Notes under the pieces: model-generated
Told to the model about the DNA's origin: nothing
Seen by the model: the letters and a program-made list of their open reading frames with translations, nothing else
The model's database searches: none
Translations under genes and position numbers: made by a program
In this document: piece by piece, positions 1 through 39,504 of the stretch
How the letters are laid out: every line of letters begins with the position of its first letter
Position numbering within the stretch: position 1 is the first letter of the stretch
Sequence record: BK061479.1
Length of the DNA: 39,504 bases
Origin: Pseudomonas phage vB_PaeS-D14F
Strand: one strand, 5' to 3'

Positions 1-252
1 TCAGCACAGCACGACGATATCGCCATCGGCTACCCGCTCAGACAGAGCGGTCAGCTTGCCGATGCCCTCCCGCAGGAACCGGCTCAGCTGTTCGAAGCAC
101 TCCTGCTGATCCCGCGTGAGGTGAAACTCCGACTCCATGGACTCCATCAAGTCCAAGCAGCACTGATTGAGGAATCCCACCTCAAGCAGCTCTGCCCGCA
201 GCCTACGCCTCAGCACCTCATCCATACCAACATCCCTATCTACTCCGCACAT
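1..252 (-). CDS. hypothetical small protein (83 aa from track; probable Met start at 225, giving 74 aa); phage-end cargo or flanking gene
   Basis: Complete ORF with a stop at 1-3 and high GC3 (~80%). It lies beyond the last tail gene and has no recognisable motif. Confidence 0.4.
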   Translation of the reverse strand: MCGVDRDVGMDEVLRRRLRAELLEVGFLNQCCLDLMESMESEFHLTRDQQECFEQLSRFLREGIGKLTALSERVADGDIVVLC

Positions 253-303
253 CAGCTGGGGACCGTAGCAAAAAGGCGACGTTGGTCACAATTATCAAAA
301 CGC

Positions 304-591
304 TTAGGACTGGGGGAGCGGATAGCGTTCTTTGATCGCCTTGACAGCTTCGACCCAGGCCGACAGGTCCGGCTCTGTACCGGTAGCGATGGCGTCATAC
401 TCGGCCTCCAAGCGCAGCGGGTCAGCCTCGTCCCGGTATGCCTGCCGGCGCAGCTCCTGGACCTCGGCCAGCGCGTCGCCAGGGTGGTACGTAAGATCGT
501 CCAGGCCCACCCCGGCAGTTTCAGCGATGGCCGCCAGCGGGCCGTCCCACTCAGTGAAGAACGCCCCTTTGTAGAGAACCCGCTTCATCAT
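304..591 (-). CDS. small tail-associated protein (95 aa), possible tail-fibre assembly/chaperone
   Basis: Internal ATG at 591 forms an ATGA overlap with the stop of the upstream 382-aa gene (track ORF 304..714). It is the last gene of the tail operon. Confidence 0.5.
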   Translation of the reverse strand: MMKRVLYKGAFFTEWDGPLAAIAETAGVGLDDLTYHPGDALAEVQELRRQAYRDEADPLRLEAEYDAIATGTEPDLSAWVEAVKAIKERYPLPQS

Positions 592-1736
592 GCGCTTGCT
601 CCGTTGATTGTAAGAATGGGTGCAACATGGATGCCCGGATCGACGAGGCCACCGAACCACGCCGGACAGGCGAGCGCGATCTGAGCCCCTGCGGATGCGT
701 AGAGATACGGGCACGTGTTGTCATAGCCGTTGTATGACTGCATCGAGAATCGCAGATGTACCCATTGATTAGCAGGAAGCACCACGCCAGGCGCAGCGGC
801 AGCGCCATTGATCCAGAGCTTGTGGGTCGTATAGGGCGCCGACGAGATATGAGCCGAGCCGCTTTCGACCCGCAACCACATGACGACCGTCGCCCATGCG
901 CCCGCGTTGAAAACTGTTTTGCTGCCGTTGGAGCAGCACAGATACCGCGTGACCCCATCCGCGCCGGCCGAGCCGGTAGTTGTCTGCGATCCCGCAGTCA
1001 GAACGGTGGTGAAGAACTCGACCCCGTATCGGGACACTGACGTCCATGTGCGGCCCATTGCCGTGAGCAGCGCCTGGACCCGCGCATTGAGCGCCGGCCC
1101 CGCCCCGCCGTTCGTGCTGTTGTCGAACGAGAACTTTCCCCCATCTGCGAGGGTGGCGCCGTTCCAGCCATTGATGAAGGTGCTTGGAGTCCATGACGTT
1201 GTGAACATCGTATTCAGCGGATTGGCTGCGGTTCCCGCGAACCGACCCATGTCGGGCATCAGGTTCATGAACGGCAGAACGTTTAGCGCCGATTTCGCCG
1301 CCGATCCCAGCTCCGCCCAAGCGCCGCTTTCGCGGGCATATGGCTTTCCGTCGCTCGGCGCGTCGGCCATTCCGCCCACCAGCTCAGTCCAGGCGCTGCC
1401 GGAATACTCGTAGGTCTTGACCTGGCCGCTCGGCGTCGTCTCGTTGGCGACCTGGACACGCCAGCCCAGCCTGGGCGGCATGTACTCCCAAATGGGCGTG
1501 GTCGCGCCAGTCGCCCACCAGCGGGCCAAGCGGTTCTGGTTCGCCCCGGCCCCGGTGAAAATGTAAGTGTCACCCTCGGCCTGGCCGGAAGTCGGCAGCG
1601 TGGCGACGCGGCCCTTGACGACCGGCTGGCGCAAGAAGTCGTCCCAGCGCAACAGGCGCATAAGGTCGTTGTAATGCCCCTCACCGGGTGCCCCGTTGAT
1701 CAGTAGGCCGGTATTAGGCCCCATGGTAAGACTCAT
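588..1736 (-). CDS. putative tail fibre / receptor-binding protein (382 aa)
   Basis: Terminal position in the tail module. Gly/Thr/Ser-rich composition typical of fibre proteins. Coupled to flanking genes by overlaps. Confidence 0.5.
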   Translation of the reverse strand: MSLTMGPNTGLLINGAPGEGHYNDLMRLLRWDDFLRQPVVKGRVATLPTSGQAEGDTYIFTGAGANQNRLARWWATGATTPIWEYMPPRLGWRVQVANETTPSGQVKTYEYSGSAWTELVGGMADAPSDGKPYARESGAWAELGSAAKSALNVLPFMNLMPDMGRFAGTAANPLNTMFTTSWTPSTFINGWNGATLADGGKFSFDNSTNGGAGPALNARVQALLTAMGRTWTSVSRYGVEFFTTVLTAGSQTTTGSAGADGVTRYLCCSNGSKTVFNAGAWATVVMWLRVESGSAHISSAPYTTHKLWINGAAAAPGVVLPANQWVHLRFSMQSYNGYDNTCPYLYASAGAQIALACPAWFGGLVDPGIHVAPILTINGASA

Positions 1737-3967
1737 GCGGAAACGCCTCCAAGTTCTTCGCCCAGCCGGAAACCGAGGCCGTGGCGTTCAATCGTGATGT
1801 CGTGCTGCTGCCAAGAATCGATGCCGTCGCGGGCACTGCGCAGGACAAGGCGCACGTCCTGGAGCGGACCATCCGCCATGTCCTCGGCCAACGGATAGGA
1901 CCAGCTACTGGATGTGAGGCCGGCGTAGGTGCGCTTCAGCGTCGTGCCGCTGTAGACCTGGAGCGTCACCGTCGCTCCAGCTTCCGGGCCGATGTTGCCG
2001 ACAGTGGTATCGATCAGCTGGTCGGCCTGCCCAATGCGGTCGCGCTTCGCCCAGCTCACCGACAGCGCCCCGTAGACTTTCGTTGGGTACGCGCTGCCGT
2101 TGATGCGGAACTGGCCGGGCGGATACGGCTTGCCCTGGCGCCCGGTCAGGGTGAGGCTGTCGGTGGCAGCCAGCGCCGGGGCCAGTTGGCCCTCGCTGGT
2201 GTTCGTCAGCAGCCGGGCCTGGAGCGTCACGCCCTGGCTGTAGACCGTCTCGTCCACCGCTTCGAACGTGTCGTAGAACCAGACCCGAGCCCCGGCCAGG
2301 TGTTTGGCCGGTACGGTATCGGCGCAGCCGCGCGCCAGGGTGACCGTGCCGCTGACATAGTTGACCGCATCGACCCGGACGATCTCGTCGTCCACCACAG
2401 CGGCCTGGCCGACAGTGACGTCCTCCAGGCGACTGGCGTTGGTCAGCGTGACGACGCTCGGGCCGGCCGCCAGCGGCAGCTCGGCGGCGAGTAATCCGGT
2501 CGGGCACCAGTCCCCGGTTCCGCGATCAACGAACGCGCCAGAGCTGCCGACGCGGTCGGTCAAGGTGTAGCTCTGCGACAGGCTGGTCGGCGCCTCGGCC
2601 AGCGCGGCCAAGTAGGACGCGCTCACGTCCAGGAGCTGGAGATTTGCCGGATCGATCACGCCGGCCAGTTCGCGATAGGGTGCCTCGATCAGGCGGCGCA
2701 CAGTGACCGCCCGAGGTGTCCGGTCGGGCGGAATCCAGCCCGGTGGTGGCGGTGCCACTCCGGTAGTTGCCGGCAGATTGAACTGATCCTGAACGACGGT
2801 CAGGGTGATCTTGCCGTCGCCGAGGAAGTTGTCCTCGATCCGACCGACCCTGACGACGGTTTCGGGGATGCCGCGCCGGGTCGAACGGATGCGGAACGGC
2901 TGTCCAGGGTTCAGGCTGCGGGCGCGGCGGTCGAATATGGCCTTGTAGCGCTTTAGCCCTGCGGTCTTCAGGCGCATTTCCCGCTCACCGAAGCGCCCGG
3001 CCAGCTCGCCGGTCGGCGCACCTATGAACTCGATTTCTTCGGACGACCGGCGGCCCTGCGACGCGGCGACCGCGTTGTTGGTGATGATGACCTGGCGTTG
3101 CTCCCCGTCGATCTGATCAATGTACTTGACGATCAATTGGCTCGGCGCAAGCGATGTCGAACTGGTCTTCTCCTGGGTGATTTCCAGAAGGCCGCTGTCT
3201 TCGTCGAACAGCGGCAGGTCCGCAACGTTGTAGTCGTCACGCAGGAGCCGGATGCTGATCTGTCCGGTCTGGCGGTTCGGGTAGACTTCGCCGCCGATGT
3301 GCGATTTGACCGTCTCGCAGAAGTTCTTGAAGCTGTCCGAGCGGGTCCACTCGAAGCACAAGCCAACGCCCTCGGCATACAGCGTGTCAGCGGCCGCCCG
3401 CCAACTGGCTTCGTCCATCCGCGTGCGGGCCAGCCCCCGGAAATCCCGGCCGGTGTAGACCAGGTAGAGGATGTGGGCTGGGTTCATCGCCTTGATCTGA
3501 CCGTCCGCCAGCCAGATGAACTGCTTTTCGGGATACCAGGGGTTGCCGTCCCACAGACGGTTCCCGCCTCGACGCAGAATCTCCCACTTCTTCGGATACG
3601 GGTTAACCGATGTAACCAAGCCGGAATAGAAGCAGGTGCTGATTCCCCGGAACGCTGGCACAAGGCCACCGAGCATCGCCGCCAAGCGTGGCAGGACACC
3701 TTGATCTTCGTCGCCGAACAGCACGTCCAGGGTGCCGTCGAGGCCGCCCTCGCCTTTGTCGCCGCCGAACAGCTCCGGCGCGTTGATGCGAATCTGGCCG
3801 TTGCTGGTGATCGAGCCCTTCCAGGCGGTCTTGCCGCTTGCACGTATCGCACACACCTCGTCGACCTTCTTGCCCAGGGCAAAGTGGATATCGAAGTAAT
3901 ACCGCCAGGCGACGATCTGCGCCTTGGGTTTAGCGCCCATGGGCAACCTCCCGACGTGCGTGTTCAA
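1733..3967 (-). CDS. large distal tail / central fibre (host-specificity-like) protein, 744 aa
   Basis: Size and position downstream of the DUF2163-like tail protein. Start may be the Met at 3940. Confidence 0.55.
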   Translation of the reverse strand: MNTHVGRLPMGAKPKAQIVAWRYYFDIHFALGKKVDEVCAIRASGKTAWKGSITSNGQIRINAPELFGGDKGEGGLDGTLDVLFGDEDQGVLPRLAAMLGGLVPAFRGISTCFYSGLVTSVNPYPKKWEILRRGGNRLWDGNPWYPEKQFIWLADGQIKAMNPAHILYLVYTGRDFRGLARTRMDEASWRAAADTLYAEGVGLCFEWTRSDSFKNFCETVKSHIGGEVYPNRQTGQISIRLLRDDYNVADLPLFDEDSGLLEITQEKTSSTSLAPSQLIVKYIDQIDGEQRQVIITNNAVAASQGRRSSEEIEFIGAPTGELAGRFGEREMRLKTAGLKRYKAIFDRRARSLNPGQPFRIRSTRRGIPETVVRVGRIEDNFLGDGKITLTVVQDQFNLPATTGVAPPPPGWIPPDRTPRAVTVRRLIEAPYRELAGVIDPANLQLLDVSASYLAALAEAPTSLSQSYTLTDRVGSSGAFVDRGTGDWCPTGLLAAELPLAAGPSVVTLTNASRLEDVTVGQAAVVDDEIVRVDAVNYVSGTVTLARGCADTVPAKHLAGARVWFYDTFEAVDETVYSQGVTLQARLLTNTSEGQLAPALAATDSLTLTGRQGKPYPPGQFRINGSAYPTKVYGALSVSWAKRDRIGQADQLIDTTVGNIGPEAGATVTLQVYSGTTLKRTYAGLTSSSWSYPLAEDMADGPLQDVRLVLRSARDGIDSWQQHDITIERHGLGFRLGEELGGVSA

Positions 3968-4148
3968 CGAGCTTCAGCGCGAGCGCATCACCAGTTGCGA
4001 CCAGCAGGTCAGCCTCGATGCCGTTCCGCAAGAAGGACAACCAGTCCAGGCCGTGGCGTTTGAAGAAGGCCCGCGCCCGGTCGTGGCAGTAGCCCTGTCG
4101 GGTAGTCCAAGTCGGTACGGTGTGCAGGTGCTGTACAGTCACGATCAT
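3930..4148 (-). CDS. hypothetical small tail-module protein (72 aa)
   Basis: Internal ATG at 4148 overlaps the stop of the upstream gene as ATGA (track ORF 3930..4265). Confidence 0.4.
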   Translation of the reverse strand: MIVTVQHLHTVPTWTTRQGYCHDRARAFFKRHGLDWLSFLRNGIEADLLVATGDALALKLVEHARREVAHGR

Positions 4149-4384
4149 TTCTTGCTCGCCTTGGTCTTGATGGCCTTCAGCCGACGATTGTCCACGGTGA
4201 GCACCATCCACGACTTCGACCAGCACTGGCCGAACACCACCGCTTGATCTTCCCCTTCCTCGCATAGCGGGAAGTCAGCGGCATCGAATGCTGCCGGCTT
4301 GGGCTTCTGCGGTTTCGGCGCCAGGACGCTGGACAGGATGTACGACGCCGCCAGGATGACGAGATTGATTGTGATCGGGTCCAT
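4145..4384 (-). CDS. small hydrophobic tail-module protein (79 aa)
   Basis: N-terminal hydrophobic segment LVILAASYILSSVLA. Sits between conserved tail genes. Confidence 0.45.
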   Translation of the reverse strand: MDPITINLVILAASYILSSVLAPKPQKPKPAAFDAADFPLCEEGEDQAVVFGQCWSKSWMVLTVDNRRLKAIKTKASKK

Positions 4385-4392
4385 GGCCTACC

Positions 4393-5220
4393 TCACCAGA
4401 CTTGGTCGCCATCGAACGGCGACTTGCCTTGCAGCTTGTTGATGCCCCGGAAGTTCGGGAGGTTGTCGAACTTCGCATCGCACGTTTCAGCGAGGAAGTC
4501 GCAGCCGGGATAGACCCGCAGCTGTGCCCCGGCCGGGATACCTTGGGTACCGCCCAGGATGTAGAGGTCCGCCCCGGCGTGCCGCTCGATGTGTCGGCGG
4601 TCGTAGTTGTCGCCGTCCACCTGCCACTCGACATAGCCAGCCGTGAACCAGCCGTCGGCGTAGCCGGCGACCACACCGCTGGAAATCATCCAGTCCGACA
4701 CGCTCTGCGGCGTCAGCGTCACCCGATGCGGGACCAGGTTCACCTTGCAGCGGTGATCACCCAGGACCGCCGTGCAGGTGCGGCAATAGGTGTCGATCAG
4801 ACCGGGCTGATCCATAAGTTCATCTTCGGACACGCACGTTATGCGGCAGCTATCCACGGTCGGCCAGTCCACATCGCCAATCTGGCCTACCCAGGAAACC
4901 GCTGCCTCGGCGTCGCCGTAGTGCATGTCGTAGACGACCAGGTCGATGGCATCACTCGGCGATTTGACCTTGTACAGCAGCGCGACATCGAGGTCGGCCG
5001 GCGCGGTGATGACGAACTGGTCGGACTGCGGATCGCCGGAACAGATGATCCCGTTGTCGGTGATGCCGCCATGGACAGTGCGGAAAATCTGGTTCTGGTA
5101 GGTGATGTCCCGGTCGCTGCTGTTGTAGCTCCAGCGGATCGCGCCACGGCTGAACTGGTACAGCCGCACCGGCTGCCCATCCGCGAGCGAGCTTTCGCGG
5201 CTGTTAAAACTCATCGTCAC
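4393..5220 (-). CDS. conserved phage tail protein (DUF2163/BR0599-like, GTA g13-like), 275 aa
   Basis: Sequence resembles the family that follows tape-measure and distal-tail genes in Mu-like and GTA-like siphoviruses. Family assignment is from memory. Confidence 0.5.
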   Translation of the reverse strand: MTMSFNSRESSLADGQPVRLYQFSRGAIRWSYNSSDRDITYQNQIFRTVHGGITDNGIICSGDPQSDQFVITAPADLDVALLYKVKSPSDAIDLVVYDMHYGDAEAAVSWVGQIGDVDWPTVDSCRITCVSEDELMDQPGLIDTYCRTCTAVLGDHRCKVNLVPHRVTLTPQSVSDWMISSGVVAGYADGWFTAGYVEWQVDGDNYDRRHIERHAGADLYILGGTQGIPAGAQLRVYPGCDFLAETCDAKFDNLPNFRGINKLQGKSPFDGDQVW

Positions 5221-6910
5221 GAACCCCCTTGAACGTCAGGGCGGCAGTTGCGACGCCCTCGCTATCGGTGACGTGCTCGATCTCGACCACGTCGGTGGCG
5301 GCGCTACAGAGCGCCATGAAACAAATGCGCGCCACGTCGCCAGGCTCGACCAGCCGGCCCAGGGCGGCGTCGATGGCCAAGCGCTCGGTGTCAGCGTCCA
5401 GCTCGGTGCTGGTGAGGATGCGGCGGTGATAGACCGTGCCGTCGTACAGCTCGATGCGGATATCGCGACGACCCGGTCGCCCATTGGCGAAACGGGCATA
5501 GCCGATATTGCGCACGTCCAGCGCGGTGGACAGCTGCGAGACGGCGGCGACCAGGGTCAGGTCGTCGGCGTGGGTCGGCACCCACAGCGGCTTCTGCTGG
5601 CCGCGTAGCGCATAGACCAGGCTGCGGAACGCCGACCGTTCGGCTCGGCCCATGCCGATCCAGCGATGCCCCAAGACCGGTAGCGCCATGCCGGCGACGT
5701 CGGTCACGCGGGGAATGGCGCTGCCGTTGTCCAAGGTGGACAGCAGGCGCTGATAGCTGGAGGTGAGGTCTTCGCTTTCGTCCGGGCGCTGTTCCAGCAC
5801 TGGCCGACCCCTGTAGGTCGTCGCCGGCATTACCTCGGGCCAGGCGCTGGGCTCCATCACCAGGAACGACACCCGCGCAGACTGCGCGGTATCGGTCAGC
5901 CGGGTCAGCGTGGGCTGTTCGGTCAGCTGGGCGGTGCGTACCGGGTACAGTCGCGAGCCAGTTCCCCAGGCGGCCTGGACGGGCCGGACCAGGTCCAGGC
6001 CGCTGGCGGTCACCGTCTTGACCTCGACGACCTCATAGTTGAAGGCGTCCTCGCCGCGCAGCATCGCCAGACCGCCGTCGCGGAAGTCGAGGCCGGCCGT
6101 GCCGCACGGAATGTTCAGCGACCCGGCCGCCAGCGGCTGGTGGAGCAACTGGATATCAGGCCAGATCGGCAGCGCCCAAATTCGCGCGCCCCAGCCGAAT
6201 AGCGTCATGTCCAGGAGCTGCCGCTCGCGGTCCACCGCGTACATGTTCGCTTCGAACTCTCGGCGCGGCGCCAGGCGCATGGCTCGGCGCTGGGTCACGG
6301 CTGATTCGCTTTGCAGGATATTTGTCGAGGCGCTGAGGCGTTCGACGATGCTGTCGCCCCAGTCCGGCGCGAACGTCCAAGCGATGATGCGATTGCCGGT
6401 GATGACCAGGACCAGGTCCGGCTCGCCCTGGAGCTTCCAGACGATCCGCGCATTGACGACGGGCGGGCCGTCCGTGCCAATGCTGACCGTCCAAGTGCGT
6501 TCTTCCAGGGCGGCAAAACCCAGCGGCGGCGACGCCTGGCCGGATAGCGTGATGCCGTCTGCATCTTCCCGCTCGATGGCGGTCAGCGTGCGCGGACTGA
6601 AATATGCGTTCCAGACTGATGCCGGTCGTACCTGGGTGCTGACGACGTTGCCCAGCTCCATTGTGGTCGGAATCAGCCACAAGCGGTTGTAGTAGTTCTC
6701 TTCCAGGGCGCTTTGGTGGACAGCCTGGTACGTCGAATGGATCACCTCTACCGGCTGATGCGCCGCGTAGGCGCCGGCCCAGGTCGAGGCCGCGACCGCT
6801 GCCAGGCTGATGTCCTGGTTCAGCTCCAGGGCGTCGATATTCGGCGTGATGCCGGCAACGATCCCCTCCACCGGCTTCGGCACTTGGAACCCCGGAAAGG
6901 TCGCCATCAC
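5204..6910 (-). CDS. large distal tail protein (568 aa)
   Basis: Long ORF in the tail module, overlap-coupled to its neighbours. Confidence 0.55.
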   Translation of the reverse strand: MMATFPGFQVPKPVEGIVAGITPNIDALELNQDISLAAVAASTWAGAYAAHQPVEVIHSTYQAVHQSALEENYYNRLWLIPTTMELGNVVSTQVRPASVWNAYFSPRTLTAIEREDADGITLSGQASPPLGFAALEERTWTVSIGTDGPPVVNARIVWKLQGEPDLVLVITGNRIIAWTFAPDWGDSIVERLSASTNILQSESAVTQRRAMRLAPRREFEANMYAVDRERQLLDMTLFGWGARIWALPIWPDIQLLHQPLAAGSLNIPCGTAGLDFRDGGLAMLRGEDAFNYEVVEVKTVTASGLDLVRPVQAAWGTGSRLYPVRTAQLTEQPTLTRLTDTAQSARVSFLVMEPSAWPEVMPATTYRGRPVLEQRPDESEDLTSSYQRLLSTLDNGSAIPRVTDVAGMALPVLGHRWIGMGRAERSAFRSLVYALRGQQKPLWVPTHADDLTLVAAVSQLSTALDVRNIGYARFANGRPGRRDIRIELYDGTVYHRRILTSTELDADTERLAIDAALGRLVEPGDVARICFMALCSAATDVVEIEHVTDSEGVATAALTFKGVRDDEF

Positions 6911-7830
6911 TCAAGCACCCGGAAGCAGTAGCCGACCCAGGCGCTGGTGCTGCCGAAATCGGTAGCGGTTCCGCGCTGGAGCAGCGGGTACACGCGCCAG
7001 GTGTCGCTGCCGACCACCAACGGATCGCCAGGCGCGAGGAAGGCCATGTTGCACAGCCCGAAGTCCGGCACCTCGCCCACATACCGCGAGCGCTGCTGAG
7101 CGCCGAACGCATAGATGGCGCAGGGCACAGGGGTGGTCGAGCTGTTCAGCTCGTTTGCGCTCGCGTCGATCAGCCCCACGTCGGGATGGTACTGACTGCT
7201 GTAGTTTCCGCGACCGGGGCCGACGACGCGCCGAGGGATGTTGGTTCTGTAGTCGAACGGCAGCCACTCCGGGGACGGCCCATCATCGAGACTATCCAGC
7301 CGCAACACGCTTCCGCCGTCGCTGTATTGAATGTGGTAGCCATCGAAAGGATGCGACGACCAGTTGTTGGTCAACGCCTGTCCAGCGGAATAGATGACCG
7401 AGCCGCAGACATACTGACCGCCCGTATAGCCGACGCCACGTTTGTTCAGGGAGCCGATCATCACCGGACGGAACTGCCCAGCTGCGATTTCGACGTGCAG
7501 GTGCAGATAGGCAGCGGTAGCGAACAAGTGGTAGCGGGTGAACGGCCCGCCGCTGAGCTGGGCAACGGTTGGTTGTTTCGACGAGTAGGGATTGTTCTGT
7601 ACGGAATTGCCCGGCTGCGCGTTCCACGCCAGGCCGTTATCGAACCCCGTATTGCCCGCCATTTGGAACTGATTGGCCCCGGCACTGAATGACCAGTATC
7701 CATCCGCGTTGTGACAGAGCCACTCCGATGCCGAGGCGCGGTCGGTGACCCAGCCGAGGGTTTCGGCGTGAACGCGCAGCTTGCCCAGCAGGTCGGCCGG
7801 GTTGTTCGCTGTTCCTGTGAAATAGGCCAT
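6907..7830 (-). CDS. tail protein, paralogue B (307 aa from Met at 7830)
   Basis: Track ORF 6907..7893. The N-terminus MAYFTGTANNPADLLGKL parallels that of the upstream paralogue (MATEFGTATNHQNLIERL). Confidence 0.55.
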   Translation of the reverse strand: MAYFTGTANNPADLLGKLRVHAETLGWVTDRASASEWLCHNADGYWSFSAGANQFQMAGNTGFDNGLAWNAQPGNSVQNNPYSSKQPTVAQLSGGPFTRYHLFATAAYLHLHVEIAAGQFRPVMIGSLNKRGVGYTGGQYVCGSVIYSAGQALTNNWSSHPFDGYHIQYSDGGSVLRLDSLDDGPSPEWLPFDYRTNIPRRVVGPGRGNYSSQYHPDVGLIDASANELNSSTTPVPCAIYAFGAQQRSRYVGEVPDFGLCNMAFLAPGDPLVVGSDTWRVYPLLQRGTATDFGSTSAWVGYCFRVLE

Positions 7831-7831
7831 G

Positions 7832-8788
7832 TCAGTCCTTCCTGATTGCGTAGAGCCAGGGGTTGCCGGAGCGCCAGGCGGTTTGGAAAACAACGTGGTC
7901 CAGTCCGTCCTCGACGATCACGTCTTCAGCGCCTGAGTTGAGCGTCGGCACATAGAAAGCGCCGTCGAAGTCACCGAGGTATCGGCGACCCTCGGTTTCG
8001 CGGGTGACGAACTGCAAAGCTTTCAGCGGGAACTTGCTGAAAGAGTCGCGGAGCTGGTTGATCACAGTGTCGCTACTACCCGCATAGCGGGCGCAGCCCA
8101 GCGGCAGCAGGGTCCGATTGTTGTAGTCGGACTCGTTGTTGCTGTTCGATGCGACGGTGAAGCCCAGCCAACGGCCCGCCGGGTCGCGGACATAGCAACT
8201 GCGCTCAAGCGGGCTACTGATGCCTCGGTGCCGGTCGCTCACGTCGGACCAGCGGGTGGCGACGTCGCCACGGTAGGAACCCACCACGGCGAGCGGGTAC
8301 GGATATTGCGATGGCGGACAAGGTGGCAGGATGAAGCCGGCGCCGGCCGACTCGTAGATCGTGCTGACTTTGACGACCATCCAGAACCTGCGGCCGTTGG
8401 CGAAGAACCAGTAGGGCATCGGCTGATTCCACAGCAGTGCCTGGACCCGCGGGCTGTAGTTGGTAAACGCGGTCCAGTAGTCGCCGCCAGGCGGGATTGC
8501 TCCAGGATTGAACGCCGTGCCGCCCATCAGGCGAAGGTTGTAGTAGTCCAGGGCGGTATCGCCGTAGCTCTGAATCCCCATGTAGATGCTATCGGTGCCG
8601 CCCAGGCCGGGGGCGCGCAGCGTTACCTGGCGCACGGCTATCGCAGTGCCGGACGCGGGGATGCTGTTGTCGAAAACCTTCTCGTAGGCCTGCCCAGCCG
8701 CGACCAGGTCGGGGTTCGCAGTGAGGAACTGGACGAGGCGCTCGATCAGGTTCTGGTGGTTCGTGGCGGTGCCGAATTCGGTGGCCAT
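7832..8788 (-). CDS. tail protein, paralogue A (318 aa), immediately after the tape measure
   Basis: Follows the TMP stop. Paralogous to 6907..7830. Confidence 0.6.
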   Translation of the reverse strand: MATEFGTATNHQNLIERLVQFLTANPDLVAAGQAYEKVFDNSIPASGTAIAVRQVTLRAPGLGGTDSIYMGIQSYGDTALDYYNLRLMGGTAFNPGAIPPGGDYWTAFTNYSPRVQALLWNQPMPYWFFANGRRFWMVVKVSTIYESAGAGFILPPCPPSQYPYPLAVVGSYRGDVATRWSDVSDRHRGISSPLERSCYVRDPAGRWLGFTVASNSNNESDYNNRTLLPLGCARYAGSSDTVINQLRDSFSKFPLKALQFVTRETEGRRYLGDFDGAFYVPTLNSGAEDVIVEDGLDHVVFQTAWRSGNPWLYAIRKD

Positions 8789-8795
8789 GGGACTC

Positions 8796-11700
8796 CTAGA
8801 TAATCTGCTTGACGGCCTGGCGGTTCTTGTTCAGCCAGACCAGGAAGTGTTCGCCGCCTTTGCCGGCCCACATGTCGGCCGCCATCTGATCCGTGTCTTG
8901 AACGGCGTGCAGGTAGATCGAGTTGGCGACCGAGGTACTGAAGTTCTTGGAGGGCTCCTGCAGGCGCGAAGCAGAAAGGCCCGGAGCGGGCATGGCCGGA
9001 GCAGGAGTCCCCATCAGGCCGCCCGTAGCGTGGCGGACTGGGTTCGCCCAGGCGCCCAGGGCAGCCATGCCATACCGGTTGAACTGCTCCAGAAACGCGA
9101 GTGCGCCGGGCTGCCGTACCACGGCGGCACGGGTCATGAACTCGTCGTTGGAGGCCAGGATCGGGATGCTGTCGCTGGTGCCGGTGCCTGGTCCTTGGAT
9201 ACGCCCGCCATCGGCGAAGCCACCTCCGAAATACGCACTGGCGGCACTCATGCCCAGTTGCAACCAGCCACCACCACCGCCAGTGCCGCCAGCAGCACCG
9301 CCACCGAATAGGCTGCTGAACAGGTTGCCGAACAAACTGGCACCCTGACCAAACACTCCAGCCAGCGCGCTCGCCAGAGTGCCACCGCCCGACGTGGTTG
9401 CTTCGCTGATCGCGCTGCCCATTGCGGCTGCGCCTTCGGTCGACGCGGCAGCAATAGCAGCCGCTGGACCGGCTTGTCCGGCTGCAGAGGCTGCGCCGCC
9501 CAGCACCTGGCCACCGTTCGCTGCCGCTAGCGATGCGGCTGCAGCCTGAATCGCCGCGGCGCCGGTCACGAGAGTGCCTCCCGCGGTTGCCAGGGCGCCG
9601 GCCGATGCCGAGACCGCCGAGGCACCTACGGCCAGGTCTTTGCTGCCAGCGTCTTTGGTCTCGCCGAGTCCGAAGCTACTGAGCAACGATGCTCCGAGCT
9701 GCCTGGTCGCCATACGAGCGGAGTCGGCCGCGAGCGTACGGAGAAAGTCATCCAGGCTGGCCTTACCCGTTGTTACGGCGGAAACGACGCTGTTCTCCAG
9801 GCCAGACATCGCGTTGCTGAACAGGTCGTAGGTCTGGCCCGCGACGTTCCTGGCCGAGTCGAGATAGTCGGCGAACGCCGAGCGGGCACCGTTGGTCCAG
9901 TCTGCCTGCGCGATCTGCAAGGCCGCGTAGTTGCGTTGGAGCTGCTCGGTCATCGCCGCGTGGTTCGCCTGCAGCTTCTGCAGCTTGTCGTTGTACTCGT
10001 CGAGGCTCATGCCACGCGAGCCGTCGCCGTACTGGCTCGCCAGGTCCAGGCGCTGCTGTGCGAATCGGTCGTCAAGGCTGCCACGCTGATCGAACAAGCG
10101 GCGCTGTTGCGCGCCCATGCCCACGGCAGCGGCGGCACGTTGACCCTGGAGGGCCAGCGCATCCTGTTGTTGCTGGAGCGCATCGCTGTAGGCCTTGACT
10201 GCCTGGGCCTGTTTCTTCAGGCGCCCCTGTTCGTTGAGCTGGAGGACTTCCAGGTCGGCGTCTGCCTTCTTCTGCGCCTTGACCATGTTGTTCCTGGCCT
10301 CGGCGATCTTCTGGTCCAGGCTGATGCGCTGGGCCGCCGTGGTGGAACTTTTGTCGCGCAGCGCCTCCAGCGCCTGGATTTCCCCCTCATAGGCTGCGGT
10401 GACCTGGTCCTTGTTCTGGCTGATCAGTTCGCCGCGCTGCGCGACATAGTCCGCATAGCTCAGCAGGCCGGCGCGCTGCTGCGCCTGGAGCTTCTGCTCG
10501 GCGTTCCTGTAGTCGGCCTGCAACTGGTCCAGCTGGTTCTTCGCTTCGGTGACGGTGGACTGATCGAGTGGAGTACTCGGCCCCTTCGGAGTCTTCGGGT
10601 CTTTGTACTTCTGATCAATGGCCTTGCGAGCAGCGGCGATGTTTTCCGGCCGCAGGCGCTCGTCGTTCGGGTTCGTGGCTTGAATCGCGGCGATGCTGCG
10701 ATCCAATTCCCGGTTCAACTTGTCCCGTTTCTCTTTATTGGTGCGAACAGTCTCCAGCAGCCGGTCCATACTCTGCTGACCGCGCGTGGCTTCACTATCC
10801 AAATAAGCCTTGAGCCGCGCCGCCTGGGCTTTCTCGCCTTCATCTTGAATTTCCTGAAGGGCATCGGTGAATTGCTTCCCGCGTTCCTCGTCCGACATTG
10901 AGTTGCGCTGGAAAGCCTTGCGCACCTCGTTGAGCCAGCCGAGCGGCCCGAAAACTGCGGCACTGGCAGCTGCCTGGCCTGGCTTGAACGCCGGACCGCT
11001 CAGTTGCTCCAGACGCTCTTCAGGCGTTTCCGTGCGGCCCACGCCGAGCATCTCGTCCCATGCACCTTTTGCGATGTCGCCAACAGTCCTCCACGCGCGC
11101 TCCATCGTGCCCAGGTTCTCGACGATCTGATTCGCCCGCTCGTCCATAGCCTGGCTATAGGCGTCCATGGCGAACTGGGCAGCACCCAGCGTGTCCCCCT
11201 GCCTCTCCAGGGCAGTGATCTGCTCGTACACCGAGGCCGTCAGGTAGTGATAGCGGTCATTGAGCTGCTGCGACGCCTTGACCGGATCATCGGCCAGCTT
11301 GGAGAACTCGGCCACGGTTTCAGAAACGGCCTTACCAGTCGCCTCCTGCATAGCAATCGCAGTGGTTCCGACCTGTTCGATCTGCTCGACCGTGAACTTA
11401 CCTGTGGAAGTGATCTCCGACAGCGCGGCCACAGCTTCGTACCGTGTACCGTTCACTTTGGCAAGCGATGCGGCCATCGCTGCCAGCTGCCCAGCGCTGG
11501 TGCCGGCATAGTTGCCGGTCAGGATGATTGATTCGTTGAGTTCGCTGGCTTCGTCGCTGCCTTTCTTGTAGGCATAGGCCAATGCGACAGCCGCCGCTGC
11601 GGCCGCCGCTGCAACGATGGCAAATGCGCCGCCAGCACTCCCCAGCCCTGAAAGCGCTCCCTTGGCGTTTTCCGCCGCTTCAGCCGTGGTGTTTGCCGTA

Positions 11701-12638
11701 TCGGCCATGTCGGTGAAGCCGTCGCTGACATTGTCGGCCCCATCGGCAACCGCCGATTGCTCCTTTGCAACGGCCGCAAGGCCTTCGCCCACGGCAAGAA
11801 TGCCGCCAGCATTTACGGAACTGGTCAGGCCGAAGAACGACTTGATCTTTTCACCGAGCGCCCTGAAGGTTTCCCCGACGCCACCGAAACTATCGGTGAT
11901 CTGGCCGCCCTGCTGGATAGCGACCATCCAGACCGGCATGCCGCTGGCCAGACTGGTAACAACGTCAGTGATCTGTGCCGGCAACTGCCGCATCGCCTGC
12001 TTGTACTGCCCCGCGGACAGTCCGGCGACTTTCATCGCATCAGACGTTCCGAGCAGCCGTTCACGTTGTTCCTGGAGCCGCGCGCTGTAGGTCGCAAAGC
12101 CCTCGGGATCAATCAGTTGGGAGTTCCTGGCCTGCCCCAGGCGTTTTTCCAGGTTGTCGAGCTTCTCCAGCTCACGCGTAACCGGATCGATCGCTCCCAG
12201 CAACTTGGCCAGCTCCGACTGCTGCTTGTCGAACTCGGCCGAGGCCTTGGCGGCGGCTTCGGCGGCTCGCTGCTCGGTCGCGATCTGCTGCTGCCTGGCA
12301 CGCTCGGCGTTGTGGTAGGCGTTCATCGACGCCGATTGGGCGCGTGCGCTCTCCTGCCAACCGGCAGTTGCGGCGCGGGTTGAGGTGTTGAGCTTGTCGG
12401 AACTGTTGGCCAGGGCGTCGAACGCGGCCTGCTGCTGAAGGCTGGCCGCCACCATGGCCTTGAGCCGTGCCGCCTGTTGATCGGCACTCTCGCCGATCGC
12501 ACTCAGCTGACTGCTGGTGGCGGTGGCACTGGTACCGATCTGCTCGACCTGGCTGTTGATGTTATCCAGGGCCTGGGCGCCCTGATTCCCGTCAGCGCGG
12601 ATGCGTAGTGCCAGATCAAGTTCTTTGCCCGTTGCCAT
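8796..12638 (-). CDS. tail tape measure protein (1280 aa)
   Basis: Very long Ala/Gln-rich coiled-coil ORF with a Gly-rich C-terminal region. Sits between the chaperone and distal tail genes. Confidence 0.9.
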   Translation of the reverse strand: MATGKELDLALRIRADGNQGAQALDNINSQVEQIGTSATATSSQLSAIGESADQQAARLKAMVAASLQQQAAFDALANSSDKLNTSTRAATAGWQESARAQSASMNAYHNAERARQQQIATEQRAAEAAAKASAEFDKQQSELAKLLGAIDPVTRELEKLDNLEKRLGQARNSQLIDPEGFATYSARLQEQRERLLGTSDAMKVAGLSAGQYKQAMRQLPAQITDVVTSLASGMPVWMVAIQQGGQITDSFGGVGETFRALGEKIKSFFGLTSSVNAGGILAVGEGLAAVAKEQSAVADGADNVSDGFTDMADTANTTAEAAENAKGALSGLGSAGGAFAIVAAAAAAAAVALAYAYKKGSDEASELNESIILTGNYAGTSAGQLAAMAASLAKVNGTRYEAVAALSEITSTGKFTVEQIEQVGTTAIAMQEATGKAVSETVAEFSKLADDPVKASQQLNDRYHYLTASVYEQITALERQGDTLGAAQFAMDAYSQAMDERANQIVENLGTMERAWRTVGDIAKGAWDEMLGVGRTETPEERLEQLSGPAFKPGQAAASAAVFGPLGWLNEVRKAFQRNSMSDEERGKQFTDALQEIQDEGEKAQAARLKAYLDSEATRGQQSMDRLLETVRTNKEKRDKLNRELDRSIAAIQATNPNDERLRPENIAAARKAIDQKYKDPKTPKGPSTPLDQSTVTEAKNQLDQLQADYRNAEQKLQAQQRAGLLSYADYVAQRGELISQNKDQVTAAYEGEIQALEALRDKSSTTAAQRISLDQKIAEARNNMVKAQKKADADLEVLQLNEQGRLKKQAQAVKAYSDALQQQQDALALQGQRAAAAVGMGAQQRRLFDQRGSLDDRFAQQRLDLASQYGDGSRGMSLDEYNDKLQKLQANHAAMTEQLQRNYAALQIAQADWTNGARSAFADYLDSARNVAGQTYDLFSNAMSGLENSVVSAVTTGKASLDDFLRTLAADSARMATRQLGASLLSSFGLGETKDAGSKDLAVGASAVSASAGALATAGGTLVTGAAAIQAAAASLAAANGGQVLGGAASAAGQAGPAAAIAAASTEGAAAMGSAISEATTSGGGTLASALAGVFGQGASLFGNLFSSLFGGGAAGGTGGGGGWLQLGMSAASAYFGGGFADGGRIQGPGTGTSDSIPILASNDEFMTRAAVVRQPGALAFLEQFNRYGMAALGAWANPVRHATGGLMGTPAPAMPAPGLSASRLQEPSKNFSTSVANSIYLHAVQDTDQMAADMWAGKGGEHFLVWLNKNRQAVKQII

Positions 12639-12724
12639 GTCGAGTCACGTCAGAAAGGAGTGGCTCGCATGGTTACGCGCGCGCGCGAACGGGTCTTTGT
12701 GGCAAGCAAAAAAAACGCCCCGAA

Positions 12725-12868
12725 CTAAGTCCGAAGCGTCTTGAGGTGTTCTTTAGCGTCGTTGCCGCCGGCAAACGCCAGGTTGGTGTCGATGAACTGG
12801 TTAGCCCGGTGGTGGGACAGTCGCCGCTGCTCGGCATCGTAGAGCAGCAGGATCTGCCGCTCGGTCAT
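12725..12868 (-). CDS. small ORF (47 aa). Either an ATGA-coupled gene or the -1 frameshift extension of the tail assembly chaperone
   Basis: The ATG overlaps the TGA of the 168-aa ORF (gaATGAcc). Track ORF 12725..13069 overlaps the chaperone in the -1 frame for ~200 nt. Confidence 0.3.
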   Translation of the reverse strand: MTERQILLLYDAEQRRLSHHRANQFIDTNLAFAGGNDAKEHLKTLRT

Positions 12869-13371
12869 TCGACCGATGGTGCCTGGGGTTCCGTATCCTC
12901 CGGCGATGAGGCAAGCATAGATGTCTGCCCAACGGCCTTCCTGGCCTCTTCGGCTGCCCGTTCGGTTTGAATTCGGTCCACCACCGCCCCGATAAAGAAA
13001 GGGCCGTTCACCAGCCACCAGACGTACAGCAGGAAGTTTCCATCCCGGTGCGGCAAACCTTTCACCCATTCTTCGTCGACGTCGGCCGCCACTGCCATCA
13101 GGTGCGGGATGAGATCCGAGTGCTGGCCGAGCACCACCAGGATCTGCTCTAGGTCGGGAAGCACAGCCCCTTGACTGATGGCATACAGGTCATCGAGCAA
13201 CGGCTGGATCATGGGGCGTAGCCGCAGCCCTTCGACGAATCCGTACTCGCGCACGGTCAGCTTGCGGCCGGCGACCTCGATCTCGCGTTCGGGGTGCAGT
13301 ATCTGCAGATCATCCGCTCCTTGCGCAGCAGCGGGGCCGGGCTTGGCCTTACGTTCTACCTTGCGCCCCAT
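12865..13371 (-). CDS. tail assembly chaperone-like protein (168 aa)
   Basis: Position between the major tail protein and the TMP. Overlapping -1 frame ORF downstream. Confidence 0.55.
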   Translation of the reverse strand: MGRKVERKAKPGPAAAQGADDLQILHPEREIEVAGRKLTVREYGFVEGLRLRPMIQPLLDDLYAISQGAVLPDLEQILVVLGQHSDLIPHLMAVAADVDEEWVKGLPHRDGNFLLYVWWLVNGPFFIGAVVDRIQTERAAEEARKAVGQTSMLASSPEDTEPQAPSVE

Positions 13372-13372
13372 G

Positions 13373-14125
13373 TCAGGCGCCCTTCTGCACGATGCGACCG
13401 AAGCCGCCCAGGTTGGCGTCGGCGGCGTTCAGGGTGTCGTATAGCACGCTACCCGTGAGCTGGAAGTTTCCGTACTCGTCGTTGATGAGTGCCAGGTCAC
13501 CGACCGGGTCGAACTTGCAGCGGTACAGGGTCACGATCACCGGTTCCTGATTCTCGGTGTTGATGCCGTCCAGCAGGATGTAGCGCTCCGGCGGTGGTGA
13601 GGTGAACATGGTGTAACCGGTGGCGACCTCGGAGGCATACGCGGCCTTGAACGGCTGGGTCTTGCCGGTGACATTCAGCAGCTCGATCAAGCCAGCCGTT
13701 GGAGATTCGATACGGTAGTCCGTACCCAAGACCAGCTCCGCAGGCGTGGTGGCACTGTCGGTGAGGACCACCGAGGAGACGAACTGACGGTCCAGCTTCA
13801 CGAAGTCGCCGGCCTTCAGATCGCCCTCAAGGACTTCACCGGTCACCGTGTCGGCGGGCAGCTCGATCTGCGAGGCCCAGATCGCCGCAGCGATGTTCTT
13901 CGGCAGCCACTCGTCGTAGGTGATGTTGACGGTGGCGGTCTTTCCGCGCTGCAGGCGACCGTACTGCAGACGGTTGCCCGAGAACGACTCCGTTGTATTG
14001 GTGCTTTCGGTGGCCATCTGCAGGGTCAAGACCGGTACGTTTCCGGCCCACACAGGGCGGCTCAGCTTGCCGTTGGGCAGGCGCTCGCCGGCCCAGACCC
14101 GACCCTGGAAGGAAAACAGCGACAT
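13373..14125 (-). CDS. major tail (tube) protein, siphovirus type (250 aa)
   Basis: Size and position upstream of chaperone and TMP. Confidence 0.6.
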   Translation of the reverse strand: MSLFSFQGRVWAGERLPNGKLSRPVWAGNVPVLTLQMATESTNTTESFSGNRLQYGRLQRGKTATVNITYDEWLPKNIAAAIWASQIELPADTVTGEVLEGDLKAGDFVKLDRQFVSSVVLTDSATTPAELVLGTDYRIESPTAGLIELLNVTGKTQPFKAAYASEVATGYTMFTSPPPERYILLDGINTENQEPVIVTLYRCKFDPVGDLALINDEYGNFQLTGSVLYDTLNAADANLGGFGRIVQKGA

Positions 14126-14128
14126 GAT

Positions 14129-14338
14129 TTACTCCTTGGCGGCGGGAGCCGCATCTTGAGTTTCGACCGTGATCTTCTGGTGCTGGACCAGGAAGGCCTT
14201 GTCGAGGGTGTTGACGTAGATTTCGGCGCCGGCCGGGTATTTCGTGCCGGCGTGCGTGTGATGAGCGGTGAGTGTCACCTTCTCCTCCTTCGGCACTGAG
14301 ACGGCGGGGATGTCCTGTTTCTTGGCGGGGGTGCTCAT
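14129..14338 (-). CDS. small head-tail joining region protein (69 aa)
   Basis: ATGA-type coupling with neighbours. Confidence 0.45.
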   Translation of the reverse strand: MSTPAKKQDIPAVSVPKEEKVTLTAHHTHAGTKYPAGAEIYVNTLDKAFLVQHQKITVETQDAAPAAKE

Positions 14339-14790
14339 GAGGTTCTCCCGATTGCGTGTTGGGTCTGATAGAGGTCGGTCCAGATCAAAACGGACGTGTC
14401 ATAGTCCACGGGCTGCCCCTGGATGAGTTGACAGTCACGGGCGCCCGCCAGACCAGGCGGCACCCAGCCGATCAGGGCATCTCGCACCTGTCCTAGTACC
14501 GGGCGTAGATCGTCCATCGCGTTCTTGCCCTTGTTGTCCCGGTAGTTGCGGGTTGCAACCACAACACCGAATCGCACCTGGACCATCTGCCGGGTCGCTG
14601 CGCCGGGTGCTCCGGACGAGCGCGGCATCGGCGTTTCTTCGGCGAGGATCACGTAGGCGGTCGGTGTCCGGAAATCGCGGACTGCCTTGATGGCAGCAAA
14701 GTCCGCCGCACCGCCGACACTCGCCAAGACAGCTACCTGATCCTTCAGGCGCTCAATGATCAGGTTGTGATCGAATGGAGCGCTGGACAT
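14335..14790 (-). CDS. Mu gp37-like (DUF1834) head-tail completion protein (151 aa)
   Basis: Position after the gp36-like gene, as in Mu/BcepMu. Family assignment is from memory. Confidence 0.5.
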   Translation of the reverse strand: MSSAPFDHNLIIERLKDQVAVLASVGGAADFAAIKAVRDFRTPTAYVILAEETPMPRSSGAPGAATRQMVQVRFGVVVATRNYRDNKGKNAMDDLRPVLGQVRDALIGWVPPGLAGARDCQLIQGQPVDYDTSVLIWTDLYQTQHAIGRTS

Positions 14791-14791
14791 G

Positions 14792-15307
14792 TCAGAAGTC
14801 CTTCAACTGATCGAGGCTGAAAGTTCGGCCCGGAGTCACCACCTGGGGAGCCCCGCTGGTGGAGTTGGCCACCGGGTCGTCCTGCCCCAGGGAGAACTTG
14901 CCCTCGGCGGTGAGCTGCAGAAATTTCAGGGCGTCCCGGTAGTCACGAACGATCGGGTCTTTCTCCGCGCCTTCACCCAACCGGTCCTTATGCAACAGGT
15001 AGCGCGTGATCGCCCGGTGCCAGCCGACCACGATGCCAAAACGCTGTTGCAGCGGCAGGTAACCACGTTGCTGCAGGAATCCGTCGATGAAGGACCGGGC
15101 ATCGCTCACCGCACTGTCGATGACCTCTACAGCGGCGTTGCCGACCTCGATCTCCTCCGGCGTCCACTGGTCCACCGGCAAGCCGCGCAGCAAGGCATCG
15201 AGCAGCTCGGTCTGGACCGCACGGTACTGCTGAGGCGTCGCGGCCTGGGACAACTCTTCCGCCCCAGGCCGTTCGGCCAGCTCCGGTAACGTGATGTACA
15301 CAGCCAC
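14792..15307 (-). CDS. Mu gp36-like (DUF1320) protein; probable GTG start at 15301 or 15307
   Basis: Track ORF 14792..15448 has an implausible Arg/Ser/Pro-rich N-terminus overlapping the upstream gene. The YITLPELAE start matches the MYATLDDL-type N-terminus of DUF1320. GAGGTG SD at 15310-15305. Confidence 0.55.
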   Translation of the reverse strand: MAVYITLPELAERPGAEELSQAATPQQYRAVQTELLDALLRGLPVDQWTPEEIEVGNAAVEVIDSAVSDARSFIDGFLQQRGYLPLQQRFGIVVGWHRAITRYLLHKDRLGEGAEKDPIVRDYRDALKFLQLTAEGKFSLGQDDPVANSTSGAPQVVTPGRTFSLDQLKDF

Positions 15308-15308
15308 C

Positions 15309-15638
15309 TCAGCAGCCCTCGGGCTGAGCGATGGCGCGCACCAGGGCCATGACACCCGTCTGGATGTCGGTCTTGGCGATCGCAGCCCAGCGCAACGGCT
15401 CTGCAGCCAGGAAGCGACGAAGCTCGACACACTCCGGGCTCGACTCATGCTCAGGTGCCAGCTTCGACGCCTTTGCGGCGGCCTGCTTAACCTCCAGGTC
15501 CGTACTCAGCCGGCCGGCCAACGCGGCCTGCAATGCCAGCAGTTCCGCGCCTACGGCCTTGACACGGTTCATCAGGTCGATGTCGTCCTGAGTCAACTCG
15601 CGATAGCCGGCGATCTTGCGGTGCTGGTTGTCCATCAT
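15309..15638 (-). CDS. hypothetical head-module protein (109 aa)
   Basis: Sits between the capsid-associated small gene and the gp36-like gene. Confidence 0.5.
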   Translation of the reverse strand: MMDNQHRKIAGYRELTQDDIDLMNRVKAVGAELLALQAALAGRLSTDLEVKQAAAKASKLAPEHESSPECVELRRFLAAEPLRWAAIAKTDIQTGVMALVRAIAQPEGC

Positions 15639-15829
15639 AGCACCTCTGGAACGATCGCGCCGATGGGCAGGAGCTGGTCCGCCTGATCGCTGTTCAGCAG
15701 AATGCTGTCGCCAAAGGTGTAGGACTCACCGTCGTGATCCAGGCGTTCGCGTTTGACGATGTAGCGGTTCTTTTCGCCGACACCCTCGGTGTTGGGTGCA
15801 TCCTGGTCGTTGCTCGTTTTACGGGCCAT
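15635..15829 (-). CDS. small head-associated protein (64 aa from Met at 15829)
   Basis: Internal Met 46 nt after the capsid stop. Track ORF 15635..15967 otherwise overlaps the capsid gene. Confidence 0.4.
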   Translation of the reverse strand: MARKTSNDQDAPNTEGVGEKNRYIVKRERLDHDGESYTFGDSILLNSDQADQLLPIGAIVPEVL

Positions 15830-15875
15830 GAGATAGAAACTCCGAGGGCGACCCGAACGGCCGCCCAGTTGAGGG

Positions 15876-16805
15876 TTAAGCCGCGACGGCGTTCTCGAAG
15901 AAGAAGCCGAGGTCCGGTGCGGTGACCAGTTCCTTGACCGATTCACCAACACGGACGCGCTGACCACCGCGCAGGCCGATGTTCGGGTCGGCGATCGAAC
16001 CGGACACGCGATCGCCCCACTGGCCGGTCAAGCCGAAGGTGGTGCCGTTGCGGGTATCGGCCAGGCGGTCGCGATAGATGAAGGACGCATGCGGCCCCCA
16101 GGCCCGAATCAGGCTCGGGTTCTGTCCCGGCCGGGCGATGTTCAGCCGTGCTTCGCCGACGTAGATCGCCTCCAGCTCAAGCAGCTCCTGCAGGAAGGCC
16201 ATCGGCACCATGCCCTCGTCGCCGAGCGTGCCGTTGTATGCCTTCACGATCTTCGGGTGACGGCGCAGGATGGTGGCGGTGCGGCGGCCCAGGACGCCGA
16301 TGTTCGGGCGCAGGATGACGCTGTCCAGGGCGTCGGTGATCTCCGGCAGCGGGTTGCTGGCCGGGTCGCTCCATTGATCGGTGCCAGACAGTGTCCTTTT
16401 GTTGCCCGCGGCATAGCTGTTGGGGTTGAAAACCAGCTTGGAAGTCCGAGCTTCGCGATCGAGCAGGATCAGGTTGGTGGTCTGCTCGGTGGCGTGGCCC
16501 AGGGGGTTGTAGTTCGTCGGCGCGTTGTCGATATCCGCCTGCGGCACCGGGGCGTCCAGGCCGTGGTCCTCGGTGCTGCTGGTTTCGTCGGTGGCGCTAA
16601 ACTCCACTTCGTTCGGCTTGGACTTACGGCCGACCAGGGTTTCCGGCACGGTGAAGCCCTGGGCGAGGTCGTACTTCCAGTACTTGAACTCTTGCTTGCC
16701 GACCGGTACGCGCGGCAGAACCTCGTCTGCGATCATCCGGCCGTTGCGGTAGGCGATGGCGATCGCCGTCAGTTCGGGATCGATGGGAAATGGTGCATTG
16801 CTCAT
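15876..16805 (-). CDS. major capsid protein, Mu gpT-like (309 aa)
   Basis: Sequence and position after the protease/scaffold and a small decoration-like gene. Resembles the Mu-like_gpT family. Confidence 0.85.
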   Translation of the reverse strand: MSNAPFPIDPELTAIAIAYRNGRMIADEVLPRVPVGKQEFKYWKYDLAQGFTVPETLVGRKSKPNEVEFSATDETSSTEDHGLDAPVPQADIDNAPTNYNPLGHATEQTTNLILLDREARTSKLVFNPNSYAAGNKRTLSGTDQWSDPASNPLPEITDALDSVILRPNIGVLGRRTATILRRHPKIVKAYNGTLGDEGMVPMAFLQELLELEAIYVGEARLNIARPGQNPSLIRAWGPHASFIYRDRLADTRNGTTFGLTGQWGDRVSGSIADPNIGLRGGQRVRVGESVKELVTAPDLGFFFENAVAA

Positions 16806-16816
16806 GGAGCGCTCCT

Positions 16817-17194
16817 TCAGGCTACCGGCAGAACGGCCGGGGCGATGTAGACGGACCCGATATCACCCGCGACGCCGCTGAGTTCAGCGAAGCCGATGAT
16901 GTAAGTGGTGGCGGCCGGCGGCAGCGTCGCGGCAACCGCTCGCCCCTGGGCGTCGGCCGTCAGCGCATCACCGCGAGTGACGTTGCCGCCGTACTCGACC
17001 GGCGCCAGGCCGGAACGGATGACGTCGAAGACCGCACCGTCGGCGGCGGGAATTTCGGTGCTGATGCCGATCAGCAGCGCAGTGCTACCGGCAGCCTGGG
17101 CGGCCAGGCCGTCCGAGCTGCCATGAATCACGATGCGGCGGGCGGCGATGGCGCCGCTGGCACGTTTGGCGGCGATGAGTCCGGGAATGTTCAT
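16817..17194 (-). CDS. small Ala/Gly-rich head protein (125 aa), possible decoration/cement protein
   Basis: Sits between the protease/scaffold and the major capsid gene. Confidence 0.45.
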   Translation of the reverse strand: MNIPGLIAAKRASGAIAARRIVIHGSSDGLAAQAAGSTALLIGISTEIPAADGAVFDVIRSGLAPVEYGGNVTRGDALTADAQGRAVAATLPPAATTYIIGFAELSGVAGDIGSVYIAPAVLPVA

Positions 17195-17197
17195 GGC

Positions 17198-18436
17198 CTA
17201 CTTGGCTCCCTTGGTGATGTGGGTAACGGCCTCGGTCGTGCTGATATGGCGTCCAGCCTGCCGCTGTTCTTCCTGATAGCTCTGGGCTCGCGCTGCAATG
17301 GCGTGAGCACTGCCGAAGCTCAGGTCGCCGCCGTCGCCGGATTTCTCGGAAAAGTCCACCTGCTTGGGCAGTTCGGCCAGCAAGCTGCGCAGCACCTCGG
17401 CCGCCGGCTTGGTGACCTGGCCGTCGCCCTCGGCGAACTCCAGGGGGGTGTCGGCAGGCAGACTCACCAGCAACTCGATCACCGGAGCCTTCTGGCGCGG
17501 CAGCAGTCGGCCGGCATTGACCAGGCCTTCGGCGAACTCGGTGACCTCGTTGCGATGTTCCTGGGCTTTTTGCTGGGCCACCTGTGCTTCGCGGGTGGCC
17601 AGTTGTTGCTCGCGCTCGTCGAGCTGGCGTTGGCGCTCATCGAGCGCGGCTTCGTCAGACATGGTCGTGTCCTGTTGTGAGGGATGAGAGGTCCGGTCAG
17701 CCTCTGCCGCTGACTCGGAAGCACCGTCGGATGGGGTGACGGTGCCCTGCGGCTCCTCCGCAGCGGCGGCAGAGGCTGCTGCGGCGTCGACGCCTTCTAT
17801 TGCGGGTTCGGAGAACGACGCCTGGATACTGGCGCCGTGGGTGACTGCACGCCGCGCGTCCTCCTCGATCGAGGACAACTGCCATTGCGGGATGAGCTGG
17901 TCGGCCCGTTCGGCGCCTTCGCGCTCGACGAAGAAGTCACGCAGGCGGCGCAGGATCTCGGTCAGAGCCGTCACCGCGTAGGGCGCTTCCGCGAATTCGA
18001 TGACTAGGTCGCCGTCGTCCTCGGCGAAGTTCAAGGCATCGGGAATGCCCTTGATGGCCGGCGGCACGGCACCGAGGAAGCCGATATGGCGCAAGTAGTG
18101 CTTGCCCGGAACCGGGTTGCCTGGTGAGTCCGGCAGGTACACCGAAGCGCTGCGCTTCTTGTACATCTTGCGGTTCGCGGCTTCTGCGAACTCGGGGACC
18201 ACCTGGTGCGGCTCGGCATAGAGCATGCCCTCGCGCACCTCCAGGCCCTTGGCCCAGCCGTAGGCCGGTGCATTGAGCTTGGGGTGACCGATGACGAGAG
18301 GGGCCTCGCTGAGCGCCGGATCGTAGGTCGCGGCGATCTCCTGCAGGATGGCCTCGGTGAATTCCACCGGGCGGCCGTCGAGGGCGACGTGCCGGCCGGC
18401 GGGGAGGATAGGCAGAGTGGCGGTTGGCTTTTTCAT
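17198..18436 (-). CDS. Mu gpI-like prohead protease / scaffold (412 aa from MKKPTATLP)
   Basis: Track ORF 17198..18550 starts at TTG; first ATG is at 18436. Acidic coiled-coil scaffold-like C-terminus. Position between G-like and capsid genes. Confidence 0.8.
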   Translation of the reverse strand: MKKPTATLPILPAGRHVALDGRPVEFTEAILQEIAATYDPALSEAPLVIGHPKLNAPAYGWAKGLEVREGMLYAEPHQVVPEFAEAANRKMYKKRSASVYLPDSPGNPVPGKHYLRHIGFLGAVPPAIKGIPDALNFAEDDGDLVIEFAEAPYAVTALTEILRRLRDFFVEREGAERADQLIPQWQLSSIEEDARRAVTHGASIQASFSEPAIEGVDAAAASAAAAEEPQGTVTPSDGASESAAEADRTSHPSQQDTTMSDEAALDERQRQLDEREQQLATREAQVAQQKAQEHRNEVTEFAEGLVNAGRLLPRQKAPVIELLVSLPADTPLEFAEGDGQVTKPAAEVLRSLLAELPKQVDFSEKSGDGGDLSFGSAHAIAARAQSYQEEQRQAGRHISTTEAVTHITKGAK

Positions 18437-18654
18437 GCCGCCCAGAGTGAGGCGGCAGAACCGGACGATCTTTGTCGCAACCGAAAATTGGGACAAAGGC
18501 CGCGTTGGGGAGGCTTTTCTACGAAACCACGCCAACGGGCACCGTGGCAACCCCAGTAGGGCGATTTATAAAGCGTCAGCAAGGCCCGTAGAGGGGCGTA
18601 GGCCGACGAAGATAGACCTACGCCCTCGTTTGGGCCGCCAGGGGCCTAGAAACG
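18437..18654 (-). promoter_or_regulatory. non-coding G-I intergenic region, with a candidate late (P_I-like) promoter and a hairpin
   Basis: 218 bp with no ORF in any minus frame. AT-rich palindrome TTTATAAA at 18565-18572. Imperfect 11-bp stem at 18591-18627. Confidence 0.4.
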
Positions 18655-19224
18655 CTAATTCTGCAAGGTTGAGTTTATGAGGCTCATGACTCGCTGCAGC
18701 AGTTTGGCATCGTCAGTGTCCGACGTGCCCAGCCAGGGCCTGGCCGGCATGGTGATCGTGTAGGGGCCGATGCGCACGTCCTGGGCGAAGTTGCTACGGC
18801 GTTTCGGGACGAACTGTCGACCGACCTCGCCAGTACGTTCATTCATCCTGAAGTAAACCGTGCTCTGCCTCTCCTGACGTTGGATCGTGCCGCCGAACTG
18901 ATGGATAGCGCCATAAGGAAGGTTTGTACCGAACAGCAAGGTATCGCCTTCAACCTGCCCCGCCAGTTTGCGCAAGTCGCCGCTGGCGGTGAGGATCTTG
19001 TCCCTGTTTCTTCTCTTGCGAGCCTGGTAGCGAGGCGACAGTGCCGCCCAGGGCGTGCCATCCGGAGCCCTCTGAGCCACGAAGCGCGCCTGGTGGATAT
19101 CCAGTAGTGGCTCGATCAGATCTTCGAGGATCTTGGTGGGACTGCGCAGAGTCGCAGCCGCCGCGCTCAGTGCCTGTGTCACCTGCTGGCTGTCGAACTC
19201 CAGCTCGATACGTGCGCCGCTCAT
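18655..19224 (-). CDS. virion morphogenesis protein, Mu G-like (189 aa)
   Basis: Sequence family (Phage_tail_S/Mu G-like) and position after the MuF-like gene. Confidence 0.75.
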   Translation of the reverse strand: MSGARIELEFDSQQVTQALSAAAATLRSPTKILEDLIEPLLDIHQARFVAQRAPDGTPWAALSPRYQARKRRNRDKILTASGDLRKLAGQVEGDTLLFGTNLPYGAIHQFGGTIQRQERQSTVYFRMNERTGEVGRQFVPKRRSNFAQDVRIGPYTITMPARPWLGTSDTDDAKLLQRVMSLINSTLQN

Positions 19225-20471
19225 AGTCCACCCTCCACCAAAACCAAACGTCCATTGGCCAACTGCTGCCCGAGCTGCTCGACGCCGACCACGCTGCCGG
19301 ACTGGACGGCATTGCTGCGCGAGCTGCCCTGCAGGAGATAGTTGACGATCATTGAGAGCCAGCCTCCGCGTCGGCCAGAGTCGAACACGTAGACCAGAGC
19401 GTTGGATGATGCATCCAGGAGAACCGCCTGCGGCTGAGCGAGCGCCTGCGGAAGTTGCCGCAGGTCGGCCAGCGTCAGTCCAGCGAGCGCGTCGTCTACC
19501 TCTGGCTCGGTCGTCGCGGCCTTGACCAGTGGCACCAATTGCTCGTCGCGCATGCTGATCAACGCGGTCTGTGGCGTGACGCCCGCCCGTTGCATGCCAG
19601 CGACCGTCTCGGGGCTCAGCGTGCCCACGTTGCGAGCGCTGCCACGCACCACTGGCTCGGCCACGACCTCATCCAGCCAGCTTGTCCAGGAGCGCTGCAG
19701 CGCCTCCTCGACACGCTGCTCGTCCAGCAGTTGCCTGTTCATGCGTGCCGCCGGTTCGGCCGGCAGCGGCGCGGTCTTCTCCAGGGTCAGCTGCACCTGG
19801 TTCTCGAAGGCGGCTCGACCGGGTGCGTAGTTCCAGCCCGGATCGATGCCTTCCGGCACCTGGACCACCTCGCCGTGGAAAACGATGTTGCGCAGGCGGC
19901 CAGGCGGTGGTTCGTCCGGTCCCGACTTCCCCATCGCCTGCAGCTCATCCAGGCTGTAGGCCGTGACGTAGCACTCGCAGCCGAACCCCGACGGCGGATA
20001 GTGCGTCTTCCACCACGGGTTGTCGGCATGGATGTGCAGGCCATCCCATGCCAAGTGCAGCTCGCGCGGGTGCTCGACAGCGTCACTGTGGTGATAGCCC
20101 CAGTACGGCCGCGTTGCCTTCACTGCCTGCAGCTGGGCGTAGCGGCCGGCTGCGTAGCTGGTACGCAGGTTGGTGCGGTAGATCACCTGGGCACGCCAGG
20201 CGCGACCGCCGGCCGGCTCCCAGCCGTAGTTGTCCAGGACGGCGTAGTAGTCCTTCTGGAACTCCTCCAGGGTTAAGCCATCGCGGATCGCCTGACGCAC
20301 CACTGCGTAGAGATCTGCGACCAGGTCCGCACGATGGGCGCCTGCGCTCACAAACGACTGGTCATGGGCGGCACCGCGCACCGTGGCGTAGTTGACCGAG
20401 GGGTTCTTCGCCTCAAAGAAAGCGATCTGCTCGCGAAACGAGAGGCTGCCATACGTCGCCGCGGTAGCCAT
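19221..20471 (-). CDS. head morphogenesis protein, Mu F / SPP1 gp7 family (416 aa)
   Basis: Conserved MuF-domain motifs (YWGYHHSD..., GFGCECYV). Follows the portal gene. Confidence 0.85.
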   Translation of the reverse strand: MATAATYGSLSFREQIAFFEAKNPSVNYATVRGAAHDQSFVSAGAHRADLVADLYAVVRQAIRDGLTLEEFQKDYYAVLDNYGWEPAGGRAWRAQVIYRTNLRTSYAAGRYAQLQAVKATRPYWGYHHSDAVEHPRELHLAWDGLHIHADNPWWKTHYPPSGFGCECYVTAYSLDELQAMGKSGPDEPPPGRLRNIVFHGEVVQVPEGIDPGWNYAPGRAAFENQVQLTLEKTAPLPAEPAARMNRQLLDEQRVEEALQRSWTSWLDEVVAEPVVRGSARNVGTLSPETVAGMQRAGVTPQTALISMRDEQLVPLVKAATTEPEVDDALAGLTLADLRQLPQALAQPQAVLLDASSNALVYVFDSGRRGGWLSMIVNYLLQGSSRSNAVQSGSVVGVEQLGQQLANGRLVLVEGGL

Positions 20472-21949
20472 CAGGCACTACCTCGCGCGGCCAGATCGTC
20501 CTGGACGTCAGTACGTCCAGCCAGGTTCGCTGCCTGCAGGCCGACCGCCATGGCGGCCGCGTATTGATCCAGGCTCAGCTCGGGAGCAAGTTGCAGCAGT
20601 TGCTCCTGCAGCTCGTCGAGGCTGGTGGCATTGTCGACCAGAGCGCGGAGTTGCTCGCTCCAGTCCTTTACCGCCGGCTGCATGGCCTTGGCCAACTGGT
20701 CCGTCATCGCCGCGGCCGGATCGCTTCCCCCGGCACGTTCGGCAAACTCGGCGGCAGGTGAGGGGCCAGTTGGCTGACCTTGCTCCTGTTTCTGATCCTG
20801 CTCCTGGACCTCAATTCCATAGGTCTCCTGGACGTAACCCAAGGTGGGCTTGAAGCCGGAGAACCGCACTACCTTCTCGTCTCGGCTGGCCTTGGCGTCC
20901 ATGTCCTCGGGTTCTTCGACGACCCGGTAAACGCATGGCGGCTCAGCGCCGGGGAAGTTCCACTCGGTCAGCCAACGCGCGGGGCCCTGGTTGAAGCTCT
21001 CACAGATGAGGTCGGCGTCAGCCTTCACCAGGTCGAGGCGCACGTCGGCCTGCAGATCGTCGTTACCCAGGCGGCCGGGAGTGCCCTGGCTCGACGCCAC
21101 CTGGCCCAGCGTTACCTTGGCGATGGTCTCATCCATGGTGTCGTGCAGGATCTTGTAGTCGGCCGTGCCAGAGCGCGAGGCCTCCAGCAGTTCCACCAAC
21201 ATGTCCTCCGGCATGATGACACCGGTATCGGTCTGAATCGCCTGGGTGGCGGCCAGCAGCTTGGCCTTCTCCTCTGGCGTGGCGTTCTTCCCGAATTTGC
21301 CGACGGCCGTGGGCATACCGAACTTGTCCAGGAACGTGAGCCAGAACTTCAGTCCGTTGCGCTTGAAATACACCGGCCAGTACAGCCAATGGGCCAGTCC
21401 GAGGCCATAGGGCTCGTCGTCGTTGTCGGCGCCGGTCGAGAAGTGCCAAAAGTACGGCGAAGGGCACGGCTCACCCTCGAACATGTTGTTCGGCGTCAGC
21501 AAGCGCAGGCCACCCTGCAGGTCGTAACGGAAGCGGCGGCGGTTGCGCACCTTGACTGCCTGCAGGGTGATGTAGCGGTCGTCGCGGCCGTAGATCAGTT
21601 CGGACACGGCGTGGCCGTAGTACACTCCATAGAGCATGCCGTTGGTGATCCGGTCCCAGCCAACGTTCTGCAGCTGCTGCTTCAGGTGCTCAGCTGCGGC
21701 CTTGTCGATCCGGCGGTCGCCGCCGGCATCGACCTGCCATTCCTTGCTGACGACGGCCAGCTGCCGCTGGCCCCAGGTCGCCTTGACCTGAGCGTCGCGC
21801 AGCACTTCCTCGTAGATGCGCAGGTCGTTGCCGCCCCGGCGCTGCAGGATGTAGTCGCTCGGTTGCTGCAGGCCGGAGAGGAATGGACGGGTAATATCGC
21901 GGCCGTCGCCCGTGGTGGCGATCTCCTGGCCGAGCTTGGGTGGGTGCAT
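20471..21949 (-). CDS. portal protein, Mu gp29-like (DUF935), 492 aa
   Basis: Sequence family and position between TerL and MuF. Confidence 0.85.
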   Translation of the reverse strand: MHPPKLGQEIATTGDGRDITRPFLSGLQQPSDYILQRRGGNDLRIYEEVLRDAQVKATWGQRQLAVVSKEWQVDAGGDRRIDKAAAEHLKQQLQNVGWDRITNGMLYGVYYGHAVSELIYGRDDRYITLQAVKVRNRRRFRYDLQGGLRLLTPNNMFEGEPCPSPYFWHFSTGADNDDEPYGLGLAHWLYWPVYFKRNGLKFWLTFLDKFGMPTAVGKFGKNATPEEKAKLLAATQAIQTDTGVIMPEDMLVELLEASRSGTADYKILHDTMDETIAKVTLGQVASSQGTPGRLGNDDLQADVRLDLVKADADLICESFNQGPARWLTEWNFPGAEPPCVYRVVEEPEDMDAKASRDEKVVRFSGFKPTLGYVQETYGIEVQEQDQKQEQGQPTGPSPAAEFAERAGGSDPAAAMTDQLAKAMQPAVKDWSEQLRALVDNATSLDELQEQLLQLAPELSLDQYAAAMAVGLQAANLAGRTDVQDDLAARGSA

Positions 21950-23652
21950 CAGTAGCCTCCGAGGTCGGTGCGGCCGGCGACGGAGCCCCAGCCGCGGTTG
22001 GTGGTGTTACGGGTACCGGCAAGGTCTTGTTGTGCGGAGGCCCGGCGCCCAGCCGACTGGCACTCGATAGGCTGCTTGCGGCCAGCCATGTAGCTTGCTC
22101 GCACGGCCATGACCAGGCTCACGGCGCTGTCGCCATGACGCTTTGCCTTACCGCCCGCCGATTCCAGATCAGCCTTGCGGCCTTTATCGATCACTGGAAT
22201 GCCGTTCTCGACCTTGATCGAGAGAAGATCGTCCAGCGTGCTTTGGTGCCTGGACAGCTCGATGTTGAAGGCCTCGAACTCCCCTTTGAGCTTGGGCATC
22301 CACTCGGCGTACCAGGCAAGGTTGAGGCTGACCTGCTCGACCACCGCTGGGCCATACCGCAGCGCCGCCTGTTCCGCGAGGTATCCGCCGTTGCCGGTGG
22401 CATCGAAGGCCATGCCCACGACACGCGGCAGGCGATCGCAGATGAAGAACATGATGTCGCGCTGCGCTTCGTAGGTCAGGTTGCGCAGCTCGACCCGGAA
22501 CGCCTCCCGCTTGCGTAGGGTCGGCGAGATCTGCAGCGGGGTGAACACGGTCAGGTCGCCACGGCGCGCGAAGTCTTCGCCAAAGCTGTGGGTGTTCTCC
22601 GGGTCCAGCCTGGCCAGCTCTGGCAGAAGGTTTTCTTCGCACCAGGTGCGGATCTCGTCTTCCCGCATCTGTGGCGTCCAGCCTTCGAAACCTTCCGGCG
22701 CCTCGTACCGGTAGATACGGATCGAATGGTCCTGGACCATCGCCTGCTCGATGAGCACGCGAGAGAGGTAGGCGCCGCCGGACTTCTTCGGGATGCAGCC
22801 GTATTCCTCGTCGGCGGACTCGGTATTGGGGGCGTTCTTGTACAGCCCATCGCGCCACGCCTTCTCGGCCTCGGGCGACCACTCCTGACCGGTGACGAAG
22901 CAGATTCGCTTGTACAGCCCTTCGGCGATCGCATCATCCAGGGTGATGCGGTGAACGCTGTAATCCTTGCGGCCCTCGCGGGCATCCTGAATGTACTGGT
23001 TGAACGGGTTGTCGACACCGTTGTGGGTGCTGATCAGGCGGACCTTGTTACCCCACATCGTCAGAGCCAGGGCGGCCTTCAGCAGTTCCTCCAGGGACTC
23101 GTGGAACGCCGCCTCGTCGATCACCACATCGCCCTGCAGGCCGCGCAGGTTACTCGGCCGGCTGCTCAGGGCCTGGATCTTCCGCCCCGACTTCGGGAAG
23201 CGGATCATGTAGGTCAGGATCTCTTCCTTCTTCCCTTCGTCCCAGAAGGTCTGCTCGTAGACGTCAGCCTCGGCCAGCTCGTTGAAGGCGCGGGCGAACA
23301 ACGCGCAGGCGGCGATGTACTCCAGCGCCATCTCCTGCTTGCTGCCGACGTAGAAGGTGTTGCAGCCACCTCGGCGCCGCGGCTTGGCGGCATTGATCAC
23401 GTTGCGCCCGGCTTCGGCCCAGGTCAGGCCGGTGCGGCGAGACTTCTCCGCGATCATGATCGGACTCTCGTCCTCGAACCAGCGCTGCTGGTAGCCCAGG
23501 AAGACGGCGTCGTTGGATGGAATCGCCTCGGAGATCTCCTGCGGCACATTGACGCCATGCAACGCCATCTCCTCGGCCAGGTCGATCTTGCGCGACGCGC
23601 TGGTGGCCTTGAGCTTGGAGCCCAGGTTATCGGACGTTGCGTGCATGGCCAT
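21949..23652 (-). CDS. terminase large subunit (567 aa)
   Basis: Size and position after the DUF3486 small-terminase-like gene. Terminase-like N-terminal ATPase region. Confidence 0.8.
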   Translation of the reverse strand: MAMHATSDNLGSKLKATSASRKIDLAEEMALHGVNVPQEISEAIPSNDAVFLGYQQRWFEDESPIMIAEKSRRTGLTWAEAGRNVINAAKPRRRGGCNTFYVGSKQEMALEYIAACALFARAFNELAEADVYEQTFWDEGKKEEILTYMIRFPKSGRKIQALSSRPSNLRGLQGDVVIDEAAFHESLEELLKAALALTMWGNKVRLISTHNGVDNPFNQYIQDAREGRKDYSVHRITLDDAIAEGLYKRICFVTGQEWSPEAEKAWRDGLYKNAPNTESADEEYGCIPKKSGGAYLSRVLIEQAMVQDHSIRIYRYEAPEGFEGWTPQMREDEIRTWCEENLLPELARLDPENTHSFGEDFARRGDLTVFTPLQISPTLRKREAFRVELRNLTYEAQRDIMFFICDRLPRVVGMAFDATGNGGYLAEQAALRYGPAVVEQVSLNLAWYAEWMPKLKGEFEAFNIELSRHQSTLDDLLSIKVENGIPVIDKGRKADLESAGGKAKRHGDSAVSLVMAVRASYMAGRKQPIECQSAGRRASAQQDLAGTRNTTNRGWGSVAGRTDLGGY

Positions 23653-23653
23653 G

Positions 23654-24229
23654 TCAGGCTTTCCCCAGCAGGATGTCCCGGATACGTTGTTCGAGCTGCT
23701 CGCTCATGCCGTCGCTGCCACGCATCTCTTCCAAGCGCTGCTCCTGTTCCTGGAGCTGTTTCTCGCGGCCCCGCTGCTCAGCCTCTGCCTGGAACTTCTT
23801 CAGCGTGACGCTGGAGCGCGTCAGCGTCGCGATGTTCTTGGCCGCAGACGCCAGCAGTCCGACACGATCGGCCGGGTCCATCTCTTCATCACCAGCCTCC
23901 TGCAGGGAGATGATCGACTCGAACAGCTCGGACTGGATCATCGCCGTCAGCGCTTCGCTGCGTGCGTCCAGGTCGTCGCCGGCCTGGGCACGGATCAGCT
24001 TGGCCGCCTCGGTGCTGGCACGAATTGCCGCCAGCCGTCGCTCCAGCTTCTGGCCGTAGCGATGCACGGCCGCACGGCTGGGCAGCTCGCCGGCCTCGGC
24101 CTGGCTCGGGAACTGCGCCTGCAGGTCCGCGATCAGCTCGTCCAGGGTCATCCGACCATCGGCCAGGCGCCCCTCGATGTAGGCCCGGACTTGATCCGGT
24201 AGCCGGGAGATCGATGATTTCCGCCCCAT
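23654..24229 (-). CDS. DUF3486 (Mu gp27-like) putative small terminase subunit (191 aa from MGRKSSISRLP)
   Basis: Track ORF 23654..24328. The MGRKSSISRLPDQVR N-terminus is typical of DUF3486. GGTGA SD 5 nt upstream. Confidence 0.7.
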   Translation of the reverse strand: MGRKSSISRLPDQVRAYIEGRLADGRMTLDELIADLQAQFPSQAEAGELPSRAAVHRYGQKLERRLAAIRASTEAAKLIRAQAGDDLDARSEALTAMIQSELFESIISLQEAGDEEMDPADRVGLLASAAKNIATLTRSSVTLKKFQAEAEQRGREKQLQEQEQRLEEMRGSDGMSEQLEQRIRDILLGKA

Positions 24230-24234
24230 GGTCG

Positions 24235-24543
24235 TCACCAGTACTTCTTGGGGCGGGCGATGCCGGGTTCGCAGTCGATGGTGTACTCGGCGACGTCGGT
24301 GCCGTACCGGGTCAAATCGGCGAACCACTTGCCAGACGGTTCCTTGACCAGGGTCACCAGGTCACGGTCGGCCAAGTAGTCCAGCTCGCGACGGATCTCC
24401 AGCGGTGTGGCGTCGGGGTACTCGCTCTGTGCAACCGAGAGGACCGGCCCCTCGTAGGCGCCCACCGGCCGAGCATTGTTCAGGGTCAGCAGAATCAGCC
24501 AGCGCAGGGATTCCCGGCGAATCTTGGCCATATCAGTTTGCAT
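24235..24543 (-). CDS. Mu gp26-like small protein (DUF1804-like), 102 aa
   Basis: Position immediately upstream of the DUF3486 gene. Family assignment is tentative. Confidence 0.5.
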   Translation of the reverse strand: MQTDMAKIRRESLRWLILLTLNNARPVGAYEGPVLSVAQSEYPDATPLEIRRELDYLADRDLVTLVKEPSGKWFADLTRYGTDVAEYTIDCEPGIARPKKYW

Positions 24544-24922
24544 GGTTTGCTCCTACCAAGCCGCGCAGCTGCGCGTTTTCCAGTTTCGTGGCCAGGCTGT
24601 CGAGCTTCATCTCGATCACGCTCTGGCCGCGGATGTAGTCGTCGCGAAGCACGTACTGGAACGGAAGCTCGGCCTTCAGGCTCATCAGCTCTCGCTCAAC
24701 GCGCTGCCACTGGTTGGTTTCTTCCCGCGCGGCCTGCTCGATGGCGTCCAGCCGGTAGGAGAGTTGTTCATGGTTCGCCAGACGCGCCTGGTCTTGGCTT
24801 GCGAACCTCGCATCCAGGCTCTTCTGGATCTGGTTGAGCAGCAGCTTGCCGCCGCCCGCGCAGGCCCCGAGGAAGGTCAGCAGCAGAGTGATCAACTGCC
24901 ACAGTTCCAGCTCGACCTTCAT
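24533..24922 (-). CDS. membrane-anchored coiled-coil protein, Mu gp25-like (DUF2730-like), 129 aa
   Basis: N-terminal TM helix LWQLITLLLTFLGACAGG followed by a coiled coil. Sits between the lysis genes and the gp26/27-like genes. Confidence 0.5.
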   Translation of the reverse strand: MKVELELWQLITLLLTFLGACAGGGKLLLNQIQKSLDARFASQDQARLANHEQLSYRLDAIEQAAREETNQWQRVERELMSLKAELPFQYVLRDDYIRGQSVIEMKLDSLATKLENAQLRGLVGANHAN

Positions 24923-24925
24923 TCC

Positions 24926-25537
24926 CTATTCCCCTTGTTCCAGTAGTGCGTTGAGCTGAGCGAGATTGCGAAGAGACCAGGCCCCGTAGTCCTGGGCAAA
25001 GGCCAGGATGTCCGCCGGAGTGACGCCGCTTTCCAGTAGCTCGGCGTCAGAACCGGCGGCGGGCCAGGTCGCTGTTTGAGCGCCGGCGGCAGCGGCGCGC
25101 GCTCCTGCGGCGGGCAAACCGGCGCCAAGGGCGGTGTTGAAGTCGCGCACCCAGCCGCGAGTGAAGACACAGCGAGGGATAGCAGTAGGCGCAGCACCAG
25201 GTGCCGCTCGGTAGGCGGTCGATACATGGGCGATTCGCTCCTGGAGTTGGTCTCGGGTGTCGGTCAGTTGCTGCTGTACCTGCAGCAGTTGCTCCTCGGC
25301 CTGGGCGGCGCGCGCGACCTGCTGCTTGTACTGGACCAGACTGTCCTGAAGGGACTGGGCGCGTTCGTTGGTGTGCTGCAGCTGCAGGTTGAGCAGCGCA
25401 GCGTCACCCTCGGCGCGTCCGGTGGCGTACCCACGGTCGTAGCTTGCGGAGCCGTGGATCACTACGGCTGCGCTGTACAGCACCGCGATCAGCGCGATCC
25501 AGAACCAGTTGGAGCGCAGGAGACTAAGGATGCCCAT
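24926..25537 (-). CDS. Rz-like i-spanin candidate (203 aa)
   Basis: N-terminal TM (FWIALIAVLYSAAVVI) plus periplasmic coiled-coil. Downstream of the endolysin. Confidence 0.55.
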   Translation of the reverse strand: MGILSLLRSNWFWIALIAVLYSAAVVIHGSASYDRGYATGRAEGDAALLNLQLQHTNERAQSLQDSLVQYKQQVARAAQAEEQLLQVQQQLTDTRDQLQERIAHVSTAYRAAPGAAPTAIPRCVFTRGWVRDFNTALGAGLPAAGARAAAAGAQTATWPAAGSDAELLESGVTPADILAFAQDYGAWSLRNLAQLNALLEQGE

Positions 25538-25727
25538 GGCGCCCCCTTTGCCGACGGTACTTGCGCGCCTTGCGTTTTGCCCGAGCCACCCCCGACTTTC
25601 CGTGTCTCTCCCGAGGGAGCGGCGAATAGTGGAACTCTGGCCGGGCCAGCCAGTTGCGGGATGTAGCGCCGAGGGTGATCGAACCCGCCAGGCCTACAGC
25701 CAGGCAGCTCATGAGCAGGCGTTTCAT
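25524..25727 (-). CDS. small secreted, Arg-rich protein with a signal peptide (67 aa from MKRLL); possible spanin-like lysis accessory
   Basis: ATG at 25727 overlaps the endolysin TGA (ATGA). Signal-like MKRLLMSCLAVGLAGSITLGA. Could also be a frame artefact. Confidence 0.3.
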   Translation of the reverse strand: MKRLLMSCLAVGLAGSITLGATSRNWLARPEFHYSPLPRERHGKSGVARAKRKARKYRRQRGRHGHP

Positions 25728-26374
25728 AGCTGATACCTCTGGCCGCACACACCGTCGCCCCACTGCAGATAGATCCGCTCGTAGCGCAGCAGGATGAGGC
25801 GCGGGTAGTTGCGGTTCTCGCGGAAGTTGGCGGCCGAGCGCCCGGCGTTGAAGCGCTCGACGGAATCGAACCAGGCCAGCTGGTCGGCGCCGGATGCCGA
25901 GGCCAGCCTACGGTCGCGATTTACCCACCCCTGGCCGCCGTTGTAAGCGGACAGTACGAATGCCCAGCGATCACACTCGCTGGAGGCCTGGTTTCGGTCG
26001 TAGAGCCAACGGTCGTAGGTGACCAGCGCACGCAGTGCCCAGCCTGGATTGAACGGCTGATTGGTGCCGAGGACGGCCGGATACAGGCCGGCGATCCACT
26101 CAGCGGTTCCGGGCATGAACTGCGCCAGGCCCTGGGCACCAACCGGCGAGCGGGCATCAGCACGCCAACGGCTTTCCTGGTGAACCTGTGCGGCAAAGGT
26201 GGCGATCGGCGCCGACAGGCCCCATCCGGCATGGGCGCTGCGCACCAGGGTGCGCCGGTATTGCTCGGCGGCAGTGGGGATGCGATCCGCCGCGAAGGCC
26301 GGCTGGCAGGCGGTCAGCAGGCCCAGCAGGCCGAGGGTGAGCAGGCGCTTCATCCGAAGAAGCCTCCCCACCAC
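25724..26374 (-). CDS. endolysin: family-1 lytic transglycosylase (SLT domain) with a lipoprotein-type signal; likely start at 26353 (MKRLLTLG...)
   Basis: ES...GAQGLAQFMPGTA catalytic motif region. N-terminal MKRLLTLGLLGLLTAC with lipobox LTAC, followed by Q at +2. The ATG at 26353 overlaps the upstream stop (ATGA). Confidence 0.8.
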   Translation of the reverse strand: MVGRLLRMKRLLTLGLLGLLTACQPAFAADRIPTAAEQYRRTLVRSAHAGWGLSAPIATFAAQVHQESRWRADARSPVGAQGLAQFMPGTAEWIAGLYPAVLGTNQPFNPGWALRALVTYDRWLYDRNQASSECDRWAFVLSAYNGGQGWVNRDRRLASASGADQLAWFDSVERFNAGRSAANFRENRNYPRLILLRYERIYLQWGDGVCGQRYQL

Positions 26375-26508
26375 ACCAGGGCCGTCATCGCGATCACGTC
26401 GAACACGCGCTGCTTGAAGCTGATCACGTTAGTGAGGCCATCGCACGCATAGGACGTAACCAGGACCACAGCGGCCAGCACGATCCAGATGATTTGCGGG
26501 GCGCCCAT
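26350..26508 (-). CDS. small 2-TM holin/antiholin-like protein (52 aa from Met at 26508)
   Basis: Track ORF 26350..26601. Hydrophobic IIWIVLAAVVLVTSY and ALVWWGGFF. Immediately upstream of the endolysin. Confidence 0.5.
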   Translation of the reverse strand: MGAPQIIWIVLAAVVLVTSYACDGLTNVISFKQRVFDVIAMTALVWWGGFFG

Positions 26509-26510
26509 GG

Positions 26511-26807
26511 TCAGAGCCCCAGCGTCAGGCCGAGGATGCAGGCCAGCACGATCAGCCCGCGGCGCAGCCAGGCACCCACGACCACCAGGTTGGCCGAGCA
26601 TTCGTGCGGGCGGGCCACGTACGGAAACAGGCTGCGGTCGATCCAGTAGCCGGCCACTGCGCCCAGCGTCACCAGGACCAGCTTATAGGCGACGACCTGG
26701 AGCTGCTCCGGGCGAATGGCGGCGAGGATGATCAGCAGGACGAGGGTGACCAGCGTCCAGCTGGTCATACGCGGCGCGCGGCGGCGCCGGGGTTGCGGCG
26801 ATGACAT
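26511..26807 (-). CDS. holin-like membrane protein (98 aa; alternative Met at 26768)
   Basis: Three predicted TM segments. First gene of the late arm. Confidence 0.55.
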   Translation of the reverse strand: MSSPQPRRRRAPRMTSWTLVTLVLLIILAAIRPEQLQVVAYKLVLVTLGAVAGYWIDRSLFPYVARPHECSANLVVVGAWLRRGLIVLACILGLTLGL

Positions 26808-26980
26808 GACGATGCTCCCGATGGGGTGGCCATCCCTGGCCAGCTGATGGGCATCCTGCTCCTGCAGGACGCCCGGACATCATCGTCACGCGCGCGCGAA
26901 GGCTCTTTTTGGGTACCGAACAATCAATCGATAGGGCGACGGATCAGCATTGGATCTCCATCACCGAGGAGACCACTACC

Positions 26981-27862
26981 ATGTCCACGCACGAAGACCT
27001 GCTCCTGCAACTCATCCAGCGTGATCCCGGCAAGATCAGGAGCATCCTGGGGCTGTCTGCTCCAAAGCCAGACCTGTCCTGGTACAAAGGGGCAGACGTC
27101 TGGATTGAAGCTGGACACCGTAGCGACAGGGGCGCGGAACTACGCATAGCCTTCGGGGAACCTCTCCCAAGCGGCTATGCCGATTTCTGGATACCGTTCA
27201 GCGGACCGGATGGCAGCGCACTGGGCTGGCTGCGCTTCAGCTACATCACCACGGTACGGGAGAAGTCTCTGTTCACCGCCTCTGAATGGCGCTCCGCAGG
27301 CGAACCTGCGCCGGCCGAAGAGAGCCGCCTGGATCTGCCGATAGATTCGCTGCCTGGAGGATTCGTACCCGAGTCCAACGAAGGCGCGAATGACGAAATC
27401 AAACAGCAGATGCTTGCGCAAAGGCACGGCTGTTCGTCTCATCACCTGGAACGGTGGCTACAGGCCTTCGAGCGTCGAATAAAGGAACAGACTGCTCGGC
27501 TACTGGAACCTCTTATTGATCCTGCGGACTTTTGGGATCTGGTCTCGAAACCACGTTGTCCGGAACGTCCCCCTGCGCAGGCGCTGGAGGCCGAAGAGCC
27601 GGCCAAACCGGGGCCCCTGAAACACATCGCGTTTTCAGGGCCACAGCGTGTCTTGCTGGATCAGTTGGCGCAGTACTGGCTCAGGATCGCCGCAGTGTCG
27701 AAGCGCGAGGCTGAGGCGAACCCCAACCCGGACCGGAAGCGCGGGCTGGAGCTGAGGTACATGGCGCACTACAACTGCGCCGCAGAATTACAGAATCTGC
27801 TCAAGACCGGGGAGCTTCCGGGCCATCTCGGTTTTCAGGTACTCGCGCAACAGCCCGAATGA
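26981..27862 (+). CDS. hypothetical protein (293 aa), cargo gene in the divergent immunity region
   Basis: Track ORF 26909..27862. GAGGAG SD 9 nt before the ATG at 26981. GC3 ~65-70%. No recognisable motif. Confidence 0.6.
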   Translation: MSTHEDLLLQLIQRDPGKIRSILGLSAPKPDLSWYKGADVWIEAGHRSDRGAELRIAFGEPLPSGYADFWIPFSGPDGSALGWLRFSYITTVREKSLFTASEWRSAGEPAPAEESRLDLPIDSLPGGFVPESNEGANDEIKQQMLAQRHGCSSHHLERWLQAFERRIKEQTARLLEPLIDPADFWDLVSKPRCPERPPAQALEAEEPAKPGPLKHIAFSGPQRVLLDQLAQYWLRIAAVSKREAEANPNPDRKRGLELRYMAHYNCAAELQNLLKTGELPGHLGFQVLAQQPE

Positions 27863-27867
27863 CCAAG

Positions 27868-27906
27868 AGGCCAAGGGCTTCAGAATGACGTCCTTGGCCT
27901 TCTTCC
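27868..27906. terminator. hairpin between convergent genes (9-bp stem AGGCCAAGG/CCTTGGCCT, 15-nt loop, then TCTTCC)
   Basis: Inverted repeat 27868-27876 / 27892-27900 located 6 nt after the stop of the 293-aa ORF. Confidence 0.35.
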
Positions 27907-27917
27907 ACAGCGTGTCC

Positions 27918-28121
27918 TCACTTACCCAGCATACCCAAGAGCTGACGGTAGACTCCCTCGATAAGGTCGGGCAAGGGTGGAGTGCTCTCTCTTTCCTCGA
28001 TGCCGAACCAGTACTGTTCTCGGGAGTCCAGCATCTGGTTTTGGCTAGTGACATAAGTCGTCACCAACTGCACAGCCAACTTCATGATTTCTCGCCTGGT
28101 TTCTTCACTGAAATCATTCAT
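27918..28121 (-). CDS. small helical protein (67 aa) co-transcribed downstream of the repressor
   Basis: Track ORF 27918..28229. The ATG at 28121 has a GGAG SD 8 nt upstream and lies 20 nt after the repressor stop. Confidence 0.45.
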   Translation of the reverse strand: MNDFSEETRREIMKLAVQLVTTYVTSQNQMLDSREQYWFGIEERESTPPLPDLIEGVYRQLLGMLGK

Positions 28122-28140
28122 CGCAGCATCTCCGTAATCA

Positions 28141-28650
28141 TCATTCGCCGCCTTGGCGTTTCTCTTTCGCACGGTCCTTGTGCGCCAGAGCACTCGCTGT
28201 GCTCTCCATGGCTCTCCGTCCTTCTTCATCTGATCCCCGATAGTTCTCGATCAGGGCCTTTTCTCGCTGATTGAGCCTGTACTCGCCAAGCGGTTCAGCG
28301 ACGACTGAGCGTGTGACTGGATTGATTTTTTCGGTCATATGTTGCGATGGCGCAACATATGCCTGATCAGTAGCGAGCGGCGCTCGCTGACCTGTCAATA
28401 CATAAAGAACATCAACTCCGGCCGCCGCAATGGCGGCCAGGTATGCGGCATCTGGATGCCGCTCATCCTTCTCGTAGTTGATCTGCGCGCGCTTTTGCAC
28501 CCCGCCGACCTCAGCAAAAGAGGACTGGTTCATTCCTTTCCTCTCGCGCTCTTCCCTTAATCGTTCGCCGATGGTGCTCAAATGATCACCTTTCGCTTGC
28601 AATGTGCACGAATGAACACCATAATCAATCCAACAAAACACAAACATCAT
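28141..28650 (-). CDS. phage repressor c, XRE-family HTH (track start ATG 28650; alternative TTG start at 28581)
   Basis: HTH_3 motif IGERLREERERKGMNQSSFAEVGGVQKRAQINYEKDERHP. No S24 peptidase motif. Faces Ner-like gene. Confidence 0.8.
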   Translation of the reverse strand: MMFVFCWIDYGVHSCTLQAKGDHLSTIGERLREERERKGMNQSSFAEVGGVQKRAQINYEKDERHPDAAYLAAIAAAGVDVLYVLTGQRAPLATDQAYVAPSQHMTEKINPVTRSVVAEPLGEYRLNQREKALIENYRGSDEEGRRAMESTASALAHKDRAKEKRQGGE

Positions 28651-28677
28651 TCAGCAACCAGTCAAGGAGCCACCGCC
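28582..28677. promoter_or_regulatory. early promoter/operator region (Pe-like): -35 TTGCAA at 28597-28602, 17-bp spacer, -10 CATAAT at 28620-28625; direct repeats AATGATCACC and AATGAACACC
   Basis: Sigma70-like hexamers positioned upstream of the ner-like ATG at 28678. 10-bp direct repeats at 28581-28590 and 28611-28620. GTGCAC/TTGCAA dyads. Confidence 0.45.
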
Positions 28678-28887
28678 ATGGCTACCCAGAAGGCACTGAC
28701 CCCTGACCAGGTCAAACAGCGTTTCCGCCAGCGCGGAATCACCATTACCCAGTGGGCCGCAGAGCACGGTTACAAGCGCAACGCTGTGTACCGCGTGCTC
28801 AACGGCTTCGACAAAGCCAACTACGGCCAGGCCCACGACATCGCCGTAGCCCTCGGCCTCAAGGCCTGCGACCCCGTCGCCGCCTAA
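28678..28887 (+). CDS. Ner/Cro-like small DNA-binding protein (69 aa)
   Basis: Track ORF 28582..28887. AGGAG SD 8 nt before the ATG. Size and position opposite the repressor. Confidence 0.6.
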   Translation: MATQKALTPDQVKQRFRQRGITITQWAAEHGYKRNAVYRVLNGFDKANYGQAHDIAVALGLKACDPVAA

Positions 28888-28932
28888 TTCTTTCACCTCC
28901 AACAACAGCAGTGAGGGACACCGCCATGTCCA

Positions 28933-29253
28933 TCAATCGTTTTCAGGCTTCTGGCCAGCGCCTGGCTGCTTGGGCTCGCCAGCAAGGCTTGGTGCCGGCA
29001 TCAGTTGAAACCTTGAACGCCGCAGCAGCACCTCGGGTTCATCAACCAGCATCCCAAGCATTCGCTGAAACAGCACGTCCTGAAGCGAGTCCGGTTCTAT
29101 CTGCTGGTTGTGCCAGTCCGCAAGTAGACGGGCGTACTCCGCTGTATCCAACTGCCCCGTCTTGCCCAGTGCCAGCACCAACGCCTGAAGCAGTTGCATC
29201 AGTCCCTCGATGCCTTCCAGAGCCCAGTCCCGGCCCGTTTCCTGTTCTTCCAT
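28933..29253 (-). CDS. hypothetical protein (106 aa) antisense within the early arm
   Basis: Strong SD TAGGAGGA 4 nt before the ATG. GC3 ~70%. The overlapping plus-frame ORF has a low-GC3 Pro/Ala-rich stretch, suggesting that frame is an artefact. Confidence 0.35.
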   Translation of the reverse strand: MEEQETGRDWALEGIEGLMQLLQALVLALGKTGQLDTAEYARLLADWHNQQIEPDSLQDVLFQRMLGMLVDEPEVLLRRSRFQLMPAPSLAGEPKQPGAGQKPEND

Positions 29254-29279
29254 CCGTCCTCCTACCGAGGGTCACCGCC

Positions 29280-29774
29280 ATGACCGACCAACCGCAACTC
29301 ATGACCGAAGAGATCGAATTGATCCCTCATCCCATGGACGCCTGGCGCGCCGCACTCAACGCGCTGATCGCCTGCGCCCCTGGTGACAGTGCAGCCATCG
29401 CCGTACACCTGGCCGAAGCCCGCCAGCAGGCCCTGGTGTTCGTCGATCGCACTGCTGCCACCGAAGGCACCCGCAAATTGGTCGACCGTCTGATGCTGAT
29501 CGGCGCCGGCCGACTGGTCAGCGACCGCCCGTCAACGGAAGCCCTGCTGGCAGCAGCCACCCGCACCAACGGCAAGTGCCTGCTGACCGCAACAGAGGCC
29601 GCCATGCGCACGGCAGTCCACAACTGGAGTGCGCCAAAGGTGCAACTAGCCATCCGCGATATCAACGCCCTAAGCCCCGAAGATATGCGTCTGGTAATCC
29701 AAGACGTTCTGCGGCGCCAGAGCCTGGAGCAGCAAGACAGCCTTGTCGAGGCTGATATCGGCACGGCGCGTTAG
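29280..29774 (+). CDS. hypothetical early protein (164 aa)
   Basis: GAGGG SD plus CACCGCCATG context shared with the ner-like gene. GC3 ~80%. Confidence 0.6.
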   Translation: MTDQPQLMTEEIELIPHPMDAWRAALNALIACAPGDSAAIAVHLAEARQQALVFVDRTAATEGTRKLVDRLMLIGAGRLVSDRPSTEALLAAATRTNGKCLLTATEAAMRTAVHNWSAPKVQLAIRDINALSPEDMRLVIQDVLRRQSLEQQDSLVEADIGTAR

Positions 29775-30053
29775 CAGCCCATCGGTGATGCAAATGACCT
29801 CCCATCCAGCGCTCTCACCGACAAGTAGGCGGGGGACTGCGTCCAGTGTTCTGGTCAACAGCTCGGCAACCTCTGGGCTGTCGATCAACCAGAGCGCGGC
29901 TGCTTCACTGTCGGGCCGCCCGTGCTGGTCGACGAAACGGTGGTTGAGCCAAGCCCTGTCTGGCCCCGCCGAGAAGTTGATATCGCCATGCACAAGGTGA
30001 GCGTCTCGCTGCACGTCGACGCGGGATTCACGGATGGTCAGTTGCACGTACAT
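29670..30053 (-). CDS. hypothetical protein (127 aa), antisense in the early arm and divergent from the CII-like gene
   Basis: Track ORF 29670..30224. ATG at 30053 with GAGGA SD 6 nt upstream. GC3 ~75%. Its 3' end overlaps the 164-aa gene by 105 nt. Confidence 0.45.
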   Translation of the reverse strand: MYVQLTIRESRVDVQRDAHLVHGDINFSAGPDRAWLNHRFVDQHGRPDSEAAALWLIDSPEVAELLTRTLDAVPRLLVGESAGWEVICITDGLLTRRADISLDKAVLLLQALAPQNVLDYQTHIFGA

Positions 30054-30172
30054 GGTTTGTCCTCGCAGTGAATGTACCCCAACAGAGTGGCCATTTGGTA
30101 ACGACATTGCCAAGGGCAAAACAGAGTTTTTGATTGGAAGCCGCCTCAGACGGCCCAAAGGAGCCCCATCCA
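30054..30172. promoter_or_regulatory. divergent intergenic region with dyad TTGCCaagGGCAA
   Basis: 119 bp between the starts of the minus 127-aa ORF and the plus CII-like gene. Short inverted repeat near 30098-30110. Confidence 0.3.
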
Positions 30173-30661
30173 ATGAAGCGCCGAAATTGGAAACACTGGG
30201 TGCCGCGCTCGCCAGCCGACGCACTGGACGGCTGCGCGCAGCTGGCCATGCAGCGCTACAACCGAGGAATCGAACGTTTGGCCTGTGATCACCTGGGCCA
30301 GAACAACCACAGTTCTCTCTATAAGTGGATCGGCAACGGCCGCCTGCCGCTGAGCCTGATCCTGCCGCTGGAGCACGCGTGCGGCCTGCCGCTGATCACC
30401 CGCTACCTGGCCGCCGCTCACGGCAAGCTCCTGGTCGACATCCCGGTTGGCAAGGCCTGCAACGCCAGTGACCTGCAGCAGCTGCAGGGCGTGCTGCACA
30501 ACGCCACCGGCGCGCTGATGGCCTTCTACGACGGCAAGCAAACCGCCGAACAGACCCTGGACGCCATTCGCGCCGGCCTCGAATCCCTCGCTTGGCACCA
30601 CGGCAACGTCGCCCAGGCAGAAACCCCTCAACTGGACTTTGGAGTGGCTGACGATGAGTGA
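30173..30661 (+). CDS. CII-like transcriptional regulator candidate (162 aa)
   Basis: AAAGGAG SD. Segment SSLYKWIGNGRLPLSLILPLEHACG resembles the lambda CII core SQISRWKRDWIPKFSMLLAVLEWG. Confidence 0.45.
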   Translation: MKRRNWKHWVPRSPADALDGCAQLAMQRYNRGIERLACDHLGQNNHSSLYKWIGNGRLPLSLILPLEHACGLPLITRYLAAAHGKLLVDIPVGKACNASDLQQLQGVLHNATGALMAFYDGKQTAEQTLDAIRAGLESLAWHHGNVAQAETPQLDFGVADDE

Positions 30662-30914
30662 GTCCATCAACCTGCAGGCGCTGCTGTCGCGCCTGGACGA
30701 GCAAGCCTATGAGCAGCTCTGCATCGAAGCTGCGCGCCTTGCCGAAGAGAACGAGTACCTGCGCACCGAGCTGACCCGCATGGAGGAATGTGCCGAAGGA
30801 TGGTGCAACGAGGCCCAGCGTCTCCATCAGCAACTGGCGGAAGCCACCGGTGGCCAGGCCGCTATCACCCAATCCGGCGCCCTGATCGTCATTCCGATGG
30901 AGCGCTGCGCATGA
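30654..30914 (+). CDS. small acidic coiled-coil protein (86 aa)
   Basis: ATG at 30654 overlaps the upstream stop. GGAG SD. E/Q-rich. Confidence 0.5.
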   Translation: MSESINLQALLSRLDEQAYEQLCIEAARLAEENEYLRTELTRMEECAEGWCNEAQRLHQQLAEATGGQAAITQSGALIVIPMERCA

Positions 30915-31210
30915 GCACCAAACGCACCCACGACAGCGTCAGCCGCGCCCTGCGAGTACTCAAGGCCCTGCGCGGCCACACCCTCAATGGGCTGAGTAAC
31001 GCCGAGCTGGCCAAGGCGCTGGGCGAGAGCCCGGCGAACATCACCCGCTACATGGACAGCCTGATCGAGGCCGGCTTCGCCACTCGCCTCGACAGCGGAC
31101 GCTTCGCCCCGAGCATCGGCTTTCTGCAATACGCGATGGCCACCGCCGAGGAGCTGCAGCGCGGCGCCGCACGCATCAACGAGATCCAGGCGCGCATCAG
31201 CGCCCACTAA
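30911..31210 (+). CDS. small winged-helix HTH regulator, IclR/MarR-like (99 aa)
   Basis: ATGA overlap with the upstream gene. HTH LSNAELAKALGESPANITRYMDSLIEAG. Confidence 0.55.
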   Translation: MSTKRTHDSVSRALRVLKALRGHTLNGLSNAELAKALGESPANITRYMDSLIEAGFATRLDSGRFAPSIGFLQYAMATAEELQRGAARINEIQARISAH

Positions 31211-31267
31211 ACAAGGAGCAACACCCATGAACTATCGGAAATCGGCTGGTGATCGGAGGGTTGCCTG

Positions 31268-32224
31268 ATGGCTCGCAAATCACAAGCCGCTGTTGAACTG
31301 CTCGAAGATGACATCGAGCAAGGTCAGGCCCTGCTAGCCAAGCAGCACCAAATGGCCGCGCTCAACACCGAACACGACAACCAGGTCCGCGCTGTGGCTG
31401 CACAACTGGGCTATCAACTACCGGCCGATTGCACGGACCCAGACCTGATCCAACGCGACATCGCCGCCAACATGCGCCGCAGCGTAGAGGCTTGCCTTGA
31501 AGTGGGGCGTGGGCTGCAAGTGCTCAAGTCGGCATGCATCCATGGCAGCTTTATCGAGCGACTGAATGCGTTGGGACTTGAGCGCACAGTTGCCTTCCGC
31601 TTCATGGACGCTGCGACCAAATTCTCTGCGCTCGGTAGCAACGCCACTTTGACGAAGGCCATTGACAGCCAGTCGAAGCTCTTCGAAATGCTCGTCCTGG
31701 AGGATGAAGAGATCCAGGAGCTGGAACTCACTGGCCAGACCGGCGAGCTGAGCATTGACGATGTGGCCACCATGTCGGTCAAGGAATTGCGCAAGGCCCT
31801 GCGCGAAGCCCGCGAAGACAAGAAGGCCCTCGCCCAGGTCAACGCCGACAAGAACACCAAGATCGACGAACTGGCTGCTCAACTGGCGCGAAAGCCGCTG
31901 GTGGTCGTACAGCCGATGGATGAGCAGTTGGCCGAACGACGCGAAGAACTCGCTACCAAGGCCACCGCGGCCGAAGCCGCCATTGCCGGTGCACTGCATC
32001 CAGCCGTGCAACTGCTGGTCGAGAAAGGCGAAGAGTCCGGGCAAGACCAGCGTCCGATCATCGCCGGCATGCTCGCCCAGGTAGAGCGGGCACTGCTGCA
32101 AATCCGCGCTGAATACAACATCCCCGCCACGCCGTCCGCCAGTGCCACACCGACCTGGATGGCTGATGACAGCGAGGAGGCGGTGAAGGCCGCGTTGGCC
32201 GAAGCCGCCAAGCAGGGTGAGTAA
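31268..32224 (+). CDS. DUF3102-like protein commonly found upstream of Mu-type transposase genes (318 aa)
   Basis: GGAGGG SD. Position immediately before the A gene. Family assignment is from memory. Confidence 0.55.
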   Translation: MARKSQAAVELLEDDIEQGQALLAKQHQMAALNTEHDNQVRAVAAQLGYQLPADCTDPDLIQRDIAANMRRSVEACLEVGRGLQVLKSACIHGSFIERLNALGLERTVAFRFMDAATKFSALGSNATLTKAIDSQSKLFEMLVLEDEEIQELELTGQTGELSIDDVATMSVKELRKALREAREDKKALAQVNADKNTKIDELAAQLARKPLVVVQPMDEQLAERREELATKATAAEAAIAGALHPAVQLLVEKGEESGQDQRPIIAGMLAQVERALLQIRAEYNIPATPSASATPTWMADDSEEAVKAALAEAAKQGE

Positions 32225-32228
32225 GCCT

Positions 32229-34007
32229 ATGAGCGCCGTGATGACTCAACGCCTCGTTGCCCTGGCACACGAGCTGGATCGCTCCACCGCGAGCAGAACA
32301 GAGCTGTGCCAAGCGGCGGCGGACGATCTGCGCATCTCCCTGGCGACTCTGTACCGGAAATTGAAGGAGGTCACTGTGACCCAGCCCCGAAAGAAGCGGG
32401 TCGACGCCGGCACCTCAGCGCTGACTCGCGATGAGGCGGAGCTACTCAGTACCACGCTGATCCGCTCCATCCGCGATAACGACAAGCAACTCAGCACCCT
32501 GGAGCGCGCCGTCGAGCGTCTTCGCAACAACGGCAAGATCGTCGCAGGCTCTGTGAATCACCGTACTGGTGAAGTCACGCTCATGTCGCTCAGCGCTATA
32601 GGCAGGGCCTTGCGTGCCTATGGCTTGCACCCTGAGCAACTGCTGCGCCCGGCCCCTGCGGTCGAGTTGGTCAGTCTGCATCCCAACCACGTCTGGCAGA
32701 TCGACGCCTCAATCTCCACTCAGTTCTACCTTGCCAATGACGGCGCGCGCGCCATGAATAAGGCCGAGTTCTACGACGGCAAGCCAGAGAATCTCAAGCG
32801 CATCGAGAAGCAGCGCCTGTGGCGCTACGTCATCACGGACCACACCAGCGGCACCCTGTACGTACATTACGTGCTCGGTGCTGAAAGCGCGGAGAACCTC
32901 TGCCATGTACTGATCAGCGCGATGGTCAAGCGTGGTGATACCGACCCGTTCCATGGCGTGCCCTTCATGATCATGACCGACCCCGGTGCGGCCATGACCT
33001 CCTCGATGTTCCGCAACCTGTGTCGCGCCCTGGGCATCGAACTGATCATCAACAAAGTCGGTAACGCACGCGCCAAGGGCCAGGTCGAGCAGGCCCACAA
33101 CATCGTCGAGCGGGAGTTTGAAAGTGGCCTGCAACTGATGCAGAAACCGCGCACTCTGGACGAGATCAACGGGCTGGCCGGACGCTGGATGCGGCACTAC
33201 AACGCCACCGCCATCCACACCCGACATCACCGCACTCGCTACGCGGCCTGGATGACGATCAAGCCTGAGCAACTGCGCATTGCACCGCCTGCAGAGACGA
33301 TGCGCGAACTGGCCATTGCCGCACCGGAGAAACGCAAGGTTTCTGCCCGGCTGCGGGTGCCGTTCCGCGGTGCCGAATACGACGTGTCCGTTATCCAGCA
33401 CTTGCAGGTCGGTGACCAGGTGCTGGTTACCCGCAACCCGTTCCGCGATGCGGATAGCGCTCAGGTTGTGCTTGTTGGAGAAGACGGCCGCGAGCACTAC
33501 CAGGTGGTCGAGCGTGTTGAGCGTGATGACAACGGATTCGCTGCCAACGCTGCCACTCGCCGAGTGATTGGCGAAGGGCACCAAGCCTTGCCGGAGACGG
33601 CCGCGCAGAAGGACCGCAAGCACCTGGACCAACTCGCCACCGGCACCAGCTCGGTCACGGAGGCAGAGAAGGCGATCAGGTCGCGAGCAGTGCCGTTCAA
33701 CGGCGAGATCGATCCGTTCAAGGAACAGGCCAACACCGTGTTGCCAACCTACCTGCCCAAGCGCGGTACCGAACTGGAGACCCGCGTCACCGTGGCTGGC
33801 TTGGCCTCGGTCGAGCTGAAACCACTGAACCGCATCGAGCTAGCCAAGGCGCTGCGCGCACGTCTGGGTACAGCCTGGACACCGGCATCTATGGAATGGC
33901 TCAAGACCAACTACCCGGAAGGCGCTATGGAGGAGCACCTCGACAGCATCGTTCAGCAGTTGCAGGCACCTGCACGCCCAAGCCTGCGCCTGGTAGGGGG
34001 TGAGTAA
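32229..34007 (+). CDS. MuA-like DDE transposase (592 aa from the ATG at 32229)
   Basis: Track ORF 32217..34007 begins at GTG 32217. First ATG at 32229, preceded by a GGGTGAG SD. Retroviral-integrase-like catalytic core region. Followed by the MuB-like gene. Confidence 0.85.
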   Translation: MSAVMTQRLVALAHELDRSTASRTELCQAAADDLRISLATLYRKLKEVTVTQPRKKRVDAGTSALTRDEAELLSTTLIRSIRDNDKQLSTLERAVERLRNNGKIVAGSVNHRTGEVTLMSLSAIGRALRAYGLHPEQLLRPAPAVELVSLHPNHVWQIDASISTQFYLANDGARAMNKAEFYDGKPENLKRIEKQRLWRYVITDHTSGTLYVHYVLGAESAENLCHVLISAMVKRGDTDPFHGVPFMIMTDPGAAMTSSMFRNLCRALGIELIINKVGNARAKGQVEQAHNIVEREFESGLQLMQKPRTLDEINGLAGRWMRHYNATAIHTRHHRTRYAAWMTIKPEQLRIAPPAETMRELAIAAPEKRKVSARLRVPFRGAEYDVSVIQHLQVGDQVLVTRNPFRDADSAQVVLVGEDGREHYQVVERVERDDNGFAANAATRRVIGEGHQALPETAAQKDRKHLDQLATGTSSVTEAEKAIRSRAVPFNGEIDPFKEQANTVLPTYLPKRGTELETRVTVAGLASVELKPLNRIELAKALRARLGTAWTPASMEWLKTNYPEGAMEEHLDSIVQQLQAPARPSLRLVGGE

Positions 34008-35176
34008 TGCTGCGCCTGAAGGAAGTACTCGCAACCCTCAGCCTTGGCCAGGCTGATCTGGCCAGGGCGATGAAGCTCAGCCCGGCAGCCATCGCCCAGT
34101 TGGTCAATCACGACCAGTGGCCCAAGTCCATCGACAAGCAGGAGCTGTGGGGCCGTATGGCCGACTGGCTCTATGACGTTGGTGCGCAAGACGGCGACAT
34201 CGCCGCCTTGGAAGAAGAAGTGGAGTCGCCGCGCGCCAACGCGGCGACTCCAGCAACCCCGGAAACCAATCACGAAAACCAGGAGTGCCCCGACATGCTA
34301 ATGGCAAAACAATCCCTGCGGCCAGACACCAAGCGCGCCTTCGGCGTGATGGTCGACCCGTTTGGCGATCTACGCTGCGCCGAAGACATGTATTTCAGCG
34401 GCGATATTCGCTACATCCGCGAATCGATGTACCAAACCGCACGCCATGACGGCTTCCTCGCCATCGTGGGCGAGTCCGGTGCCGGCAAGAGCACTCTGCG
34501 TCGCGATCTAACCCACCGTCTGCGCAACGAGCCGGTCATCACCATCGACCCCTTCGTAGTTGGCATGGAAGCCAACGACATCAAGGGCAAGACCCTGAAG
34601 GCGACTCACATCGCCGAAGCCATCATGTATGCCGTGGCACCGCTGGAAACACCTAAGTCCAGCCCCGAAGCTCGCTTCCGCCAGGTCCACACCTGCCTCA
34701 AGAACTCATACGCAGCCGGCAACCGTCATGTCGTGATCATAGAAGAGGCGCACTCGATCCCGACCCAGACCCTCAACCACCTCAAGCGCATGCGCGACCA
34801 GTTCGAGGACGGATTTGACAAACTGCTCAGCATCATCCTGATCGGTCAGCCCGAACTGCTCATCAAGCTGTCGCCACGCAACGCCGACGTGCGCGAAGTA
34901 GCCCAGCGGGTCGAGATCGCCATCTTGCCGGCCATCCCCTCGGGTGACGTAGAACAGCACCTGGCATTTCGTGTCGGCCGCGCCGGCAAGAAGCTGGACG
35001 AACTGATCGATCAGGGTGGCATCCACGCCATCGTTGAACGCCTCGCCAGCTCCGGCAAGGACGGAACCAGCCAGCTCTATCCGTTGGCGATCGGAAACCT
35101 CTTCAACGCAGCGCTGAACCTGGCTGCCGAGATCGGTGAAAGCCGCATTACCGCTGATGTGGTCAAGGGGGTGTGA
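34007..35176 (+). CDS. MuB-like AAA+ transposition protein (389 aa)
   Basis: Walker A GESGAGKST. N-terminal HTH. TAATG overlap with the transposase gene. Confidence 0.85.
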   Translation: MLRLKEVLATLSLGQADLARAMKLSPAAIAQLVNHDQWPKSIDKQELWGRMADWLYDVGAQDGDIAALEEEVESPRANAATPATPETNHENQECPDMLMAKQSLRPDTKRAFGVMVDPFGDLRCAEDMYFSGDIRYIRESMYQTARHDGFLAIVGESGAGKSTLRRDLTHRLRNEPVITIDPFVVGMEANDIKGKTLKATHIAEAIMYAVAPLETPKSSPEARFRQVHTCLKNSYAAGNRHVVIIEEAHSIPTQTLNHLKRMRDQFEDGFDKLLSIILIGQPELLIKLSPRNADVREVAQRVEIAILPAIPSGDVEQHLAFRVGRAGKKLDELIDQGGIHAIVERLASSGKDGTSQLYPLAIGNLFNAALNLAAEIGESRITADVVKGV

Positions 35177-35177
35177 G

Positions 35178-35519
35178 ATGAACGTCGTACCGATCACTGG
35201 CCGCCTCCCTGAAGAGCAGCCGAAAGCTACTCATCTGCCGCTCTGCACAGTACTGACGCCAGAGCTGGCCCGCTGCCTGGAGGCCGTCAACAGCGCCACC
35301 CGCGCCTTGCGCCAGGCCGGCATTCCGATTGAGCAGACGTCGGTGCTCGATCGCCGCCTGTTCATCCGCGAAGAGGATTCGTTGCGGCTGCACCGCCGCT
35401 TCCGCAACGCCATCCGCGGTATTCGCCAGACCACTCACGGGAAGGTCACCGTCCATGTCGTCAGCCTGCTCGGTGTTGACGTGGCCTGGACGACCCCGGT
35501 GAAGGAGCAAGACCAATGA
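35178..35519 (+). CDS. hypothetical early protein (113 aa)
   Basis: AAGGGGGTGTGAGATG junction. Track ORF 35136..35519. Confidence 0.5.
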   Translation: MNVVPITGRLPEEQPKATHLPLCTVLTPELARCLEAVNSATRALRQAGIPIEQTSVLDRRLFIREEDSLRLHRRFRNAIRGIRQTTHGKVTVHVVSLLGVDVAWTTPVKEQDQ

Positions 35520-35821
35520 CCGTCATCACCCATGCTTACACCCCGCTGATGGACGTTGATGCCATGAGCGAGGAGGACTGCCGCCTGGCCCTGAAGGATG
35601 TTCTGCGCGATGGGTTCGCGAAGGACCAGCAAATGGTCGAGCTGAAGACCATCAACCACACGTTGAATCAGCAGCTCAATCATGCGAACAACATCTTGAT
35701 CAAGCTGGCGGAGTTGAAGCTGGCCTATCAACACGAGGCGTATGAAGCCGAGCTGGAGCAGTTGGCCGCTTACTACCTGCACCTCAAGGCCGAGCAGCAG
35801 ACTGCTGGGAGGGTGCACTGA
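35516..35821 (+). CDS. hypothetical early protein (101 aa)
   Basis: ATGA overlap with the upstream gene. GGAG SD. Confidence 0.5.
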   Translation: MTVITHAYTPLMDVDAMSEEDCRLALKDVLRDGFAKDQQMVELKTINHTLNQQLNHANNILIKLAELKLAYQHEAYEAELEQLAAYYLHLKAEQQTAGRVH

Positions 35822-36432
35822 TGAACAACGGCACAAAGCGGAACCAGTGCGACGGCTGCCAGGCCGGCGTGCCGCTGGAGGACGGCAAACATCGAATGGG
35901 ACGTCCTGGTGGCTACCCCGACCTCATGAGCTGCACAGCCCATCTCTATGGGGCGCCGCAAGTACAGCCTGTGGCATGGGCCATTTTCGACGGCGCCTGG
36001 ATCTCGGACCACACGGCTGATCCAAACCGAGCGGAGCAATGGGCTGAGGATGGCAAGAACGTGATCGCTCTTTTCGCGATGCCGGTCCAGCAGCCGGTAT
36101 CTGCTTTCGCTCGGGATGTGCTGGCAGAACGGCAGCGGCAGATCCTCCAGGAAGGCTTCAGCCCCAACCATGACGCCGAGCACCGGGGCGGTGAACTGGC
36201 GCTGGCCGCTACTTGCTACGCCGACGAAGCCGTTACGCAGATCTGCCAGCCAGAACGAGAGCCGTGCCTGACGCAACTGGTGCCGGGCTGGTGGCCGTTC
36301 GAGCCATCCTGGTGGAAACCCAGCCTGGACGCTCGAAAGAACCTGATGAAGGCCACGGCACTGCTCCTCGCACAGGGTGACGCGATCGACCTGCAGATTG
36401 ATACCGAGCTGGAGGGTCGTCCCCATGGCTGA
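35821..36432 (+). CDS. hypothetical protein with an N-terminal Cys-cluster (203 aa)
   Basis: TGATG overlap. GGGAGGGTG SD. CDGC...C...H N-terminus. Confidence 0.5.
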   Translation: MNNGTKRNQCDGCQAGVPLEDGKHRMGRPGGYPDLMSCTAHLYGAPQVQPVAWAIFDGAWISDHTADPNRAEQWAEDGKNVIALFAMPVQQPVSAFARDVLAERQRQILQEGFSPNHDAEHRGGELALAATCYADEAVTQICQPEREPCLTQLVPGWWPFEPSWWKPSLDARKNLMKATALLLAQGDAIDLQIDTELEGRPHG

Positions 36433-36625
36433 TGTTCTGGAAATCGACTGCCCCGCGTGCAGCACGCCGTACCCCGAAATCACCGCAGGCTCTGCAGCTC
36501 ATGACCCGAGCCTGATCGAGCTGGTGATCACCTGCAGCAACTGCGGACACATCCTGAATGCGTTCGTCTCCCTGGCTGAGATGAGCGTTGTACCGAATCC
36601 CGAAGAGGAACCCTCCCATGGCTGA
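36425..36625 (+). CDS. small zinc-ribbon protein (66 aa)
   Basis: CPAC...CSNC four-Cys motif. The ATGGCTGA start overlaps the upstream stop. Confidence 0.5.
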   Translation: MADVLEIDCPACSTPYPEITAGSAAHDPSLIELVITCSNCGHILNAFVSLAEMSVVPNPEEEPSHG

Positions 36626-37241
36626 ACAAACAGTGCATGTTCCCGCCGGGTACCGCATGGACGCCAAGGGGCGCCTGGTACCTGAAGAAATGATCAAGCC
36701 CATCGACCTGGAGCGCGACCGCCTTGTGCAGGAGATCGTTGCCAAGGGGAAGGCTCTGAACAAGGCGTTGCTGGATTTCAAACTGGCGACATTCGGCGAT
36801 ATCGAAGCCTTCATCACACTGTCGGCCGAGCAGTACCAGGCGAAGGTAGGTGGCAAGAAGGGCAACGCCTCCCTGGTCAGCTTCGACGGTCGCTACAAGG
36901 TCATTCGGGCCATGGCCGACAACATCGCCTTCGACGAGCGCCTGCAGGCGGCCAAGGCGTTGATCGACGAGTGCCTCCACGAATGGACAGAAGGCGCTCG
37001 CGCAGAGGTCATCACGCTGATCAACGATGCGTTCCGCGTGGACCAAGCAGGGAACATCCGTACCGGCAGCGTGCTTGCCCTGCGCCGCCTGCAGATCGAT
37101 GACGAACGTTGGCAGCGTGCAATGCAGGCCATCGGCGAGGCTGTCCAGGTCGTGAGCACCAAGGCGTACGTGCGTATCCAGGAGCGGGTCGGGGACACCG
37201 ACCAGTACCGCTCCATTCCTCTTGATATCGCAGGGGTGTGA
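36618..37241 (+). CDS. DUF3164-like Mu-phage early protein (207 aa)
   Basis: Track ORF 36588..37241. ATGGCTGA overlap start. Family common in transposable phages (from memory). Confidence 0.55.
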   Translation: MAEQTVHVPAGYRMDAKGRLVPEEMIKPIDLERDRLVQEIVAKGKALNKALLDFKLATFGDIEAFITLSAEQYQAKVGGKKGNASLVSFDGRYKVIRAMADNIAFDERLQAAKALIDECLHEWTEGARAEVITLINDAFRVDQAGNIRTGSVLALRRLQIDDERWQRAMQAIGEAVQVVSTKAYVRIQERVGDTDQYRSIPLDIAGV

Positions 37242-37242
37242 C

Positions 37243-37932
37243 ATGGACCAGGACCGTATCCTCGACAAGATCAAGAAGTGCCTGGAAATGGCGAAGGGAC
37301 GGGGCTCCAACCCGAACGAGGCCGAGATCGCGCTGCGTCATGCCCACAAACTGATGGAAGCATACAATCTGGAGATGGGAGACGTGCTGGCCAGCATGGC
37401 TGGCGAAGCCAGGGTTCCCGCCGGCTCGGATGGAAAACCGCCGGCCTGGCGGGTGCGCCTCGCTCAAGTGTGCTGCCATGCCTTCGGCACGCACCTGATC
37501 ATCTGCACCTCCTATTTCGAAAGCGCTTCGTTCCTGTTCGTCGGCTGCGCGGCGGCGCCGGAGCTGACCGGCTATGCCTACCAGGTGCTGGAGCGACAGC
37601 TGCAGAAGGCGCGCAAGGACTTCCTGAGCACGCAGAAACGCTGCAAGCGGTCCACCAAGGTAGCCCGTGGAGATGCCTTCGCGCATGGATGGATCGAGGC
37701 CGTGTACGCCAAGGTCGACCAGTTCGCAGGCGTCGACGACAACATCGCCGACGCGATCCAGGCGTACATGGCGAAGCACCACGCTGACGTCGGCAAGTTC
37801 GAGATGAAGCGCCGCAAGCTCAAGGCACGTGACGAAGTGGCCAGTGAAGCGGGGTATGCCGCGGGCAAGCGCGCGCGGCTGCACCAGGGGATCGGGCACC
37901 AGGCCGTGGCTCGGCTTACTCAGGGGGTGTGA
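37243..37932 (+). CDS. DUF2786-like early protein (229 aa)
   Basis: CAGGGGTGTGACATG junction. Track ORF 37222..37932. Confidence 0.5.
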   Translation: MDQDRILDKIKKCLEMAKGRGSNPNEAEIALRHAHKLMEAYNLEMGDVLASMAGEARVPAGSDGKPPAWRVRLAQVCCHAFGTHLIICTSYFESASFLFVGCAAAPELTGYAYQVLERQLQKARKDFLSTQKRCKRSTKVARGDAFAHGWIEAVYAKVDQFAGVDDNIADAIQAYMAKHHADVGKFEMKRRKLKARDEVASEAGYAAGKRARLHQGIGHQAVARLTQGV

Positions 37933-37933
37933 G

Positions 37934-38125
37934 ATGTCGCAAGCCAATCCGTTCATCCGTCCTGACAAGGACTACGGTGCAGTGAGTACTGATGATCGCC
38001 TGCGCGCTCTGGACAGCTTCAATCTAGAGCAATGCCGTGCTGCGCTCTCGGTACCCGGTCTGCAGAAGACCGTCGAGAAGAAGCTGCACAGCCGCATTCG
38101 ACAGCTCAACAAGGAGGCCAGGTGA
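37934..38125 (+). CDS. small hypothetical protein (63 aa)
   Basis: CAGGGGGTGTGAGATG junction. Track ORF 37829..38125. Confidence 0.45.
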   Translation: MSQANPFIRPDKDYGAVSTDDRLRALDSFNLEQCRAALSVPGLQKTVEKKLHSRIRQLNKEAR

Positions 38126-38592
38126 TGGAGCGCTACCACTCAACGGCCGGCGATCCACCTCGGCGTGATGCTGACGTAAAGCGGCAGGAGGCCCAGGAGC
38201 TGGACGAACTGGTTCAGCAGTTTCTGGCCGGCGGCGGGCAGATCGAGAAAGTCGGGTACAAGATGCGCGAGCTGCCGGACACTTTCGTCATCAATCCCAT
38301 GAAGACGCCGGTATACAACGGAGCCCTGGCCGAGAATTCGTCGCTCAAAGCGAAGCCTGCCGCGCCACGTACGCAATCCAAGACCGAGCCCCAACGCTCA
38401 CCAGCGCCCGTGCCGGCTTTGCAGCCGGCTCCTGGCGTAAACCCGAAGGTCTGGTTGAGCCGGATGATCGCCGCCCAGGCGCTGCTGGCCGCGCAGACGG
38501 CCAGGCTCGCTCGCGAACTGGGCGTCAGCGATGCTGAGCTGCGCCGGCTGGGTCGTCGGCATGGCATGGAGGTGTTCCATGGCACTCGCTAG
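38125..38592 (+). CDS. hypothetical early protein (155 aa)
   Basis: AAGGAGG SD. TGATG overlap. Track ORF 38032..38592. Confidence 0.5.
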   Translation: MERYHSTAGDPPRRDADVKRQEAQELDELVQQFLAGGGQIEKVGYKMRELPDTFVINPMKTPVYNGALAENSSLKAKPAAPRTQSKTEPQRSPAPVPALQPAPGVNPKVWLSRMIAAQALLAAQTARLARELGVSDAELRRLGRRHGMEVFHGTR

Positions 38593-39142
38593 GGGGCTGC
38601 TCAGCAAGATCCACATCGCTCGTCAGCAGCTCGGCCTGCAGGACGATGTCTATCGGCAGAAGCTGCAGGTGATGTTCGGCAAGGGATCGGCGCGGGATCT
38701 CAACCTGCGCCAGGCCGAGCAGTTGCTGACGGAGTTCAAGCGCCTGGGCTGGCAACCACAGCCCAGCAAGCGAGCAGCCGGCAAGCCGCATAACTTCAGT
38801 CAGCTGCCCGCCGAGGTCCAGGTCATCGAGGCGCAGTTGGCCGAGATGAGGCTGCCCTGGAGTTACGCCGACAAGATCGCCAAGCAGATGTTCGGCGTGG
38901 CCAAGGTCGCCTGGCTGAAGAAGCCAGATCAGCTCACGGCAATCCTGGCAGCGCTGCACGTCGAGCAGGAGAAACGGTACCTCCTCGCTGAAGTGGATCG
39001 GCTCTGCCAGGGCCTGGGCATTGAGCATCCAGAACAGGCAGCCGGCTTGGAACAGTTGCCGAAAGGATGGCGGCGGCAGCGTCCAATCCTCAAGGCCCTG
39101 GTGGAAACGCTCCAAGCGGCCGCAGATAGCAAGCGGAGGTAA
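38579..39142 (+). CDS. GemA-like (Mu gp16, DUF1018) protein (187 aa)
   Basis: Track ORF 38531..39142. GGAGG SD 6 nt before the ATG at 38579. Position immediately before mor. Confidence 0.6.
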   Translation: MALARGLLSKIHIARQQLGLQDDVYRQKLQVMFGKGSARDLNLRQAEQLLTEFKRLGWQPQPSKRAAGKPHNFSQLPAEVQVIEAQLAEMRLPWSYADKIAKQMFGVAKVAWLKKPDQLTAILAALHVEQEKRYLLAEVDRLCQGLGIEHPEQAAGLEQLPKGWRRQRPILKALVETLQAAADSKRR

Positions 39143-39144
39143 TA

Positions 39145-39504
39145 ATGAAGGAGATCCGTTCGCAGCAGATCCGCCGCCGGAACAACATGCTCAGCGAGCT
39201 GGCCGAACTGATCGTCGAAGCGTTCGTGCGCAACGGGATTCCTCGGGAGAAGGCGGTGCCCGAGTCGGAGGAGGTGGCGTTCCAGCTGCATCGGCGCTGG
39301 GCCGGTTTGACATTTGTTTTCCCGGTCAAGGATGACCTGGCCCGCAAGCGTCTGGAGTTGCACATCCTGCAGCGCTACGATGGATCGAACGCCGACAAGC
39401 TGGTCCAGGAGTTCGGAGTTTCAGAAGGGCTGATCTACGAAATCGTCAGGAAGCACCGCAGGCAGCGAAAGGATCAGATGACGCTTTTTGACCCGGCCGA
39501 ATGA
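39145..39504 (+). CDS. mor: Mor-family middle-operon transcriptional activator (119 aa)
   Basis: Size and sequence character of Mor/C-family proteins. GGAGG SD. Last gene before the window edge. Confidence 0.65.
   Translation: MKEIRSQQIRRRNNMLSELAELIVEAFVRNGIPREKAVPESEEVAFQLHRRWAGLTFVFPVKDDLARKRLELHILQRYDGSNADKLVQEFGVSEGLIYEIVRKHRRQRKDQMTLFDPAE

Follow-up and report, generated by a model that had tools for sequence, protein, structure and literature searches.

In the phage analysed here, the segment flanked by the late (lysis) operon and the c repressor appears to hold two accessory units that are independent of one another: ORF293, a plus-strand gene that would be activated with the late genes, and orf67, a minus-strand gene linked to the repressor. 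We give this reading a probability of roughly 0.45, and it builds on the reality of both genes and on their architecture, distribution, synteny and regulatory motifs. The window, by which we mean the complete 39,504-nt sequence of Pseudomonas phage vB_PaeS-D14F (BK061479.1), is a transposable P. aeruginosa phage of the B3-like (Beetrevirus) type, ~97% identical to PM105. B3-like transposable phages are frequent prophages in clinical P. aeruginosa and workhorses of anti-CRISPR and anti-CBASS research, and the plasticity region that flanks their repressor is mostly unannotated to date. Two of its hypothetical proteins now become defined, testable objects, one of them a modular family adjoining a late promoter with a candidate Mor operator and the other a repressor-linked ORFan (Table 1).

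Table 1. Coordinates of genes, domains and candidate regulatory elements in the window.
Feature	Position	Strand	Description
Late-promoter signature, second copy	12678..12698	.	Upstream of tape-measure-like late operon (ORF 8796..12638, minus strand)
Divergent control region, 173 bp	26808..26980	.	Holin leftward, ORF293 rightward
Late-promoter signature CGCGCGCGCG-AAGG-CTCTTTT plus dyad	26889..26923	.	Candidate Mor-type activator site
T-run/A-run dyad TTTTTGGGT/ACCGAACAA	26906-26923	.	Follows late-promoter signature
ORF293	26981..27862	+	Modular two-domain protein; PM105 gp22/JBD67 gp18 family; PHROG 35734/21394
ORF293 N-domain, aa 37-130	27089..27370	+	β-rich; AF2 pLDDT 80-92
ORF293 variable middle, aa 131-204	27371..27592	+	Low confidence, pLDDT mostly <50; probably disordered linker
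ORF293 C-domain, aa 205-293	27593..27859	+	Helical hairpin; terminal TGELP..LGFQV motif
DUF2513 relic, 3' end	27788..27917	-	Frame ...EDTLWKKAKDVILKPLASWSFGLLREYLKTEMARKLPGLEQIL*; encloses hairpin 27868-27900; gene deleted
orf67	27918..28121	-	Acidic, predicted two helices; PM105 gp21; PHROG 33280
Repressor C-terminal module, last 60 aa	28144..28323	-	≥96% conserved wherever orf67 is present
Repressor N-terminal HTH_3 half	28324..28533	-	Swapped between immunity alleles, ~47% aa identity
Mor-family late activator gene	39145..39501	+	PF08765, E=1.7e-16; last gene of early operon, after GemA

Both ORFs were found where the original prediction had placed them, each with a Shine-Dalgarno sequence. 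For ORF293 this is GAGGAG (26966-26971), 9 nt before the ATG; orf67, which begins 19 nt past the repressor stop codon (28141-28143), has GGAG (plus-strand ctcc, 28130-28133) 8 nt before its ATG. The claim that the 293-aa ORF lies in the low-GC stretch had to be abandoned. Mean GC is 63.2% (SD 2.8%) in 500-nt windows, and values under 58% occur only in those starting at 27701-28601 (53-58%), a trough that spans orf67 (50.5%) and the repressor (56%), whereas ORF293, at 60.3%, is ~1 SD under the mean. The GC3 of ORF293 is 0.67, versus 0.81-0.90 for holin, endolysin and ner.

ORF293 belongs to a modular two-domain family

ORF293 and orf67 are carried as hypothetical proteins in the annotations of PM105 (gp22 and gp21), Ps60, Young and U11, and both share the positions of their direct homologues in PM105 and Ps60, as does ORF293 with its homologue in JBD67. 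Relative to PM105 gp22, JBD67 gp18 and Ps60 gp22, ORF293 is 83-94% identical in the N-domain and 74-99% identical in the C-domain. It matches two PHROG profiles (E=2.4e-170 and 5.1e-94), the N-domain being covered by both 35734 and 21394 and the C-domain by 35734, and distant stand-alone N- and C-domain proteins match the corresponding parts of these profiles. Alignments and an exhaustive profile search recovered N-only, C-only, N+C and N+other architectures, with stand-alone N-domain proteins of 85-150 aa. An AF2 model of ORF293, built on only 35 sequences, likewise has two confident domains and a low-confidence middle.

Conserved motifs are found in both domains, that of the N-domain reading WIE.GH..ELRIAF..FWIPFS.P.G.ALGWLRF..EWRS..PAP, and a dN/dS of 0.11-0.21 indicates purifying selection on the N-domain. 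The middle consists of discrete recombining cassettes with indel-rich alternatives (alignment A1); phage Young shares the cassette of the window at 96% identity, and JBD67 shares part of it at 73%. For the window's combination of an intact N-domain, a Young-type middle and a C-domain, a search of 5.8 billion clustered proteins gave no full-length match above 75% identity.

That neither protein belongs to a recognisable family was borne out. Searches of Pfam, NCBIfam and PDB sequences, the last with single proteins and with a profile, returned no match for ORF293 or orf67, the PHROGs that matched are unknown-function families only, and PADLOC-DB v2 HMMs (E≤1) matched 0 families for either protein. 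Nothing in a fold library matched the ORF293 models, the predicted N-domain included, although with 35 sequences behind the model a known fold may have escaped. We found no paper that characterises either protein. An Rfam search gave a sub-threshold chance match only, alignments A4 and A5 diverged too far to be used in pattern scans, and context scans for distant stand-alone domains in viral contigs and a first metagenome scan returned nothing. Since the two domains are without catalytic-looking conserved residues, ORF293 most likely acts by binding other proteins.

The family is fixed in position and variable in presence

In all 24 loci that have both a holin and an N-domain gene, the two adjoin and are divergently transcribed, and this holds in phages whose holin is just 47-69% identical. 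The C-only genes of L032 and L033 occupy the same place beside a holin called by Pfam. Such constancy across distant Mu-like phages, together with purifying selection, argues against the earlier description of ORF293 as a cargo insert. In the comparison that had been proposed of B3-, JBD67- and BcepMu-like genomes, the slot between holin and repressor nevertheless proved variable, its content differing among B3-like phages. An ORF293-family gene is missing from B3, JD18, SS2019XII and BcepMu, and other relatives show decay: Young is without the N-domain, U11 is without the C-domain, JBD25 keeps the N-domain alone, and in JBD67 the gene is frameshifted. Remnants of the 5' end of the gene persist in JD18 and SS2019XII, indicating that the family is ancestral and was lost by replacement. 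As judged from these genomes, ORF293 is dispensable for phage growth, and Young, U11 and JBD25 are natural variants that amount to ready-made genetics. The distribution of the two ORFs also contradicts a coupled system: at least 17 loci have an ORF293-family gene but no orf67, and Young has orf67 but not the N-domain.

Morons are autonomous accessory transcription units of phages. ORF293 resembles them in being variably present, somewhat atypical in composition (GC3) and dispensable, but its family is positionally fixed and ancient in this phage group and uses a core regulatory region, without an obvious promoter or terminator of its own.

orf67 tracks the C-terminal module of the repressor

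By sequence criteria, orf67 is a genuine coding gene. It matches PHROG 33280 over residues 1-67 of 67 (E=1.8e-46) and is 97-100% identical to PM105 gp21 and Ps60 gp21. Comparisons with PM105, Ps60 and U11 (0-3 differences) are powerless for dN/dS, and the divergent L019 allele was used instead; 49 of 204 nt differ (24% divergence) with no indel, and the dN/dS of 0.30 is the lowest of the six frames. The predicted structure consists of two helices (pLDDT 69), too simple for a fold search, and no membrane segment is predicted.

The distribution of orf67 follows the repressor C-terminal module and not immunity specificity. It is present in 9 of 9 loci, besides the window, in which this module is at least 96% conserved, whichever HTH allele accompanies it, and is absent from all other loci. 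Mere adjacency and recent common descent could account for the link, the carriers all being close relatives. Homology between orf67 and the C-domain of ORF293 was rejected (hhalign probability 0.2%), and no remote relatives of orf67 were found among other ORFs that trail repressors.

Lambda rexAB and P22 sieB are accessory genes co-transcribed with the immunity repressor. Like them, orf67 lies directly 3' of the repressor on the same strand, and the gap between the two holds no minus-strand terminator-like site, an arrangement typical of accessory functions that lysogens express; unlike them, it encodes a small, soluble, acidic helical protein without membrane segments, and it has no sequence or structural similarity to them. 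Most likely, then, orf67 would be expressed from the transcript that carries the repressor in lysogens; its product may work with or through the repressor C-terminal domain or act as a small lysogen-expressed accessory factor.

Transcription in lysogens and a possible role in defence

Fc02 offers the closest view of this region in a lysogen: RNA-seq placed repc and the downstream gene e4 on one transcript of ~1.9 kb, and only the repressor strand was transcribed in the region (Ramirez-Sanchez et al. 2023, PMC9936078). The same study describes the gene downstream of the Fc02 repressor as 'not present in all beetreviruses' and mentions none resembling ORF293 in Fc02; in Fc02 and Ps56, exclusion proteins (olg1/sie1, gene 10) are placed in the beetrevirus immunity region (PMC9936078). 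Fc02 probably lacks ORF293. It shares with the window phage its genus, its regulatory architecture and an accessory gene directly 3' of the repressor, but its repressor, from primer matches to L005 and L011, is of the JD18 type, which in JD18 and L011 is trailed by a signal-peptide protein of 155-178 aa and a DUF2513 protein and not by orf67. The Fc02 olg1 primer has no match in the window. We treat e4 as only a positional equivalent of orf67, and co-transcription of orf67 with the repressor is argued by analogy with it. The original prediction took genes near the repressor to be lysogen-expressed. For the gene 3' of the repressor the Fc02 data agree with this, but ORF293 opposes the lysogenic transcript.

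It is unlikely, in our view, that one or both genes are expressed in the lysogen to the benefit of the host, whether by superinfection exclusion, abortive infection or another anti-phage defence, and possibly jointly. The known exclusion proteins of beetrevirus immunity regions and the variability of the slot among B3-like phages are consistent with such a role, as are the hypervariable cassette middle and repeated domain loss of ORF293, which recall arms-race genes, and the lysogenic transcription of orf67, very probable from the Fc02 analogy. Against it, the earlier proposal that these are defence or exclusion candidates found no backing among the known defence families of PADLOC, and the independent distribution of ORF293 and orf67 argues against a two-gene system. 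ORF293 also lies on the strand opposite to the lysogenic transcript and adjoins a late-promoter element, and the Fc02 lysogen, in which only the repressor strand is transcribed here, is itself probably without the gene. For orf67, the missing membrane segment sets it apart from classical Sie proteins.

ORF293 adjoins a candidate Mor-dependent late promoter

The control region from which holin and ORF293 diverge is near-identical in all B3-like phages, even in B3, JD18 and SS2019XII, which are without ORF293, and its core motifs are kept in the distant loci L020-L022, L028, L029, L032 and L034. The late-promoter signature within it occurs twice in the window, versus 0.05 expected, each time upstream of a minus-strand late operon, in one case the tail operon. 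The dyad centre lies 64-67 nt from the plus-strand ATG in 7 of 11 loci, and its inner bases covary; this spacing is near-constant compared with the 83-107 nt that separate the dyad from the holin ATG. In the other 4 of 11 the dyad is weak or absent. The dyad could serve the holin promoter only and not ORF293, and no divergent gene lies beside the second signature copy. A simple scan upstream of ORF293 found no sigma-70 consensus promoter.

The middle and late promoters of Mu that depend on Mor or C have a dyad-symmetric activator site centred near -43.5. The window phage resembles this system in encoding a Mor homologue and in having a repeated signature and dyad before two late operons, and the element is the probable site, as predicted from sequence, of its own Mor-family activator. 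It differs in its motif sequence, which is particular to this phage group. The candidate operator could drive late transcription in both directions. In Fc02, the holin cluster and the third late cluster are transcribed synchronously (PMC9936078). The 5' region of ORF293 would thus be embedded in a late-promoter control element (CGCGCGCGCG...TCTTT signature plus dyad), and the gene would be switched on alongside the lysis and late genes in lytic growth, not in lysogeny. Given that ORF293 opposes the lysogenic transcript and has the late-promoter signature upstream, we infer that late expression is at least as likely as lysogenic expression. Were this wiring right, a position next to the repressor would not imply expression in the lysogen, a point that matters when immunity regions are mined for defence genes.

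ORF293 is not itself the late activator, an identity that is excluded because Mor is encoded elsewhere and ORF293 is missing from viable relatives. That it regulates the late or lysis programme in some other way, for example as a cofactor or antagonist of Mor or as a cytoplasmic lysis-timing factor, seems quite unlikely, even though this would account for its anchoring beside the late promoter. Even between phages that are far apart in evolution, both domains are strictly kept beside the holin promoter, and the dyad spacing is constant. However, B3, JD18 and BcepMu do without ORF293 and several viable phages have a truncated form, so it is not essential for late control, and neither conserved domain, as modelled, resembles a DNA-binding fold. 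A weak HTH_23-like stretch (aa 145-164, E=0.14) is non-significant and lies in the non-conserved middle cassette, and we rejected an HTH reading of ORF293.

The reading we prefer, a late-activated ORF293 and a repressor-linked orf67, leaves both the timing of expression and the molecular functions of the two proteins to inference. A bolder version, which we consider rather improbable, holds that the ORF293 family is a new class of lytic effectors co-activated by Mor, with two new folds, and that orf67 is a new type of co- or anti-repressor. The ORF293 family would then act, with its domains alone or fused, against a function of the host or of a competitor (counter-defence or the control of superinfection during lytic growth), an arms race having shaped the linker, and orf67 would partner the repressor C-terminal domain and tune immunity or induction in phages whose repressors are without a self-cleaving domain.

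Convergent 3' ends and a DUF2513 relic

The hairpin that was thought to separate the two convergent ORFs exists as an inverted repeat (27868-27882 and 27886-27900) with 15-nt arms that are 87% complementary. Its plus-strand RNA folds at -25.3 kcal/mol (z = -3.4), and the minus strand (z = -1.0) does no better than shuffles. A U-tract is missing on both strands, and as a separator the hairpin would thus be at best a weak terminator. A transcript of ORF293 would run head-on into the lysogenic repressor operon and may interfere with the repressor transcript. In L011, L019, L028, L031, L032 and L034, the 3' ends of ORF293-family genes overlap those of convergent repressor-operon genes by 4-131 nt.

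A mechanism in which the ORF293 unit acts mainly as RNA, interfering convergently or as antisense with the lysogenic repressor operon at its 3' end while the protein is secondary, is very unlikely. These overlaps, which in many relatives leave no room for a terminator, and the weak hairpin without a U-tract that alone separates the units in the window would suit such a mechanism, but the strong purifying selection on the N-domain protein and the conserved motifs of both domains indicate that the protein matters.

It is scarcely credible that orf67, as toxin or partner, makes up a type II TA-like addiction module with an XRE-antitoxin-like repressor, or that the ORF is spurious. Toxin-antitoxin loci commonly pair an XRE-family HTH protein with a small ORF behind it, but no toxin family of Pfam, NCBIfam or PADLOC matches orf67, and an acidic protein of 67 aa with two predicted helices would be unlike known toxins. 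The dN/dS of orf67, its freedom from indels and its constant length contradict a spurious ORF.

The hairpin of the window falls within the remnant of a DUF2513 gene. An intact 127-aa DUF2513 gene is present in L011 (2669..3052, minus strand; PF10711, E=1.2e-18), where it overlaps the 3' end of the C-domain gene, and the same arrangement recurs in L028 and L032.

Two independent genes between the late and early arms

The window spans nearly all of the genome of a transposable Pseudomonas aeruginosa phage of the B3-like group (Beetrevirus), with PM105 as the nearest deposited relative (~97% identity over the region), and ORF293 and orf67 are placed between its late and early arms (see table). 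Both ORFs lie where the original prediction had put them, each with a credible Shine-Dalgarno sequence, and they correspond to the hypothetical proteins gp22 and gp21, respectively, of PM105 and Ps60; both are annotated in Young and U11 as well. The view that neither protein belongs to a recognisable family held after extensive searching, as neither matched Pfam, NCBIfam, PADLOC or PDB sequences and the only matches were to PHROGs of unknown function. Since deposited phages already list both as hypothetical proteins, in a zone recognised as plastic in beetreviruses, we regard them as phage accessory genes of unknown function; what is new is descriptive insight into both, and they are unlikely to represent new effector or regulator types.

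Features of the region between the late and early arms and of related sites in the window
Feature	Position	Strand	Remark
Late-promoter signature, copy 2	12678-12698		Just upstream of tape-measure-like late operon, ORF 8796..12638 (-); orientation as copy 1
Holin	26511..26807	-	Start of leftward late genes
Late-promoter signature, copy 1	26889-26909		Just upstream of holin (minus-strand late operon)
Dyad	26906-26923		T-run/A-run inverted repeat
ORF293	26981..27862	+	293 aa; PM105 gp22 family
DUF2513 relic, C-terminal coding end	27788-27917	-	Intact counterpart in L011, L028, L032
orf67	27918..28121	-	67 aa; PM105 gp21 family
HTH_3 repressor	28141..28533	-	Adjoins ORF293/orf67 region, between late and early arms
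ner-like gene	28678..28887	+	Start of rightward early genes
106-aa ORF (PM105_18)	28933-29253	-	Upstream of repressor, antisense to early genes
GemA	38531..39142	+	Early arm, before Mor-family activator
Mor-family activator	39145..39501	+	End of early genes

The two genes were also considered as parts of one system, and this was rejected on the basis of their independent distribution, unrelated proteins and separate transcription units. orf67 is absent beside ORF293-family genes in at least 17 loci and in Young is paired with a gene lacking the N-domain; no homology between the two proteins was detected (hhalign probability 0.2%), and they are encoded on opposite strands in different transcription units. 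The low GC content attributed to the whole interval between the holin and the repressor applies to orf67 (50.5%) and the repressor (56%) but not to ORF293 (60.3% versus a window mean of 63.2%), the only stretch below 58% running from 27701 to ~29100 and covering orf67 and the repressor.

A dispensable modular gene at a fixed address

Among loci recovered from deposited phages, IMG/VR, one genome MAG, metagenomes and Logan contigs, the ORF293-family gene is always the first after the holin, from which it diverges at a distance of 139-173 bp. This position is kept for forms with the N-domain only, the C-domain only or both, even where holin identity is just 47-69%. On its 3' side, the family gene is followed by minus-strand genes that trail the repressor and differ from locus to locus. 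A DUF2513 (PF10711) gene is frequently among them, its 3' end overlapping that of the C-domain gene by 63-75 nt; it is intact in, for example, the related locus L011 (2669-3052). In the window this partner has been deleted, and the inverted repeat at 27868-27900, whose presence is confirmed here, falls within its relic. As a putative terminator, the hairpin folds stably in plus-strand RNA (-25.3 kcal/mol, z = -3.4) and not in minus-strand RNA, and a U-tract is absent.

As anticipated, the slot is variable: same-strand genes occupy it in B3 and BcepMu, one unrelated gene occupies it in JD18, and in JBD67 the C-domain (gp18; L002 3646-3911) is split across two frames by a frameshift or sequencing error. 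Young lacks the N-domain, U11 lacks the C-domain and JBD25 has the N-domain only. Because remnants persist in relatives, namely a Shine-Dalgarno sequence, ATG and two codons in JD18 (L005) and just the first ~25 codons in SS2019XII, the gene is ancestral in the group and was lost through cassette replacement; it is non-essential. SS2019XII gp48 (L006 2695-2865), annotated as a lipoprotein, consists of these ~25 codons plus an upstream extension. In some distant metagenomic N-domain proteins (P0086 and P0090), the N-terminus is extended by a segment that contains a P-loop-like GPTGSGKS motif, matches ABC_tran and Zeta_toxin weakly (E about 0.004-0.01) and also matches PHROG 3787 (unknown function).

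Control of ORF293

The 173 bp separating the holin from ORF293 form a region that is nearly invariant in B3-like phages, including those without ORF293. Its core, CGCGCGCGCG-AAGG-(G/C)TCTTTT followed by the T-run/A-run dyad, is kept in distant loci, where the inner bases of the dyad covary (TTTTCGGC/GCCGAAAA, TTTTTGCC/GGCAAAAA and TTTTTGCG/CGCAAAAA). In 7 of 11 loci, 64-67 nt separate the centre of the dyad from the ATG of the plus-strand gene; its distance from the holin ATG is 83-107 nt. Exactly two copies of the signature CGCGCGCGCG-AA(C/G)GG(G/C)TCTTT occur in the window versus 0.05 expected. The tail copy is preceded on the minus strand by a terminator-like ggggcgtttttttt (~12706-12722).

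At phage Mu promoters without a -35 element, the binding sites of Mor and C are dyads centred near -43.5. The sequence is suggestive of a Mor-type promoter geometry at the dyad. If the Mu geometry applies, transcription would start ~43 nt to the right of the dyad, giving ORF293 a leader of ~23 nt, and symmetric -10-like hexamers would be GATGAT on the holin side and CAGCAT on the ORF293 side. A promoter scan found no sigma-70 consensus promoter for ORF293. The shared signature and the dyad geometry therefore favor late co-activation of ORF293, which is probably more likely than the lysogenic expression originally proposed. Overall, ORF293 has the look of an old accessory gene of modular build that is dispensable and connected to the late promoter.

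orf67 travels with the repressor C-terminal module

Only five orf67 protein clusters were recovered, all near-identical. Since orf67 differs from its counterparts in PM105, Ps60 and U11 by only 0-3 nt, a test of selection required a more divergent allele (67% amino acid identity), which was taken from L018, L019 and L026. The alleles differ at 49 of 204 nt with no indels, retain 67 codons each and give a dN/dS of 0.30, the lowest among the six frames. The acidic product is predicted, with modest confidence, to form two helices.

The adjacent repressor has a mosaic structure: immunity alleles differ in the N-terminal HTH half, which has been swapped (~47% amino acid identity, dS ~0.67; L007 and L008), and the last 60 residues are 96-100% identical among PM105, Young, Ps60, U11 and several prophages. 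This pattern implies a recombination breakpoint within the repressor gene; in the comparison with PM105, Ps60 and U11, orf67 is as little changed as the repressor C-terminus. Besides the window, every one of the nine loci whose repressor C-terminal module is ≥96% identical has orf67, whichever HTH allele is present; orf67 was not found in the remaining loci compared, nor were remote relatives found among other repressor-trailing genes. No minus-strand terminator was found between the repressor and orf67. A short direct repeat, ATCATTC(A/G)(T/C)CGC (28113-28124 and 28140-28151, 27 nt spacing), covers the start codon of orf67 and the stop codon of the repressor; it may be coincidental or a vestige of the point at which the two genes became joined. 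In L019 (5621-8525; IMGVR_UViG_2562617129_000005), the HTH half and the early region are replaced by a tail-protein ORF of 893 aa, to which the divergent orf67 allele and the 3' end of the repressor C-terminal module are joined in frame, through either a large prophage rearrangement or deletion or an assembly chimera.

Comparison with Fc02

In lysogens of the related beetrevirus Fc02, the repressor and the downstream gene e4 share one ~1.9 kb transcript (PMC9936078). By analogy, lysogenic expression of orf67 is plausible, although e4 is its equivalent in position only: primer matches assign Fc02 to the JD18-type immunity group, and in JD18 and L011 the repressor of this group is trailed by genes other than orf67. 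The proposal of lysogen-expressed cargo or defense is thus plausible for orf67, as far as expression goes, and unsupported for ORF293; no defense-family signal was detected in either. Fc02 also carries the overlapping exclusion genes olg1/olg2 upstream of the repressor (PMC9936078), a position occupied in the window by the PM105_18 ORF. Since the olg1 primer of Fc02 has matches in B3, SS2019XII and L016 but none in the window, this ORF is a different allele or gene. Elsewhere in the early operon, an ORF at 38032-38592 (+) gave a sub-threshold match to the SutA RNAP-binding domain (PF20661, E=4.4e-4, 20 bits versus a cutoff of 29.3).
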